A stretch of DNA of 64,000 nt. Origin: Nitrosopumilaceae archaeon. Its GTDB lineage: Archaea; Thermoproteota; Nitrososphaeria; Nitrososphaerales; Nitrosopumilaceae. Location: assembly GCA_965200155.1 (NCBI GenBank), contig CBDATR010000010.1, positions 32,001 through 96,000 of the forward strand, in the 5' to 3' direction. Shown here piece by piece: positions 1 to 64,000 of the stretch (within the stretch, counting starts at the first letter, position 1; each line of letters starts with the position of its first letter). Under the pieces are notes generated by a model. The model had not been told where the DNA came from. It did no database searches and was given only the letters and a program-made list of their open reading frames with translations. A program made the position numbers and the translations under genes.

Positions 1-68
1 TTACGCACAACTGATCGCGACAGTTAATGTGATTTGTGCACAAGATTCCGGAAGACGTGAACTCATAC
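1..68 (-). mobile_element. MITE-A copy (partial, runs off window start)
   Basis: Matches the 92-bp repeat and ends in GTGAACTCATAC. It abuts IS5 transposase sequence. Confidence 0.95.
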
Positions 69-387
69 CAGGGAATGAAGCTGATCCTTGCGTTCTATGA
101 TGTCATCGAGATTTGAAACGAGGGCATTCTTTGTTTGAGCTTCAAGTTTGGCGTGCAGGTTTGTTACTTCGGCCTCAGACTCGGTGCGTAGCCGGTTGTA
201 TTCTGTGACTAACTGCTCCTTGGTGAGTTCTGCTTTTAGCATACCTGGTATTACAAAATTAGGTCTTAACTTTTCTGTTTCACACGAGTCTGTGTGGGAT
301 AACCCATGATATTAGGTCAATTGCTCGTATCTAACAACTTGGTTTAGACGTGCAGGGTGGGAGAAGTGATTCTGCGCATACGGTCTA
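69..387 (-). mobile_element. IS5 (ISL2-group) 5' fragment interrupted by MITE-A
   Basis: Near-identical to 54935-55277 with small deletions. TIR TAGACCGTATGCGCAG ends at 387. Confidence 0.9.
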
Positions 388-433
388 CTATTTATCGCAA
401 GAACGTAAACTCACACAAAATTCAGAATAATTC

Positions 434-1039
434 CTACCTGCGTGCCAACCCTATCAAATATCTGTGTATGGCAGTGTCTCCTGCCAATTCCGGATGAAAT
501 GCAGTGCCGATTATGTGATTCTGCCGTACTGCAACGATACGGTTGTCCACGGCGCAGATGGGCTCCACTGACGGGCTAACTGATCCCACTGATGGCGCCC
601 GTATGAATACTCCCCGGAATGAGTCAATGTCAAGCGCGGATATTTGCAGTTGTATCTCGCAGGATCGGCGCTGCCTGCCAAAAGAGTTACGCTCAAGGCG
701 CATATCCAGGACGCCCAGGAGTGGCTGGCCGGTCTTGCCCATGTTCCGCTCGTGTGCTGCATTGGCCAGCAGTATCATGCCGGCACATATTCCCAAGGTG
801 GGCATACCTGCTGTTATACGCTCAGATAGGGTGGACAGTACGTCTCCTGTTAGGCACATTTGGCCTATGGTTGTACTCTCGCCGCCGGGTATTATCATGA
901 CATCCACGTCCGATATGGCCGGAGATGTCTTGACTGGCATCACCCTGCCGCCTATATTCATGTCATCAAGTGCCTGCCTTGCCACTCGTACATTCTCATA
1001 CACGTCCCCCTGTATGGCCAGAACTCCCACGGTAATCAT
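434..1039 (-). CDS. pdxT: PLP synthase glutaminase subunit
   Basis: GVLAIQG, PGGESTT, GICAG, FIRAP and FHPEL motifs. Confidence 0.97.
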
Positions 1040-1995
1040 GACTGGGCGCCCCTTTCCTGCATGCGCAGCTCCAGACTGGCCGTATCCATGCCCAGTATGG
1101 ATTGCCGCTCATCTACCATCTCCTGTGCATCACGTACCCGAGACGACTGATCCCAGAACGTTGTGGCCAGAACTATGGCCCTTGCGCGGTTCTCCGCGTC
1201 GTTTGACTTGAATATGCCTGATCCAACAAATATCCCGTCACAACCCAGCGACATCAGATATGCCGCGTCCGCGGGCGTGGCAATTCCTCCTGCGGCGAAG
1301 TTGACTACCGGGAGCCTGCCCAGCTTGGCGGTCTCCCGTACCACATCATATGATACCCTGTATTCCCGGGCTATTCGTATCATTTCCTGATGGTCTCCGG
1401 AATCGTACACCGACTTTATGTGGCGCAGTCCGTCGTTTACCTTTTTTATGTGAGTTATGGCTTCGGCTACATTTCCGGTACCAGGCTCGCCCTTGGTGCG
1501 TATCATGGATGCCCCCTCCTCTATGCGGCGCAGTGCCTCCGCTAGTGAGCGTGCCCCGTTAACAAAGGGAGTGGTAAAGTCCCACTTCCATATGTGGTGC
1601 ATCTCATCGGCCGGTGTAAGCACCTCTGACTCATCTATCATGTCTACGTCACACTGGGCCAGGACCTGTGCCTCGTACACATGACCTATGCGACATTTTG
1701 CCATGACCGGAATGGTGACTGACTCCATTATGTCCTGGATTGTCTTGGCGCTGGCGGTTCGTGCAACCCCCCCGGCCGCCCGCACATCTGATGGTAATTT
1801 ATCCAGTACCATGACTGATACGGCGCCCGCGGTCTCGGCTATCTGAGCTTGCTCTATATTTGTCACATCCATGACAACACCGCCCTTTAGCATGTGGGCA
1901 AATCCGCGCTTCACGGTGGTGGTACCCATAACTACATTGCCCTCCTCGCATACTATGCCGCGCGCGTCATCCTGCTGGCCCGCGGTAGATATCAT
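1036..1995 (-). CDS. pdxS: PLP synthase lyase subunit
   Basis: [30 protein letters not shown] and [12 protein letters not shown] motifs. Confidence 0.98.
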
Positions 1996-2022
1996 GTATG
2001 ATGATACATCCTGTGCATATTT

Positions 2023-2562
2023 TTACTTATCACGGGTATCGTCCAGAATTGCCACCAGTCTTGATTCTACCTGAGTTATTATGGGCGGGATGAATCTGTC
2101 TGTGGCGTCTTGTTCCGGCCATGTTATTCTAGTTATGGCCCCATTCAAGGTAACCTTCACCGTATGCCTGGTGTACTGCTCTATGTCCCCCCTGACGGGG
2201 AATGTATCCTCTGGCAGGGCCATAAAACCTGTCTCCTTTATCAGGGCCACCAAATGCAGTATCTCAGTCTGGTTCATGCTGGCGGTAATGGTAGGCTGCG
2301 CGTACCCCTCTTCTGATATACGCAATTCCACATCACCATCTTCCTTTATGGTCAGTATGTCTGTACGATCCGCCCCCAGTCTCTCGGTTACCCCAAAAGA
2401 GACCCGCCGGAGATCATGCACCGTATACTCAATCTCTATATCATCCTCTGGAACCGCTGCAGAGAATGGTATCTCTGCGCGTCCCAGCATGGGCGCAACC
2501 AGTATTATGGCTATAATGGCTGGTATGGCACCCAGAACCAGTATGACGGGCTTTACCATCAC
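2023..2562 (-). CDS. N-terminally membrane-anchored hypothetical protein
   Basis: 179-aa ORF with a hydrophobic N-terminus, co-oriented with pdxS. Confidence 0.75.
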   Translation of the reverse strand: MMVKPVILVLGAIPAIIAIILVAPMLGRAEIPFSAAVPEDDIEIEYTVHDLRRVSFGVTERLGADRTDILTIKEDGDVELRISEEGYAQPTITASMNQTEILHLVALIKETGFMALPEDTFPVRGDIEQYTRHTVKVTLNGAITRITWPEQDATDRFIPPIITQVESRLVAILDDTRDK

Positions 2563-2650
2563 ATGTATCTTGTATAATGACTCTCATAAGCCTTTGTCTA
2601 ACATGTTTATAATGAATTCATTTCTGCCAGACATGAAACATTATGGTCAT

Positions 2651-2843
2651 GTAACCGCTTAGGTCGCTCCGAATTGCTTTCATGACACAAAATCCGGTAA
2701 CCACAAGCCCGAAGCGGTGGGTGATAGACACCGCCAGCCCTAACGTATGTTGTGTTCGCAAATGTAGCGCAGTGAGATAACAGGATTTAGTCCTTGCCTT
2801 GGTTGCATATTAGGAAAAACACTTAGGTGACCTAAACGATTAC
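2651..2843. mobile_element. MITE-B copy
   Basis: Ends GTAACCGCTTAGGTCGC / GTGACCTAAACGATTAC. Internal blocks are shared with 17744-17921 in reverse orientation. Confidence 0.8.
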
Positions 2844-2884
2844 CAGTATGATTAAACCGGTGGTTGATATTGGAGTCGACCCCG

Positions 2885-3312
2885 TTATTTTTGAGCAAGG
2901 ATGTTCTGCCCAATTATTGTGTCGTTCTGCTTTGAGTGATGCTTTGCGTAGTCAATTAGCATATTTAGCCGAGAAGCGCCGGTATTCATTGCATTGAGCA
3001 TTTCTAATTGCATGTCTCCCGAGATTATCTTGAATATGGTGAATTCTCCAGTGGTAGCAGTATATTTCACTTGCATATCATCTATTTGTACAGGTTCTTC
3101 CAATTTGTTGATGGCAGCAATGAGTGACTCTATGTACTGTCACCCTCGCATATTATTAATACGGATTCGTCCTCAAGGTTCTCCACACTACCTTTCAGTC
3201 CAATTTCTTTCGCCACATTTTTAACACTATTGCGGAGTCCCACCCCCTGAACCTTTCCGGAGACTAGAATTGTGGCTCTTTCTTGTGTCATCGTGTTATG
3301 ATTGTCGCTCAT
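2885..3312 (-). pseudogene. Frameshifted acylphosphatase-domain protein
   Basis: VSGKVQGVGLR...GSVENLEDESV in 3130-3312 continues in another frame into 2885-3103. Confidence 0.8.
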
Positions 3313-3374
3313 TCAATGTAAACTGAGAATGGAAGGGAATAGTAACCATTCATGTCGCTCCAAGCACAGTCGAC

Positions 3375-3466
3375 GTATGAGTTCACCTGTGTCTAAATTT
3401 ACGCACAACTGATCGCGACAGTTAATGTGATTTGTGCACAAGATTCCGGAAGACGTGAACTCATAC
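3375..3466 (-). mobile_element. MITE-A copy (left arm of composite)
   Basis: Canonical 92 bp. The left flank CAGTCGAC recurs only after the next copy, at 3705-3712. Confidence 0.97.
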
Positions 3467-3478
3467 TTTTGGCAACCG

Positions 3479-3512
3479 AAAAAACGCCCTCACTTTGTAA
3501 GGGCGTTTTTTT
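3479..3512. terminator. Bidirectional terminator-like hairpin within composite cargo
   Basis: AAAAAACGCCCT-9 nt-AGGGCGTTTTTTT, a perfect 12-bp inverted repeat with A/T tails. Confidence 0.6.
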
Positions 3513-3585
3513 GATACCAAAATGCGTTCTCCTCCTAATTGGTCCATTTGTATACCATGATCATTAGGTATCGGTTGTATTGCTG

Positions 3586-3704
3586 GTATGAGTTCACCTG
3601 TGTCTAAATGGAACGGGTCATTCTATAACTGATCGCGACAGTTAAAGAGTAACCGGTTCTTTTGTGCACAAGATTGGAACCGGTTCCAAGACGTGAACTC
3701 ATAC
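3586..3704 (-). mobile_element. MITE-A variant (119 bp) with three cassette replacements
   Basis: TIRs intact. Three internal segments are replaced (+9, +10, +8 bp). Confidence 0.95.
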
Positions 3705-3806
3705 CAGTCGACGCTTGGCGTATTTGGTTCGTATTTTTCTTCATGTTCCTTGATGTACAGTAATTCTATCGCAGCCTGCACAAGGTGGATACATACTTTG
3801 AGGATC

Positions 3807-4036
3807 GTAACCGTTTAGGTCACCCCTGTGCAACCGCTTAAAATATACCGCTAACATGCCCATTCCTGCCTTTTCAGTCATGATACCTCACATGTGGCAG
3901 CCACCATAAGTCCTTGGGTAACAAATCTACATTTGTCACATACAACCCCTGCCTTACATGTCAGAATTATGGTGTTCGCTGTATGCCCATGAATTCAGTC
4001 TAGATGTATGATCTTTAACTCGACCTAAACAGTTAG
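3807..4036. mobile_element. MITE-B copy with nested MITE-C
   Basis: GTAACCGTTTAGGTCAC ... CGACCTAAACAGTTAG ends. Confidence 0.75.
3893..3983 (-). mobile_element. MITE-C copy (91 bp)
   Basis: Reverse complement aligns with 8581-8671. Confidence 0.8.
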
Positions 4037-4086
4037 ATAGTCATGCAAAAATGACTTAAATTGAGGCACTATTACAATAGTAGCGT

Positions 4087-4233
4087 GGGGTCGTAGCCTA
4101 GCCTGGTAGGGCGACAGTGTTAAACAGTGTTCACCGCTAAGGGCTCCAGAGGTAAACTAAACCACTGATTGGATGATGTGAGTTTGGAGCTGTAGTGACC
4201 CGTAGGTCGCCGGTTCGATTCCGGTCGGCCCCA
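4087..4233 (+). tRNA. tRNA-Trp(CCA) with at least two introns (~4116-4140 and ~4150-4197)
   Basis: Removing both segments yields the cloverleaf GGGGTCG..ACGGG CTCCAGA CCCGT..GGTTCGATTCC..CGGCCCCA. Confidence 0.88.
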
Positions 4234-4235
4234 CA

Positions 4236-6491
4236 TCATCTATTCCTGATTACGTTCAGAGCGGATCCCGCACGGAACCACTCTATCTGTGATGCGCTAT
4301 AGGAGTGGCGTAATTGTATGGTATGTGTAGTTCCGTCCTGATGCTCCAGTATGCAGGATATGGGATGTTCGGGCCTCATTTGCTCAAGTCCAACTATGCT
4401 TAAGCTATCATCCTCCATTATACGGTCATAATCTGATTCGTCCTGGAATGTCAGTGCCAGTATGCCCTGCTTTTTTAGATTCGTTTCGTGTATGCGTGCA
4501 AAACTCCGGGCTATGACTGCGGCGCACCCCAGATATCTTGGCGTCATGGCGGCGTGCTCCCTGCTGCTACCCTCGCCATAGTTGCGGTCTCCCACAATGA
4601 CCCATGGAATATCTTCCTTCTGGTACGCCCTGGCTATGCATGCAAAGTCCTCGGTATCTCCTGTAAGGAAATTCTTGCCCTCTCCGGCCTTGCCCGTGTA
4701 GTAGTTTATCGCTCCCATGAGCATGTTGTCACTAAGGTTGCCCAGGTGCCCGCGATATGACAGCCAGGGGCCTGCCGGTGATATGTGATCAGTGGTGCAC
4801 TTGCCCCTGGCTTTTACCATGAGTCTCATGCCTGTCTTGTCCTTGCCGTCCCACTCATTAAATGGCTCTATTCGCTGGAGGCGCTTGCTGGCTGGATCTA
4901 TGATTACCTCAATGTCCCGGCCATCTTCGGGCGGGGATACGTATATGCCCTCGGGTATGCTGAAACCATTCTCTGGAACCTCGTCCGCTGCCGGTGGCGG
5001 TTCCAGGTGGAATTGTGTCCCGTCCGGCGCACTTAGTGTATCCTGGACGGGATTAAATGAGAGCCTGCCACCCAGTGCCAGCGCGATAACCATCTCGGGA
5101 CTGCCTATGAAGTTGAGCGTACTGCGACTGCCGTCATTTCTCCCGGGAAAGTTGCGATTAAAGGAGGTCACTATGGTATTCTCCTTGCCTGGTACTATCT
5201 CTGGGCGACTCCACTGTCCTATACATGGTCCGCATGCATTTGCCAGGACGGTGGCCCCAATGTCCACCAGTGACTGCATCTGCCCGTCCCGCTCTATGGT
5301 AGCTCTTATCTGCTCAGAGCCGGGCGTAACTAATAGTGGTACTGCCGCCTTCACTCCGTGGGCCTTGGCCTGCTCTGCTATACTTGCCGCTCTTGACATG
5401 TCCTCGTAAGAGGAGTTAGTACAGCTGCCCACAAGAGCCACGGATATATCATCAACGTACTTTTGCGATTCCACGTCCGGCGCCATTGCCGATACGGGGC
5501 GGGCCAAATCCGGAGTATGGGGACCCACTATGTGGGGCTCCAGCGAAGAGAGGTCTATCTCTATTATCCGGTCATAATGATTTTGTGGGTTCTCCAAGAC
5601 CCCGTAATCCGCGGTCAGTATGTCACGGTTCCTGTTGGCTAGCTGAGCTATGGCTGATCGGTTGGTATACTGGAGATACTTTTCCATCCGAGAATCATAC
5701 GGGAATATGGAGCAAGTGGCGCCCACCTCTGCGCCCATATTGGTAATGGTGGCTTTTCCGGTACAACTAATGGACTCTGTTCCCTCGCCAAAATACTCTA
5801 TCACTGAATTGGTGCCGCCGGATACGCTCAGCTCCTTGGCCACCACTAATATGATATCCTTGGGGGATGTCCAGGATCCCAGTTTTCCAGTCAAATGGAC
5901 GCCAATGCGCTTGGGGTACAATACTTCCCAGGATAATCCCGCCATGGATTCGGCTGCATCAACTCCGCCCACGCCTACGGCCAACATGCCCAAACCTCCA
6001 CCGTTGGGCGTGTGCGAGTCAGTTCCTATCATGAGTCCTCCGGGAAAGGCATAATTTTCCAGTACTACCTGGTGTATTATTCCAGCACCGGGTCTCCAAA
6101 AGCCGCATCCGTATCTGGCCGCCGCGGACTGTAGAAACTGGAACACCTCGCTGTTCTCATCAATGGATACAGCCATATCCGCCTTGCCATCTGTGCGTGC
6201 ACGAATGAGATGGTCACAGTGTATGGATACGGGCAATGCCGCCTTGTCCAGTCCAGCCTGCATGAACTGCAAAATTACTGTCTGGCCTGTTACATCCTGT
6301 AACGCCACCCTGTCCGGTTTTAGCGCGATATATCCTTCCGGCTCTCCTTTGGGAATCTGCATCATGTGACCCGCGAGTATCTTTTCTGTTAGCGTCAGTG
6401 GCCTGTTTACCACGCGCCTAAAGGCCTCGATGTTTTGCCGGTTTCTGGCATATACTCCTTGTACCATGTCTGTTGTGGTCTCCACTGGCAT
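4236..6491 (-). CDS. acnA: Aconitate hydratase
   Basis: QDVTGQ, HCDH, GTDSHT, GSCTNSS, ACGPCIG and NYGEGSSREHAA motifs. Start set at MPVETT because the upstream part of the ORF runs into a MITE. Confidence 0.95.
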   Translation of the reverse strand: MPVETTTDMVQGVYARNRQNIEAFRRVVNRPLTLTEKILAGHMMQIPKGEPEGYIALKPDRVALQDVTGQTVILQFMQAGLDKAALPVSIHCDHLIRARTDGKADMAVSIDENSEVFQFLQSAAARYGCGFWRPGAGIIHQVVLENYAFPGGLMIGTDSHTPNGGGLGMLAVGVGGVDAAESMAGLSWEVLYPKRIGVHLTGKLGSWTSPKDIILVVAKELSVSGGTNSVIEYFGEGTESISCTGKATITNMGAEVGATCSIFPYDSRMEKYLQYTNRSAIAQLANRNRDILTADYGVLENPQNHYDRIIEIDLSSLEPHIVGPHTPDLARPVSAMAPDVESQKYVDDISVALVGSCTNSSYEDMSRAASIAEQAKAHGVKAAVPLLVTPGSEQIRATIERDGQMQSLVDIGATVLANACGPCIGQWSRPEIVPGKENTIVTSFNRNFPGRNDGSRSTLNFIGSPEMVIALALGGRLSFNPVQDTLSAPDGTQFHLEPPPAADEVPENGFSIPEGIYVSPPEDGRDIEVIIDPASKRLQRIEPFNEWDGKDKTGMRLMVKARGKCTTDHISPAGPWLSYRGHLGNLSDNMLMGAINYYTGKAGEGKNFLTGDTEDFACIARAYQKEDIPWVIVGDRNYGEGSSREHAAMTPRYLGCAAVIARSFARIHETNLKKQGILALTFQDESDYDRIMEDDSLSIVGLEQMRPEHPISCILEHQDGTTHTIQLRHSYSASQIEWFRAGSALNVIRNR

Positions 6492-6527
6492 GTCATTTCT
6501 TGGAATATGCCTGAATTTATATAGCGC

Positions 6528-6694
6528 GTAACCGTCTAGGTCACTCTTCCACACATTCCACCAAGGCAGAGACTAACTACGGTTATCTCACTGGCAGCGT
6601 GGAATACATGACTGGCATAGGTTCATTCCCTACCGGTTTGGTATATGTTTGCCAATGAAAACACACCACAATTCAGAGCGCCCTAAACGGTCAC
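6528..6694. mobile_element. MITE-B copy
   Basis: GTAACCGTCTAGGTCAC ... GCGCCCTAAACGGTCAC ends. Shares the GTTATCTCACTG block with the 2651 copy. Confidence 0.75.
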
Positions 6695-7105
6695 CTCCTT
6701 CAATGTGCTAGTATGCCACAGGCTACCTTATCACAATATGGCTGCTGTATAGCACCCACCATAAGTCTTTGCCGGGTATAGGACCGTACTTTTATAGAAC
6801 CACTACTAGAGTAGAATCGCCAGATGATGGATGACATAATTCGGACCGTCGTTATACCGTTGAAAAATAATAGAGAGTTCTCCCGGCGCACCAAGATATT
6901 TGGTCACACGTCAGATTATGTCTATAATAGAGCGGTATCCGAGATCAGTCTTGGTGGCTACTACATACCCGGAACCACTCTTGAATTGAAGCATGATCCG
7001 GCCAAGGTCAAGAATAAGAACGAGTACGCCAAGTCACCATATGGCCTAAAGAAGGGCGCTTCATTATACGTGAATCAGATATCGCATTCTAGAACGGTCA
7101 TCAAG

Positions 7106-7124
7106 AGACGGTTTACCCGTCCAA
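7106..7124 (+). repeat. Micro-hairpin insertion D1
   Basis: caag[AGACGGTTTACCCGTCCAA]caag. Confidence 0.8.
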
Positions 7125-7994
7125 CAAGAATGGTTTGTTCCTGGAATTGACAAAGTGGCGCCCTGATCTGGAGTGGATGCGCGAGTTACCCTCTAACTAT
7201 GGTCGGGGTGCCATACTACAGGCGTCTGTCGCGTGCAGACGCGCGTACGAGGATCATTCTAATTACATGCCACACCGGCGTGACTGACAGAATCATACTA
7301 TCATGTGTAAGACCACCAATCCGTCGCGGTGAGTTCGAGTTGGACCTGTGCAGTTTTGGTGTGGGGAGAACAACCAAACCAATCGATCATTCCTTGGACA
7401 TGCGCTCATTCAGGATAGTGGAACGAGTAACCAAAGTAGGGGTGCATCTGGGATGGTATTGGGCAGTCCACTGACTCCATTCAGGATAGTGGAACGAGTA
7501 ACCAATAGTAGGGAGCATCAATTCGAGATTCACATCAATATACGGGAGAAACCATCGACCGGCGTTGTTCGCGGCGTGGATGTCGGCGGGAAACATCTAG
7601 CTGTAACAGCTGACACGAATGGCATAACGATGATTCCCAACATGAGACATCGTTCCATATTGCGGGAGATTAGCGCACTCCAGAGTATTAGAACGCGAAA
7701 GGGCAAGCGCAGGAAGCGAAAGATTGAGAAGAAAATCATTCAATTACGACAGAAAGCCAACAACATTGCGAACGACTCCATGAATAGAATGGTCCACACG
7801 GTCACCAAAGGTGTGGACAGGGTAGTACTAGAGGATTTATCACCTATATCAATGACCAGACATGGCGGGAACCACAAAATAACAATGAACCGTTCCATGC
7901 GCGAGAACCGGGTAGGCGAATTCCGCCGGAAAGTAGTACAAAAGTGCGAGGCACTGGGGATTGAATTGGTGGCTGTGCCAGCGAGATACACGAG

Positions 7995-8014
7995 GGGGCG
8001 GTTTACCCGCCCAA
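7995..8014 (+). repeat. Micro-hairpin insertion D2
   Basis: cgag[GGGGCGGTTTACCCGCCCAA]cgag, splitting the YT|SQTC motif. Confidence 0.9.
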
Positions 8015-8165
8015 CGAGCCAGACCTGTCACGTGTGTGGAAACGTTGAGATAAATCACGATCAACTAGGGACACTTTCAATATGTAACCAGGAATTTCAC
8101 GCCGATATCAACGCGGCGTTTAGTAACCGGTTTCTCTGTATGGGGCGGCAGAGCGTGTCGTCCGG

Positions 8166-8185
8166 GGGGCGGTTTACCCGCCCAA
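8166..8185 (+). repeat. Micro-hairpin insertion D3
   Basis: ccgg[GGGGCGGTTTACCCGCCCAA]ccgg. Confidence 0.9.
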
Positions 8186-8275
8186 CCGGAGGCGTCAGGG
8201 CAGGAATAATGGCGACAATCCAAAGCCATGTACTGCCTAGGAACGAGGTGCCATGAAAATCATAGTCAAAGACTT

Positions 8276-9200
8276 ATGGCGACCACCATATCTAAGACAG
8301 AATCTATAATGGCACTATCCACAAACATTCCAGCGACAGAACATGTAGCAGCGATACAAATCATCTACAAATGTATAATCCAAGATTTTGATGCATTATC
8401 TATAATACTGTTCGGCTCTATGGCTCGTAGCGACCATGGCAAGTACAGTGACATCGATATCATGGTTGTGATGCCAGAAGGCACCAATACAAGCGTGGTA
8501 CATTATAGTATAGCGAACACCATAATTCTTTGGCATGCAAGACAGAGGCGCATGGCCGCAACAACAGTTGTGGCAGCCAGTATAGCGAACACCATAATTC
8601 TTTGGCATGCAAGACAGGGATTGTATGTGACATGTAGATTTGTTACCCAAGGACTCATGGTGACCGCTATATTCCTGCTGCCCGATGGATTTGGACATAG
8701 GTGTGGATACAATAGTGACAACACCGTTAATACTGGAGACAAAATCACATCTGCGCGGTTCCGTACAAAGAATGGCATACTGGGAGGTATAGAATTATAC
8801 GGTAATCACAAACTAAAATACGCCTTTGGGCATACTGATGACGCGAAGTCAGGATCCATATTGCTCGAAATTGCCCTTGATGATATTCAGTCAGCCATTG
8901 AAAATGACTCCGGCAAGACACCATACAAGAGTACGTGCGTACAATCCCCCCCAACAGGCGATAGAAAAGGCGCTCAAGTCTGTAAGGTCTGGTCCGGAAT
9001 AGAACCGAAACACATCAATTGAAATATCTCTATGCCAAGGTTCCGTCCGATTAGGGGATAAGCGCATCAGTAACAGATTCGGATGACATACCTAAACAGA
9101 ACATAGCTTCAAGATGTGATCACTCGCCTAGCAAAGGTGTTGCCAATTGGGAATTTTTATGTCGCCTCAAATATATGCAAAACCGCAAGGAATGAGACTA
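8276..9200 (+). pseudogene. Fused MNT-HEPN protein, disrupted
   Basis: IILFGSMARSD..SDIDIMVV, then HEPN-like QQAIEKALK in a shifted frame. Carries a MITE-C insertion. End approximate. Confidence 0.75.
8581..8671 (+). mobile_element. MITE-C (91 bp; partial second copy at 8509-8545)
   Basis: TIRs TATAGCGAACACCAT / ATGGTGACCGCTATA. Absent from the paralog at 11.8-12.6 kb. Confidence 0.85.
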
Positions 9201-9453
9201 TTTTGTGCGTGTTATGGAATGAGCAAGATATCATGTGACTGATAACATCTCTGCACCCAACGACCGCATACAGTCCGTCTGTCAGTTTTGGCTATCCATA
9301 TGCACTGTTGGCCAGAAAATGATGCCCTGCGACTTGAGCTCCATGTATATTGTGTCAACCTGCATAACTGGGTTTAGGCCGGTCGCCCAATCCGGGAATA
9401 ATTCTTCCAGGGCACATACCAACAAAAATATACAAGTCCCTATTACCAATAAT

Positions 9454-10083
9454 GTGGTTAATAAGGGGTTTCCGGCTTTTGGTATAACTCAGAACGGTGT
9501 CCATGTATCCACCCTAAAAAACTACAACCTGCCCGAGTTCATACTGGAGATGATTGCACAGGAGTGTAACTCGAATCTGCTGGAGAAGGGACGGTTGGAT
9601 GACCGATTACAAAGCATGAACGAGCAAGCCCTCAAGATGCTGTACCGCATATTTGTGGACTGCGAAGAAGACGAGGAAGGTAACTTTGCCCATTATCGAT
9701 TCTTTGCACACATATCCAGCGCATTCCACAAATGTGAGATACTTGTTAACGAGTCCATACCGGGCGAATCCGGCAACCACAAGTTTCCTGTTGCAGTCAA
9801 GAATCGCGGCATGTATGTGGCAGTGGCATACAACAAATCAGTCGGCAACTCCGTATCCAAGCGTGAGATAACCCGATTCTATAACATGGTGGACAATGTC
9901 AAGAAGGGGGAGCACGGTACACTATTATCTGAGGCCATATATGGATCATCAGTAGGCATAAAAAATGATGCCATCGAGGAGCTGCAAAGACTTAGCCAAT
10001 CAAGACCCAATGACGAGGAGAACCGTATAGACTTTCGTGTTGCCAACTTTGAAAACAAGATATACACTACAACAAAGTGCTAG
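9454..10083 (+). CDS. Hypothetical protein (start uncertain)
   Basis: Protein-like C-terminal ~200 aa of ORF 9235-10083. In-frame GTG chosen as start. Confidence 0.7.
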   Translation: MVNKGFPAFGITQNGVHVSTLKNYNLPEFILEMIAQECNSNLLEKGRLDDRLQSMNEQALKMLYRIFVDCEEDEEGNFAHYRFFAHISSAFHKCEILVNESIPGESGNHKFPVAVKNRGMYVAVAYNKSVGNSVSKREITRFYNMVDNVKKGEHGTLLSEAIYGSSVGIKNDAIEELQRLSQSRPNDEENRIDFRVANFENKIYTTTKC

Positions 10084-10649
10084 GTCTTGAGACCCAAATC
10101 AGTGGTGTCCATGGTTAGGAATGTGGGTGACTCCCTTACCCTGTTCCCATTCACGTCATAACCCCAGAAAGGCAGATCAGCAAACAGGTGCTTTGTCCAT
10201 ATGTCATGCACATCGGGAATGTACTTCTTGTAGCCCCGCTGCCGCAGCAGCTCGTGTGCTATCTCGTGAGATACAGCAGTGCAGTTATTCCTGGCAACAA
10301 AGGGTAAATCAAAGGGTTCCTTATGCCGCCACCATGCCATCCCGAAATTCTCTGCATGATACCCCTCACACGTACAGTCTGTCCAAAGAGGCCTAAAGTA
10401 TGTCAGGTAGAACCGGTATGTTTCTGCGCCCCTCCGCCTGTGATCCTGCAATAACACGTGCGTGTCTGGTCTCTGCAAAAGGCTCCGTCTGCTAGCGAGC
10501 ATCATATCACACTGTACGTCATATGAGACTCCAAACTCTTTGCGTATCCACACTCCAAAGAATGCGGCCATGCTTTGGATATACTGAAACTCCTCTGTAC
10601 GGGAATTCCTCTCCTCCTCTTTTATCAAGAAAATAAAGTGTAAGTCCAA
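10080..10649 (-). CDS. Hypothetical protein with HExxH motif
   Basis: SHEIAHE motif; co-oriented with neighbours. Confidence 0.75.
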   Translation of the reverse strand: MDLHFIFLIKEEERNSRTEEFQYIQSMAAFFGVWIRKEFGVSYDVQCDMMLASRRSLLQRPDTHVLLQDHRRRGAETYRFYLTYFRPLWTDCTCEGYHAENFGMAWWRHKEPFDLPFVARNNCTAVSHEIAHELLRQRGYKKYIPDVHDIWTKHLFADLPFWGYDVNGNRVRESPTFLTMDTTDLGLKT

Positions 10650-10656
10650 CTCAGCC

Positions 10657-10890
10657 CTATTCCTCGATGCCCATCAAGGTTAGAGTGGAGCGTATACGTT
10701 CTATCTTTCGTATCTTCCAGGAGATGGTCTCCCGTAACTTCTCTGCGGTCTCTAACTCTATCTTGGCCAGTATGTCATAGGCACCAAAGGTGCCGTGGAC
10801 TTCCTTTATGCCCGCTATTCCGCGAAGTTGCTGTATTATGTAATGCTCGTGACCTATTTCGCAATTTATAAGAACAAATGCAGTTGCCAT
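10657..10890 (-). CDS. Lrp/AsnC ligand-binding domain protein
   Basis: AFVLINCE..EVHGTFGAYDILAKI..IRSTLTL. Confidence 0.92.
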   Translation of the reverse strand: MATAFVLINCEIGHEHYIIQQLRGIAGIKEVHGTFGAYDILAKIELETAEKLRETISWKIRKIERIRSTLTLMGIEE

Positions 10891-10924
10891 GAATCATTAT
10901 ACCAAATCCAATATATCAATACAA

Positions 10925-11341
10925 CTAATTAGACATGTCCAGTATTTTGCCCCATATGCCAGTGGGTACGGGCATAAAGGAGAGGCGTCCCATGCGTATC
11001 AATTCCCAATCCTGAAATGATTCCTCCTGTTTCATACGGGCCAGCGTAACGGGCTTTGCGAACGTATTTTGATATTCCACGTCCACCACCACAAACCTGG
11101 GGTTGTCCTCCTCCGGATTTGGATATGGCCCCGATATGGCCTTCATTATTCCCACTGCCTGCCGCTCTTTTCCAGTATGATAATACAGTATCATGTCTCC
11201 GGGTTTCACCTCCCGCAGGTGTATTAGGGCCAGGTTGTTGTGTATGCCGTCCCATACTGTAACTTTGTCTGCTTCTAGTTGTGATATGGGGTATCCTCGT
11301 GGACCGTCCGGCTCCTGCTTTGCAAGCCAGTATCTGGTCAT
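10925..11341 (-). CDS. EVE domain protein
   Basis: YWLAKQEP, WDGIHNNLA, GDMILYYHTG and GRLSFMPV motifs. Confidence 0.92.
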   Translation of the reverse strand: MTRYWLAKQEPDGPRGYPISQLEADKVTVWDGIHNNLALIHLREVKPGDMILYYHTGKERQAVGIMKAISGPYPNPEEDNPRFVVVDVEYQNTFAKPVTLARMKQEESFQDWELIRMGRLSFMPVPTGIWGKILDMSN

Positions 11342-11406
11342 TTGTTTTTTCAAGCGGCATGACACGCATAAACGTTACGAAAATCAAAAAATGGGAAAGA
11401 GTAGTT

Positions 11407-11739
11407 TTAGCCTCGTCCCATAGCTGCATATTTGCCTGAGCGCGCTCGTACAAACAAGGCACCGGCAATACCACCAAAGACTGCACCTGCAATTACTGAA
11501 GCGCCTAATACACCGCTAGCGTCCAGGTATGGTGTTCCTGATCCCGCTCCGGGGTTATCCTGCGCAATCTGTATTCTGCTAGCCTGTATCCTTAGGACTT
11601 CCTCAATGGTGTTCGCACCGGTCTCACCGGCACCACCTACATTGCCCATATACTGCGCATATGCGGCAGAGGTTACACCTGACACGCCCATAACAAGAGC
11701 CATCAAAACACCAGCTGTTAACATTACTCTTCTGTTCAT
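11407..11739 (-). CDS. Small secreted/membrane hypothetical protein
   Basis: Signal peptide (AYAQ) plus C-terminal transmembrane segment. Confidence 0.75.
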   Translation of the reverse strand: MNRRVMLTAGVLMALVMGVSGVTSAAYAQYMGNVGGAGETGANTIEEVLRIQASRIQIAQDNPGAGSGTPYLDASGVLGASVIAGAVFGGIAGALFVRARSGKYAAMGRG

Positions 11740-11834
11740 GGCATTATTTCTTGTACGTATATATTTAAATCTTAATTGTTTTTGTGGCGTGACCATTCAA
11801 GCAAATAGCCTTGTGCCTAAATGGAAATACGCTA

Positions 11835-12606
11835 CTTAAACAATACACGCGTCTTGATGTGTTTGTCTTGTATCACAAATATATGATGCATCTCAAAGGC
11901 ACGGTCTGCCTCCTCCTTGGTCGCCCATATCTTGGTTTTGTATTCATCTCTGTGAGTGACTCAAGGTCTGTTACAGATACACTAATGCCACAGTACGATG
12001 ATACCTTGGAATAGATAACTTTTAGCTCATGCGTATGTACGGGTTCTATTCCGGACCATACCAGTGCAGCTTTTAGGGCTTTCTATGCTGGAGTGATATG
12101 CCCATCCCGCTATTTGATGACGCGCATCAGAATCAGCTTCTGTTGCGAGCAGAAGATCTATGAGTGCATGCTCCATAAACACTGAACCGGACTCCATATC
12201 ATCGGTATGGTTCAAGTTGTATTTTAACATTTGATTACCGTACAACTCTACTCCTAGCAATGCCATTCTTTGCGCTGAGCCGCGCAAATGTGATTTTGTT
12301 TCCAGTATTGAGGGTGTTGTCACTATCATGTCTACATCCATGTTTGCACCGTCCCGGGTGTCATGCATACTAAGGCTTGCCACTTTTATGTTGGTGCCCT
12401 CATGCATTACAACCATGATATCAATGTCGCTATACTTGCCATGGATCCGAACAGTATGACCGATAGTGGGATAAAGTTTTTGACAATTCTGTCACAAATG
12501 AGTCGTATCGCACTGGTGACAGTGTATCTTCCATATCCTGCGGGAGAATGGTTGCGTATTGTACAGCTGGAGTAGCTACTGACTGTGTTTGTGGAATGGT
12601 TGCCAT
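11835..12606 (-). pseudogene. Second fused MNT-HEPN pseudogene
   Basis: VILFGSMA / DIDIMVVMHEGTN / ILETKSHLRGS / WSGIEP fragments homologous to 8276-9200. Multiple frameshifts; end approximate. Confidence 0.75.
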
Positions 12607-12656
12607 ATCATGATTAACACAGTGGTGATATATTAGTCGCATCTAGAACAGCTATA

Positions 12657-12693
12657 TGTGCCTAAATTTACGCACAATGAATCATGAACTCAT
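12657..12693 (-). mobile_element. Internally deleted MITE-A relic
   Basis: TGTGCCTAAATTTACGCACAA...TGAACTCAT. Confidence 0.6.
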
Positions 12694-12796
12694 CTAATCC
12701 GGCTTTGGGGAGGGCAGGATTGTGACTTACTGGTACACTTGACGCCTCTTCATGCTTGTGCTTTTAGCGTGTTTGCTGTGGTGATACTTTCTGGGT

Positions 12797-12879
12797 GTAT
12801 GAGTTTACGTCTTCCGGAATCGTGTGAACTAACTGTCACGATAGGTCGTGCATAAATTTAGACATATACGAACTCATAC
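12797..12879 (+). mobile_element. Diverged MITE-A copy (83 bp)
   Basis: GTATGAGTTTACGTCTTCCGGAA...GAACTCATAC with decayed TSD TTCTGGGT/TTTTGGGC. Confidence 0.85.
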
Positions 12880-13179
12880 TTTTGGGCTATCTGCCTTGGC
12901 GCACAGATTGCTCATTCTACTACATGACTCCAGTATGTCCCCCATAATGGATGATATCTCTACATCATATATGCGATACAGGGATCGGCGACCCTGGCTC
13001 CTACACACGACTAACCCGCACTCCCGCAGTATCCTCAGATGGTGTGATATCAGTGCCTGATCCCTGTTGGCCCTCTGTGTGATATCATTTACTGACAGTT
13101 CCGCATTATTTCTTAGCATCCCCAGTATGGAGAACCGTGTTTCCTCGCATATGGTAGATAATAGTTCTAACTGATTCAT
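12874..13179 (-). CDS. arsR: ArsR/SmtB family regulator
   Basis: ELSVNDI..QALISHHLRILRECGLV..GRRSLYRI; divergent from arsC. Confidence 0.88.
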   Translation of the reverse strand: MNQLELLSTICEETRFSILGMLRNNAELSVNDITQRANRDQALISHHLRILRECGLVVCRSQGRRSLYRIYDVEISSIMGDILESCSRMSNLCAKADSPKV

Positions 13180-13220
13180 AAATTTAGATTTATATTAATA
13201 GAGATTTATATGTTTAATGA

Positions 13221-13616
13221 ATGGGGCAGGTACTATTCGTATGCGTGGAGAACGCCGGACGCAGCCTCATGGCTGAGACCTTTCTGAAAAAATATGCTCC
13301 CCATATTCAGGTATCTAGCGCGGGCACCAATCCTGCATGTAAGCCAAACCCCATGGTGGTGCAAGTCATGAGAGAGGTTGGCATAGACATTGATGCCACG
13401 CCCAAGGCGCTGAGTGCGGGCGCACTCCTGGAGTACCATACAATAGTTAACATGGGGTGCATGGACAGTGACTCCTGTCCCGCATTATTCCTGAATGATA
13501 TAGATAACTGGGGCATCCCGGATCCCAAGGGCAAGTCCATTGAGGATGTGCGGATAATTCGGGATTTAATCGAGTCAAAGGTCCGGGACATGACAAGAAC
13601 ACTAGACCAGGTATGA
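13221..13616 (+). CDS. arsC: Arsenate reductase (LMW-PTP fold)
   Basis: CVENAGRS, SAGT, MGC..CP and WGIPDPKG motifs. Confidence 0.9.
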   Translation: MGQVLFVCVENAGRSLMAETFLKKYAPHIQVSSAGTNPACKPNPMVVQVMREVGIDIDATPKALSAGALLEYHTIVNMGCMDSDSCPALFLNDIDNWGIPDPKGKSIEDVRIIRDLIESKVRDMTRTLDQV

Positions 13617-14257
13617 GAATATTCGCCGCGGAGGCAGTTGGCACATTTGGACTCATGATTGCCGCTACCGGTTCCATAGTCTATGACGGGATGAACAATC
13701 AGACATACGGACTGGGTTTCATCGCCCTTATGCACATGCTGGGACTCTGGTTTCTGGTGTTCGTATTTGGCCGCTACTCCATGGCACACTTTAACCCTGT
13801 AGTGACGCTGGGTTTTGCCATTGCCGGTCACACAAGATGGAGGGCAGTACCTGTGTATCTTGGGGCCCAGGCACTGGGGGCCCTGGCGGGCAGTTTCTTT
13901 GTATTGTATGTTATGGGTAATTATGCTGATTTGGGACTAAATCGGCCCGATTATGCATACTCCATTCCCGTACTGTTCGGCGTGGAGACAATAGCCACCA
14001 TACTGCTGATGGGTTCCATTCTGTGTGCGGTGCGCGTGAAAATGGCTGCGCCCGTTGTGGGTTTGGTGGTGGGCGGGATGGTTGCCCTGGATGTATGGTT
14101 CTTTGGACCGGTATCTGGCGCCTCCATGAATCCCATACGGTCTTTTGCCCCGGCCCTGGTTACGGGCATTGTGGGGGATCTCTGGCTATACATGACTGCC
14201 CCTCTAGCCGGGGTACTTATACCCTCTGTCATTTACCGTATTCTGGACAGGCGTTAA
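13613..14257 (+). CDS. MIP/aquaporin, putative arsenite channel
   Basis: HFNPVVT and GASMNPIRS (NPV/NPI variants); coupled to arsC. Confidence 0.92.
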   Translation: MRIFAAEAVGTFGLMIAATGSIVYDGMNNQTYGLGFIALMHMLGLWFLVFVFGRYSMAHFNPVVTLGFAIAGHTRWRAVPVYLGAQALGALAGSFFVLYVMGNYADLGLNRPDYAYSIPVLFGVETIATILLMGSILCAVRVKMAAPVVGLVVGGMVALDVWFFGPVSGASMNPIRSFAPALVTGIVGDLWLYMTAPLAGVLIPSVIYRILDRR

Positions 14258-14285
14258 ATGAGAGGAATTACTGTATCCTTCTATC

Positions 14286-14600
14286 ATGGATGAAGCGGTA
14301 CGGGCAAAACTTGTTACAATCGGCAGGCGCAGTGGCATGAATCACACGGTAATGCTGCGGGCGGTAATGTATGGTGGGGACTTTTACTTTTCACGCCACC
14401 GTCCGGACTCGGACTGGTTCCTTAATGCTGTGTCCAACCCACAAGTACAAATCGCATATGAGGATATAATAATATCCGGTACTGCCTCCAGGGTGGATGA
14501 TGAGGATATAATGAGTATCGTATCCAATCTCAAGTATCCCGGAGAAGCCAGGGCGCATGAGAGACGCGTCATGATACGAGTCCGCCCTGTTACTACATGA
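14286..14600 (+). CDS. Deazaflavin-dependent nitroreductase-like split-barrel protein
   Basis: LVTIGRRSG..H, SDWFLNAVSNPQV. Confidence 0.75.
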   Translation: MDEAVRAKLVTIGRRSGMNHTVMLRAVMYGGDFYFSRHRPDSDWFLNAVSNPQVQIAYEDIIISGTASRVDDEDIMSIVSNLKYPGEARAHERRVMIRVRPVTT

Positions 14601-15231
14601 CATGTATGATGGTGCTCACGCCCCGCCGTTCTGTCTCTGTTCCATTCTCTGTCTCGCAGACTGTTATGGTGAATGATATTACATCCCGCTGATGACTGTC
14701 TGCGTGTAACGTGAGGGATATGTCCATATCATCATACTCTGTGCTTGATATGTCGCCGCTAATGGTTACCGGGCATGTAGATTCGACACGGAATAGGTCG
14801 TTGTGGAAGTGAAAACCCAGCCTGGTTTGCCGCCCCTCCCTGCCGGTAGCGCGTACTCGCACTGGAATGGCGCCGGGCCCGGCCTTGCAGTAGCCTGCGG
14901 TCTTGTTCACAAATACGCCTATGGGAAATGGCTTCCCTGCAGTAGCCTCGGCCATCTTTTGTATTCCGTCATTCATTATGACATCTATGCTCTTTATGGT
15001 GGTGCCTACCTTGGCTATCCACTGGTTGGTGCGGGTTATGGTGCCGTCTATCTCGTCCCGGCGGCTTGCATCCTCTTGCGGGGGCAATTTGTAATAGTCC
15101 ACCCATGCCTTGTAGTCGTTGGATATGTCCTGGATAAAGTCCATACACGTGATTTTGTAGTTTTGCTCGGATTGTGGACCATCATCATCTGATGGCAGAC
15201 TATCCATGGGCAGGGCCATGGTATGTGTCAT
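14593..15231 (-). CDS. Hypothetical protein
   Basis: 212-aa ORF filling the gap, divergent from cofG. Confidence 0.7.
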   Translation of the reverse strand: MTHTMALPMDSLPSDDDGPQSEQNYKITCMDFIQDISNDYKAWVDYYKLPPQEDASRRDEIDGTITRTNQWIAKVGTTIKSIDVIMNDGIQKMAEATAGKPFPIGVFVNKTAGYCKAGPGAIPVRVRATGREGRQTRLGFHFHNDLFRVESTCPVTISGDISSTEYDDMDISLTLHADSHQRDVISFTITVCETENGTETERRGVSTIIHVM

Positions 15232-15295
15232 GATTTACCTTGTTAAAAACGGCTCTGGTTGGAATGTACATCTGTCATGCAAGAATAAATAGACA

Positions 15296-16483
15296 TTGAG
15301 AAGTATAGTCTTGTTGAGCGAGCTGGTGCTGGATTCTGAGCCCCTGAACCGCATAATGGATGGCAGAAAAGTCAGCCTACAGGAATGTGCACAAGTGTAT
15401 GATGAGGCACTGAAAAGCCCACGACAGATATACGAGGTGGCATCGGCAATTAGGCATACCCACAAGGGCAGGACAATTACATTCTCCAAGAAGGCGTTTC
15501 TAAACGTAATAAACCTGTGCAGGGATACGTGCTCATACTGCACATACAAGGCTCAGCCCACACAGGACAAGCTCTCCATGATGGACAAGAATGTTGTTAG
15601 TAGTATGTTGGACTTGGCCAAGCGATACCGGTGCGTCGAGGCATTATTAGTCACCGGCGAGAGGCCCGAAGAGGTATACCCGGAAGCCCGTCGGTGGTTG
15701 CATGATCAGGGTTATTCATCCACTCCCGAGTATCTGGCATTTATATCAGAGATGGCCCTTCAGGCCGGGCTATTCCCCCATACAAATGGGGGCAACCTGG
15801 AATCAGATGAGCTGCGCAAACTGGCCGAGACCAACGTTTCAGTGGGACTAATGCTGGAGAGTACAAGTAATGGATTGATGGACAGGGGGATGGCCCATCA
15901 CTTGGCCCCCAGCAAGGAGCCCGGCGCCAGACTGAGGACACTCCGGGAGGCTGGAATCTTGGGGATTCCCACTACCACTGGCATTCTGGTGGGTATAGGC
16001 GAGAGCATACATGATGATATAGAGTCACTGATTGCCATACGGGACATGCATGAACGGTACGGCCACATACAGGAGACCATAATACAGAATTTTGTGCCAA
16101 AACATGATACAGCAATGAGGGTCGCCCCGGCTGCCGACACTGGCCGATTCATGATTCTTGTAGCGCTGGCCCGCGTCATAATGCCAGACATGAATATACA
16201 GATTCCACCCAATCTCTCGCCGGAGACGTATCAAGATTATGTCAATCTGGGCATAAATGACTGGGGGGGTATATCGCCTCTTACTCCGGACTTTGTGAAC
16301 CCGGAGTTTGGCTGGCCTGCCATACGAGAGGTGGAGGGCAGGTGTGTAGATGCCGGTTACACACTGCAGTGCCGGTTTCCCGTCTACCCTGAGTTCATGC
16401 ACATGTGTAATAATCGTCTTCAGGATGTGATGTATGCAATCTCTGATGGTGCCGGACTGGTGGAGGAGTGGTATTGGCGCTAG
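15296..16483 (+). CDS. cofG: FO synthase subunit 1
   Basis: ITFSKK, CRDTCSYC, FPHTN, QIPPNL and DWGGISP motifs. Confidence 0.95.
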   Translation: MRSIVLLSELVLDSEPLNRIMDGRKVSLQECAQVYDEALKSPRQIYEVASAIRHTHKGRTITFSKKAFLNVINLCRDTCSYCTYKAQPTQDKLSMMDKNVVSSMLDLAKRYRCVEALLVTGERPEEVYPEARRWLHDQGYSSTPEYLAFISEMALQAGLFPHTNGGNLESDELRKLAETNVSVGLMLESTSNGLMDRGMAHHLAPSKEPGARLRTLREAGILGIPTTTGILVGIGESIHDDIESLIAIRDMHERYGHIQETIIQNFVPKHDTAMRVAPAADTGRFMILVALARVIMPDMNIQIPPNLSPETYQDYVNLGINDWGGISPLTPDFVNPEFGWPAIREVEGRCVDAGYTLQCRFPVYPEFMHMCNNRLQDVMYAISDGAGLVEEWYWR

Positions 16484-17730
16484 CCACTTGTGCTGATGCA
16501 TTGTTCCGGGAGGTGGATCCCGTCATTGCAGAGATACTACAGCGGGCGCTGTCAGGCAGGGAGATAAGCGTGAAACAGGGCATGATTTTGTACGGTTCTC
16601 GGGGCATGGCTTTTCATTTAACGGGGATGGTGGCCGACCAGATTCGCCGTGACCGGGTGAGCGATGTCGTGACTTACGTGGTGAACAGGAACATTAACTT
16701 TACAAATGTCTGCATAAAGCAGTGCGGGTTCTGCGCCTTTAGCAGGGACTTTAGGGAAGAGGAGGGATACATGCTTCCGGTACAGGAGATAGTTCGCCGT
16801 GCACAGGAAGCCCGGCGGATGGGGGCAACGGAGGTCTGCATTCAGGCTGGACTGCCGCCGGATATGGAGCCGGACACATATGAGAGGATTTGTCGGGCAA
16901 TCAAGGAGTCGGTACCAAATATTCACATTCATGGGTTCTCTCCCGAAGAAGTGCTGTATGGTTCCCAGAGGGCTGGCGTAACCATACGGCAGTATATCTC
17001 GAGATTGCGGGATGCCGGGACAGACACCCTTCCGGGCACATCCGCAGAGATACTGGATCAAGGTTTGCGGGATACCATATCACCGGGCCGTATCACGGTA
17101 AGGCAGTGGGGGGAGGTGATACGAACCGCCCACTCTCTTGGTATGCGCACCACTGCTACCATGATGTTTGGTCACATGGAAAGTGTAGAGCAGCGTATAC
17201 GGCATATGGTAATGATACGAGATATTCAAAAAGATACCGGTGGATTTACCGAGTTTGTACCATTGAATTTTATCGCCCAGGAGGCGCCCATGTACAGGCA
17301 TAACCTGCATGACGGTATGAGTGCCGGTGCCGGGGGCACCGACATATTGCTGACCCATGCCATATCCCGTATAATGCTGAATAATATAACGAACATTCAG
17401 GTCTCCTGGGTCAAGGAGGGAATGCAAATGTCACAATTACTATTGAATTGGGGCGCCAACGACATGGGGGGCACTCTGATAAACGAGAGTATATCCACCT
17501 CTGCCGGTGCCACCCATGGTCAGCTGATACGGCCATCTCGAATGCGAGAAATCATACGGGAAGCCGGTCGCATACCCGCGGAACGAACAACCACTTATGG
17601 TATATTGAGGCGGTTTGACTCCAAGCCCGCTGTCAATGACCCCTTGGATGTTGCAGACTCCGCGGACTTTGGGTCGTATGCACAATTAATCAAGATAGAT
17701 AAGTTTCGGTACAGTAATCCCCGCGCCTAG
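16468..17730 (+). CDS. cofH: FO synthase subunit 2
   Basis: VTYVVNRNINFTNVC..CGFC, PGTSAEIL, QVSWVKEG motifs. Confidence 0.95.
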   Translation: MVLALATCADALFREVDPVIAEILQRALSGREISVKQGMILYGSRGMAFHLTGMVADQIRRDRVSDVVTYVVNRNINFTNVCIKQCGFCAFSRDFREEEGYMLPVQEIVRRAQEARRMGATEVCIQAGLPPDMEPDTYERICRAIKESVPNIHIHGFSPEEVLYGSQRAGVTIRQYISRLRDAGTDTLPGTSAEILDQGLRDTISPGRITVRQWGEVIRTAHSLGMRTTATMMFGHMESVEQRIRHMVMIRDIQKDTGGFTEFVPLNFIAQEAPMYRHNLHDGMSAGAGGTDILLTHAISRIMLNNITNIQVSWVKEGMQMSQLLLNWGANDMGGTLINESISTSAGATHGQLIRPSRMREIIREAGRIPAERTTTYGILRRFDSKPAVNDPLDVADSADFGSYAQLIKIDKFRYSNPRA

Positions 17731-17743
17731 AGTCGCGCAAACC

Positions 17744-17921
17744 GTAACCGCTTGGGCCGCTCAAGATGTGTGCCAGCAAGTCGGGGACTAAATCCGGCCA
17801 TTCCACTAGCATAACAAGCATACGTTGGGGTCGCCGGTTACCATTCTGTACCGGTTTGCTTATGCTTACTGGTTTTTTGTCATGAAAACCCGCCTCGATT
17901 AGAAGCGACCTAAACGGTTAC
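17744..17921. mobile_element. MITE-B copy with 9-bp TSD
   Basis: gcgcaaacc[GTAACCGCTTGGGCCGC...GCGACCTAAACGGTTAC]gcgcaaacc. Confidence 0.9.
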
Positions 17922-17962
17922 GCGCAAACCTGTTAGCGGGAAATATGGGTCATAATCGTTTA

Positions 17963-18054
17963 GTATGAGTTCACGTCTTCTGTAATCTTATGTACAAATC
18001 ACATTAACTGTCGCGATCAGTTATGCGTAAATTTAGACACAGGTGAACTCATAC
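17963..18054 (+). mobile_element. MITE-A copy
   Basis: 92 bp, TSD ATCGTTTA. Confidence 0.97.
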
Positions 18055-18094
18055 ATCGTTTAAGCCGTCCCGGACTCAGTGACGCTTATTCCTG

Positions 18095-18186
18095 GTATGA
18101 GTTCACGTCTTCCGGAATCTTGTGCACAAATCACATTAACTGTCGCGATCAGTTGTGCGTAAATTTAGACACAGGTGAACTCATAC
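18095..18186 (+). mobile_element. MITE-A copy
   Basis: 92 bp, TSD TATTCCTG. Confidence 0.97.
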
Positions 18187-18287
18187 TATTCCTGCGGGGA
18201 CTCGTTCAATATATCGTCTATGCTTGCGGTGACCTAAACTTGAACGGTTACTATATCAGTCAAAATCAGGGTTCACCCGTGGTGGCA

Positions 18288-19706
18288 TTATTCATCTATA
18301 CTTGACACTGCAACCGGCGACGCGGGATCAGTAATGTCCATTATCTGGGCACCATCATCATAAGTGGCGGCTACCAACGCGTAAGTACTGTTACCCATGT
18401 TGAATGCCACAATACCATTGGCTCCCCATAATTCCGTAAAGCCGTCAGCATCATCAGTCACCGCGGCTATGTGGACCGGATTTGTGGGATCAGTAATGTC
18501 CATTATCTGCACGCCGTCATCTAGAAATGCGGTCACTATGGCATATGTCCTGCCATCTATGTCGGTCACCGCAATGTCGCCAGCTCCCCATAATTCCGTA
18601 AAGCCGTCAGCATCATCAGTCACCGCGGCTATGGGGACCGGATTTGTGGGATCAGTAATGTCCATTATCTGCACGCCGTTATCACTAAATGCTGCTACCA
18701 GTGCATATGTCCCGCCTGCTATCTCTGCTATTGTGATGTGATGAGCGCCATCCAGTTCCATAAAGCCGTCAGTGTCGTCGGTAACCCTGTTTGCTGGTAT
18801 GGGATATCTAGGATCCGTAATGTCAATTACTTGTATACTGTTGGAGTATTCCCCCGCTACCAGTGCATATGTCCTGCCATAAATCTCAGTCACCTCAATA
18901 TCACTAGCTCCCAATAATGCTGTAAAACCATTAACACCATTTGTAGCTGTGGCCATCCATACCGGATTTGTCGGGTTCGTGATATCCATTATCGGCATGT
19001 TATTACTATAAAACCCGGCTACAAGAGCGTACGTCCTGCCCCTCATCTCAGTCACCTCAATATCTCTTGTCCCATTCAGCTTCGTAAACCTGCCAACATC
19101 ATCTTTCACTGTAGCTGTAGGTACCGGGTTCGTCGGGTTCGTGATATCCATTATCTGCACGCCATTATCGTAAAACCCGGCTACAAGAGCGTACGTCCTG
19201 CCATATATCTCGGCTATCTCAATATCTCCAGCTCCCCACAATGATGCAAAGCCATCCACATCATCTTTCACTGTAGCTGTCGGTACCAGGTTAGTCGGGT
19301 CAGTGATATCCATTATCTGCACTCCGCTCCCATATTCTGTTGTTATCAAGGCATACGTCCTATTCGCTATCTCGAATACCGCCACATCACTAGCCCCCCA
19401 CAATGGTGTAAAACCACCCTCCACTGTACCTGTCGGGGCCGGGTATGCAGGATCCGTAATATCCATTATCTGCACTCCGCTATCCCCTGTTACCTCCGCA
19501 TATGCCCTTTTGTCTATATCGCTCACTTCAATACCGGACAAGTCACTCCACTCTCCCTGAACGCCGCCAATCACAAATCCCAGTGCCACTATAGACATCA
19601 CAACCTTGACTGTTATACTATCTGAGCCCACACTACAGTACTCATATTGATCTGTGATAAGTGTGGTGATACTCTTTTCAGTTGGGCGCTTATGACATTG
19701 AGCCAA
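18288..19706 (-). CDS. LVIVD-type repeat surface protein (predicted beta-propeller); start uncertain
   Basis: Eight ~54-aa repeats of GRTYALVA..DNGVQIMDITDPTNP. Confidence 0.85.
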   Translation of the reverse strand: MAQCHKRPTEKSITTLITDQYEYCSVGSDSITVKVVMSIVALGFVIGGVQGEWSDLSGIEVSDIDKRAYAEVTGDSGVQIMDITDPAYPAPTGTVEGGFTPLWGASDVAVFEIANRTYALITTEYGSGVQIMDITDPTNLVPTATVKDDVDGFASLWGAGDIEIAEIYGRTYALVAGFYDNGVQIMDITNPTNPVPTATVKDDVGRFTKLNGTRDIEVTEMRGRTYALVAGFYSNNMPIMDITNPTNPVWMATATNGVNGFTALLGASDIEVTEIYGRTYALVAGEYSNSIQVIDITDPRYPIPANRVTDDTDGFMELDGAHHITIAEIAGGTYALVAAFSDNGVQIMDITDPTNPVPIAAVTDDADGFTELWGAGDIAVTDIDGRTYAIVTAFLDDGVQIMDITDPTNPVHIAAVTDDADGFTELWGANGIVAFNMGNSTYALVAATYDDGAQIMDITDPASPVAVSSIDE

Positions 19707-19751
19707 AACTGGCCAGATGAATCCGGGACAAGATCACTTGGGTCTAAATGT

Positions 19752-20678
19752 CTACACAAGCAGGGCGCTCAAAATATACGTCACGTATCCGGCCACCAGG
19801 GCCAAGCCCACGGGCCATCTTAGCTTTCCTGATCTGAATGCCGCAAACAGGACTAGGCTGAAGAGTATCATTATGGTATAATCTGTGAACGTCGCGGGTA
19901 CTACATGGATGCTGGCTATGGACGCGGAGACGCCTCCAATCAGGAGTATGTTGTATATGTTACTGCCTATGATATTCCCCACGCCAATGTCTGTGTGCCC
20001 CCGGCGTATGGCAATTATTGATGTTATGAGTTCCGGAAGGGACGTTCCTACCGCGATTACCGTTATCCCTATTATCCTCTGTGGTATGCCAACGGTCTCT
20101 GCAACCGCGACGGCGTTATCAACAGTAAGTATGGCTCCCGCATATAGTAATGCCACCCCGATGCCCATCAAGAGAAAGGAGCGCCCATATGAGGTCGTAT
20201 CTGCCGGGAGCGCCTCATCACTCTTGTGGGACTTTGACTGCCAGAATGTATAGACACTGAACACCCCGAGCATGGACAGAAGGATGACTCCGTCTATCTG
20301 GGATATTTGCCCGTCGGCAGATAATCCCACCAATAACGCGGAAAAGCCTACCATTATGGGCACCTCCAGCCGCAGGGTACGCCTGCCCACCACTAATGTA
20401 GTAAGGATGGTGGCTATGCCTATTACCATTCCAACGTTGGCTATATTGCTGCCCACTATGTTTCCCAGTATGATATCTCCATACTTTCCCGCGGCGGCCA
20501 CGCTGGCGGCCAGTTCCGGCGTCGACGTGCCATAGGCGACCACGGTCATGCCCACTACCATACTGGACATGCCAATACGACGGGCCACCGAGACGCCTCC
20601 CGAGACAAGCCAATTGCCGCCATAGCAAAGCATTATGATTCCTGCCGCGGTCAGGGCTAAGTTGATTAGAATATCCAT
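19752..20678 (-). CDS. Calcium/sodium antiporter (CaCA, YrbG-like)
   Basis: GTSTPEL..GNIVGSNIAN and GTSLPEL..GNIIGSNIYN repeats. Confidence 0.95.
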   Translation of the reverse strand: MDILINLALTAAGIIMLCYGGNWLVSGGVSVARRIGMSSMVVGMTVVAYGTSTPELAASVAAAGKYGDIILGNIVGSNIANVGMVIGIATILTTLVVGRRTLRLEVPIMVGFSALLVGLSADGQISQIDGVILLSMLGVFSVYTFWQSKSHKSDEALPADTTSYGRSFLLMGIGVALLYAGAILTVDNAVAVAETVGIPQRIIGITVIAVGTSLPELITSIIAIRRGHTDIGVGNIIGSNIYNILLIGGVSASIASIHVVPATFTDYTIMILFSLVLFAAFRSGKLRWPVGLALVAGYVTYILSALLV

Positions 20679-21260
20679 ATGATGGTTCTGCTATTACTGT
20701 CTTGTTTAAATCCGCCGTAGATGTGGCGTGCGACAAACTACCCTCTCATTCTTGCACCGCTATATCCTACTGCAAGCAGTCATGTGCCTTGTGATGTTTA
20801 TCCTGCCGCATGTGCCAAGTTCGTGATTGACACTCCTGTTTCCTCATTCAAAATCATTCTCATGAGTGTTGGATGGCACTCCTGAACCTCCGGTGGACGC
20901 GTGTAATGAGACATGGCCCCAAGGATTGAGCAAAAATCTATTCTGTGAATTACTCTTTGGATCCCGCGTCTATTAGCAGGTCCAGTATGTCCAACTCCAC
21001 CCTCAGGGATTCGTCTCCTATGGCTTACATTTCGGTAACAAAGTGTTCTGTGAATAGTGATATTGCCCCAAGGTCATCTCTTGACACACTAAGCGGTATG
21101 GACTCCCTCTCCCACTGGTCCGCTAGATTGCATTCCCGCTCGTATCCATTAATGCCAGTCTTGTAGAATGCCTCTATGGGCGACAGTGTGTTGTTCCCCT
21201 CACTGTATGCCCATGTCTGCATTATCTGGACGTACCTGCTCAGCAGTATGCCCTTTCTGG

Positions 21261-21432
21261 TACTATCATTATCATAGTATGGCCCCGAATGCTATGGTCT
21301 TTGGCATAGGTGACCAGTACCGTGCTTTCAGATACTGTCATTATCATAGTATGGCCCCGAATGCTATGGTCTTTGGCATAGGTGACCAGTACCGTGCTTT
21401 CAGATACTGTCATTATCATAGTATGGCTCCGA
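21261..21432. repeat. 72-bp tandem repeat (28-bp unit x3, 44-bp spacer x2)
   Basis: TACT(A/G)TCATTATCATAGTATGGC(C/T)CCGA at 21261, 21333 and 21405. Confidence 0.95.
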
Positions 21433-21772
21433 GGCGTCCGGCGTTATGGTGACCGAACTGCTACCCGGGTTTCCATCCCTGTCCTCATGTGGTGTGTAGC
21501 GTGATCTGTCCACCGCCCGTATCCTGAAGATTTAGCAGTATGATGCCGCCCCGGGCCTCGCCGTCCTGAGTGGGGGACGGAAAGAGTGTAGTAACCCTCA
21601 TTACCTCACCGGTGGATTTATCCGCATCCGGGGAGCCATAAACTGCATCTATGTCGTATCCGGGGGCGTCCACAACAAGTTCCAGATCAAAGACCAGCGG
21701 GCTTACCATATAGTCGAACTCATTTACCATTCTCTCCCTGAACTCTGCGGCCGAGTGTACCGCGTAATAGTT

Positions 21773-21864
21773 GTATGAGTTCACCTGTGTCTAAATTTAC
21801 GCATAACTGATCGCGACAGTTAATGTGATTTGTGCATAAGATTCCAGAAGACGTGAACTCATAC
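21773..21864 (-). mobile_element. MITE-A copy disrupting vWA gene
   Basis: 92 bp, TSD TAATAGTT. Removing it restores GGNYYAVHS. Confidence 0.97.
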
Positions 21865-23591
21865 TAATAGTTACCACCACGAATGTTTCCTATTCCCTCT
21901 ATGAGTGCGGTGTTAAAGTCCACGCCTATCCCGATAAAGCTGGTGTAGTTACCCGCGTCGGCAGCACCCTGCAGTATGTTCTCTAGCGCCTGGTCATCGG
22001 TGATGCCGATGTTGAGCATGGCGTCAGTGAGCAGTATTATGCGATTCTCATAATTAGGGGATGATTCCACATCGCCCAGCATGGATAGCCCTGTCAGTAA
22101 TCCGGTCCCTATGTTGGTGCCACCTCCTGCAAATATGCCCAGGATGGTCTCCTTCAACATTGCCGTATCTTCCGGAACGCTACCCAGCGGTCTTAGCACA
22201 TTTGCCACTTCGTGGAATGTGACTATTCCGAGACTGTCTCCCTCTTGGAGCCTGTCCAGCAGTCCCACTATGGACTCGTTGGCCAGCCTCATCTTGGTTT
22301 TTGAATCATCATCGGTGGGGGTGTAACCGGGAGAATCATAAGAGTACGTATTGAATGGATTGTCCATGGAGCCGGAGACATCCAGTACTATAACCAGATT
22401 GAGGTTCTTGCGCGCAAAGTCTTCTTGTTCTATTCCGGATCTGAGACTCACGCTTAGATAGTGCTGGGCCTCTCCGGAGAAGGGATCAGGCGATAGTGCA
22501 TGACTGTATGATGTGCAGAATAACCCATCACATATGTCATTCCCGCCGATATCATAGTCATAGAATAGTCCCTCATATGCTATGTCTGTGGGTTGCGGTA
22601 GATAGTCGTTATACACGTTCTCCCAGAAATTGTTGATATCCTGCGCCCCGCCGGCCGCCAGTCCCAGCGATCTTGGTGCAAGAATATTTGGTATAGCTAT
22701 GTCGCTAAAAGAATCTTGTATTAAACATTCTTCCGGCATTCCACATGTAACGGGAGCGGAGTAATGGTTGGGCAAGTGCCGGGATATAACTCCGCTACTC
22801 ATTGCGTATATGTAATCTGTGTTGCCCATCCAGACTTGCCTCGGTACCAAGAGACTCTATGGTATCCCGGTATGAGGCACCGGATAAATAAGGAGGGGTA
22901 ATCAGTCCGTACTCCGTTATGGTACCATTTACCGTGACATACATAATTTGGCCTGTGGCATCCAAGGTAACGCCAGTTACGTCGTCCTCAGTATCAAGGT
23001 TACCGTAAAGTTCACCCCGCCTGTGTCATACTGGTATATGCGTCCCGTGTCGCCGCCTGCAACATATAACGACTCCTGGTGCAACCAGATATCCTCTACC
23101 GGGTGGTTCATCTCAACAGGTAGTGACCCATCATACTGCATGGCGTATATCTCCCCTGGTATGGGCATATGGTACTGGTGTATCATGTCATTTCCTGCCA
23201 CATATAACCGGGCACCCCTCGTGATTCGTGTATATGCCGCCGGTGTCCCGGTTCTCCGGAATATTGTACGTGCCGTGGTACGTAGAATCCGAGAGACGCC
23301 ATGGTATATTCAAGACATACTGGTGTATGGCGCCATTGTCGGCTAAATATAACCTGGTACCGTCATGACTCAGCGCGATTCCGTCAGCGCCATGGTATGG
23401 AGTAGATAACCACTCCCCCGTCGCCCAATGCCGGGATGGCTCCTATACCGGCGGTCACCGCCACTACTGCTATAATGATCCGCCTCATGAGAATGGTGTT
23501 TCTGATATTTATCATTCATGTGTTATTCTGCCGGAGCCGCCATCATTTACAATCTACAAAGTATTTAATCAGTACATTCTTTCCAGATCCC

Positions 23592-24785
23592 GTGAAGGTC
23601 TTGACCTTGGACGATTTTGATCTAACGTCCAAGACCATATACTTACGGGTGGACATGAACTGCCCCATTGATCCCGTAACCGGGGAGATAACCGGCACAA
23701 AGCGCATAGAGGAAATTGTCGAGACCCTTTCTGATATGGGAGACTCCAAGGTCGTACTCGCGTCACACCAAGGGAGGGTAGGCAATAGCGATTACACCGG
23801 CATGGAAAAGCATGCCCCGGTTCTGGAAAAAGTACTGGGTCGACCTGTAAAATACGTTCAGGATGTAATGGGGATAGCCGCCCAGCAGGCTATACAGTCC
23901 ATGAAGGATGGCGACATACTACTCCTGGACAACCTGAGATTGTGCGCCGAGGAGAATTACGAATTCGCCCCGCCGGATGCGGCCAAGACAGTAATGGTGA
24001 AGAGGCTGGCACACCTCTTTGATATATGCGTCCTGGACTCTTTTCCCAGCGCCCATCGTTCCCATCCTTCCATAGTGGGATTTCCACAGGTCATGCCTGC
24101 ATGCGTCGGTCGGCTGGCCGAGAGGGAAGTGTACAATCTGGACCAGATAATTACCGTTGCAAAGTCGCCCCACGTAATAGTACTGGGCGGTGCCAAGGTC
24201 CCGGACCGACTGGAAGCAATAAAGATGCTCATAGATAACGGGCGCGCGGATCATATCTTACTCACCGGAATAATAGGAAACGTCTTCATGAGGGCCCAGG
24301 GGCGTATAAAGTACCCCCTGGGAATAAAGCATGAGCGCGAGGTGGTGCAGGCCGCCCACGGACTGATAGGCCAGTACCCTGATGTCTTCTCGACACCGGT
24401 GGATGTGGCAACCTCTTCTCATGGTGAGAGATTGGATTTGGACGTGCGAAAGCTGGTGGAGGGAGACAACATATGTGATATCGGGCCCAAGACCGTCGAA
24501 TACTACTCCAAGATAATATCCAGCGCGGGCACGGCATTTATCAGTGGACCGGCAGGAAACTTTGAAAAGCCCAGCTTTAATGTGGGCACCAAAATGTTAC
24601 TGACCGCCGTAGCCAATTCCATGGCTACTACAATAGTGTCCGGCGGACACCTGACCTCTGCATTAAAACAGTACGGTCTTGACAAGCACATAAACCACAT
24701 CAGTACCGCCGGCGGGGCTCTTGTACGATACTTGTCCGGTGCCCGTCTCCCAATGATTCAGGTACTTGAGGCATCAGGATCCTAG
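23592..24785 (+). CDS. pgk: Phosphoglycerate kinase
   Basis: LRVDMNCP, SHQGR, SAHRSH, LGGAK, DIGP, SGGH and STAGGA motifs. Confidence 0.96.
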   Translation: MKVLTLDDFDLTSKTIYLRVDMNCPIDPVTGEITGTKRIEEIVETLSDMGDSKVVLASHQGRVGNSDYTGMEKHAPVLEKVLGRPVKYVQDVMGIAAQQAIQSMKDGDILLLDNLRLCAEENYEFAPPDAAKTVMVKRLAHLFDICVLDSFPSAHRSHPSIVGFPQVMPACVGRLAEREVYNLDQIITVAKSPHVIVLGGAKVPDRLEAIKMLIDNGRADHILLTGIIGNVFMRAQGRIKYPLGIKHEREVVQAAHGLIGQYPDVFSTPVDVATSSHGERLDLDVRKLVEGDNICDIGPKTVEYYSKIISSAGTAFISGPAGNFEKPSFNVGTKMLLTAVANSMATTIVSGGHLTSALKQYGLDKHINHISTAGGALVRYLSGARLPMIQVLEASGS

Positions 24786-25093
24786 AGCGGACCCTCGCAT
24801 ACAGGACACTGTCGACTCTCGTGTTTCCCCACATGCGTGATGCCGCACTTTGCGCATGATAACTCCTCCATGACATCGAATAGTTTCATCCATATGGTGG
24901 TGAAATTCTGCGCTATATTCCTGCACAGTCCAGACTCGCAGATTTTCATTATTACATCCTCAATGTCGTGAATATCCAGCGGCGTATCCCGGTTACTATT
25001 CAATGCCTCCAGTACCTGATCATTATTGAATGGCACGTCCGGGTTGTTATGCTTCTCATAAATTACCCGGCGTATCGCCGTCTCGTGCCCCAT
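24782..25093 (-). CDS. Hypothetical protein with C-terminal zinc ribbon
   Basis: CAKC..CPVC; last gene of suf cluster. Confidence 0.8.
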   Translation of the reverse strand: MGHETAIRRVIYEKHNNPDVPFNNDQVLEALNSNRDTPLDIHDIEDVIMKICESGLCRNIAQNFTTIWMKLFDVMEELSCAKCGITHVGKHESRQCPVCEGPL

Positions 25094-25528
25094 TTAATAC
25101 AGCTCCGATGCCTCCTCCTTTAGTGAGGCAGCATCTTCTTCCAGGTTCTCTGTCAAATACTTGTACAAGGCAAATTTGAGTGTCTTGAGGGGAAGCAGGG
25201 CACACTTTATGCGGACCGCCTGCAGGTTCTCTAGTCCCAGCTCTCCCAGTATGTCGTGCTTGGATATATTCCGGGCATCATCAAGACTCTTGCCCTTTGT
25301 AATCTCCGTCAGTACGGACGCGCATGCCATGCATATGGCGCATCCGTGGCCGTTGAATTTTATGTCATGGACGGCCGAGTCCTGCATCTTCATGTCAATG
25401 TCTATGCTGTCCCCGCACAAGGGGTTGGCGTCATGGTGTGTCACGTCCGCGTCCGGAATGGTCCCAAAGTTAACCGGATTCCTAGAATAGTCTATGATCA
25501 TCTCGTGGTAAATGTCCCGGCTATTCAA
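25094..25528 (-). CDS. sufU: Fe-S scaffold, IscU/SufU type
   Basis: NPLCGD, GCAIC and RIKCALL motifs. Confidence 0.9.
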   Translation of the reverse strand: MNSRDIYHEMIIDYSRNPVNFGTIPDADVTHHDANPLCGDSIDIDMKMQDSAVHDIKFNGHGCAICMACASVLTEITKGKSLDDARNISKHDILGELGLENLQAVRIKCALLPLKTLKFALYKYLTENLEEDAASLKEEASELY

Positions 25529-26759
25529 GCTTGAACACCTTCGCCACCTTCTGCAGGGCGCCTATAAGGGCATCCACGTCACTGGTATCATTGTACAGGT
25601 AAAAACTGGCCCTGGACGTAGCGGCCACATTCAGCCTCTCCATTAGAACCTGGGCGCAGTGGTGCCCGGATCGGAGGGCAATACCCTCCTCGTCCATTAT
25701 CTGTGCCACATCATGTGGGTGTACATCGGCAAAATTAAAGGATATTACCCCGCCCCGCCGGTCCATGTCCTTTGTCCCGTATATGGTCAGTCCGGCAATA
25801 CCCTCCATTTTTTCCAGCGCGTATTTGGTAATCTCAACCTCATGCTTCCTTACCTTGTCCATGCCTACTTCATTTAAGTAGTCTATAGCAGCTCCCAGGC
25901 CTATAACATCCGCGATATTGGGCGTGCCTGCCTCAAACTTGTAGGGCAAATCATTCCAAGTGGACTCGTATCGGTGTACCTCCCGAATCATGTCACCGCC
26001 GCCATGGAACGGTTCCATCCTTTCCAGGACTTCCCGACGAACCCACAGCGCCCCTACTCCTGTAGGCCCCATCATCTTGTGGCCGCTGAATGCGAAAAAG
26101 TCGCAACCCAATTCCTGTATGTCCACTGTCATGTGCGGCACCGCCTGCGCCCCGTCCACCAGTGTGGGAATGCCCAACTTCTTGCACCTCTCTATTATGG
26201 ACTGGGCGTCCGTTATGGTTCCCAACACATTGGACATTAGGCTAAAGGTTACAAGTTTCACCCTGCCAGATTCTAGTATGCGGTCCAGATCCTCTAGTAT
26301 GAGGTGACCCTCGTCATCCATGGGTATGTACTTTAGCGCTGCTCCCCTCTCCTGCGCCAGGAGCTGCCAGGGCACTATATTGGAGTGGTGCTCATAGTCT
26401 GTAGTGACTATTACATCGCCGGACTTGATATTGCCGCGGCCCCATGAATGGGCCACCAGGTTTATTGCCTCGGTAGTCCCCCTGACAAATATTATCTCGC
26501 GACGGTTCGGTATGTTCAGGAACTTGGCTATCTTGTCCCGAACCCCCTCGTAGTATTCTGTGGCCTCCTGAGCCAGGGCATATACGGCACGGTGTATGTT
26601 GGCGTTATGGTTTTGATAGTAACTTACTATTGAGTCTATGACCTGTTGTGGCTTTTGCGTGGTGGATGCGTTATCCAGGTATACTAGTGGTTTGCCATTC
26701 ACTTTTTTCTCTAGTATGGGAAAATCATCCCGCCTATGTCGCATTATATCCTCACCCAC
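25521..26759 (-). CDS. sufS: Cysteine desulfurase
   Basis: YLDNASTTQKP, EHHSN, SGHKM and RSGHHCA motifs. Confidence 0.96.
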   Translation of the reverse strand: MGEDIMRHRRDDFPILEKKVNGKPLVYLDNASTTQKPQQVIDSIVSYYQNHNANIHRAVYALAQEATEYYEGVRDKIAKFLNIPNRREIIFVRGTTEAINLVAHSWGRGNIKSGDVIVTTDYEHHSNIVPWQLLAQERGAALKYIPMDDEGHLILEDLDRILESGRVKLVTFSLMSNVLGTITDAQSIIERCKKLGIPTLVDGAQAVPHMTVDIQELGCDFFAFSGHKMMGPTGVGALWVRREVLERMEPFHGGGDMIREVHRYESTWNDLPYKFEAGTPNIADVIGLGAAIDYLNEVGMDKVRKHEVEITKYALEKMEGIAGLTIYGTKDMDRRGGVISFNFADVHPHDVAQIMDEEGIALRSGHHCAQVLMERLNVAATSRASFYLYNDTSDVDALIGALQKVAKVFKLE

Positions 26760-27052
26760 ACCCTGCCGTCCTGTATCTTGACCTTATACGTGGTTAGTGG
26801 TTCCTGGGCCGGGGGGTTCTGTGGACTGCCCGTATTCATGTCAAATACGGACAGGTGCAGTGGACAGCGTACGCCCTCAGATGACACAAAGCCCATACTT
26901 AGATCCGCATCCTCATGCGTGCATGTACGGTCTGTGGCATATATGGAATCGCCCGTCCTTAGTAGCATTATCTTTTTGTCCCGTATGTCGTATGGCGCCG
27001 GTGAATCTACCATGACAACGGACTCTTGACATAAACTGACCCACTCGGTCAT
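26744..27052 (-). CDS. Rieske 2Fe-2S ferredoxin
   Basis: CTHE...CPLH. Confidence 0.93.
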   Translation of the reverse strand: MTEWVSLCQESVVMVDSPAPYDIRDKKIMLLRTGDSIYATDRTCTHEDADLSMGFVSSEGVRCPLHLSVFDMNTGSPQNPPAQEPLTTYKVKIQDGRVWVRI

Positions 27053-27053
27053 A

Positions 27054-28442
27054 TTATCTCCTGTACTTGTAGTGCTGCTCTATCTCGGCGTTCTCGTTAT
27101 ACCTGGTCTCTTCTACCTCTACAAACTTTTTGAGCTCCTCGTCAGTATTTATGGTCAGGGGCTTGCCATCCCACTTGGACTCCACCAAGTATGCTATCCA
27201 GGCGCGTATCTGAGTTGACATGCGACGTGAGAGGGGCTCCAGGAATCCCTCCACTATGGTCCGCTCCGCGGCGGCCCTGCTCATGCATCTTGCCATCAAA
27301 TAGAATAGTTGCTCCTCGTCCATTTGCGCGACTGATGCCGAGTGGGTTGCCTTTACGTCGTTGGTAAGTATTTCTAGGCCGGGTATGGCATCGGATTTTG
27401 CATTCCTGCTCAGTAATATGGAGCGGCCAGACAGGTAGGAGTTGGACTTGGCGGCATTCTCATTGATGCGTATCATTCCCTTGAAGAGCGATCGGGACTT
27501 GTCCCGCAGTATGGACTTTTCTGTTATGCGCCCCTGAGTGAAGCCGCTGTTGTGAACTATATCTGACTGTATGTCAAAGGATTGGGATCCGCTACCAAAG
27601 GCTACCTCAGAGTCGTTGGCCGTTGCTCCATTGCCATTCAGGTGATATGCTATTCTATATCTGGAGAGCTGGGCTCCGAACAGGCCCAGATACCAGTTCA
27701 CCTGCGAGTCCGCGGCCATCTCGGTGCGGCGCGTGGAAAAGTTATACGAGTCCTCGCCCATCATCTGTAAGGTAGTCACATCCAGTCTGGAATTCCTCCC
27801 CACTATGGTGTTGAGCATCTCCAAATATGCCTGGGAGGCGCCAGGCGAGTATATCTCCTGCACTATGGTGGCGCGCGCCTCGTCTTCCACCCGTATTACA
27901 TTGCGGGATACTGCCGATGCCCGGCCCGGCTCTATTGTTGAGAGAATGTGAATGGGCTCCTCGATATGGGTATCCCTGGGTATGTGCACAAATATGCCCG
28001 TACTAAAGGCTGCATTATTTAGTGCAGTAAAACGATCCTCTTCTGATGAGGACGCTTCCAGTGCCTGCCGTACCGGCTCGGGACTCTCCAGCAGAGCATC
28101 ATGTATAGACATGACTCTTGCGCCCTCCCCCTGTGCCTTGGCCGAGAGGTTGATCTTGCAGATGTTACTGCCTGCCTGTACGATATATGACTGATTCTCC
28201 AGCTCCGCCATCCTGTTGGCAAGGTGCTTGGGTATTGCCGTGTCCTCTGTGTCAAGTAGAATGTTTTCCGGGTTCATTCGGGCCGCATCCGTATACTTGC
28301 CATACAGGGGGGATGTCTCCAGGGGCAGTCGCTCATAAGCAGAGAGGGATTCCTTCCTGTACTCACGAAGCCAGTCTGGTTCCTGGGCTTTTTCGGAGAT
28401 TCCGCGTATGTATGATGTATCCAGTGTCGAAAGAAGGGTCAT
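27054..28442 (-). CDS. sufD: Fe-S assembly protein SufD
   Basis: PGLEI..DVKATHSASV..EQLFYLMAR. Confidence 0.93.
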   Translation of the reverse strand: MTLLSTLDTSYIRGISEKAQEPDWLREYRKESLSAYERLPLETSPLYGKYTDAARMNPENILLDTEDTAIPKHLANRMAELENQSYIVQAGSNICKINLSAKAQGEGARVMSIHDALLESPEPVRQALEASSSEEDRFTALNNAAFSTGIFVHIPRDTHIEEPIHILSTIEPGRASAVSRNVIRVEDEARATIVQEIYSPGASQAYLEMLNTIVGRNSRLDVTTLQMMGEDSYNFSTRRTEMAADSQVNWYLGLFGAQLSRYRIAYHLNGNGATANDSEVAFGSGSQSFDIQSDIVHNSGFTQGRITEKSILRDKSRSLFKGMIRINENAAKSNSYLSGRSILLSRNAKSDAIPGLEILTNDVKATHSASVAQMDEEQLFYLMARCMSRAAAERTIVEGFLEPLSRRMSTQIRAWIAYLVESKWDGKPLTINTDEELKKFVEVEETRYNENAEIEQHYKYRR

Positions 28443-28448
28443 TTGGCC

Positions 28449-29849
28449 CTAGCCTACCGAGTCGTCCATCTCGAGTCTTATGAGCCGGTTGAGCTCTACC
28501 GCATATTCCATGGGGAGTTCCTTGGTGAATGGTTCCATGAAGCCATTAACTATAAGCGAGAGTGCATCCTCCTCGCTAAAGCCCCTGCTCATGAGATAGA
28601 ATATCTGCTCATCGCCTATCTTGCCTACGGTGGCCTCGTGAGTTATGGTGGCATCATCCTCGTTTATCTCCATGTATGGGTATGTGTCTGTCTTGGAGGT
28701 ATCATCCAGTAATAGTGCATCGCACCGAACAGTAGACTTGACTCCCGTGGCTCCCTTGGCAACATTCAGGAGACCGCGATAAGTGGAACGGCCATCCAGT
28801 CGGCTTACGGACTTTGAGGTTATCTTTGATGTAGTATTGGGTGCCAAATGTACCATCTTGGCGCCTGTGTCTTGGTGTTGGCCCTTTCCTGCAAAGGCAA
28901 TGGAGAGGGTCTCCCCATAGGCGCGCTGGCCTAGCATGTATACGCCGGGATACTTCATGGTCACCTTGCTACCAATGTTGCCGTCTATCCACTCTACAGT
29001 GGCACCGTCATACGCATATGCTCTCTTTGTAACAAGATTGTACACATCATTGCTCCAGTTCTGTATAGTGGTGTATCGCAGCTTGGCACCCTTGAGGGCT
29101 ACCAGCTCCACTACCGCTGAGTGAAGTGATTCTGAGGAGTATACCGGAGCCGTACAACCCTCTATGTAATGGACTTCTGCATCCTCGTCCACTATTATCA
29201 GCGTCCTCTCAAACTGGCCTATGTTTTCAGCATTTATCCTAAAGTATGCCTGCAGCGGCATGTCTACCTTGACTCCCGGGGGCACATAGATGAAGGAACC
29301 GCCACTCCATACTGCACTATTCAGGGCCGCAAACTTGTTGTCTTCCGGTGGAATTATCTTGCCAAAGTATTTTTTGAATATTTCTGGTTTCTCCTTCAGC
29401 GCCGTGTCGGTATCCAGGAATACCACGCCCTTCTTGGCCAAGTCCTCCCGTAAATTATGATAGACCACTTCAGACTCATACTGGGCCCCAACGCCCGCCA
29501 AGAACTTTTTCTCTGCCTCTGGTATTCCCAGCTTGTCAAAGGTATTCTTTACGTCCTCGGGAACCTCGTCCCAGCTCTTCTCTGTCTTTTCTGCAGCCTT
29601 GGCGTAATAGTATATGTTCTGAAAGTCTATGGTTGAGAGATCCGCACCCCAGTTGGGCATGGACTTTTTCATAAACGTCTCATAGGAACGCAACCTAAAG
29701 TCCTGCATCCATTGTGGCTCCCCCTTCATGCGACTAATATCCAGTACGGTATCCCGGGATAATCCCTTCTTGCTTAGGTGCACGTACATTTCAGTCGAGT
29801 CCTTAAAGTCGTACTTGGAATAATCCATATCCAGACTTTCTGTAGCCAT
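28449..29849 (-). CDS. sufB: Fe-S assembly protein SufB
   Basis: [26 protein letters not shown] and LPMEYAVE motifs. Confidence 0.97.
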
Positions 29850-29957
29850 ACTATTGTGTACACACTTCCTCCATAAATACAATGGGAAAAATAGGCACAG
29901 CTAAAAGCGACTAGTATAGTACGCGCCTCATGATTAATCGACTAGTTTTACAGGCTA

Positions 29958-31230
29958 GAGTTTGTTGTGTAACTGACTTTGACAGAATACAGGTTCCCTA
30001 CGTCGTAATCTACGTTGCTGCCGCGTCCACCCACTCGTTGTAGTCGTATGTTATCCCATTTCCGCGCCATTAATCCGTGCCCGAATAATCGTTTGAACGG
30101 GAACCGGCTCTATGATTATCCATCGCCTGTTGTACCCTTTTGTCGCCTTCCAGTACTGCTTGTTTTTGGCCTTTTCCTCATCAGAGAGGCGGAAAATGGG
30201 CGATTCCGGACTTCCTCCAAGTCCCCATGAGTCGCCTTTCCTTTGGTGGAATTTAGCTAAAGTGGAATGGTTGTCCGGATTCGATTATGACTGCACAATT
30301 TCATGTTATCCCTGGACGCGTATGCGTCATCTGCAAGTAATTCCAGATTAAATGCGCGCTTCTCATCAATATTAGGTAAGGGGGACACACCGTTAGTCAG
30401 CACCTTTCCGGGTGGTGGCTTATCTGTTGGTCCTGCCAGAGATGGCAACTGTTGCAATGTATGAGTTCACGTCTTCCGGAATCTTGTGCACACATCACAT
30501 TAACTAGAACAACCTGTTCCATCAGTTGTGCGTAAATTTAGACACAGGTGAACTCATACGTTGCAATGGGTCCGGAACTTTCCAATTCCAGGGTGTGCTC
30601 CCTTTCCTGTTGTGGCTCTTCTGCATATGAGCCCAGTACTGCATTGTTTAACATGCGTGTATCCCCAACCCACTCGCCGGTAACCATAAATGCATATGCT
30701 CTCCCAGTCCGCGAGCACTGATGAATCCGCGCCTCTTTTTCCATTTGCCCTAATCCACTCACCGCGATTCAAGGCTGGTCGAGTCCACAATCATTGGCCC
30801 TCGTCAGCTTTTTGTCTGTGCCGACGATCATGTCATTCCCCTTGTTAATGTCAAGATCTTTTCCGCGTCTGTAGTGGAGTAGTGCGGGGTTTGATGCCTT
30901 CCAGTAGTCCTGCGAGGAATCCGGATACCTGCCTGTATCTCATACCTAATGTCGTTCTCAGTGTCATGTAACATGCCCACGACATACTGGTAGGGGGCAC
31001 CCTCCTTGTTATGGTTAGCCTCTTCAATCCCATGCATGGTTAAAGCCAAATAGCATTCCGCTGGACGTACTTGGCATTGTCGGTGAATATCATCAAGTTT
31101 GTTTAAAAAATCTCAGCTATTAATGCTTGGATCCAATCTAGTAATCACTATGACAGAATAAATAAAAATACTCAAACCGTTTCTCACATACATTTTTAAT
31201 CTAACTTGTTTGGAGTTATGCAACAAACTA
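29958..31230 (-). mobile_element. Degenerate IS5-family (IS903-group-like) element, copy 1
   Basis: TIRs (T/G)AGTTTGTTG(C/T)(A/G)TAACT; fragments GEWIR, VTGEWVGD, LADDAYAS. No TSD. Confidence 0.85.
30459..30559 (+). mobile_element. MITE-A variant (101 bp) with one cassette replacement
   Basis: TSD GTTGCAAT. The empty site is visible in the second IS copy near 59383-59390. Confidence 0.97.
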
Positions 31231-31274
31231 AGATATACAAAGGGTTTAATTCGGAACGTACAGATAGATTCCGG

Positions 31275-31368
31275 GCTCCAGTGGTGTAGACCGGTCAAGC
31301 ATTTCGCCCTTTCAAGGCGAAGATCTCGGGTTCAAAATCCACAGATGAAAATCCCGACTGGAGCACCA
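31275..31368 (+). tRNA. tRNA-Glu(TTC) with 15-nt T-loop intron
   Basis: GCTCCAG..TCGCC CTTTCAA GGCGA..GGGTTCAA[intron]ATCCCGACTGGAGCACCA. Confidence 0.92.
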
Positions 31369-31420
31369 AGCTTTAATTGTAGCATTCGGAGATCTAGTTG
31401 TTGTATTGGATAATAAAGAG

Positions 31421-32257
31421 ATGGGAGATAATCCACTTCTCAAAATGTATGCTTCCTATATCACCAAGATTAACGATGCCTTGGACGCGGAGATGAAGAC
31501 ACACTCGGATTCCGAGTTCTACAAGCCGTTAGTTTACTCCCTGGAAGATGGTAAGCGCATACGTCCACTCATCTTGGCACTATCTGCGGAATGTTTTGGA
31601 GAGGCAGACGGAAACGTTATGTCTGCCGCTTGCGCCGTGGAACTACTACATACCGAATCTATCATACACGATGATATTATAGACAACGAGATACAGCGTA
31701 GGCAGCGAGATCCATTCTATGTTAAGTTCGGATCCGATACCAGCGTACTTAGTGGCGATTATGTGCTTGGCATGATTCTTTCCATAGTGGCCCGTCTAGA
31801 CAATCCCCGTATAACCTCTGACTTGGCGCGAACTGCCATGCTTATGAGTGAGGGAGAAATGATTGAAGGCCGCTTGGTGGTGGGCGGTGATGCAACCTTT
31901 GATGACTATGTCAAGACTATACAATACAAGACTGCTACCGCCTTTGAGACTGCCGCACGGATAGGCGCGATAATGGGTGGCGGGACTCCGGATCAGGTTA
32001 TGCGCCTTGCAGAGTACGGAAGTAACATGGGTATTGCCTACCAGATACGGGATGATTTACTAGACTGGAAGAACGAGGACAAGATATTCAATATGCTGGT
32101 AAGGGGGAGATCTGATCCCCGTGATGTCTTTGACAGAATGGAGGAGATGCTAAAGTCGTATTCCGGTAAGGCAAGAGAATCTCTTGAAGGTATACCCAAA
32201 GTGGAAGCCCGGGTAAGCCTGGAAGGGTTGATAGGCTTCGCGGTACTGAAATCCTAG
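31421..32257 (+). CDS. Polyprenyl (GGPP) synthase
   Basis: GKRIRP, HDDIID, YKTA and YQIRDDLLD motifs. Confidence 0.93.
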   Translation: MGDNPLLKMYASYITKINDALDAEMKTHSDSEFYKPLVYSLEDGKRIRPLILALSAECFGEADGNVMSAACAVELLHTESIIHDDIIDNEIQRRQRDPFYVKFGSDTSVLSGDYVLGMILSIVARLDNPRITSDLARTAMLMSEGEMIEGRLVVGGDATFDDYVKTIQYKTATAFETAARIGAIMGGGTPDQVMRLAEYGSNMGIAYQIRDDLLDWKNEDKIFNMLVRGRSDPRDVFDRMEEMLKSYSGKARESLEGIPKVEARVSLEGLIGFAVLKS

Positions 32258-32341
32258 TTACAGTTATTCTCACATCTTAAATCACATTAATCGTCGCGCT
32301 TGAGTCTGGGCATATGTGGGCCCACAAATTATACTTGCACT

Positions 32342-33811
32342 TTATGGGACAGCAAAGGCGGGGGTAGCTATCTCTACGAACTGTATTACCGGATCTGGAT
32401 ACACTCCTAGTCCTACCATGAATAGTATGGAGAATATCATGACTGCCAGTATGGGCCGGGGTTCCCGTACCCTCTTTTGTGTCTCGCCCTCAAAGTACAT
32501 CTTTCGCATTATCCAGCCATAATATGCCAGGGACAGGGCACTATTCAAGACGCCAGCAATTGCCAACCATGGGCCCCACCATACCACGGATCCTGCGTCT
32601 AGGGATGCGCCAAATAGCATAAGCTTGCTCCAAAAGCCGTTTAGCGGGGGCACGCCTGCAAGCGCTAGTAGGGATATCGCAATGCCTAATGCAGTGATGG
32701 GCATGCGTCGGCCTAGGCCCTTTATCTTGTCTAGATGGGTGACCCCCAGTGCCACCACTACGCCAGTAATGGCTATGAACGCGGCTCCCTTCATGACAGC
32801 ATGGTTCAGTACGTGATACATGGAACCCTGCAGACCAGATGCCGAATAAGGTGCCACAGCCAGACCTATCAGGATATAGCCTGCATGTCCTATGCTGGAG
32901 TACGCCAACATTCGTGACAGGTTCTTTTGCATTATGGCTGCCACATTACCCACGGTCATGGTCATTACTGCCACTATGCCCAGGGCCAAAGCCCAATCCA
33001 GATGCAAGGCCGCCATGCCCATGATCATTATTCTTATGGCCGCGGCAAAACCGGCCTTCTTGGTGGCCGCTGCAAGCAGCGCCGTAATGGGCGGTGGTGC
33101 CCCTTCATAGGTATCAGGCAACCACATGTGGAATGGTACAAGACCCATCTTGAAACCGAATCCGGCGATAAAGAGTCCTGCGGCAAGTATTGCCAGTGGC
33201 ATCATGGATGCATCCAGCGCCGCCATGCCCACTATCACCTCTGATATGTTGGTGGATCCTGTAATGCCGTATACTAGGGATATGCCGTACACTATGATGG
33301 CCGATGACATTGCCCCGAACAGAAAGTACTTGAGGGCCGCCTCATTGGATAGCGGGTTCTTTTTAGCAAAACCTGCCAGTACATACGTGGGAATGCTCAT
33401 CAGCTCCCAGGCAACAAAGAGCATTACAAGATCCGTTGAGTAAGCTACCATGACCATGCCTATGGCAGAGAACAGTATCAGCGAGTAGTATACGGCAGGA
33501 TATCTATGATCCCGAAGATAGCTTATGGATCCTACAACACTGAACACAACTACTATAAGCATGGCTACAGCAAAGAGGCCGCCAAAGGCATCATCGGCTA
33601 GGACCTCATTGGAGAATACGGCACCAGGCTCTATCATGCCTGTCACAAACTGATATCCAACATACCCTATGGATGCGAAAAGAGCTACTATGGCTATGAC
33701 CGCGTACGCTCTTGTGTCCCTCTCCCTTCGCCATATGTCTAGGAGGGGTAACACTACGCCAGCTACGCCTAGTACCGCCATTACGACAAGGGGGGTGGTT
33801 GTGATCTCCAT
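32342..33811 (-). CDS. nuoN: Complex I subunit N
   Basis: EAALKYF, FKMGLVPFHMWLPDTYEGAP. Confidence 0.95.
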   Translation of the reverse strand: MEITTTPLVVMAVLGVAGVVLPLLDIWRRERDTRAYAVIAIVALFASIGYVGYQFVTGMIEPGAVFSNEVLADDAFGGLFAVAMLIVVVFSVVGSISYLRDHRYPAVYYSLILFSAIGMVMVAYSTDLVMLFVAWELMSIPTYVLAGFAKKNPLSNEAALKYFLFGAMSSAIIVYGISLVYGITGSTNISEVIVGMAALDASMMPLAILAAGLFIAGFGFKMGLVPFHMWLPDTYEGAPPPITALLAAATKKAGFAAAIRIMIMGMAALHLDWALALGIVAVMTMTVGNVAAIMQKNLSRMLAYSSIGHAGYILIGLAVAPYSASGLQGSMYHVLNHAVMKGAAFIAITGVVVALGVTHLDKIKGLGRRMPITALGIAISLLALAGVPPLNGFWSKLMLFGASLDAGSVVWWGPWLAIAGVLNSALSLAYYGWIMRKMYFEGETQKRVREPRPILAVMIFSILFMVGLGVYPDPVIQFVEIATPAFAVP

Positions 33812-33814
33812 GCC

Positions 33815-35854
33815 CTACACCATCAAAATCAGGACTATGAAGAGCAGTCCTGCTCCAAATACAAATAGATATGACTGAGCCGTTCCTGTCTGGGTTCCCT
33901 GTACCACTTTTGCACCCCATCCCACGGCTCTCTCAAGCCCGGTATTCATTCCGTAATCTATTGCGGTACGCTCAAAGTAGCGGAAAAGTCCGCGAGAAAG
34001 CCACAGTGGCGCCACTACGAAGCACCAGTACACAATGGCATTCAGGTACCATCTCTTTAGTATCAATTTGTGAATCGCGTAAAAGAAGATATTAGAATTC
34101 ACCAACTTCTCTGCACTGGCTAGTCGGCGTATGTAAAATACATACCCCAGAGTTATGCCTATGCCAAATGCTGCCAGGGATGACATTAGCGCTACAGGAT
34201 TTAGTCCGCCCAATATGCCACTCTCTTCTCCATGCCCCTCGCCATGTATGCCAAAGGAGTGGTCCAGGTAGTCCTCAAAGAGATGGTGCAGGCTTCCCTC
34301 TATGTATAAACCAGCAACTCCCAGTATTATGGTCAGGGCTGCCAGTATGCCGTACGGAACCCACATGGATATGTGCGCCTCGTGTACTTGGTGTCCGTCT
34401 GCCTCCATCTTTAGAATGTGCTTACTCTTGGGTCCGTGAAAGACCAATCCTATCATACGAGTAGTATAGAATGCAGTTATTATGGCAGTCAGGACCGCGA
34501 CACCGTACAGAACCATTCCAAGCTCCGCTCCAGACTCGTACACTGCGGCAAATATGGCATCCTTACTCCAAAATCCTGTGGTTATGAAGGGTGCTCCCAT
34601 AAGTCCTAACCCCGCAGCCCACATGAACACATAAGTCTTCTTCATGTGGCGCCGCAGCCCTCCCATGTCTGTCATGAAGCGGCTACCCACAGTGTGTAAT
34701 ATGGATCCCGCGGCCATGAACAGCGAGGCCTTGAACATTGCATGAGACACCAGATGGAAGAATCCTGCCGTATATCCGTCTACATACTGGTGTGATAATC
34801 CAGCCACGCCCAGTGCCAGCATCATGTATCCTATCTGCGAGCCGGTGGAGTATGCCAGCACTTTCTTTATCTCCGGATTGGTCATGCCCTGAGTGGCCAA
34901 CAACAAGGCGGTGATGGCGCCGGTCCATGCAACTATCATAAAGAACTGCTCGCCTAGTATGCCCGCTGCCCCTAGGGCGAACATTATGGGTCCTATACGA
35001 GCCACTAAAAACACCCCTGCCTTTACCATGGTGGCAGCATGTATGAGGGCAGATACTGCCGTGGGCCCGGTCATTGCTTCCAAAAGCCACTCATTAAGCG
35101 GGAACTGAGCGGACTTGCCTACGGCACCGCCAAAGAGCAACACAAAGGCGGGAACTAATAGTCCCGCGGCATCCATCTGCACTGCCCACTCTGTACTCTC
35201 GACTATTTCTCGGAATCCAAAGCTTCCTGCGTACATGAATATCAGGAACATACCCGCGAGCATCATTACATCGCCAACCTTAGTCATGATGAATGCCTTC
35301 ATGCCTGCATGGGTAGGCGAGTAGTAGTCAAGCAGCCCCAAGGCTGTACGACCGCGGGTTCCAACATGATCCTTCTTTTTGTCCCTGTACCAGAATGATA
35401 TCAGACCATATGATGCAAGCCCTACACCTTCCCATCCAAAGAATAGCTGTAGCAGGTTATCTGAGAGAACTATTATCTGCATGGATCCTATAAAGAAGAG
35501 CATCCAAAACCAAAAGCGCGTTATATCGCGGTCCCCTTTCATGTATCCGGTGCTATACACCATGATCAGGAAAGATATCCACCCTACCACATTGGCCATT
35601 ATGACCGATACAGGATCCGCCAAGACACCGGCCTTCAGCCCTATGGATTCTATCCACATTATCTGGGAGTGTATCTCTCCCTCTTCCAGTGCCATGGGTA
35701 GCAGAGTGGCCGCCGATGCTGCTGACATCAGGGCAAAAGCCACCGCCACATAGTTGGTGGCGCTTCGTCCCTTCAGTAGCTTGGCAACACCGGGTATTAT
35801 GAGTGCCCCCACAAAGGGCAGTATCCACACCAGCCACACAGCCTCTGGTGTCAT
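33815..35854 (-). CDS. nuoL: Complex I subunit L
   Basis: GKSAQFPL..AMTGPTAVSALIHAATMV. Confidence 0.96.
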   Translation of the reverse strand: MTPEAVWLVWILPFVGALIIPGVAKLLKGRSATNYVAVAFALMSAASAATLLPMALEEGEIHSQIMWIESIGLKAGVLADPVSVIMANVVGWISFLIMVYSTGYMKGDRDITRFWFWMLFFIGSMQIIVLSDNLLQLFFGWEGVGLASYGLISFWYRDKKKDHVGTRGRTALGLLDYYSPTHAGMKAFIMTKVGDVMMLAGMFLIFMYAGSFGFREIVESTEWAVQMDAAGLLVPAFVLLFGGAVGKSAQFPLNEWLLEAMTGPTAVSALIHAATMVKAGVFLVARIGPIMFALGAAGILGEQFFMIVAWTGAITALLLATQGMTNPEIKKVLAYSTGSQIGYMMLALGVAGLSHQYVDGYTAGFFHLVSHAMFKASLFMAAGSILHTVGSRFMTDMGGLRRHMKKTYVFMWAAGLGLMGAPFITTGFWSKDAIFAAVYESGAELGMVLYGVAVLTAIITAFYTTRMIGLVFHGPKSKHILKMEADGHQVHEAHISMWVPYGILAALTIILGVAGLYIEGSLHHLFEDYLDHSFGIHGEGHGEESGILGGLNPVALMSSLAAFGIGITLGYVFYIRRLASAEKLVNSNIFFYAIHKLILKRWYLNAIVYWCFVVAPLWLSRGLFRYFERTAIDYGMNTGLERAVGWGAKVVQGTQTGTAQSYLFVFGAGLLFIVLILMV

Positions 35855-37353
35855 ATCTGCAACACTCCCTCCATGTAGGGTATTATGCCCTCAAGGAATA
35901 TGTCCGGGTATATACCTAGCACAATTGTAAAGCCCGCGAGCACCATCATGGGTGCGGTCATATGCCAACCGGCCTCTTTGACTTTTACCAAGTGCTCCGG
36001 TGTCTTGCCAAAGAATACTCGCTTTAGCATCCATAGTATGTATGCCATGGTAAGTACCGTGGCGACAAGACCCAGGCCAAAAGTAACAGCGCGCACAGTG
36101 GAACCTTCCGCTATGGCCGTCTCCAATGCTCCGTAGAACAGAATCCACTCGCCCATGAATCCGCTAGTGGGGGGTACGCCCATTATTGTCAGTGCGCCTA
36201 TTACTGCACACACAGCAGTAATGGGCATCTTTCCAGCTAAACCGCCTAGCCTGGATATGCTTCTGGTTCCCGCTTTCACTATGAGGATACCTGCAGTCAT
36301 GAAGAGCAGTCCCTTGCCCAATGCATGTGTCACATACATCATCTCTGCTCCTGCCATGCCCAGTACTGACATGGATCCTATCCCAAAGAGTATGTATCCC
36401 ATCTGAGATATGGATGAGTATGCAAAGAGCCGCTTTATGTCGTCCTGCATAAGCGCCATGGCCCCTCCGTATAACATAGTGACCAGCCCCCATATGTGGA
36501 ACCATATAGCCAGCTCCGAGAATGTGGCTGGCAGGAACTCTACTATTAATCGAAATATGCCGTAGGCGCCAATGCCTATCATGGCCGGTGAAAGAAGTGC
36601 ACTTATGGGTGTGGGCGCCGCTCCGTGCACCCATGGTAGCCATATGTGAAACATGAACACCGCAAGCTTTACGCCAAGACCTATGGATATGGCAATGGCA
36701 GAGAGTAATACAATATCCGGTGGAATGGACGACTCGGCTATATCTGCAAAATCAAAGCTGCCCACACTAAGTCCTATCATGAGGAAGCCAAGCAACAGGA
36801 CCACGGCACCCACATGTGTCCAAAAGAGAAACATCAATCCTATCTTGCGCCGGGGTCCGTCCCCCCACAACGACACCAAAAAGAAGCCCGGTATAAGCAT
36901 TATCTCAAAGAACACATAGAACTGTATCAGGTTGGTGGATAGGACTGTTCCAAGCATTCCCATTGCAAAGACCAAGTAGAGCGCAAAGTAGAGGCCTGCC
37001 TGCCTGTTGATTGAGTGCTGCTGTACTCTGCCTTCCGCGTCTTCGTGAAACTTATGCGTCATGTATGGTCTTGAGTACAGTACCAGTATGGTACTCAGTA
37101 CGTATATCATTATGGCAAAGGGTGAGGACAGACCGTCTAGGCTAAAGCCAAATCCGCCAAACTCCTGAGTCCATGGGTATAACTCGGTCTGGCTCGAGAG
37201 TGATCCCAACACAACCAGTATGGTACAGTATAGTAGTATGGCAAAGGAAAACCACATGGCTGCCTTGATACCATGCCTGACGCCCAGCATATATGCTACC
37301 GGTGACAGAAGCAAAGGCAGGAATACTGCCTGGATTAGTCCGTATTCTATCAT
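35851..37353 (-). CDS. nuoM: Complex I subunit M
   Basis: FYVFFE, HIWLPWVHGAAP and AYSSISQMG motifs. Confidence 0.95.
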   Translation of the reverse strand: MIEYGLIQAVFLPLLLSPVAYMLGVRHGIKAAMWFSFAILLYCTILVVLGSLSSQTELYPWTQEFGGFGFSLDGLSSPFAIMIYVLSTILVLYSRPYMTHKFHEDAEGRVQQHSINRQAGLYFALYLVFAMGMLGTVLSTNLIQFYVFFEIMLIPGFFLVSLWGDGPRRKIGLMFLFWTHVGAVVLLLGFLMIGLSVGSFDFADIAESSIPPDIVLLSAIAISIGLGVKLAVFMFHIWLPWVHGAAPTPISALLSPAMIGIGAYGIFRLIVEFLPATFSELAIWFHIWGLVTMLYGGAMALMQDDIKRLFAYSSISQMGYILFGIGSMSVLGMAGAEMMYVTHALGKGLLFMTAGILIVKAGTRSISRLGGLAGKMPITAVCAVIGALTIMGVPPTSGFMGEWILFYGALETAIAEGSTVRAVTFGLGLVATVLTMAYILWMLKRVFFGKTPEHLVKVKEAGWHMTAPMMVLAGFTIVLGIYPDIFLEGIIPYMEGVLQI

Positions 37354-37655
37354 CCTCTCAGGCTCCTGAAGTTGGCAATATCCACGTCCTTGTACATGCG
37401 GTATGCCACTATTATCAGTGCCAACCCTACGGCTACCTCAGCGGCCGCTATAGCTATGGAGAAGAGCGCCAGACTCTGTCCACCACTGGTCTCTACAAAT
37501 CGTGAGAATGCTACCAGGTTCAGGTTGGCCGCGTTAATTATAATCTCTACCGCAAACAGCATACGGATTGCGTTACGCTTGACCGCCAGCCCATATATGC
37601 CGATGGCCAGTAATGCCACCGACACTAAGACAAACTCAGTCAGCTCGCCGCTCAT
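37350..37655 (-). CDS. nuoK: Complex I subunit K
   Basis: AIAAAEVAVGLAL. Confidence 0.95.
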   Translation of the reverse strand: MSGELTEFVLVSVALLAIGIYGLAVKRNAIRMLFAVEIIINAANLNLVAFSRFVETSGGQSLALFSIAIAAAEVAVGLALIIVAYRMYKDVDIANFRSLRG

Positions 37656-38145
37656 TCTCCACATCCCTCCTGGCTAGTACCAGCGCTCCTGTGACGGCAC
37701 CCGAAAGTATGAGTGCCATCAGAACCAGTGCTGGCCAGTAATATATCAAAAAGTCCTCTCCTATGTCTCTAAAGTCTAATGGTTCACCGGGTGACCCCAT
37801 ATCGTGCATCCCTGAGGATATTATGACGGATCCCACACCTATCATAAACACCAGCATAAGTCCTATTCCCGCGAATCGCCGACGGGGATCCTCGACTTTT
37901 TTGAATATGAGTTCCCGTCTTACCAACATTACCGTAAAGAGTATCAGTACGGCAATAGAGCCAACATATACTGCAAGCTGGAATAGCGCCACAAACGGCG
38001 CGTCCAGTAGAAAGAAGAATCCTGCAACTCCACCCAAAGATCCCATTAATGCTATGGATCCGTATATCAGGGAGCGCATCTCCAGCGCGGCGATGGCCGA
38101 ACCTATAGTCAGCACAGAGATGGCCAAGAAGACAGCATCAGCCAT
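37636..38145 (-). CDS. nuoJ: Complex I subunit J
   Basis: QLAVYVGSIAVLILF. Confidence 0.95.
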   Translation of the reverse strand: MADAVFLAISVLTIGSAIAALEMRSLIYGSIALMGSLGGVAGFFFLLDAPFVALFQLAVYVGSIAVLILFTVMLVRRELIFKKVEDPRRRFAGIGLMLVFMIGVGSVIISSGMHDMGSPGEPLDFRDIGEDFLIYYWPALVLMALILSGAVTGALVLARRDVENERRAD

Positions 38146-38638
38146 GCGATGCTCCCCGTTCGGTTATCTGTATCTCTGCGTCTTGTGAAACATACGGCTT
38201 GACTTGTAGTTGCGCCGGTGTGTATATCAAACCCTCCTTGGTAAATGAGGATAATTCATAGTCATTGCTCATGTATAGTGCATAAAACGGACATGCATCG
38301 ACGCACAGACCGCAGAACACGCACTTGCCATAGTCTATTTGAGGCATTATGCTCTTTTTGTTCTGCTTGTGGGTTTCCGGAACCTTTACCATAGCTATTG
38401 CCTCGGCCACGCCTTCGCAAGCTATGGAACACAACTGGCATCCGGTACAATGATCGTGAAATAGCATATGCCTTCCCTTCAAACCGGCCACGCCGACACC
38501 TGTAATTGGATCGAATCTATATCCGTCCCCTACAAACTTCAACTTCTGCTCAGGATACCTCAGGGTGAATCGCTTACGCGCAATGTGGCGCACTCCGGAA
38601 TTTAGCGCCTTTATTATGCCAGTAGCGGTACTCATCAC
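38138..38638 (-). CDS. nuoI: Complex I subunit I
   Basis: CTGCQLC..C and CVFCGLCVDACP. Confidence 0.95.
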   Translation of the reverse strand: MMSTATGIIKALNSGVRHIARKRFTLRYPEQKLKFVGDGYRFDPITGVGVAGLKGRHMLFHDHCTGCQLCSIACEGVAEAIAMVKVPETHKQNKKSIMPQIDYGKCVFCGLCVDACPFYALYMSNDYELSSFTKEGLIYTPAQLQVKPYVSQDAEIQITERGASHG

Positions 38639-39933
38639 AACAATCCTCCAGGTCCCAGTACTCCAGCGTATAACAAGCCCAGTGCAATAAAGATGTTAAC
38701 AAAGGAGAGTCCTATGAGCTTGTACCAGCCTAGGGACAGTAACATGTCTATGCGTATGCGGGGGAATACGCCTCTTGGAAGTAGTATGAAGAATATCACC
38801 GCTACGGTCTTGATAATGAACCAGACGACGCCATTGATCATGGCATGATCTAGGATAGGAAGTCCCGGAACCGTGAGAGTTACCGGTCCTAATGCTATAC
38901 CCTCTGTGATTATCTCTTCCGGGAATGGTGGTATTATCATTGGACCGTGCCATCCGGCAAGGAACATTACGGTGAAGAGGGCTGCAAAGGCGTATAGTTT
39001 CAGATAGGATCCCAGCTGCACTAGACCGTACATCATGCCGGAGAATTCCGTAAGCCAACCGGCCACAATCTCCGACTCTGCCTCTGGCAGGTCAAAGGGT
39101 ATGCGCTCCAGCTCCGCTAGTATGCATATGAAGAAAACTATGGCACCCACTGGGAGAAACAGAATCCACGGGAAGTAGCTCTGGCTCTCGACAATCTCAG
39201 ACAGGTTCATGGTACCGGTGAGAATTACGACACCCAATAGAGAGAGTATGAGGGGTATCTCAAAAGATATCATCTGGTGAAGTGCTCGTATGCCACCTAT
39301 GAAAGGGAACTTTGAGTTTGCGGACCAGGCAGAGAGTACTGTGACAATGGGAAAGAATCCTATTATCGCAAAGACTGCCAAGACGCCAAGATCTACATCG
39401 GCTACCACCCATCCGGGCGCCGCGGGTATCAGACTGACAAAAGCTGCAGCGGTGCCTACAAACGCTACCGGGGCCAACCAGAATATGGGCTTGTCAGCTT
39501 TGGCCGGAATTATAATCTCCTTTGATATTAGCTTGAGACCATCGCCCATAAGCTGCAGTATGCCTTCTACCTTGCCACAATAGAATGGACCTACTCGCAA
39601 CTGCAGTTTGGCTAGCATCTTGCGCTCCACAAAAATTGTGCCCGCTGCTAGTAGCGCCGCGAGCCCAAAACCGGGGAATATTGCGATTTTGAAAAAGTCC
39701 GTCTCCATGAATGCCTTTACTATGGGTATGGTACGAGAGGGGTCAGCTAGCCACGTCAGGGCCAGAAATGGTGTTAGTAACTCTCCGTCAATGACTGGCA
39801 TCTCTATGTAGAAGAGTACTATCTGGATGGCGGGTATGCCCACCAGCGTGACCAGGACTATGATCCAAAACAGATCATTCAGAATACTACGTAGAAAACC
39901 GCTAAACCTGAAACTTGGTGCTATGACAGACAT
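38635..39933 (-). CDS. nuoH: Complex I subunit H
   Basis: ERK..QLRVGP, RIPFDLPEAESEIV. Confidence 0.96.
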   Translation of the reverse strand: MSVIAPSFRFSGFLRSILNDLFWIIVLVTLVGIPAIQIVLFYIEMPVIDGELLTPFLALTWLADPSRTIPIVKAFMETDFFKIAIFPGFGLAALLAAGTIFVERKMLAKLQLRVGPFYCGKVEGILQLMGDGLKLISKEIIIPAKADKPIFWLAPVAFVGTAAAFVSLIPAAPGWVVADVDLGVLAVFAIIGFFPIVTVLSAWSANSKFPFIGGIRALHQMISFEIPLILSLLGVVILTGTMNLSEIVESQSYFPWILFLPVGAIVFFICILAELERIPFDLPEAESEIVAGWLTEFSGMMYGLVQLGSYLKLYAFAALFTVMFLAGWHGPMIIPPFPEEIITEGIALGPVTLTVPGLPILDHAMINGVVWFIIKTVAVIFFILLPRGVFPRIRIDMLLSLGWYKLIGLSFVNIFIALGLLYAGVLGPGGLL

Positions 39934-39935
39934 GC

Positions 39936-41069
39936 CTATCTATCTGCCTCCACTGGCCAGTAATTCAAGCTCCAGTACACAGAGGGCATGTTGCCAAGTT
40001 TTTCACCTTTCAGTAGGTATGGCAGAGCTATTAGGTTACGGAAGGATCCTACGCTTAGTTTTACACGGTAGGGCTCAGGTTTTTTTCGGGATATAATGTG
40101 GCATCCCAGTGCTCCCCTGCCTGACTCTACTCGCCTGTATACGGACTCGTCTCCACCCTTGGGGTTTGGCTTGAGCTTGACCCTGACCGAGCCGGACTTG
40201 GGCATCTTTTGTAAAGCATCACGAATTATTCGACAGGACTGCATCATGTCCAGCCATGGTATCTTGGAGCGGGCATAGGCATCACCCTGGGGGAGAACAT
40301 TGGTCTCAAAGTCCATAGAATCATACACATCATAGGGTTCCTTCTTGCGTATGTCGAAATCCACGCCACTGGCTCGTAGAACAGAACCGGTAGTGCCCAA
40401 CCGTATGGCATCGTTGCGGGATAGTACACCAGTATCCTTGGTCCGAGATATCAGTATGGGGTTGTCATAGAAGATGTCCGCATACTCTGCTATCCTTTTC
40501 TCAAAATAAGCAACCTGTCGGAGACAGACATCCTCAAAGTTGGCGGGGAGATCATTTCGCACTCCTCCGGGTACAAAGTAGGCGTGCGTGACCCTGGCTC
40601 CGGTCATCTTCTCTAACAGATCTATGAAAAGTTCCCGGTCCCCTGCTGGCCACATAAACATGGTGGAGTGTCCCAAAAATATTCCGTATATGGCAAGCCA
40701 GTATAGCGTATATACGCACCGGTTTAGCTCCGCTGCTATGACCCGGACGTATTTGGCACGTTCGGGCACCTCTATGCCTAGTAGATCCTCGGTAGCCAAC
40801 ACGTATGGGTAGAGTATGTTGCATGAGTCGTGTATTACCGGTCTTTCTAAGTGTGGTATGTTGGTTATGTAGTTACGATACTCTGCCATCTTCTCCTCGC
40901 CCCGGTGCACATAGCCTGGGTCCGGATCGCAGGCCACTATATAGTCGCCATCTATCTGCACTATTATGCGCATATGACCTGAACCCGGATGCTGTGGACC
41001 CACATTTAGCGTCATGATCCTATCGTCTACTTTTTCTAAATGGAGTCCTGGGGGCAGTTGATTACTCAT
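39936..41069 (-). CDS. nuoD: Complex I subunit D
   Basis: NVGPQHP, GYVHRGEEK. Confidence 0.96.
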   Translation of the reverse strand: MSNQLPPGLHLEKVDDRIMTLNVGPQHPGSGHMRIIVQIDGDYIVACDPDPGYVHRGEEKMAEYRNYITNIPHLERPVIHDSCNILYPYVLATEDLLGIEVPERAKYVRVIAAELNRCVYTLYWLAIYGIFLGHSTMFMWPAGDRELFIDLLEKMTGARVTHAYFVPGGVRNDLPANFEDVCLRQVAYFEKRIAEYADIFYDNPILISRTKDTGVLSRNDAIRLGTTGSVLRASGVDFDIRKKEPYDVYDSMDFETNVLPQGDAYARSKIPWLDMMQSCRIIRDALQKMPKSGSVRVKLKPNPKGGDESVYRRVESGRGALGCHIISRKKPEPYRVKLSVGSFRNLIALPYLLKGEKLGNMPSVYWSLNYWPVEADR

Positions 41070-41073
41070 TGTG

Positions 41074-41565
41074 TCATCTCCCCTTTATTGCAAAGTCTTT
41101 GCGGAGAGGTGGCAGATCCGCCCAGTCCTCAGGCAGTAAAAGCCTGCGATTGTCTGGGTGCCCCTCAAAATAGACTCCTAGCATCTCGAATATCTCGCGT
41201 TCATGGAACTCCACCGAATAGAATACATCTCGTAAGGTAGGAAGCTTGGTGGAATCGTTGCCCGGTGATGGTACATCTTCTCGTGGGGTGCGGGTAGCCA
41301 AGGCGAGTATCCTCTTGGACATATCCGGGTTGGTGTATGAGCCTAAATGGTATACTACTTCTATCTCCCCGGAGTCGGGATAATCTACCCCGGTTACTGA
41401 TTCGGCATGATCAAAACCCATCTCCCTGGCGTACTCAGCCGCCTCGTGGATGTGTTCTCGGGGTATGCGTATCTGAGGGCGCTCCTCATTGTCTGATATT
41501 ATTTCGCTTTGAGGAAACTTGGACACTATGAGTGCAGCCGTTCCCGTTGGGGTGGGGGCGTCCAT
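41074..41565 (-). CDS. nuoC: Complex I subunit C
   Basis: EREIFEMLGV.FEGHP..PLRKDF; TGATG overlap with nuoB. Confidence 0.95.
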   Translation of the reverse strand: MDAPTPTGTAALIVSKFPQSEIISDNEERPQIRIPREHIHEAAEYAREMGFDHAESVTGVDYPDSGEIEVVYHLGSYTNPDMSKRILALATRTPREDVPSPGNDSTKLPTLRDVFYSVEFHEREIFEMLGVYFEGHPDNRRLLLPEDWADLPPLRKDFAIKGR

Positions 41566-42089
41566 CAGACAAACTTCCTTGCTTTCATACACTTCATCTT
41601 TTCCTGTAATAACATACACCCTTGTATTAGCGTCTCCGGCCGCGGAGGACAACCGGGTACATACACATCAACGGGCAAAACGCCATCTATGCCAGGCAGA
41701 ACATTGTATGAATCAAAGTAAAGTCCTCCCGTTATGGCACAGGCTCCCATGGCTATAACATATTTGGGCTCAGGCATTTGATCGTACACCAAGCGCAGTC
41801 GGGGCGCCATCTTGCGCGTTATTGTTCCTTGTACCACTACAAGATCACACTGGCGCAGAGATCCGAAGGCTTCTATTATGCCGAACCGTTCTACATCGTA
41901 TCGGGGTCCTGACGCCGCACCAAACTCCACACTACAACATGCCGTTTCAATGTGTACTGGCCATAGTGACCATATGCGTCCCCAATTAATTGCATAACCT
42001 AGGGGCTTATCTACTGCCTTTTCTAAAATATCGCCAAGTTTTCCTACAAAGACATTGGCGTTATGTGGCGTAACCAATTCCTTTATCAT
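41565..42089 (-). CDS. nuoB: Complex I subunit B
   Basis: ACCSVE, MGACA and PGCPPRPE motifs. Confidence 0.96.
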   Translation of the reverse strand: MIKELVTPHNANVFVGKLGDILEKAVDKPLGYAINWGRIWSLWPVHIETACCSVEFGAASGPRYDVERFGIIEAFGSLRQCDLVVVQGTITRKMAPRLRLVYDQMPEPKYVIAMGACAITGGLYFDSYNVLPGIDGVLPVDVYVPGCPPRPETLIQGCMLLQEKMKCMKARKFV

Positions 42090-42096
42090 GCTAGCA

Positions 42097-42471
42097 TCAC
42101 CATATGTTCCGCCTCTTGGACTGGTGCAGGGCAACGGCCATGGCTGCAAACATTATGCCCAGGAATGCTATTAGTGGCAGGGTGGCAGACTTGGGCAGCT
42201 CTAGTATTGAACTGCCCCATGCGTATAGAAATATGGCCATAACATCAAAGACCACGAACATCAACACATATGCATAGTACTGCATCATGAAGTTCGTCCT
42301 GCCCTCGCCCTTTGGCACTTGACCGCATTCCATGGGTAGGAATTTGACTGGATTACTGCGACGGCGCGGTGAGAGCATTCTGGATATGATAAGTGCCGGA
42401 CCTACGGCCACCACTGCAAAGCCAAACATTAGTACAATATTGCCATAATTGCCCGCAAGCTCGCCAACCAA
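42097..42471 (-). CDS. nuoA: Complex I subunit A
   Basis: PMECG, YY..MFVVFDV. Confidence 0.95.
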   Translation of the reverse strand: MVGELAGNYGNIVLMFGFAVVAVGPALIISRMLSPRRRSNPVKFLPMECGQVPKGEGRTNFMMQYYAYVLMFVVFDVMAIFLYAWGSSILELPKSATLPLIAFLGIMFAAMAVALHQSKRRNIW

Positions 42472-42858
42472 TACGAATCACAAAATTGAAATTTACTATA
42501 AAAAGCTATGTGGAAATATCGTGATAGTCTTTTAGGTCACAACAAGCGTGGAAATCTGTCTTTGTGGTACCGGTCATCGACGTGCACTTGACATAGGATG
42601 GGACAATGAATATTGTGTCCCTGTGCTAAGTGACGCGCTCTTGATAGTGAGGGCGTACGGTCCTGCTATCCAAACTACTCACCGAGGCGGTTTGAAACCA
42701 CATGTCGTGCTTGTGGACAAAAATACACTGCAGTATCCATTTTTTCACGCTATCATTCCTCAACTACATCTGGACCCGGTGATAACAAAAATTACTGTGC
42801 GAGCGTAATAATGACTTTTGCATTGGTATAAATTTGCCATATGTCATGACAGGCTGTA

Positions 42859-43434
42859 ATGAGTGGCGCAAGTGCCCATGATGATACTGAATTAGGCGAG
42901 GAATCACAACCAGAATCCGTAGAGAGTTCCGCGGATACACAAAACATGCCGGATTCCTCTTTGGCCGATGATGGGGAGGATCTTCGAGCACTATTGGAGG
43001 AAGCAAGGCTCCAAGTTACAGAATATGAGGGCAAGTATAGGCGTGCAATGGCCGACTATGTTAACTTGGAGCGCAGAACTGCCTTGGATATAGAGCGACG
43101 CAAGAACCAAGCTACGGACAACCTGCTACGGGAATTTCTGGAGATATATGATGACTTTGTACGCGCTCGGGACTCTTATGGCACTGCCGGTGTTGACATC
43201 ACCGGTCTTGACTCCTTGCTAAAGAATGCCGAGGCTATGCTTGGACGGCAAGGTGTTACTCCTGTCTCCTCAATGGGGGAGCTATTTGATCCAAAGATTC
43301 ACGAGGCATTATCAACAAAGCCGGACTCGTCGTTGGAGGATCAGACAGTCGTGCAGGAGATTAGGAAAGGATATATTATCAGTGATAGAGTTTTAAGAAC
43401 GGCGTTGGTAGTTGTGTCTACTAAAGAGAAGTGA
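42859..43434 (+). CDS. grpE: Nucleotide exchange factor GrpE
   Basis: [23 protein letters not shown]. Confidence 0.95.
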
Positions 43435-43439
43435 ATAAG

Positions 43440-45302
43440 ATGACAAAAGTAATTGGTATAGACTTGGGTACTAGCAATTCGGCTGCCGCGGTAATGATGG
43501 GGGGCAAACCTACCATAATACCAGCGGCGGAGGGTGCCTCTGTTGGTGGCAAGGCATTTCCTTCGGTAGTTGCATTTGACAAGGACGGAAATCTTTTGGT
43601 GGGTGAGCCCGCCCGTAGGCAAGCGGTAACCAATCCAGATCAAACAATAGTTGCCGCGAAACGAAAGATGGGTAGTGACTATACATTTGATATCTTGGGC
43701 AAGAGCTACAAGCCACAACAGATATCATCATTCATTCTACAAAAGATAAAGAAGGATGCAGAAGCCTTTACCGGGGATAAGGTAGAGAAGGCCGTAATTA
43801 CAGTTCCTGCATACTTTGATGACAATCAAAGGCAGGCCACAAAGGATGCGGGTACCATAGCCGGTCTTGATGTTGTACGTATAATCAATGAGCCCACAGC
43901 GGCATCCTTGGCTTTCGGACTTGACAAGACCGCGCAAGATCTAAAGATTTTGGTCTTTGATTTTGGTGGCGGAACTCTCGACGTTACAATAATGGAGATG
44001 GGCGGTGGCGTATTTGAGGTAATGAGTACCTCTGGAGATACACATCTTGGTGGCACAGACATGGATCGCGCTTTAGTGGATTACGTCTTGGACGAGTTCC
44101 GTAAGACGGAGGGCATAGATCTCTCTGGTGATAATACTGCCATGACCCGTATTAGAGAAGCCTCAGAGAGGGCCAAGATTGAACTCTCTACGGTGATGGA
44201 GACAGTAATAAACTTGCCATTTATTGCGCATGATTCTACCGGTCCCAAAAATTTGGAGGTACACCTTACGCGCGCCAAACTGGAAGACTTGATTGGGCCT
44301 ATTGTGGAGCGATGCCGTACATCATTGGATAAAGCACTCGAAGACGCAAAAATAACCGCTGCAGAGATAAATCGCGTTGTACTTGTGGGTGGACCAACTC
44401 GTATGCCTCTGGTGAAAAAGTTTGTATCTCAAGTAGTAGGAAGGGGTACGGAGGCTGGCGTGGACCCCATGGAAGCGGTGGCTATGGGTGCCGCTATACA
44501 GGCAGGAATAATAGCAGGTGATGTACAGAGTGATATAGTACTTCTTGATGTAACTCCTCTGACGTTAGGTATAGAAACACTAGGCGGCGTCCGTGAACCT
44601 CTAATAGAGCGAAACACGACAATTCCCACATCGAAGGCCAAGGTCTTTACTACCGCCGCAGACAACCAAACCGCGGTAACTATTCATGTGGTGCAAGGGG
44701 AGCGGCCCATGGCATCAGATAACGTATCACTAGGCAGCTTTAACCTTACCGACCTTCCACCATCTCCTCGGGGTGTGCCTCAGATAGAAGTAAAGTTTGA
44801 CATTGATGCCAATGGCATAATCAACGTAACTGCAAAAGATCTGGGTACGCAGAAGGCGGCAAACATAACTATTGAATCCACTTCCAAGATGGACAAGGAT
44901 GAAATTGAAAAACTTCGTGAGGATGCAGATAAGTATGCAGAGGAGGACAAGGTTCGACTTGAGAAAACGGAATTGCGAAACGAGGCGGAGAGCTTTATCT
45001 ATACCACTGAGAAACTGATTACGCAGGATCTAAAGGATAAGATTACGCAGGAACAAGGGATAAAGATTACCGATGCCATAAGAGAGACCCGGGATGTGCT
45101 GGACAAGGATCCCCAAGAACTAAAGGCAAAACTTGATACGCTCAGAAGCATGGTCCATGAGGTAAGTGCCGAATTATACAAGAATACCGGCCCAGCTAAT
45201 GATGACAAGAGCAATGATCAAGGCGACTCCCCACCCGGGCCAGAACAAGAGGATACTGGTGCCGACGCCGATAAGAAAGATAATACCAAGGCGAGTCAGT
45301 AA
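43440..45302 (+). CDS. dnaK: Chaperone DnaK
   Basis: [15 protein letters not shown] and DFGGGTLDV motifs. Confidence 0.98.
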
Positions 45303-45321
45303 AATTTCATAGTGAGGCCAT

Positions 45322-46380
45322 ATGAGCGCCAAGCGAGATTACTATGAAGTACTGGGAGTATCAGAAAGCGCAGATGCAACTGAGATAAAATCACAGTACC
45401 GAAAGCTGGCCCTAAAATTCCACCCAGATCGTAACAAGTCCGGTGATGCTCAGGAGCATTTCAAGGAGATAACCGAGGCATATGGTGTTTTGTCGGATCC
45501 TCAGAAACGCCAGATTTACGACCAGCGCGGTCATGCGGGTATAGACGGACAGTACACCCAGGAAGATATATTCCAAGGAGCTCGCGGTGGCTTTGGTGAC
45601 ATATTTCAAAATGTGTTTGGTGGTGGCTTTGATTTCTTTGGTGGTGGTGGCGATAGGACTGCACGCGGTGAGGATATATTCCGCGAACTTGAGATTACAC
45701 TAGATGATGTACTTCACGGTAAGACTGTGAGGATGACGCTTAACAAGGAAGTGTCTTGTAATAGTTGTTCTGGCAGTGGCTGCGCGCCAGGTACTTCCAA
45801 GAAGCGGTGTTCCTCATGTAATGGACAAGGGCAAGTACGAAAGTCCCGCCAGACCGGGTTTGCATCTTTTGTTACTGTGGAAACCTGCAGGGACTGCCGA
45901 GGGGCGGGCTCTGTCAATCAAAAACCTTGCAGGGACTGCCGAGGATCTGGTCGGCGCCAAGGATCCAAAGAGGTGCAATTTGATCTACCCAAGGGTTTAG
46001 AAAGTGGGGATTACCGAATATCTGGCGCTGGTAACGAGGTGCCTGGTGGAATAAGCGGTGACCTCATGGTACGGGTGAATATAAAGTCCCACCTGGACTT
46101 TCGGCGCGATGGAGCAAACATTTACTTTGACAGACACATTAGTATGGTAGATGCCGCCTTGGGCGGTAAATTTCCGGTTCCGACACTGGAGGGTTCTAGC
46201 AGTGTAAAGGTGGATGCTGGAACACAGCCTAACACAATAATAAAGATGGGCGGAAAGGGACTTCCAAAAATGAACAAATGGGGAAGGGGAGATCAGTTTG
46301 TTAGGATTGTGGTGGATATACCTACAAAACTGACCCGAAAACAGAAAACACTGCTCCAGGAATTCGTTGAATCAAATTAG
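45322..46380 (+). CDS. dnaJ: Chaperone DnaJ
   Basis: HPD, G/F region and four CxxCxGxG repeats. Confidence 0.98.
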   Translation: MSAKRDYYEVLGVSESADATEIKSQYRKLALKFHPDRNKSGDAQEHFKEITEAYGVLSDPQKRQIYDQRGHAGIDGQYTQEDIFQGARGGFGDIFQNVFGGGFDFFGGGGDRTARGEDIFRELEITLDDVLHGKTVRMTLNKEVSCNSCSGSGCAPGTSKKRCSSCNGQGQVRKSRQTGFASFVTVETCRDCRGAGSVNQKPCRDCRGSGRRQGSKEVQFDLPKGLESGDYRISGAGNEVPGGISGDLMVRVNIKSHLDFRRDGANIYFDRHISMVDAALGGKFPVPTLEGSSSVKVDAGTQPNTIIKMGGKGLPKMNKWGRGDQFVRIVVDIPTKLTRKQKTLLQEFVESN

Positions 46381-46486
46381 GGGTTATCTCGATTTTTGGG
46401 TGTTCTTGTATTGGTCTATCATTTGGTGCCATAGATTACCTCAACACTCAACAAATCGACGTTTTCTTGAATGTGCCACATTTTTC

Positions 46487-46578
46487 GTATGAGTTCATCT
46501 GTGTCTAAATTTACGCATAACTGATCGCGACAGTTAATGTGATTTGTGCATAAGATTCCGGAAGACGTGAACTCATAC
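46487..46578 (-). mobile_element. MITE-A copy
   Basis: 92 bp, TSD CATTTTTC. Confidence 0.97.
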
Positions 46579-46697
46579 CATTTTTCACTTGGGCAGTTTA
46601 CCCTAAAACTTTACTAAATACAAAAAAATATTGCAACGACTCATTTGACATCAACTAACTCCAAACGTTAATTAGGACTTTGCTTATTGCGGTACTG

Positions 46698-47048
46698 ATG
46701 GCAAATTTCAAGGTCAACATATCTGACTCCAAAGGTACATCCATAAGCAGAGAGCTTAAGGACAGTGATGCTATTCCACTGCTAGGATTGCAGATAGGAA
46801 ATGAAGTTGATGCCTCTATAGTTAACTTGGAAGGAAATCTTCGAGTAACTGGCGGGAGTGATAAGTCTGGCGTACCGATGAGGTCGGACATTCACGAAGC
46901 TAATAGGAAAAGGGTCTTGATCACGAAAAGTGTTGGCCTTCGCAAGGCCGAAGCGGGACAGCGTGTGCGGAAACTCATGCGCGGGAACACCATATCGGAG
47001 GAAGTTTACCAAGTGAACTGCCGATATGATGGTGTCATAGAAGCCTAG
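46698..47048 (+). CDS. rps6e: 30S ribosomal protein S6e
   Basis: FKVNISD, VTGGSDKSGVPM and RGNTIS motifs. Confidence 0.95.
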   Translation: MANFKVNISDSKGTSISRELKDSDAIPLLGLQIGNEVDASIVNLEGNLRVTGGSDKSGVPMRSDIHEANRKRVLITKSVGLRKAEAGQRVRKLMRGNTISEEVYQVNCRYDGVIEA

Positions 47049-47373
47049 CAGAGTATATTTGGCCCCCCCCAGTGATAAAATTGTGCATGTTCCTATATTC
47101 ACTAATTCAGTAGACAAATCGTACTGTTATCGTTCCACGACAGAACTAATCGTTAAAGCCAATCGTGTACCAATCTAGGCGCAGTTAAACTCTCACACAA
47201 ACTTGTTTAAACTTCTTACACAAAATTTAGTGCAGTTTTAGCCCGTTCTAGATGTGTGACCATACGACAAAATTTGCGCCGGTTCTGTGACATGACTAGG
47301 TGTTTCACTAAATTTGCTCCTGTTCCAGAATGATCTCGTCAATCACAACGTATCTTGCATTACTTCATTATCC

Positions 47374-47465
47374 GTACGAGTTCACGTCTTCCGGAATCTT
47401 ATGCACAAATCACATTAACTGTCGCGATCAGTTATGCGTAAATTTAGACAGAGGTGAACTCACAC
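47374..47465 (+). mobile_element. MITE-A copy
   Basis: 92 bp, TSD CATTATCC, one substitution in each TIR. Confidence 0.96.
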
Positions 47466-47479
47466 CATTATCCAGTAGA

Positions 47480-47570
47480 TAGACCTTATGCGAAGAATCC
47501 CCTCTCTATATGCTTGAATCAAGTTGACGCATATGAACAATTGCTCTTATTAGCGACTGCCATAAGTCTC
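47480..47570. mobile_element. Possible IS5(ISL2)-derived short relic
   Basis: Begins TAGACCTTATGCGAAGAATC like the IS5 TIR; weak right end GCCATAAGTCTC. Confidence 0.45.
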
Positions 47571-47710
47571 TGGGCAAGAAATTCTCCATTTACCATATAC
47601 AATCCCAGTCTTGTATACTACAGACGTGTGAGACACCCCATACTTGAGTAGAACTAACTAGTTACCAAAACACATGCTATTTAACCTACCGAGAAAGACA
47701 AACTGTTACG

Positions 47711-48973
47711 ATGCATTGGAGAGAAACATTGCCAGAGTGGTACACAAAAAAGTATGGGTATCAGCCGTGTGTGAACATAGGTACGGCTGGGCATGTGGAT
47801 CATGGAAAGACCACTTTGATACAGGCGCTCACTGGATCTTGGACCAGTGTACACAGTCAGGAACTAAAGCGTGGCATCACTATACGTGTAGGGTATTCCG
47901 ATGCGGCGTTCTACAAATGTGGCTCCTGTGAGGAACCCAAAGGATATTCTACCCAGCCTTCATGTCCACACTGCGGAGAATCTGGAGAATTGTCTAGGGT
48001 CGTAAGCTTTGTTGACAGTCCCGGTCATGAGAGCCTTATGGCTAATATGCTGTCCGGCTCTGCATTAATGGATGGCGCCCTCTTGCTTGTTGCTGCAAAT
48101 GAGAAGGTACCTAGACCTCAAACCAAGGAACACTTGCTAGCATTACAAACATTGGGGATAAAACAAATTATCATACTACAGAACAAGGTTGATCTTATGG
48201 GGTATAATGATGTGTTATCAAACTATAAGGATATACAAAAATTTGTTCATGGAACTGCTGCAGAATCCTCGCCGGTCATACCTGTGTCTGCGCAATCAGA
48301 TCTAAACATTGATGCAATAATTGGAGCAATTGAGTCTACAATAAAAACTCCCACTCGAGATAACTCCAAGAGTGCCATAATGCATGTATTGCGCTCATTT
48401 GACATAAACAAACCTGATACGCCTATCAAAAAAATACACGGTGGTGTAATAGGTGGTAGCCTCACGCAAGGCACATTTGAAGTGGGTGACGAAATTGAGA
48501 TAAAACCCGGCATTTTCAATGATAAAAAGAAAAGATATGAGCCAGTATGCACTACAATTGTATCGCTGGGTACCGGTGCTGGCAGAGTCGATAAAGCCAT
48601 GCCCGGAGGACTCGTGGCCATAGGTACAAAGCTTGATCCGGCCATGACACACAGCGACTCGCTCATAGGTTCCGTGATTGGAAAACCAGATACTCTACCA
48701 GAGAACACAACAAGTCTCGAGATAAGTGTAAACTTGTTTGATTCTGCAGTAGGCGCATCTAGTGATGTTAAGGTTGTGCCAATTACTATTGGTGAAATGC
48801 TACGGCTAAACATAGGAACCGCCCCTGTCCTAGGTAAGGTGACCAGGGTGAAAAAGCATACGGTGAAGATTGATCTACGCAGGCCTGCTTGTATATTCAA
48901 AGATGAGAATGTTGCCATAAGTAGAAGAATTGCAGAGCGATGGCGCCTTATTGGTGCAGGTACCGTTGCCTGA
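47711..48973 (+). CDS. eif2g: Translation initiation factor aIF2 gamma
   Basis: GHVDHGKT, RGITI, DSPGH, NKVD and RWRLIG motifs. Confidence 0.97.
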   Translation: MHWRETLPEWYTKKYGYQPCVNIGTAGHVDHGKTTLIQALTGSWTSVHSQELKRGITIRVGYSDAAFYKCGSCEEPKGYSTQPSCPHCGESGELSRVVSFVDSPGHESLMANMLSGSALMDGALLLVAANEKVPRPQTKEHLLALQTLGIKQIIILQNKVDLMGYNDVLSNYKDIQKFVHGTAAESSPVIPVSAQSDLNIDAIIGAIESTIKTPTRDNSKSAIMHVLRSFDINKPDTPIKKIHGGVIGGSLTQGTFEVGDEIEIKPGIFNDKKKRYEPVCTTIVSLGTGAGRVDKAMPGGLVAIGTKLDPAMTHSDSLIGSVIGKPDTLPENTTSLEISVNLFDSAVGASSDVKVVPITIGEMLRLNIGTAPVLGKVTRVKKHTVKIDLRRPACIFKDENVAISRRIAERWRLIGAGTVA

Positions 48974-49331
48974 AATCATCTGTGACACATCTTTTCTCAT
49001 GCACATATCCACTGGCCGCATATTCAATATGGATAGTCTTCAAATAGATATAGGAAGACTTGACTACATTGTGCCTAATGTAGTACTGTATGAGTTAGAG
49101 CGTCTCTCCGAAAATCCTACAAAACGGCATGATGCAGAAGCGGCGCTACGCCTTACTCGTGGCATGAGATGTATTCATCTTGGTGGTAAAAATGCAGATT
49201 CTGCCATAGTGAGATACGTTCAAAAACGTGGTGTATTGGCGGCAACCATGGACCGGAATTTAAAAAAAGCAGTTAGAAACGCGGGCGGTCGCACAATTTC
49301 CATACATAATGATCACATTGTGCTGGATTAG
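48966..49331 (+). CDS. PIN domain protein (Utp24/Fcf1-like)
   Basis: ICDTSFL, VLYEL, ADSAI and ATMD motifs; typical position after aIF2g. Confidence 0.88.
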   Translation: MPEIICDTSFLMHISTGRIFNMDSLQIDIGRLDYIVPNVVLYELERLSENPTKRHDAEAALRLTRGMRCIHLGGKNADSAIVRYVQKRGVLAATMDRNLKKAVRNAGGRTISIHNDHIVLD

Positions 49332-49453
49332 TACTATGCTCTCAGAGAATAATGTGGTGGATTGGTATGGGTTAGCATGTATTCAAATTTACACAAGGTG
49401 GTTAGCAACAATTTGCATGATTTATGTAAGTATTTGGAAAAGATGTGAATTTA

Positions 49454-50497
49454 TTATTTAGTTTTCATTAACACTTCTATTGTTTTTTTAAGTATGGGAT
49501 ATGGATCTTCCATCTCCTGTACTAGTTTACGAGCCTTTATCATATATGGTTCATGTGATCTTTGTAACAGTTTCTTTGTCATATTCACAGCTTGATCAGG
49601 AGTAGTTGCGCGAAAGAGTATTCCTTGTCGTACTAACAATCGTTCTATATAATTAGATATAGTGTTGGTGGATATAGTGGGTATGCCCATAAGTGCTGAT
49701 TCGGCAGTCATTGTTCCACCAGATCCTATGAAGAGATCTATGCTACTTAGTAAATCTTTGCTGTTATAGGATTTTGTTAAAATTTTAACATTGTTTCCAA
49801 ATAATTTTTGAAGATTTTTTATTTGATCGGTATACCTTGGGAGAACAACAATATTGGCCTCGCTTATTTCTGATACAAGCGCGCTTAATATTTGCCGCAT
49901 ATTGTTCTCAGTTTGTATATATGCAGATTGCTCTTCCGCCATTCGAAATAGTATTGTTTTGTGACGACTATGAGTAAAAAGCGTTGGGTTATTAGATGTA
50001 TTATGTTGTAGTAGAATGACAGCTGCGTCAATGGCTTTATACGTAACTATGTGTTGCGATTCTATTCCATATCTAGTAAACGCTGATCTTGGAATGTATG
50101 CTGGAATGAGTAATTTTTGTACTAGCGGAATACATAATTTCATCGTGTGTATTATATGAGGAGAGTCTGAAAAGGCTATGTGCTTTATCCCAAGACCGAA
50201 AGAAACACGCGCTGCTTCTGGAGAGCAAAAGCTTATTGTAAGATCTATATTTTTTTTTAGTATAAATTTCTGAAGTTGGGCTATCCGAGCCACACTTGAA
50301 CGTAGTTTTTCCTCTCTCTCTACGCCTCCGTGTCTTCCTATCACATTTAATTTTGTTTTGTGTATTTTTGTTAAATTTTCAAGCTCTCTATACCTTCGAC
50401 CCGTACAAATAACAGTATGTTCATTACTTAGATTATTTACCATATATGAAAAGAAAAGAAATTGCTTAGGAGTCAGAATATCGAACCATATATTCAT
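49454..50497 (-). CDS. DUF354-like putative GT-B glycosyltransferase
   Basis: IWFDILTPKQ, SPEAARVSFGLG and GSGGTMTAESALMG motifs; AT-rich. Confidence 0.85.
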   Translation of the reverse strand: MNIWFDILTPKQFLFFSYMVNNLSNEHTVICTGRRYRELENLTKIHKTKLNVIGRHGGVEREEKLRSSVARIAQLQKFILKKNIDLTISFCSPEAARVSFGLGIKHIAFSDSPHIIHTMKLCIPLVQKLLIPAYIPRSAFTRYGIESQHIVTYKAIDAAVILLQHNTSNNPTLFTHSRHKTILFRMAEEQSAYIQTENNMRQILSALVSEISEANIVVLPRYTDQIKNLQKLFGNNVKILTKSYNSKDLLSSIDLFIGSGGTMTAESALMGIPTISTNTISNYIERLLVRQGILFRATTPDQAVNMTKKLLQRSHEPYMIKARKLVQEMEDPYPILKKTIEVLMKTK

Positions 50498-50814
50498 ATT
50501 AGTATTTGTTTAGCATCACCATTGAATAATGTTTTGATTCAGTAGACCTTATGCGCATGATTGACAGTAGCAGCACATGTTGCTTCAAACTAGGGTGTAT
50601 TTTATGGCACACAATCAGTCAAGCATGAACAATGTTAATGGCACCTGCCAGCACTAACGTATGCCGTGATTGCAAATGTCGTGTAGTGGGGTGACCGGAT
50701 CTTGATGACGTATATCATGAGTGAGCTAAATGGTTACCACAAAACCCATTAATTTAGTGGATTTTCTGATAAGTAATATTTGAATTATAATAACACGGAA
50801 ATTATGGACAGATA

Positions 50815-50906
50815 GTATGAGTTCACCTGTGTCTAAATTTACGCATAACTGATCGCGACAGTTAATGTGATTTGTGCATAAGATTCCGGAAGACGTGAAC
50901 TCATAC
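50815..50906 (-). mobile_element. MITE-A copy without TSD
   Basis: 92 bp; flanks GACAGATA / AATTTCTT differ. Confidence 0.96.
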
Positions 50907-51266
50907 AATTTCTTTTCCAATTCATTTACATAATTTCTAATAATTTGGTATGTGATTTCGTATTTCTTCTATGGTGCGTGACGTATATGCTTCCAATACT
51001 CTCACACGTTCCTTGTAATGTGCAAGATCTTTCTTGGTAGACGCAAGATCACGGTGTGATAAATCAATAATATAGCCACGCCCTCTTGTAATGTGCAAGA
51101 TCTTTCTTGGTAGACGCAAGGGTATCCTGAAGTTTATTTTCCAGTTCCAATTCCTTATAGGACCGGCGTCTTCTCATTAGATTCTTATTGCAAATTTTGT
51201 ATTTAAGTAAAATATTGCCATGCCAATCTATATCTTAGTGAATGATCAAAACACGTAAACTCATAC
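50907..51266 (-). pseudogene. Left end and N-terminal coiled-coil remnant of putative MITE-A parent (IS66-like)
   Basis: TIR variant GTATGAGTTTACGTGTTTTGATCAT followed by MRRRRSYKELELENKLQDTLASTKKDL...VNELEKKL (frameshifted). Confidence 0.55.
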
Positions 51267-51572
51267 GAATTGTGTGCTTCAAGTTTGGCGTGCAGGATGT
51301 CAATTTTTCCACGCAAGCTTGTTACTTCGGCATCAGACTCGGTGCGTAGCCGATTGTACTCTGTTATTAACTGCTCCTTGGTGAGTTCTTCTACTTTTAG
51401 CATACCAGATATTACAAGATTAGACCTTTTCTGTTTCACACACGTGTTTGTGTTAGGCCAATCATTTGCATCTATAAACTTGGTTTAAACGTGTAATGTT
51501 GGACAAGTGATTCTGCGCATAAGGTCTAATAACAGGGCGCATTACAGTGTCATATGACTCCGCATGATTTTC

Positions 51573-51664
51573 GTATGAGTTCACGTCTTCCGGAATCTTG
51601 TGCACAAATCACATTAACTGTCGCGATCAGTTGTGCGTAAATTTAGACACAGGTGAACTCATAC
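51573..51664 (+). mobile_element. MITE-A copy
   Basis: 92 bp, TSD TGATTTTC. Confidence 0.97.
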
Positions 51665-51812
51665 TGATTTTCTGGTTCTTGTACTAAATCGTAGATAATT
51701 CTGTGTTTTATCATCATATTTCTGATCATGTTCCATAACAACTATAATTTCATCTGAAAACAAGTGCACCATGTGGCATTCCCGTGTATTTGCGGGCTAT
51801 TTGCATAAACTG

Positions 51813-52745
51813 CTATGCATCACTTTCCAAGCGAAAGTCAGTAGGTTGCATATTTGCAACCTCTATGAGTTTAATCGCGTATCTAATACTTTGTTCTGGG
51901 GCTGTATTTGTCTCCACAAAAAACGTGTCACATACTGTCTTAGGAGTACGAAATTGTTTATGGTTTGGGTGAAATGGAACAGTGTTCATGACACTGTTTT
52001 TAGGACCCGCTACAACAGGACAGTTTTTTTTACCAATCTTTTTGTTTTTTATTAACCATTCTGCAATTTCTGTCTGTAATTGTATCCATTTTTTCAATTT
52101 TACCCTTTTGTTATCCGGAAGTTTGAGCATAGGCGGCCCCATGCCTTTTTTGTAAGAGAATTTGTCTATTGGCACACCAGTCTCTTGCACTGTATCTTTC
52201 TTGGTGGGGGTTGACAATATGGTTGCATCCTGCACAATTTGCGAACCTGATTCGGAGTTTGTTTTATCAGTATCGCTGGGTATCTTGGCTTGTACGGCTT
52301 GACGATGTAGGTACATAATGTTTGGTAGTACAACATTCATAGATCCTGTTACGTGGAATTCAGTTTTTGCACTATCTAATGAATGATTTTTATCATATAT
52401 CTGCCAAAACCTACCGTCAGTAAGCACACCATAACGTACGTTCTCACTTTTCAGATAACCACGTAGTTGATTACGAAAAACATACATTTTTTGTTCGTTC
52501 AATTTTTTTACTTCAATTACCATATCTTGTCCCAACACATAATCCATACGTCCATTCTCGTTGGTACGACTCTCTGTAGTAACTTGATCCGGGTCTGATA
52601 AATCCCAATCCAATGCTCTGAGTAATGGATCTATTAACACATACCTAGTCAATGTTTCACTATTGACTAATAAACTCTCATGCTTTTTGATTTTAATTCG
52701 TATAATTTCGATGGCATTTATTACTGACTCCAACTCTATTACCAT
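51813..52745 (-). CDS. HsdR-N-like PD-(D/E)xK restriction endonuclease domain protein
   Basis: SETLTR..IDPLLRALDWD, RMDY..IEVKK, QL..Y and GVLTDG..W motifs. Confidence 0.85.
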   Translation of the reverse strand: MVIELESVINAIEIIRIKIKKHESLLVNSETLTRYVLIDPLLRALDWDLSDPDQVTTESRTNENGRMDYVLGQDMVIEVKKLNEQKMYVFRNQLRGYLKSENVRYGVLTDGRFWQIYDKNHSLDSAKTEFHVTGSMNVVLPNIMYLHRQAVQAKIPSDTDKTNSESGSQIVQDATILSTPTKKDTVQETGVPIDKFSYKKGMGPPMLKLPDNKRVKLKKWIQLQTEIAEWLIKNKKIGKKNCPVVAGPKNSVMNTVPFHPNHKQFRTPKTVCDTFFVETNTAPEQSIRYAIKLIEVANMQPTDFRLESDA

Positions 52746-52835
52746 ATCACAATACGTTATAAATATACCTATGTCTAGATTTTTGAAGTAATAAATTAAT
52801 TATTTCAAGAGTAACATTCAAAGATCAAAGGAGAT

Positions 52836-52860
52836 GTATGAGTTCACGTGTTTTGATCAT
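52836..52860 (+). mobile_element. Second parent-type TIR end
   Basis: GTATGAGTTCACGTGTTTTGATCAT, matching the 51242-51266 reverse complement. Confidence 0.75.
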
Positions 52861-53235
52861 ACAATGATATAGAAACCGCATTATGACTCGATGTTAGACC
52901 TTATGCGCAGAATCATTTGCCCAACATTACACGCTTAAACCAAGTTTATAGATACAAATGATTTGTCCAACACACACGTGTGTTAAACAGAAAAGGTCTA
53001 ATCTTGTAATATCTGGTATGCTAAAAGTAGAAGAACTCACCAAGGAGCAGTTAATAACAGAGTACAACCGGCTACGCACCGAGTCTGAGGCCGAAGTAAC
53101 AAACCTGCGTGGAAAAGTTGACAGTTTACGTGGAAAAAATGACAGCTTGTGTGGAAAAGTTGACAGCCTGCACGCCAAACTTGAAGCACACAATTCCCTT
53201 GTTTCAAATCTTGATGATGTCATAGAACGCAAGGA

Positions 53236-53327
53236 GTATGAGTTCACGTCTTCCGGAATCTTGTGCACAAATCACATTAACTGTCGCGATCAGTTGTGCG
53301 TAAATTTAGACACAGGTGAACTCATAC
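53236..53327 (+). mobile_element. MITE-A copy
   Basis: 92 bp, TSD CGCAAGGA. Confidence 0.97.
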
Positions 53328-53632
53328 CGCAAGGATTCGCTGACCGGATGCTCTCCGGAAGAGTTCACTTGGATACTGACCAGATTCAAGGAATATGTGG
53401 AATCTCTGGAAGGTGATGATACACGACGATTCCTAGAGATTGCAAATGATCGCGTACATGTTAACAAATTTCCAATTCGCCACCTGCTCTTAGTTACACT
53501 GATACACCTGCGCTGCAATACAAAACAGGAGCTGCTAGCAGCAATACTCAAGATAAATCAATCAAACATATGCAGATATATCCAGTTTACAAAGCGGGGT
53601 ATGATCAAGATACTTCCAACAGCAGATACAAT

Positions 53633-53724
53633 GTATGAGTTCACGTCTTCCGGAATCTTATGCATAAATCACATTAACTGTAGCGATCAGTTATGCGTAA
53701 ATTTAGACACAGGTGAACTCATAC
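53633..53724 (+). mobile_element. MITE-A copy
   Basis: 92 bp, TSD GATACAAT. Confidence 0.97.
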
Positions 53725-53761
53725 GATACAATTGCGGATGCGCTATCGCGGATCAAGTCAG

Positions 53762-55277
53762 TAGACCTTATGCGCATGATTGACAGGAATAGCCCATGTT
53801 GCTTCAAACTGGGGTGTATTTTATGGCACACAATCAGTCAAGCATGAACAATGTGAATGGCACCTGCCAGCACTAACGTATGCCGTGATTGCAAATGTCA
53901 TGTAGTGGGGTGACCGGATCTTGATGACGTATATCATGAGTGAGCTAAATGGTTACCACAAAACCCATTAATTTAGTGGATTTTCTGATGAGTAATATTC
54001 GAAGAAATTATGGACAGATATTTTTCAAGAATTTCTTGTACCTGGTATGCTTGTGCATAATGTGTAAATTATGCAACCCGGATACTACGAGTAGATCTTC
54101 CCGGAATTCCTCACGACTGCCATCATATACCTGACTTAATCTACGATATACCTTTAGCATTCGAATTACATTCTCGATTAATATGCGCCTTTTTGATACA
54201 TATTGGTTGTATTTCCTTTCAGTTTTAGTGAGTGATTCCCTACCCCTGTATGGAATTATGACCTTTGCGCCGGGTAGGAAGTCTTTCATACCCTGGTATC
54301 CTGCATCTGCTATTACTGTTATCTTCTCAGATGGCAGCGTGGTTGATTCTTTTAGGGACTTGCCCCATTTGCCTCCAAGGGGAATATCATTCTTGAATAT
54401 ACCATAATCGTGTCTTTTTCCCTCATATACTCCACTGACGTGAATTATCAGTCTTTTCTTGTTTGATGTTATCTGTACGTTATACGTGTGGGTTTTTTGT
54501 TTACCAGAGTACATTGCCTCCTGATTTTTTTCAGGACGTTGTACGCGTACATGTGTCCCGTCAGTCTTTATCTCCCCTCCGGCTCGGCCTGGAACAATTT
54601 CCTTAAAGTCCGATGCTGACTTGATTTGTGATATTGCTTTTGCAACGGTATCGGCCGTTGGGAGTATCTTGATCAGTCCCTGCTTTGTAAACTGGATGTA
54701 ACGACATATGTTTGACTGGTTTATCTTGAGTATTGCTGCCAGCAGCTCCTGCTTTGTATTGCAGCGCAGGCGTATCAGTGTAACTAAGAGTACATGCCTG
54801 ACCGGAAATTTGTTCACATGGCCGCGATCATTTGTAAGTTCTAAGAATCGCCGTGCATCATCGCCTTCCAGGGACTCTACGTATTCTGTGAATCTGATTA
54901 GTATCCATTTGAACTCTTCCGGGGTGCATCCGGTCAGGGAATGAAGCTGATCCTTGCGTTCTATGATGTCATCAAGATTTGAAACGAGGGCATTCTTTGT
55001 TTGAGCTTCAAGTTTGGCGTGCAGGCTGTCATTTTTTCCACGCAGGTTTGTTACTTCGGCCTCAGACTCGGTGCGTAGCCGGTTGTATTCTGTGACTAAC
55101 TGCTCCTTGGTGAGTTCTTCTACTTTTAGCATACCTGGTATTACAAAATTAGGTCTTAACTTTTCTGTTTCACACGAGTCTGTGTGGGAAAACCCATGAT
55201 ACTAGGTCGATTGTTCGTATCTAACAACTTGGTTTAGACGTGCAGGGTGGGAGAAGTGATTCTGCGCATACGGTCTA
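53762..55277 (-). mobile_element. Complete IS5-family (ISL2-group) insertion sequence
   Basis: TIRs TAGACC(T/G)TATGCGCA at both ends with an intact transposase. Confidence 0.92.
54008..55132 (-). CDS. DDE_Tnp_4-type transposase
   Basis: DGT..VQRP, YSGK, HD, ADAGYQG and RILIEN..LK motifs. Confidence 0.93.
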   Translation of the reverse strand: MLKVEELTKEQLVTEYNRLRTESEAEVTNLRGKNDSLHAKLEAQTKNALVSNLDDIIERKDQLHSLTGCTPEEFKWILIRFTEYVESLEGDDARRFLELTNDRGHVNKFPVRHVLLVTLIRLRCNTKQELLAAILKINQSNICRYIQFTKQGLIKILPTADTVAKAISQIKSASDFKEIVPGRAGGEIKTDGTHVRVQRPEKNQEAMYSGKQKTHTYNVQITSNKKRLIIHVSGVYEGKRHDYGIFKNDIPLGGKWGKSLKESTTLPSEKITVIADAGYQGMKDFLPGAKVIIPYRGRESLTKTERKYNQYVSKRRILIENVIRMLKVYRRLSQVYDGSREEFREDLLVVSGLHNLHIMHKHTRYKKFLKNICP

Positions 55278-55327
55278 TTGTATCGAGTAGTATAATTTAA
55301 GACACAAGTACATGTAATAAATTGTCA

Positions 55328-56395
55328 TCACACGGTAGTCCCGGTTGCCTCCCCCACCACCTTCCCATCAAAATCAAACATAATTACCGTCATGTCCAGG
55401 CGTGGTGATTTCGCGCCAAGGTGGCCCAGCGCAAGTTCACATATCCTATCAAAGAGTTTTGTTATACCATCTCTTTGCGCAATCTCCATCACATGTCTGG
55501 CAGTGTTGGCTCCCCGTATATCACGTATAGTGGAGTCTCCTGCACCACACTGGGATGCTGCCTCGGCCAAAAGTCCCATGTTCACCTTGGAGCCCTTGAC
55601 ATGCGTCTGGGACACACCAGCGGCCATCTTTGCCAGCTTGCCCACAAAGCCCACCACGTATACCTTGCGCATATTCTTTTTGTCGCATTGCTGTACCGTA
55701 TACCCCACAAAATCACCCATCTGAACAAAACAGTGATCAGGCAAGGATATCATATCATGGGCAAAAGTCTCGCTGCGCCCACCAGTGGTAAGCACAACCG
55801 TATAGTCACCGGCCGCGGCTGCCACATCTAAATTCTGTCGTATGGATGCCGCATACGACGCGGTAGAAAATGGTACCACTATACCGCTAGTTCCCAGGAT
55901 AGATATGCCGCCAACAATACCCAGTCGCGGATTGTCCGTCTTGTGGGCAAGATCCCGACCGGCAGGCACCGATACTGTGACTTGTAATCCCCCGGGTTCA
56001 CCATCGGCAGCCTCCCGAAGATTCTCCAAAATCATGCGCCTCGGCACAGGGTTTATGGCCGGTCCCCCCACCTTAAGGCCCAATCCAGGCTTGGTTACCA
56101 CCCCGACTCCGGGTCCACCCTCTATGCTAATGCCATTACCAGATGTGCGCGACAGATTCACCACTATACTCGCCCCATGAGTCACGTCCGGATCATCGCC
56201 CCCGTCTTTTATGACACAGGACTCCACCCCATCACTCAATTTTATGCAGGATTCAATGGGTATGGTAATGTGGCTCCCCTTCGGTAATAGTACTGGCACC
56301 GATTCCACGTGTTCCCCATTCATGAGAAGAAAGGCGGCACGGGCTCCCGCGGCGGCGCATGTTCCAGTAGTATAACCAGTGCGAAGACTCACCAC
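55328..56395 (-). CDS. cbiD: Cobalt-precorrin-5B C1-methyltransferase
   Basis: LRTGYTTGTCA, KDGGDDPDVTHG and NPRLGIVGGISILGT motifs. Confidence 0.97.
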   Translation of the reverse strand: MVSLRTGYTTGTCAAAGARAAFLLMNGEHVESVPVLLPKGSHITIPIESCIKLSDGVESCVIKDGGDDPDVTHGASIVVNLSRTSGNGISIEGGPGVGVVTKPGLGLKVGGPAINPVPRRMILENLREAADGEPGGLQVTVSVPAGRDLAHKTDNPRLGIVGGISILGTSGIVVPFSTASYAASIRQNLDVAAAAGDYTVVLTTGGRSETFAHDMISLPDHCFVQMGDFVGYTVQQCDKKNMRKVYVVGFVGKLAKMAAGVSQTHVKGSKVNMGLLAEAASQCGAGDSTIRDIRGANTARHVMEIAQRDGITKLFDRICELALGHLGAKSPRLDMTVIMFDFDGKVVGEATGTTV

Positions 56396-56445
56396 TCTAT
56401 TACCACACGCGTAATTTTTAATCCTTCCAGCGCGACACAGACACC

Positions 56446-57291
56446 ATGACCAACGTACTGGTGACTGGCGCGGGAGGTTTTGTGGCCAGACACGTACGCC
56501 GACATCTTACAGAGCGGGGCTTTAATTTGGTTGCCGCATCAAGACGACCCATCCCCCCCTTCAAGAACGAGGCCACAATACGCACCATTCTATATGATGA
56601 GGAGTCATTTCCGGAACGCGTACAAAACTTTGATGCGGTTCTGCATCTTGTCGGTAACGGTAAGCAGACGGCCCAGAATTCATACCACTCATCAAATGTA
56701 CAGACAACCAATAAAATAATACGAATATGCCAAACGGCAAACATAAAACGCATCATATACATGAGCGGCCTGGGGGTTTCACCGGACTCCACCCTTGGCT
56801 ATTTCATATCAAAGTACAATGCGGAGCAGGCCATCATAAACTCGGGCATAGAATATACCATATTTCGCCCATCATACATAATAGGTCCCGATGACTTACT
56901 AACCCGCAACCTGCAAAAACAGATTCTGTCCGGCCGCATCACCATACCGGGATCCGGCAAATACAGGATGCAGCCGGTATCCATTAAAGATGTCATTAAG
57001 GTACTGGAGATGGCAGTATTAGGAGAGCTGCCAAACCGCACACTGGACTTGGTGGGTCCGAGAACCATCTCCTTTCTGGAGTACATCAGGGCACTTGCAG
57101 GGCCCGGCACCACCATATCCCACACGGACATCGAGGCCGCATACAGGCAGGCAATCACAGATACTAACCCTGCCTATGAAGTAGACGATCTCTGCATAAT
57201 GATAGCTGGATTTACGGGAAACCACACTGACATACATCAGGCAACGGGAATAGAATTCTCCGATTTCTTAAAGACCGGCATCTGCCCGTAG
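56446..57291 (+). CDS. NAD-dependent epimerase/dehydratase (SDR)
   Basis: [14 protein letters not shown] and FRPS motifs. Confidence 0.9.
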
Positions 57292-58437
57292 ATTTGCAAC
57301 CCTGTCGGTCTTTTCCCAGGTAAAATCATCATCCTGGCGCCCAAAGTGGCCATAAGTGGAGGTTTTTTGATATATTGGCCGTTTGAGATTCAGCTGCTCA
57401 ATTATTCCGGCCGGTGTCAAGTCAAAGTTCTTTTGCACTATATCCTGTATGGCATCATCAGGGATACGGCCGGTACCAAATGTCTGCACCAAGAGAGACA
57501 CAGGCTCGCTCATCCCTATGGCGTAAGCCACCTGAACCTCACACCTGTCCGCAAGGCCCGCGGCTACAACATTCTTGGCTACATACCTGCACATGTAACA
57601 GGCAGATCTGTCCACTTTTGATGGATCCTTGCCGGAGAATGCGCCGCCGCCGTGCCGGGCCATTCCACCATAGGTATCCACAATTATCTTGCGCCCCGTA
57701 ACACCGGCATCGCCATGGGGACCACCTATAACAAAACGGCCCGTAGGATTGATGTGTATTTTTATGCCGTCATGCCACAATTTATCCAGGACCGGTTTTA
57801 TCACTATATCCGTTATAGTGGAACGTATGGTATCCTGAGAGACTGCCGAGTCATGCTGTGTTGAAACCACGACAGTTTCCACATTCACAGGTTTGCCATT
57901 CTCGTACGTAACGGATACCTGAGACTTGCCATCTGGTCGAATCCACGGTATGGAACCATTCCTGCGCATATCCGCAAGGCGCCTTGTTATTTTGTGTGCA
58001 AGATATATGGGCAGGGGCATAAGATCCAAAGTCTCGTTAGTAGCATACCCGAACATAAGCCCCTGATCCCCGGCACCCTGTTCCCGCTCAGCAGTGGAGG
58101 TGACACCCTGACCAATATCCGGACTTTGCGGATGCAGACGCAGAATAATCTCACACGAATCGGCGGCAAACTTTAGTGAATCATCATCATATCCTATATG
58201 GCGTATTATGCGACGCACCAATTCCACCTGATCCTCGTGATCCAGTTTTGCCCTTGTGGTTACCTCTCCGGCAACCATGACCGACCCAGTAGCTACCAAG
58301 GTCTCCACAGCCACACGGGAATCCGGATCCTGACTCAAATACGCGTCCACAAACGCGTCAGATATCTGATCACACACCTTGTCAGGGTGGCCTTCAGTTA
58401 CTGATTCGGAAGTAAACAGAAATCGGTTAGAGCTCAT
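57268..58437 (-). CDS. metK: S-adenosylmethionine synthetase (bacterial type)
   Basis: [19 protein letters not shown] and GGGAFSGKD motifs. Confidence 0.97.
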
Positions 58438-58669
58438 TTTCCAGTTTTATGAACAATACATTATTACCTCGCACTATAACCCTGCCATACTTTCCCACCA
58501 TCTTACTGGCCTGTATTTCCTCGGCATCGGTCATGATTAAATTCATGTAAGAGTCCACATTATTCATCTTGCCCTTGTATTCCACCTCATTCTTCAACCT
58601 CACGGTAACCATTTTTTTGGTATTCTTTTGTAGTGCCGACAATGGCCGCTGTATGTTCACGTGTGACAT
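58427..58669 (-). CDS. Sm/Lsm RNA-binding protein
   Basis: VRLK..YKG..D.YMNL, VRGNNV. Confidence 0.93.
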
Positions 58670-58720
58670 ATCACTGATTTAACGTCAAAATATAGGCTCA
58701 TAAAAAGCCTTCCTTTCCAC

Positions 58721-59900
58721 TACTTTGTTGCATAACTCCAAACAAGTTAGATTAAAAACGTATGTGAGAAACGGTTTGAGTATTTTTGTTTATTCTGTCA
58801 TAGTGATTACTAACTTGGATCCAAGCATTAACATCTGAGACTTTTTAAACAAACTTGATGGTATTCACCTACAATGCCAAGTACGTCCAGCGGAAGGCTA
58901 TTTGGCTTTGATCATGCGTGGAATTGAAAAGTCCAACCATAACAAGGAGAGTGCTCCCTACCGGTATGTCGTGGACATGTTACATGACACTGAGAACGGC
59001 ATTAGGTATGAGATACAGGCAGGTATCCGGATTCCTTGCAGGACTACTAGAAGGGCATCAAACCCCGTACTACACTACAGACGCGGAAAAGATCTTGACA
59101 TTAACAAGGGGAATGGCATGATTGTCGGCACAGACAAAAAGCTGACGAGGGCCAATGATTGTGGACTCGACCGGCCTTGAATCGTGGTGAGTGGATTAGG
59201 GCCAAATGGAAAAAGAGACGCGGATTCATCAGTGCTCGCGGACTGGGAGAACATATGCATTTACGGTTACCGGCGAGTGGGTTGGGGATACGCGCATGTT
59301 AAACAATGCAGTACTGGGCTCGTATGCAGAAGAGCCACAACTGGACAGGAAGCACACCCTGGAATTGGAAAGTTCCGGACCCATTGCAACAGTTGCCATC
59401 TCTGGCAGGACCAACAGATAAGCCACCACCCGGAAACGCGCTGACTAACGGTGTGTCCCCCTTACCGAATAATGATGAGAAGCGCGCATTTAATCTGGAA
59501 TTACTTGCGGATGGCGCATACGCGTCCAGGGGTAACATGAAATTGTGCAGTGATAATCGAATCCGGACAACCATTCCACTTCATCTAAATTCCACCAAAG
59601 GAAAGGCGACTCATGTGGACTTGCAGTCTTGGAGGAAGCCCGGAATCGCCCATTTTCCACCTTTCTGATGAGGAAAAGGCCAAAAACAAGCAGTACTTGA
59701 AGGCGGCAAAAGGATACAACAGGCGATGGATAATCTAGATAATCATAGAGCTGGTTCCCGTTCAAACGATTATTCGGACACGGATTAATGGCACGGAAAT
59801 GGGATAACATACGAGTACAACGAGTAGGTGGACGCGGTAGCAACGTAGATTACGACATGGGGAACCTGTATTCTGTCAGAGTCAGTTATGCAACAAACTC
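58721..59900 (+). mobile_element. Degenerate IS903-group-like element, copy 2
   Basis: TIRs TACTTTGTTGCATAACT / AGTTATGCAACAAACTC; flanking direct repeat CTTTCCAC (up to 11 bp, TCCTTTCCACT). Confidence 0.88.
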
Positions 59901-60021
59901 CTTTCCACTTTAATTTTAAAGAACTGGCCCGGCAGACCCAAATTTGACAAAGACCTGCACGCAACTGAGTCCAGAAATAAACCTTGGATACAATTAAAAA
60001 CTAGTAAAAAATACTTTTTAC

Positions 60022-60399
60022 ATGGATAAAAATCAGTGGAAGAGTATCTGTGACACCATAACTGGATTTAGTGCGCACATTCGCTTTGCGGGTGTCATAG
60101 GGGAGAGAGGCGAACTACTGGCATATGCCAGAAGGGATAACCTAAGTGCGCTTTTGGATTCCAAGAGTTCACATTACCAATTCTCACACATAGCCATGAA
60201 GACGGATCTGGAGGCTTTCTTTGATGAGAATCTGGGCAAGATTGAATTTGTGTGGGAAGAGCGCGAAAAGGTACAGATAATATCCTTTGCCATTGACAAG
60301 TTGCGCATTTGGATATCAATAGATCGCATGGTGGTACGATCCGAGGTACTCAGAATAATAGACTCGTGTCTGCCCATAGCACAAAGATACTCAAATTAG
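60022..60399 (+). CDS. Roadblock-like hypothetical protein (IRFAGVI family)
   Basis: IC..I....HIRFAGVI..GEL..LGKIEF pattern. Confidence 0.75.
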   Translation: MDKNQWKSICDTITGFSAHIRFAGVIGERGELLAYARRDNLSALLDSKSSHYQFSHIAMKTDLEAFFDENLGKIEFVWEEREKVQIISFAIDKLRIWISIDRMVVRSEVLRIIDSCLPIAQRYSN

Positions 60400-60403
60400 A
60401 TAC

Positions 60404-61342
60404 CTACTCGTACAGCCAACATTTTACATAACCGCCCGGTCCGGAGAGATCCGGCGGATCCTTGTTACACTTTTCCATGGCATCAGGACACCTAGCCATA
60501 AAACGACAACTGGTAGGCGGGGCAGTCAGGGCGGGCGGGGTCCCGGATATATACGAGGGCTTGGTTCCCCGCAACCGAGGTATTGATGCCAGGAGACCCT
60601 GAGTGTACGGGTGTTGGGGGCTTGTGTAAATGTCATGAGCGGATCCAAACTCCACAAGCTGCCCTGCATACATTATACCCACCTTGTCTGCTATCTCAGA
60701 GAGTAGTGCCAAATCATGAGTTATGAACAGAAATGACGTACCAGATACCTTCATTCGCTTTAGCATATTCATGATTCTGGCCTGCACCAAAACATCCAGC
60801 GCGGTGGTTGGCTCATCGGCTATTACCAAGTCCGGTTTCAGTAACAAAGCCATAGATATAATCACCCTCTGCTTCATTCCCCCACTTAGCTCATGGGGAT
60901 AGCGGCGGAGAACCGAGGAGTCCAGGTTCACAGACTCCACTGCATGTGCAATTACGTCATCCAAATTCCCTTCAACAGAGTGCTGACGAAGCACTTCCAG
61001 GAATTGTTCCCTTACTGTATATACTGGATCAAGGGAGCTCATGGCGCCCTGAAATATCATGGAAATTCTCTTCCAGCGATATATGGCATCAAAATCCTGA
61101 TCAGAGATGCCAGCCAGCAATGTGTCTCCAAAGTGTATGGAACCGTTGCTGATTTTGCCACCGGAAAGCATACGCATAATGGCCAAGCCCAATGTGCTCT
61201 TACCGCATGCGCTCTCCCCCACGATACCCACCGTCTCGCCTGGATTAATGTCAAAGCTGACATGGTCTACCGCGTATGCCGGGCCGGAATTAGCATGATA
61301 CGTTACCGACATGTCACGCAATGATAGCAGGCTCATACTCAT
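60404..61342 (-). CDS. Oligopeptide ABC transporter ATPase (OppD/DppD-like)
   Basis: GESACGKS, YPHELSGG, ADEPT and HPYT motifs. Confidence 0.93.
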   Translation of the reverse strand: MSMSLLSLRDMSVTYHANSGPAYAVDHVSFDINPGETVGIVGESACGKSTLGLAIMRMLSGGKISNGSIHFGDTLLAGISDQDFDAIYRWKRISMIFQGAMSSLDPVYTVREQFLEVLRQHSVEGNLDDVIAHAVESVNLDSSVLRRYPHELSGGMKQRVIISMALLLKPDLVIADEPTTALDVLVQARIMNMLKRMKVSGTSFLFITHDLALLSEIADKVGIMYAGQLVEFGSAHDIYTSPQHPYTQGLLASIPRLRGTKPSYISGTPPALTAPPTSCRFMARCPDAMEKCNKDPPDLSGPGGYVKCWLYE

Positions 61343-61367
61343 GGTTTGTGATAAGCATAATTTCTTT

Positions 61368-62084
61368 TTATGCCAATGGGGGCAGTGTCTTTTTCATATA
61401 GCGATCCCATAGCACGCCCAGAACAAATCCCTGTATAACCCAGTAAATGGTCATACTGATGGCGCTAGTTGCAAGAAAGCCCGCCATGTCAGGCATCTGG
61501 GAGGGCTCATCAGGACTGGCAGGCATTAGTACCATTGTGACTACAAACACGGCTCCAAGACCAGCCAGTATAACGCCCAACCGGCGTGGAGCCGCACTAT
61601 ACGCATGAAGTGACAACAGACCTGCAACTCCCAGTATTGCCACAAGAGATAGCATTAGAATAGTGCGTAACACCAGCGTCTCCGGATCCCCCGATGCGGG
61701 AGGGTTGGGAGGATATTTTATGAATGGTGCCAGATACATTACGACCCAAGCACCACCGGCCAGAATCATGCTCTTTTGTATGGCACTACGGCCGGGTAGT
61801 TTCTTACGAAACAGTACAAAGACCGCACAGAATAGTGCACCAAAGGCCACTCCCATAATCAGGCTTCCCAGAATCATGCCGCTCTTTTGCCACATGCGGT
61901 ACTCATTGTAATCGGCGCGGAACTGCGCGGTATCCTGTTCCTCACCGGATGCAAAGAGACTCTGATTCTCTATCTCGATGGCCTGATCTAGGTACGGTTC
62001 TACCAAAATTAGTACAGATGCCCCATATATCAGACCAGATACGGCGCCACATGCTAATGCCAGCAATATTAGAGATGTGTTCAT
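61368..62084 (-). CDS. cbtA: Cobalt transporter CbtA-like
   Basis: EPYLDQAI, PFIKYPPNPP..G motifs; five transmembrane segments. Confidence 0.85.
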   Translation of the reverse strand: MNTSLILLALACGAVSGLIYGASVLILVEPYLDQAIEIENQSLFASGEEQDTAQFRADYNEYRMWQKSGMILGSLIMGVAFGALFCAVFVLFRKKLPGRSAIQKSMILAGGAWVVMYLAPFIKYPPNPPASGDPETLVLRTILMLSLVAILGVAGLLSLHAYSAAPRRLGVILAGLGAVFVVTMVLMPASPDEPSQMPDMAGFLATSAISMTIYWVIQGFVLGVLWDRYMKKTLPPLA

Positions 62085-62096
62085 GAACTCACCACA

Positions 62097-62309
62097 CTAA
62101 TGACATGGAAAGCCCGCGGCGTGTCTCATGTCATGGGTGAGCTCATGCAGGAACATGGGGTCCAATCCGCTACCATGGGCCAGATTTGCTATATGCCCCT
62201 GTTCAAAACCTACCACAAATACGCCTGTAACGAACACAGCTATCAGTACTACCATCTCGTACAGCCTAGGATGCTGTGGCCGTGCACTGCGAGTTACTGA
62301 TTCTGACAT
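62097..62309 (-). CDS. cbtB: Cobalt transporter CbtB-like
   Basis: HELTHDMRHAAGFPCH C-terminus. Confidence 0.9.
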   Translation of the reverse strand: MSESVTRSARPQHPRLYEMVVLIAVFVTGVFVVGFEQGHIANLAHGSGLDPMFLHELTHDMRHAAGFPCH

Positions 62310-62498
62310 TGTAACTAGAAAATTATGTGGTTATTTAAGGATTGATTTACGTCATCTGTCTGGATGTTTGGTGTCTAAAATCAACGAATCTATGCCATAC
62401 TCAGGCCCGGAGCCCACCATTTCACCGTGCAGACACATACTCATACCAGCAAAATTCCCCACAAACAGTTATACCACATATGGCAATACCATGACTAG

Positions 62499-62572
62499 GC
62501 AGTCGTAGTATAGTTTGGTTATTATGCGAGCTTGCCAAGTTCGCGGCCCGGGTTCGAATCCCGGCGACTGCA
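62499..62572 (+). tRNA. tRNA-Gly(GCC)
   Basis: GCAGTCG..CGAGC TTGCCAA GTTCG..GGTTCGAATCC..CGACTGCA. Confidence 0.95.
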
Positions 62573-62573
62573 T

Positions 62574-63038
62574 CTATTGAAGTAATCCGCGCTCTATCAT
62601 GTCCAGCGCATCATGGACACTCTGAGGTCGGGGTAGCTGTATGGCAAATATACGGGAGCTGCCCTTGCTACCAAAGGCTAGCATTGTACTTTTTGCCATT
62701 TGCTTAAAGAACTCGAGGTGTAACCTGGCATCTATCAGTACACTCTCCCTACCACCGGCTAGATGCGCGGAGACATCCACAAAGACATGGCCCAGCCCGT
62801 CCTGCATTATGTTGAGATCCGTGTTAATGGCCATGGCACGACGCCCTTCGGTCGCCCGAATGTTGGGCGCAACTGCTCTATTGAATCGCTCATCATCCAG
62901 TATTATTACAGGAACCGTTGTACCCCCCATATCCATGCTGCCCAGATCATCATGTGAGCGGGCTTCCAGATCCTCCAAGGTGGGCGCGGGTGGAGCAGCG
63001 TCGGGCTTGCGCCGGTTAAGCCAGTTAATCATCATCAC
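62574..63038 (-). CDS. Hypothetical protein
   Basis: 154-aa ORF overlapping the antiporter stop. Confidence 0.7.
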   Translation of the reverse strand: MMMINWLNRRKPDAAPPAPTLEDLEARSHDDLGSMDMGGTTVPVIILDDERFNRAVAPNIRATEGRRAMAINTDLNIMQDGLGHVFVDVSAHLAGGRESVLIDARLHLEFFKQMAKSTMLAFGSKGSSRIFAIQLPRPQSVHDALDMIERGLLQ

Positions 63039-64000
63039 CCCTCCGGGAGATAAGCTTCTCGCCTGCCTTCATGACAAAGGGTGACATAAATGCGGTTATA
63101 ATAGCTATCACGCCGATCATGGGGAATAGTAGCGTGCTTACCGCCCCAATCTCCACACCTGCCTTCACTATCACAATGGAGAACTCGCCCCTGGGGGCGG
63201 CCAGGGCAGTAGACGTCCGGATTGAATCATTCCGCTTCTGCCTGAATAGTATACTCCCAGTCATGTTACCACCAAACTTGATCACCATGGCAACAACCAC
63301 AAGTATCAGTGCAATCCAGATAAAGTCACCCAGGTGGGTTATATCCATCAGGGCGCCGGTAGAGATGAAGAATATTGCAACAAACATGTCCTTTACTGGA
63401 CGGGTGAGTATCTTTGATATCTCCGCGGACTTGGAGTCGGCCACCAAAACCCCTGCAAGAAAGGCGCCAATGGCGACAGACAGACCGCCAGCGCTGGCCA
63501 GCAGGGAGTACCCAAAGCACAGCCCCAACACGGTCAGCAATAGTATCTCCCGGTTCTGAATGCTGGCAACCCGGTCTATAAGACGTGGAATAGTTCGGAG
63601 ACCGATGGTAAAGGTTCCCGCGATAAGCCCCACACCCACAATAAGTACTACGGCCAGACTCTCTACGGAGATGGTGTCGGCCAGTGCCACTGACTGGAGC
63701 CCGGATATCAGTATGACGGCTACTATATCTTCTACAATCAGTATACCCAGTATCATTATGGATGACTTTTTCTTCATGAGTCCGGCATCCTCCAGCAGCT
63801 TCACTATTACCGCAGTACTGGATATGGACAGCGCCGCGGCAATGAACAGGGAATCCATAAAGCTCATGCCCAAGGCAGTGGCTACATAAAATACCGCAGC
63901 CATAGTTCCAAAGAGGCCGATGGTGCCTATACCTATAGCTACGGTACCAATACTTTTAATCTTGTTATAGGGAAACTCGATGCCTATAACAAACAACAGC
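63025..64000 (-). CDS. CPA2 cation:proton antiporter (5' end outside window)
   Basis: SISSTAV, ILIVED, GAFLAG and PRGEFS motifs. Confidence 0.92.
   Translation of the reverse strand, partial: LLFVIGIEFPYNKIKSIGTVAIGIGTIGLFGTMAAVFYVATALGMSFMDSLFIAAALSISSTAVIVKLLEDAGLMKKKSSIMILGILIVEDIVAVILISGLQSVALADTISVESLAVVLIVGVGLIAGTFTIGLRTIPRLIDRVASIQNREILLLTVLGLCFGYSLLASAGGLSVAIGAFLAGVLVADSKSAEISKILTRPVKDMFVAIFFISTGALMDITHLGDFIWIALILVVVAMVIKFGGNMTGSILFRQKRNDSIRTSTALAAPRGEFSIVIVKAGVEIGAVSTLLFPMIGVIAIITAFMSPFVMKAGEKLISRRGDDD

Follow-up and report, generated by a model that had tools for sequence, protein, structure and literature searches.

We found that one broken tnpB gene of an archaeal genome carries three very small hairpins, and that each of them is an insertion flanked by a duplication of 4 nt of its target. 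The hairpins belong to a family that is dispersed through the genome and forms arrays at some places, and those in tnpB have been inherited together with the insertion sequence (IS) to which the gene belongs. We think it probable that the family consists of ultra-small (19-26 nt), non-autonomous, palindromic mobile elements which carry no genes, insert at a 4-nt staggered cut, and have spread mainly by riding on IS copies. The host organism is likely a sponge-associated member of the Nitrosopumilaceae. Its genome measures 2.38 Mb in 51 contigs and is 87.6% complete, and 30.8% of its bases are repeated.

Three hairpin insertions in a decayed tnpB gene

The window, that is, the whole 64-kb stretch of DNA analyzed, was searched with the pattern GRCGGTTTACCCGYCC, allowing up to two mismatches. 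Three matches were obtained, at 7107-7122, 7997-8012, and 8168-8183, all on the + strand. Only 0.10 matches were expected by chance, and none of 100 shuffles gave three. The initial annotation had reported three hairpins with 4-nt flanking repeats in the same orientation, and we found them at the positions that it gave (Table 1). As it had also stated, no full copy beyond these three was detected in the window by the pattern search. The partial likeness that it mentioned near 46590 is GGGCAGTTTACCC, which lacks both a real stem and a CCAA end; we do not count it as a copy. The predicted folds form, the DNA minimum free energies being -4.6, -7.8, and -11.5 kcal/mol for elements 1, 2, and 3 including the flanks. 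The compensatory change noticed at the outset is real: a paired change of G:C to A:T distinguishes copy 1 from copies 2 and 3.

All three hairpins are located in a tnpB-only IS. The genome contains about 30 decayed paralogues of this IS, roughly 85-92% identical, and no intact tnpB of the family was found in it, the longest frame being 349 aa. In the window, the host tnpB is broken and has an RuvC-like OrfB core and a C-terminal zinc-ribbon domain. The C-terminal fragment was identified as TnpB by PF01385 (OrfB_IS605, 35.2 bits; cut-off, 30.5), and its zinc ribbon by PF07282 (Cas12f1-like_TNB, 40.3 bits; cut-off, 26.3). The sequence YVYNRAVSE of the N-terminal fragment matches intact homologues of the same genus.

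Table 1. Positions of the host IS, the TnpB fragments, the hairpin elements, and the target copies in the window
Feature	Position	Strand	Basis or remark
Decayed tnpB-only IS, host of all three hairpins	6746..8290	+	blastn of window 6601-8400 against the genome; homology spans query 146-1690
N-terminal TnpB fragment, 108-aa ORF	6824..7150	+	Enters hairpin 1 and stops soon after, out of frame
Left target copy CAAG, site 1	7102..7105	+	Read from sequence
Hairpin element 1, AGACGGTTTACCCGTCCAA	7106..7124	+	Stem GACGG/CCGTC, loop TTTAC, 3' AA
Right target copy CAAG, site 1	7125..7128	+	Read from sequence
C-terminal TnpB fragment, 302-aa ORF, RuvC-like core and zinc ribbon	7348..8256	+	Open across hairpins 2 and 3
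Left target copy CGAG, site 2	7991..7994	+	Read from sequence
Hairpin element 2, GGGGCGGTTTACCCGCCCAA	7995..8014	+	Splits the YTSQTC motif; 8 extra codons including the duplication
Right target copy CGAG, site 2	8015..8018	+	Read from sequence
Left target copy CCGG, site 3	8162..8165	+	Read from sequence
Hairpin element 3, GGGGCGGTTTACCCGCCCAA (same 20-mer as element 2)	8166..8185	+	Sequence and pattern match
Right target copy CCGG, site 3	8186..8189	+	Read from sequence

The effect of copy 2 on the protein is as first described. That is, RGRFTRPT lies between YT and SQTC in the C-terminal ORF, and intact homologues have YTSQTC without the insert. Copy 1 had been described as adding 23 bp and shifting the frame. 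Removal of 23 nt does restore NGLFLELTKW to the frame of the upstream ORF, but two empty paralogues are 24 nt shorter between the anchors. Whether insert 1 originally measured 23 or 24 nt is therefore ambiguous.

Comparison of the anchored paralogues showed both filled and empty sites. Site 1 has the same insert in 18 of 20 paralogues and is empty in two; site 2 is filled in 21 of 24 and empty in three, which are exactly 24 nt shorter; site 3 is filled in 17 of 21 and empty in four. The 29-nt interval at site 3 is found in the window copy only, and most paralogues have at this site another hairpin of 26 nt, GGGGCGGGGAACCGTTCCCCGCCCAA. Empty sites hold a single copy of the 4-mer. The intact TnpB genes of the same genus (453-471 aa, 50-54% identity) have KYGMF..., YTSQTC, and, at the equivalent of site 3, GTCGTCCTGAGGCG, all free of inserts. 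Since all three hairpins are missing from these uninterrupted genes when they are aligned, and also from some paralogues, the hairpins are insertions. The empty paralogues and the intact homologues thus bear out the original proposal of an exceptionally small inserted unit with real target duplications that is not native to TnpB.

A native origin, in which the hairpins are ancestral segments of the TnpB lineage or, at site 3, of its guide RNA, might nevertheless be considered from the position of site 3. Guide-RNA scaffolds overlap the 3' end of tnpB, site 3 is close to this end, and divergent copies have structure-preserving variants there. However, exactly the hairpin and one 4-mer are missing from the empty paralogues, the intact same-genus homologues lack all three hairpins, and related hairpins occur in unrelated genes. 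We consider a native origin extremely improbable. Archaeal bulge-helix-bulge introns have two 3-nt bulges around a 4-bp helix with the exon flanks, and they are removed from RNA. This candidate was rejected on inspection, because the flanks of the hairpins are direct repeats and are not complementary, except for CCGG and CTAG.

At all three tnpB sites the flanks are the same across contigs. Most of the about 30 paralogous IS copies have inserts at these three sites, which indicates that the inserts were inherited with the IS. The initial annotation had suggested that the clustering in tnpB could be a means of inactivating RNA-guided nuclease genes. We do not support this idea, because the sites are common to most IS paralogues and the family is also present outside tnpB. 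Targeting or silencing specific to tnpB was rejected, as inserts also occur in an rve transposase gene, an IS1595-like gene, a Type ISP restriction-modification gene, and non-coding DNA. Enrichment in IS genes was not evident either: roughly 8 of the about 22 credible loci are in IS genes, which is no clear excess. With about 31% of the genome in repeats, IS genes present nothing more than a large neutral target.

In a tree of 24 tnpB copies (FastTree, midpoint root, read with branch supports left out), copies with a filled site 1 and empty sites 2 and 3 nest among fully filled ones. The "empty" paralogues could have arisen by precise loss through slippage between the 4-nt repeats, and the copy trees of tnpB and of the rve IS described below fit either gain or loss of the hairpins.

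A genome-wide family of hairpins

The family comprises about 22 credible independent loci. Its members have the form (G)GGR-stem-loop-stem-YCCAA, are 19-26 nt long, and are bordered on each side by the four nucleotides (N4) of the target. On the 5' side, (G)GG(G/A) begins a 5-11 bp stem of variable sequence, which is followed by a loop of 1-8 nt; on the 3' side, the complementary arm ends in (C/T)CC, and then comes an unpaired AA. The stem types GGGGCGG-, GGGACGG-, GGGACTCTTA-, GGACTGTTA-, GGGGCTAC-, and GGGAAAT- all end in YCCAA. The target duplications are mostly CAAG, CGAG, CCGG, CCAG, CTAG, or TGAG, with C-N-R-G predominating; next to the duplication, the usual base is A or T on the 5' side and A on the 3' side. 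At different loci, the 20-mer of elements 2 and 3 has CGAG, CCGG, or TGAG on both sides. A built-in guide, that is, covariation of element and target, was rejected, because the same element occurs with different 4-mers.

GGR...YCC hairpins were also counted genome-wide. A matching flanking 4-mer was present at 27 of 235 distinct loci at which the hairpin is followed by AA, and at 36 of 2,899 loci with the other 15 trailing dinucleotides. About five of the 27 are probably chance matches or native sequence, such as the SecY segment WVELGGLSPK. In coding context, the size of the insert was 24, 27, or 30 nt in all five unambiguous cases, and 11 of 18 other inserts were multiples of 3. This preference for multiples of 3 is only suggestive, the subfamilies being related.

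The exact motif was found in none of 40 relatives, and the generic hairpin pattern gave 42 matches in this genome compared with 0-2 in each of 150 genomes of the taxonomic family. Judging from these genome sequences, the hairpin family is restricted to this lineage. A metagenome scan with a 19-mer gave five matches, all of them in unrelated coding sequence on contigs of 61-66% GC and without duplications. In the literature, we did not find such elements described in Thaumarchaeota; a survey of thaumarchaeal mobile elements (PMC6563490) has no occurrence of "MITE" or "hairpin" in a text whose supplements may list small repeats.

The hairpins also form arrays, in which the units are arranged head to tail. 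The array at C5:64420-64500, downstream of a surface-protein gene, consists of three different hairpins with TGAG between them. Paralogous copies of this region have zero, two, or at least seven units, and 14 nt of the first unit recur in the flank behind the array. Site 3 of tnpB holds a three-unit array in C43, and at least five different hairpins were found at this site across the tnpB lineages. Three insertions into a single IS family, together with the variety of hairpins at site 3, suggest that the tnpB IS has a local hot spot.

The IS with the rve transposase gene offered a second set of copies. Its hairpin site is filled in 47 copies and empty in 41, and two copies carry identical tandem doublets. 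Most copies share indels relative to one intact copy, which indicates that the bulk is a deletion derivative. On the tree of these copies the hairpin state needs 17 changes, compared with a mean of 17.8 in 500 shuffles; a control SNP needs 15, compared with 14.1 in shuffles, and ordinary columns are highly homoplastic. The copies look star-like or recombined, and neither the hairpin state nor the control SNP has tree signal. This situation, the identical doublets, and the 14 nt that the first array unit has in common with the flank are all compatible with hairpins that do not move, having originated a few times by slippage or template switching and then multiplied by gene conversion among IS paralogues and by tandem slippage. 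However, the same hairpins are present with their own duplications at non-homologous loci (tnpB sites 2 and 3, and the array downstream of the surface-protein gene), and unrelated units are mixed within arrays. The AA and the 4-mer behind the stem are also not complementary to the upstream flank, contrary to template switching. We therefore regard a non-mobile origin as very unlikely.

Proposed mechanism of insertion

To explain the duplications by mobility, we suppose that an enzyme acting in trans would make a 4-nt staggered cut and join the element into it, and that fill-in of the staggered ends would produce the 4-nt duplication. The enzyme would recognize the shape of the hairpin or palindrome together with 4-6 terminal bases, and not a long sequence; recognition by shape is suggested because the stems vary between subfamilies while the ends are kept. 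Landing beside existing elements may be preferred, which would give tandem arrays of different hairpins with one common 4-mer, and a few hot spots, tnpB site 3 among them, may also attract insertions. The three inserts of the window would be old; they would have entered ancestral tnpB-only IS copies and then multiplied passively with the IS. The clustering in tnpB would accordingly come from hitch-hiking and a hot spot rather than from a system dedicated to silencing. We infer that the elements move on their own account, or did so in the past.

The layout of the insert (duplication, left arm, right arm, duplication) is also what a two-end excision footprint should look like, and the loops differ between subfamilies. 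A larger IS with a 4-bp duplication might have repeatedly entered and left, each time leaving about 10 nt of each inverted end. The initial annotation had similarly mentioned collapsed ends of a known IS, or an IS whose termini match the two halves. We searched for such a parent, requiring the same 4-mer at two ends 40-6000 nt apart that are inverted over at least 8 bp. In the genome, this detected no longer element that ends in the same way, and none recurred in the 40-6000 bp range with a matching 4-mer. Paired GGR.../...YCCAA ends gave 16 pairs at chance level, none of them recurring; two of the 16 had a C-N-R-G 4-mer, and one of these was a known tandem doublet. Solitary half-hairpins were not found in the genome as recurring IS termini. 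Furthermore, identical 20-mers at unrelated loci and arrays of at least seven units would need repeated entry and exit with identical repair, and the ends are constantly asymmetric (5' G, 3' AA). Stereotyped footprints are, in our opinion, quite an unlikely source of the hairpins.

Another possibility is a hairpin element of the HUH/Y1 type (REP-RAYT-like or derived from IS200/IS605), whose tyrosine transposase would recognize the folded, single-stranded hairpin, cut behind a tetranucleotide, and place the element 3' of a similar one, so that the duplication is only apparent. The variable stems, the arrays, and the short tag conserved at one end (CCAA; TTGG on the opposite strand) agree with this type. 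All eight inserts with a recognizable host gene are in sense orientation (some of the sites are homologous, hence not independent), and REPs of 20-40 nt lie inside genes in some species according to a REP survey (PMC3733652). Against this, the same element has matched CGAG, CCGG, and TGAG at different sites, which a fixed tetranucleotide at the right end cannot account for. Rare 4-mers (CCAT, CAAA, CCAG, CTAG) are matched on both sides as well, and sites 2 and 3 already show both flanking 4-mers from one target copy. The word "duplication" is absent from the same REP survey (PMC3733652). A search for Y1_Tnp (PF01797) gave no match in the genome at E <= 0.001, whereas the control search gave matches in 6 of 14 known genomes; at 87.6% completeness this absence is not proven. 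The tie to REP or IS200/IS605 Y1 chemistry proposed in the initial annotation is thus not supported, since no Y1_Tnp was found and the flanking 4-mers vary by site rather than by element. We judge an HUH/Y1 origin unlikely.

Returning to an enzyme that makes staggered cuts, DDE transposases are present in the genome (DDE_Tnp_4, IS66-like, and rve), and intact ones include the DDE_Tnp_4 protein encoded at 54008-55132 of the window and an IS66-family protein of 549 aa. Duplications of 12-13 bp were found at the ends of the rve IS and of about 9 bp at those of the IS66-like MITE; a 4-nt C-N-R-G duplication was found at the ends of neither of them nor of the DDE_Tnp_4 element in a non-exhaustive partner search. 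To our knowledge, arms of 7-11 bp are shorter than the ends bound by known DDE transposases. As for ongoing movement, no contig skips any hairpin of the window in four sponge-metagenome runs (two of DNA or unknown kind and two of RNA; contigs only, window 6400-8600), and this says little because contigs drop rare variants.

Very few cases are documented of mobile DNA that is shorter than about 30 nt and yet produces target duplications, and such DNA bears on the question of how little sequence a transposition machinery needs. The free stem sequence and the 4-6 kept terminal bases point to recognition of shape by the putative enzyme. Such micro-elements may gain a high copy number almost without movement of their own when insertion sequences bloom in a host-restricted archaeon and carry them along. 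In annotation, these inserts account for odd insertions of 8-10 residues and for frame breaks in transposase and restriction genes, and they can serve as dated markers for IS subfamilies.

Possible bypassing and comparison with known systems

Only one of 81 rve IS copies has an unbroken transposase frame, and this copy, at C24:93022-93980, has a 27-nt insert. The insert lies within the conserved rve_3 segment, its hairpin loop contains TAA in frame, and the frame stays open for the 34 codons that follow the insert. In the copy at L090:1873-1902, GAG precedes the hairpin, TAA is in the loop, and GAG follows. Behind the insert, shared variants are mostly synonymous (7 S to 5 N), compared with 6 S to 23 N for singletons. 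By analogy with known bypassing, ribosomes or a process at the RNA level might skip the hairpins, the duplicated 4-mer providing identical take-off and landing codons 24-30 nt apart, and this would be why genes tolerate the inserts. We think this highly unlikely. If true, Archaea would have their first reported case of translational bypassing (or an equivalent process), and a mobile micro-element would be linked to it; the intact rve gene with a stop in its hairpin offers a concrete, testable case of read-through or bypass in an archaeon.

Systems of the byp or gene 60 type combine a hairpin with a stop or hungry codon and with take-off and landing codons that match, and the protein is made across the gap. 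The short direct repeats found here could act as such codons, and one member has an in-frame stop in its loop. The mobile GC clusters of yeast mitochondria, the mitochondrial "byp" elements of Magnusiomyces, and the phage T4 gene 60 gap are likewise reported to be small GC-rich hairpin inserts in coding sequence (bioRxiv 10.1101/2022.08.31.505936). In contrast, the present elements belong to an archaeon, are shorter, and are mostly located in dead genes.

REPs and REPINs are described as GC-rich palindromes of 20-40 nt with a conserved tetranucleotide tag, GTAG or CGTC (PMC3733652, PMC3116915). The hairpins resemble them in having a tag at one end, subfamilies with different stems, an arrangement as singles, pairs, or arrays, and an occasional location inside genes. 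However, the present hairpins have CCAA as their tag, on the 3' side (the ends being (G)GGR... and ...YCCAA), and their arrays are head to tail and not inverted pairs. The present elements also differ in their true 4-nt target duplications, and no Y1/RAYT gene was found in the 87.6% complete genome. Elements derived from IS200/IS605 insert 3' of a fixed tetra- or pentanucleotide without duplication; here, the matched pairs vary by site.

MITEs are usually longer than about 50-100 nt, whereas the present elements measure 19-26 nt and have no internal sequence. The likeness lies in the absence of genes, the inverted-repeat ends, the target-site duplication, and putative movement in trans (review, PMC10969869). 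The whole element here is one inverted repeat with arms of 5-11 bp, no coding capacity, and 4-nt duplications. An autonomous IS with the same ends was not found in the genome, and relatives lack the hairpin family altogether.

The repeats SDR4, SDR5, and SDR6 of Nostocaceae, which Elhai et al. are said to have described in 2008, are reportedly short dispersed repeats, about 21-27 nt in length, with the behavior of mobile DNA. Tandem copies and copies within other mobile elements are reported as well, and no enzyme is known for them. The SDRs belong to cyanobacteria, whereas the hairpins belong to an archaeon and are probably unrelated in sequence. Finally, the palindromic elements of Rickettsia are about 100-150 bp long, compared with 23-30 nt for the whole insert in this archaeon.

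Three hairpin inserts in the decayed tnpB element

The positions, flanking repeats and shared orientation that the initial annotation gave for the three hairpins proved to be exact, and all three lie on the plus strand. Each of them folds into a stem of 5-6 bp with a TTTAC loop. The three motif matches in the window compare with 0.10 expected, and none of 100 shuffles gave three.

Features of the window, in window coordinates
Feature	Position	Strand	Remark
Hairpin 1	7102-7128	+	CAAG, AGACGGTTTACCCGTCCAA, CAAG; sequence read directly
Hairpin 2	7991-8018	+	CGAG, GGGGCGGTTTACCCGCCCAA, CGAG; sequence read directly
Hairpin 3	8162-8189	+	CCGG, 20-mer identical to hairpin 2, CCGG; sequence read directly
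Host of the hairpins	6746-8290		decayed tnpB-only insertion sequence
Main tnpB frames	6824..7150 and 7348..8256		latter scores PF01385 and PF07282
DDE_Tnp_4 copy	52958-53780	+	decayed
DDE_Tnp_4 copy	54008..55132	-	intact, 374 aa

In same-genus genomes, intact tnpB genes are present and the hairpins are absent. The TnpB homologues there have 453-471 residues with 50-54% identity and read ...KYGMFKQLTEW..., ...YTSQTCHVCG... and, in the DNA of the third site, GTCGTCCTGAGGCG; when they were aligned at the three sites, no insert was found at any of them, so that the motif is not native to the gene. Among the paralogues anchored by their flanks, 18/20 are filled at site 1, 21/24 at site 2 and 17/21 at site 3, and in the empty ones precisely one hairpin and one 4-mer are missing, with a single 4-mer retained. 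These alignments indicate that the three hairpins are insertions rather than ancestral sequence, in agreement with the initial annotation. At site 1 the original size of the insert is ambiguous: the two empty copies lack 24 nt, yet removal of 23 nt restores the frame of the window copy.

The ends of the tnpB element (6757-6777 and 8266-8286; ..CCACCATAAGTCTTTG.. and ..CAAAGACTTATGGCGACCACC..) are inverted-repeat-like, whereas IS200/IS605 elements usually have subterminal hairpins. The window copy also has an internal tandem duplication of ~71 nt (7407-7441 and 7478-7513, a repeat of TTCAGGATAGTGGAACGAGTAACCAA...), which is absent from other copies and was seen in BLAST as a match of query 807-841 to 878-913.

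A search of the genome, which had also been proposed, returned 32 occurrences of the exact motif (0 for the reversed control pattern), and nearly all of them have flanks that match tnpB site 1, 2 or 3. The genome contains no intact copy of the tnpB family, the longest frame being 349 residues. The clustering in tnpB therefore dates back to old insertions into ancestral copies of the IS, and the spread of the IS multiplied them. The inactivation mechanism suggested for this clustering is not supported: old inserts were copied with the IS, and other host genes carry inserts too. Most of 24 tnpB copies have a hairpin at each of the three sites, and 2-3 at site 1 only; one is empty at site 1 only and one at all three. 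To account for this unclean distribution, one has to assume several gains, or precise losses, or gene conversion, among which trees do not discriminate.

The wider family and its genome

Our scan for GGR...YCC hairpins gave 3,134 distinct loci. When the duplications were tabulated, as the initial annotation had advised, a matching 4-mer stood on both sides at 27/235 loci followed by AA, against 36/2,899 loci at which any of the remaining 15 dinucleotides follows. We regard about 22 of these 27 as convincing; ~5 resemble chance matches or native sequence, e.g. a SecY segment. A long tandem array (G000:C7:13680-14740; 14-nt unit CAAACATCGCGGAA, ~75 times) gave false positives in the scan. The members are 19-26 nt long, with constant ends and varied stems (GGGGCGG, GGGACGG, GGGACTCTTA, GGACTGTTA, GGGGCTAC, GGGAAAT). 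The duplications are CAAG (8 loci), CGAG (7), TGAG, CCGG, CTAG, CCAG, CCAT and CAAA, usually with A/T before and A after (tally of 11-12 non-array loci). The recognisable host genes are tnpB with its three sites, an rve (IS481/IS3-like) transposase, an IS1595-like zinc-ribbon gene translated through the insert as GTLKKKSNQ, and a Type ISP restriction-modification gene whose 811-codon frame is open across it; in all of these the insert is in sense orientation.

The exact motif was found in 0/40 relatives. The generic pattern has 42 matches in this genome versus at most 2 in any one of 150 family genomes; 11 of these have any match at all, and most such matches are not hairpins. A metagenome search gave five matches, all unrelated. 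Contigs of two DNA or unknown-kind runs and two RNA runs across 6400-8600 showed no hairpin-skipping joint, though contigs hide rare forms.

The genome (2.38 Mb, 51 contigs, 46.6% GC, 87.6% complete), in which the window occupies G000:C10:32001-96000, most likely belongs to a sponge-associated ammonia-oxidising archaeon, because the public runs containing the window stretch are sponge metagenomes and metatranscriptomes and it is in a Nitrosopumilaceae MAG that the tnpB has its closest named relatives. Repeated DNA with at least one other copy makes up ~30.8% of the bases, and 14.8% has at least 20 copies; at a genome size of 2.4 Mb, such a bloom of IS and MITEs is extreme. Among the repeat families are IS66-type elements, DDE_Tnp_4, rve and a hairpin-type MITE of ~95 nt, of which the genome has several hundred copies (1,396 BLAST segments with a query containing two copies). 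The 12-nt ends of this MITE (GTATGAGTTCAC) are those of the local IS66-type elements, and its duplications measure ~9 nt; it lies at window positions 46540-46580, 53236-53330 and 53633-53724 and at many further places. The two copies of the DDE_Tnp_4/HTH_Tnp_4 transposon (52900-55270) stand head to head, bounded by a ~57-nt sequence that other copies have at either end. A 39-nt direct repeat (8507-8545, 8579-8617; period 72) surrounds a 33-nt unique insert within a nucleotidyltransferase-like ORF (8228..9022). An allele without this insert seems to exist, because contigs of all four runs (X1, X2, X6, X7) are loose-ended at 8543-8545, where they pass into what follows the second repeat.

The rve copies and the arrays

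At the rve site ...NGKLERFHRTIEDE|IW..., 47 copies are filled with GGGACTCTTATTTAAGAGTCCAA and its duplication, and 41 are empty. The insert is 27 nt, in frame, with TAA in its loop. Empty copies mostly have CGAG; filled ones have CGAG...TGAG (26), CGAG...CGAG (12) or CTAG...CGAG (4). When filled and empty states were placed on a tree of 66 copies, 17 changes were required, compared with 17.8 on average for 500 shuffles, and a control SNP excluded from tree building behaves likewise. Pairwise identities are uniformly 93-96%. As judged from these sequences, the family is either star-like or recombined. Its tree gives no information on gain or loss of the hairpin.

Only 1/81 rve copies has an unbroken transposase frame (G000:C24:93022-93980), the others having at least four frame-breaking lesions each relative to it, and this copy carries the 27-nt insert. 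The TAA lies inside the conserved rve_3 segment, with 34 codons open behind it to the natural stop. Variants behind the insert common to at least five copies are 7 synonymous to 5 non-synonymous versus 6:23 for singletons, which indicates that this tail was under constraint during diversification of the family. The copy may be a freshly dead gene or a tolerated truncation; read-through or bypass between two GAG codons is highly improbable.

Site 3 of tnpB is a hot spot. Most copies have there a 26-nt hairpin, GGGGCGGGGAACCGTTCCCCGCCCAA, plus CCGG, and the 20-nt type occurs in the window copy and two others. Divergent tnpB lineages have further hairpins, each with its own flanks (CTAG/CTAG, CCAC/CCAG, CCGG/CCGG), and one copy has a three-unit array. 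A multi-copy surface-protein gene has hairpin units at one spot downstream of it: paralogous copies of the region (~95-97% identity) have 0, 2, 3 or at least 7 units of differing sequences, always with TGAG between. That the units in an array are unlike argues for successive insertions next to units already present, whereas for six identical units on contig C35 and two identical rve doublets slippage could equally be the cause. That slippage with gene conversion explains the hairpins as a whole, without their being mobile themselves, is very unlikely.

Possible mechanism and related elements

The matched flanking 4-mers would arise from a staggered 4-nt cut and fill-in, because one element has matched, site-specific 4-mers and the empty sites a single 4-mer. 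The enzyme may recognise the shape plus a few terminal bases, as the varied stems and conserved ends suggest. Among the rve, IS66-like and DDE_Tnp_4 elements, whose ends were inspected, none could be tied to 4-nt duplications. A link to IS200/IS605 Y1 chemistry had been considered, but a Y1 transposase was not found in the genome (87.6% complete), and we regard an HUH-type hairpin element as unlikely. Nor was an IS found in the genome whose termini match the two hairpin halves, or any longer element with hairpin-family ends; the stereotyped footprint of a larger element is quite unlikely.

We found no description of such hairpin elements in this phylum in the literature or in the accessible part of a thaumarchaeal mobilome survey (PMC6563490). 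REP/REPIN sequences have a defining tag (PMC3733652) and a RAYT; the hairpin family lacks the tag, and no RAYT gene was found in the genome (87.6% complete). IS200/IS605 derivatives make no target duplication, whereas the hairpin family duplicates 4 nt. Classical MITEs have a parent IS and a larger size; the hairpins are smaller, and no parent IS was found for them. Among known elements, the closest in kind are the very small dispersed Nostocaceae repeats, REP/REPIN, MITEs, and the mitochondrial GC clusters and byps.

Follow-up and report, generated by a model that had tools for sequence, protein, structure and literature searches.

The 15-nt cassette at positions 30506-30520, which forms the centre of a MITE copy, is probably the diagnostic centre of a derived, IS66-mobilised MITE subfamily that had a single origin and was spread by transposition and ectopic gene conversion. 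The first-pass annotation had described this copy as an independent fourth instance of a replacement cassette. The site is indeed a fourth one with a founding event of its own, carries a distinct sequence and never occurs together with the other cassettes; an event proper to position 30459 is however not supported, given the occurrence of the identical 15-mer at the identical site in 66 of the 551 well-formed copies of the genome and, with one mismatch, in 2 more. The 15-mer centre is a marker of a derived 101-bp MITE subfamily, and the copy at 30459 obtained its cassette through transposition or as a copy made from another MITE, not in a fresh event. Either route may apply, i.e., arrival as a 101-bp element or conversion in place. 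As a subfamily marker, the instance gives a more modest practical result than a fresh event.

The window, i.e., the whole stretch of 64,000 nucleotides that was analysed, is part of contig 10 of an assembly of 2.38 Mb (46.6 % G+C, 51 contigs). The host is a sponge symbiont whose DnaK protein groups with those of Nitrosopumilaceae archaea (88 % for the best match), and the sequencing runs containing the window are sponge metagenomes. The 12-nt MITE terminus occurs 28 times in the window against an expected number of 0.26. Anchors taken from the reference copy at 3375-3466 were used to locate the copies genome-wide and returned 551 well-formed elements, 92-130 bp in size and non-coding, 325 of which are surrounded by a perfect 8-bp target duplication. 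The same 12-nt termini also bound elements of 1.65-1.7 kb, one of which bears an intact 501-aa IS66 transposase ORF (contig 12, 14365-16017; E 9.5e-40 against PF03050). The family shows the features of the MITE class, namely termini in common with an autonomous element, a duplication of fixed length (8 bp), small size, lack of coding capacity and high copy number, and it appears to be an IS66-mobilised, non-autonomous relative of an IS66-family (ISBst12-like, single-ORF) element. Save for one 22-nt partial match, the MITE was not found in the 30 relatives searched. Nested and head-to-tail partial copies occur genome-wide, and within the window MITE copies form close pairs at 17963-18186 (40 bp apart) and at 53236-53724 (about 300 bp apart). 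The features relevant to the copy under study are the following, S1 to S4 being the four cassette sites of the MITE.

3375-3466, plus strand: reference 92-bp MITE without cassette, 12-nt perfect terminal inverted repeats
3586-3704, plus strand: 119-bp MITE copy with three cassettes, S1 at 3610-3624, S3 at 3646-3660 and S4 at 3676-3687
29957-31231: repeat of about 1.17 kb with about 28 genome copies, hosting the MITE; no long ORF in the window copy
30099-30113, plus strand: cassette-like near-palindrome, fixed among the copies of the host repeat and differing from the 8-nt core by one mismatch
30451-30458: left 8-bp target-site duplication, perfect, with its right copy at 30560-30567
30459-30559, minus strand, opposite to the reference: copy of the centre-cassette subfamily, 101 bp long as against 92 bp for the plain MITE, with backbone haplotype C/C
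30506-30520, minus strand: 15-nt near-palindromic centre cassette (site S2, type a) replacing MITE positions 40-45 (6 nt)

Besides the replaced centre, a single base distinguishes the 30459 copy from the reference. The replacement of the 6-nt palindrome at the MITE centre had been correctly recognised in the first-pass annotation, whose interval of 30505-30521 adds the flanking T and A to the 15 nt. These two bases also enclose the first cassette of the 3586 copy, as had been noted, and in both cases they belong to the MITE backbone. The reported match between the reverse complement of the 15-mer and that cassette (3610-3624) was reproduced at 12 of 15 positions. When 15-mers outside MITE copies were considered on both strands, 72 of 4,654,518 reached at least 12/15 to 3610-3624 (1.55e-5). 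Since this background is so low, the likeness is significant and not due to chance, and the S2 cassette and that of site 1 in the 119-bp form appear to be homologous.

Most paralogues of the 29957-31231 repeat are uninterrupted at the MITE insertion point, and the insertion at 30459 is therefore younger than the host repeat family. No paralogue of this repeat carries a MITE at the same point, while two bear a plain MITE 12 bp away in the opposite orientation, which represent independent insertions. On contig 34, the paralogue of 30380-30640 (about 102277-102498) shows a target duplication of about 36 bp around a foreign insert of about 36 bp, which is located at the point of the window's MITE. 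Contigs of three sponge-metagenome runs from two studies join the flanks of the 30459 copy with no MITE between them, and these may be paralogues of the 28-copy repeat; as the flanks are part of this repeat and its other copies are uninterrupted, such joins were rejected as a population test of the locus. No contig bridges the MITE at the 30459 locus in those three runs.

The states of the four sites among the 551 copies are listed below.

S1, MITE positions 25-30: cassette in 15 copies
S2 (centre), positions 40-45: consensus 6-mer in 424 copies
S2, positions 40-45: 6-nt point variants in 41 copies
S2, positions 40-45: 15-mer identical to 30506-30520 in 66 copies
S2, positions 40-45: one-mismatch forms of the 15-mer in 2 copies
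S2, positions 40-45: a different 13-mer in 18 copies
S3, positions 52-56: perfect 12-nt palindrome in 42 copies, plus 4 variants
S3, positions 52-56: 15-mer in 5 copies
S3, positions 52-56: 18-mer in 4 copies
S4, positions 72-75: 12-mer in 8 copies
S4, positions 72-75: 20-mer in 2 copies

Cassette-less copies account for 407 of the 551 and cassette forms for 144, and the length class of 101 comprises 69 of 606 terminus pairs. The S2 centre cassette has the same orientation in 68/68 copies and the reverse orientation in none; two further carriers of the 15-mer were found among MITE copies failing the well-formedness filter. The 119-bp three-cassette form is present in five identical genome copies. 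All cassettes are near-palindromes of 12-20 nt in which a few kinds of arms surround one and the same self-complementary core of 6 nt (window 3652-3657). Their sequences vary around this common core, in agreement with the variation among cassettes previously reported.

Backbone variation was then analysed in 545 copies, as 6 of the 551 were dropped for backbone length anomalies. Two C/T sites at MITE positions 32 and 65 (e.g., window 3406 and 3439) flank the centre and are linked to each other (r2 0.38), whereas D' values of the centre cassette to these sites are 0.03 and -0.05. The haplotypes of the centre-cassette copies (CC 18, CT 7, TC 6, TT 34) show the same pattern as those of the cassette-less copies (CC 125, CT 31, TC 41, TT 210). 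Both C/T sites lie in the same 6-nt context, and all four combinations are present in every cassette class; recurrent C-to-T change specific to this context may be considered for them. The 67 centre-cassette copies are distributed over 31 distinct backbones, 17 of which are common to short-state copies and hold 53 of the 67. A FastTree phylogeny of the backbones with the cassette columns masked, the check that had been proposed for independence, left the carriers unclustered, the S2 state requiring 30 changes as compared with 27.8 +/- 3.3 for shuffled labels. This tree is however nearly uninformative and has hardly any signal, three ordinary SNPs being equally scattered on it; the non-clustering of the centre cassette alone is therefore weak evidence. 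For the site-3 cassette, clustering was seen on the same tree (15 changes vs 24.0 +/- 2.9 shuffled).

The centre and site-3 cassettes, whose sites are 6 nt apart, never occur in one copy (0/67 vs 6.7 expected, Fisher p 0.0008), and none of the centre-cassette copies carries a site-1 or site-4 cassette. A conversion tract bringing the S2 or the S3 cassette would overwrite the other one, which may be a reason for their non-co-occurrence; this exclusion argues against free exchange unless the tracts always span both sites.

Duplicated loci were examined as 46 pairs sharing both 40-bp flanks, corresponding to 24 groups, and the cassette state differs within 5 of them. In two groups a centre-cassette copy is opposed to a short copy; both have the same target duplication and also share a rare variant of the backbone, at position 15 in the first group and at position 68 in the second. 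In a third group a site-1 cassette is present or absent. A seven-copy group with identical flanks contains six copies with the 13-mer centre and one with the site-3 palindrome and a changed marker 25 nt further, and the copies of the remaining group are distinguished jointly by the site-3 cassette and the two C/T sites, a stretch of at least 34 bp. Marker changes between duplicated loci extend over at least 34 bp in one case and at least 40 bp in another. Such in-place differences are what ectopic gene conversion among resident copies leaves behind. They may alternatively be due to independent insertions at the same point of paralogous hosts, an explanation less apt for the two centre-cassette groups because their rare backbone variants are shared. 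Perfect target duplications, own to each dispersed copy, surround 39 of the 67 centre-cassette copies. The subfamily has thus been amplified by transposition and exchanged by conversion, and it is not simply clonal. Annotators should then be cautious, as MITE length classes need not be clonal lineages.

The cassettes are found beyond the MITE. Their hosts include the four MITE sites, an IS66 transposase gene, tnpB and at least 3 other families, and at these sites 4-8 nt were replaced by 12-16 nt. Within this single archaeal genome, over ten sites in mobile elements unrelated to each other carry a 12-16-nt unit. The 10-nt core was counted 113 times in the genome against about 2 occurrences expected from length alone; 50 of these lie in well-formed MITEs and 63 elsewhere, the latter nearly all in other repeat families, while outside repeats the 10-mer is near chance (about 5 unique contexts vs about 2 expected). 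Three unrelated repeat families share a unit of 15-16 nt including the core, and the context of the S2 13-mer shares 14 nt exactly with another family. Divergent relatives lacking the cassette exist for two of the further families. In the 55 distinct contexts where the 8-nt core occurs, exact identity continues past it two to three times more often than a simple random model predicts, whatever the length considered; 4 additional bases, for instance, are common to 77 pairs vs about 33 expected by our own arithmetic.

In the IS66 element, a 13-nt cassette is present in 40 of 72 copies and 7 nt occupy the same place in the other 32. The site lies inside the transposase domain, and the cassette shows one orientation and one junction in 40/40 copies. 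An empty copy has the intact 501-aa ORF, while filled copies, as read by eye, acquire a stop codon inside the cassette.

A further cassette concerns the tnpB region of the window, which comprises three features.

7348-8256, plus strand: degenerate tnpB open frame of 302 aa with OrfB_IS605 and Cas12f1-like TNB domains
8119-8134, plus strand: cassette of 16 nt in place of 8 nt at the N-A-A-x-N-I motif of RuvC-III, with a frame shift of +8 nt
8165-8180, plus strand: hairpin downstream of the motif, short-tipped, most paralogues having a cassette-type tip longer by 6 nt (alignment read by eye)

The weaker candidate indicated at 8122-8135 by the first-pass annotation proved to be real, the replaced block being 8119-8134. 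The suggested alignment with intact homologues was carried out on 15 of 30 fetched loci, i.e., the window's own and 14 from five sister genomes. In all 14 intact or near-intact TnpB homologues the sequence N-A-A-x-N-I-L occupies the same place and is flanked by the same DNA, whereas in the window the motif (D-x-N-A-A-x-N-I) is cut after N-A-A by the cassette. The cassette with its frameshift, or point variants of it, occurs in 37 of 38 local paralogous segments; the exception is a paralogue on contig 34, which is 8 nt shorter and reads N-A-A-W-N-I-L. The Pfam TNB match extends over 2-58 of 60 in the window ORF as compared with 2-60 of 60 in a sister genome, and in TnpB-like nucleases of solved structure the equivalent residues align with the motif. 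The window tnpB is a relic of the TnpB family (IS200/IS605 accessory nuclease). A second variable place occurs about 60 nt upstream of the motif (about 8060-8085), where cassette-type blocks differ among paralogues when read by eye. A scaffold for the guide RNA of TnpB would be encoded in this 3' region of tnpB, so that the cassette-type variation found there may involve RNA structure.

Several explanations of the cassettes other than the spread of a derived subfamily had to be weighed. The long forms might represent the ancestral MITE, the 92-bp form having arisen by hairpin loss, or the likeness between cassettes might be a chance effect among ordinary indel variants. The cassette forms do fall into discrete length classes and palindromes are prone to deletion, as this explanation would have it. 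The polarity was assessed on 22 other elements with MITE termini outside the filter, 18 of which are older divergent relatives, 10 of these 18 being clearly alignable. The short state was found at S1, S2, S3 and S4 in 18/18 divergent relatives, so that the cassettes are derived; moreover, the short segments are uniform across hundreds of copies. Chance is in turn contradicted by the 12/15 likeness against a background of 1.55e-5, and by the density of the 10-nt core, which reaches 47.5 per Mb here, an enrichment of about 20-fold against the 400-kb sample of a sister genome; the core was not found in 400 kb sampled from each of two congeners. Taken together, these data make both versions highly improbable. 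The refuting possibility that had been raised earlier, an ancestral longer subfamily, is accordingly correct as to the subfamily and not supported as to its ancestry.

A self-standing, very small mobile element, comparable to the small dispersed repeats of Nostoc and inserted afresh by an enzyme, would account for the presence of a 12-16-nt unit in at least 4 unrelated repeat families, for the independence of the cassette state from the MITE backbone, for the three cases of duplicated loci differing by the cassette alone and for arms shared beyond the 8-nt core two to three times over expectation in the 55 contexts; the 30459 copy may then record its own insertion. We consider this unlikely, as each site shows one orientation and one junction (68/68 at the MITE centre, 40/40 in IS66), which copying by homology fits better, and the core is near chance outside repeats. 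Furthermore, no candidate enzyme emerged from the 87.6 % complete assembly, where a search returned no Y1/HUH transposase (PF01797), no C5 methylase and no small GIY-YIG nuclease. The single GIY-YIG match is a 532-aa frame, probably UvrC, and the sole reverse-transcriptase match, at 22300-22781 of contig 50, is split by a stop codon. The cassettes could otherwise have been kept for a benefit to the elements, either as a binding site or as a stronger hairpin aiding transposition, their recurrence reflecting selection among copies. Cassettes do offer longer self-pairing: in the 119-nt form the S1 cassette is predicted to pair with that of S3 over the dyad, and the fold reaches a z of -4.8 against shuffles as compared with -2.7 for the plain form. 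The almost constant association of the S1 cassette with S3 (12/14 copies) fits this pairing, and private changes per copy (0.52 and 0.34 in cassette copies vs 0.82 in plain ones) fit a recent success. However, the centre cassette, predicted as a 6-bp stem with a 3-nt loop atop the MITE central stem, brings no gain in stability, the 92- and 101-nt single strands having an equal minimum free energy of -15 kcal/mol. The unit is also present in dead genes, where it creates a stop codon or a frameshift, the cassette forms are a minority (144/551) and the same letters at unrelated sites are left unexplained, so that selection seems to us as improbable as insertion by an enzyme.

Cassettes might also simply replace hairpin tips, as 3 of the 4 MITE sites hold a local inverted-repeat axis; this idea was discarded because at least 3 were also reached by 51 % of 20,000 random placements. 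No cassette lies in the 10-bp stretch at positions 58-67, which is the MITE's best local palindrome. The S1 cassette, by our own count, is only an 11/15 Watson-Crick mirror of the S3 cassette, and simple local templating therefore does not readily explain it.

According to the preferred reading, a derived subfamily of one origin, the founding step would have been a single complex deletion-insertion at the MITE dyad centre, after which cassette-bearing copies would have multiplied by transposition while ectopic gene conversion moved the cassette onto any backbone. We tentatively suggest, as a possibility falling somewhat short of a probable one, that founding events were short patches templated from another cassette-bearing repeat via a few bases of microhomology, self-complementarity favouring the re-annealing. 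The single orientation per site and the unit common to several families hint in this direction, while the junction identity between donor-like flanks and MITE flanks amounts to 2-4 nt and may be due to chance. A donor of the 15-mer was searched outside well-formed copies: six hits at no more than 2 mismatches were obtained, 2 in filtered-out MITEs and 4 unrelated vs about 4 expected. The lack of a donor and the shortness of the microhomologies weaken the templated-patch step. Two possible sources were rejected. A tnpB segment resembles the S1 cassette at 13/15 (one family, 6 copies), which is within chance, and the CRISPR array of contig 9 shares just a 7-nt word with the cassette. This array, which starts at about 71010, is very long, one 22-mer of its repeat occurring at least 288 times at regular spacing, and more blocks are present at about 80655 and 86141. 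A footprint of transposon excision found no counterpart in about 50 terminus pairs of 120-400 bp inspected by eye, none of which turned out to be a MITE interrupted by foreign DNA at one of the cassette sites. Host letters at the cassette sites are deleted, not duplicated.

A bolder and rather doubtful extension would place the unit, an asymmetric near-palindrome of 12-16 nt, among the smallest mobile-like sequences, and the first in an archaeon, overwriting bases in transposons, including the catalytic motifs of TnpB and of the IS66 transposase, and then spreading by homology. If the hits on catalytic motifs are not due to chance, the unit might be a means of disabling transposons, employed by the host or by the transposons against each other. 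Transposon biology mostly concerns elements of at least 100 nt with identifiable enzymes, and the spread of short sequences by templated patch repair, biased conversion or an unknown enzyme can be tested in this genome, where about 550 near-identical targets are easily scored for their cassette state.

The cassettes were finally compared with known systems. Elhai et al. reportedly described in 2008 small dispersed repeats (SDR) in Nostoc punctiforme and its relatives as hairpin-forming units of 21-27 nt, often nested in MITEs or other repeats, which are said to replace host letters with no target duplication; we know of no enzyme responsible for them. The cassettes resemble SDR in being very short, hairpin-forming, placed in unrelated contexts, nested in repeats and substituted for host letters with no target duplication. 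They differ in length (12-20 nt, with a between-family unit of 15-16 nt, as compared with 21-27 nt), in their host, a Nitrosopumilaceae archaeon instead of a Nostocaceae cyanobacterium, and in being almost confined to mobile elements, with a single orientation per site and a visible spread by homology. For the cyanobacteria it considered, a published study reports no SDR-like repeat outside the Nostocaceae (PMC5861425). As to ordinary IS66-family MITE subfamilies, the 101-bp form is similar to them for its 12-nt termini, 8-bp duplication and dozens of dispersed copies. Their usual markers are however point changes and simple indels, whereas here four sites within 92 bp each acquired a related near-palindrome that is also found in unrelated elements.

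Quasipalindrome template-switch mutations, which Ripley as well as Lovett and colleagues are said to have studied in bacteria and phage, reportedly replace several bases in one event and raise self-complementarity. The site-1 cassette, which mirrors site 3 across the dyad and occurs almost only together with it, recalls such mutations; on the other hand, the letters gained do not correspond to a neighbouring arm in reverse complement, and the same letters appear at unrelated loci. For the centre cassette, neither a local nor a genomic template was found. Like REP/REPIN sequences, the cassettes are short palindromic repeats evolving within a genome, but unlike the REP/REPIN-RAYT system they lie within transposons instead of forming extragenic singlets or doublets, and the 87.6 % complete genome gave no match to a Y1/HUH gene (PF01797). 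Ectopic gene conversion among dispersed repeats is a general mechanism, consistent with duplicated loci distinguished by the cassette, with or without flanking SNPs; it accounts for the spread within a family and not for the first appearance in a new one. A narrow literature search returned no paper dealing with cassettes of this kind or with the MITEs of thaumarchaea from sponges. The nearest described counterparts of the cassettes appear to be SDR and quasipalindrome mutations.

In sponge metagenomes from two other studies (three runs), the summed contig depth over the MITE (30433-30596) was 30-100x that of the flanks, and this depth indicates that the MITE is abundant in related populations also. 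In the same metagenomes, base-form MITE centres appear as loose ends.
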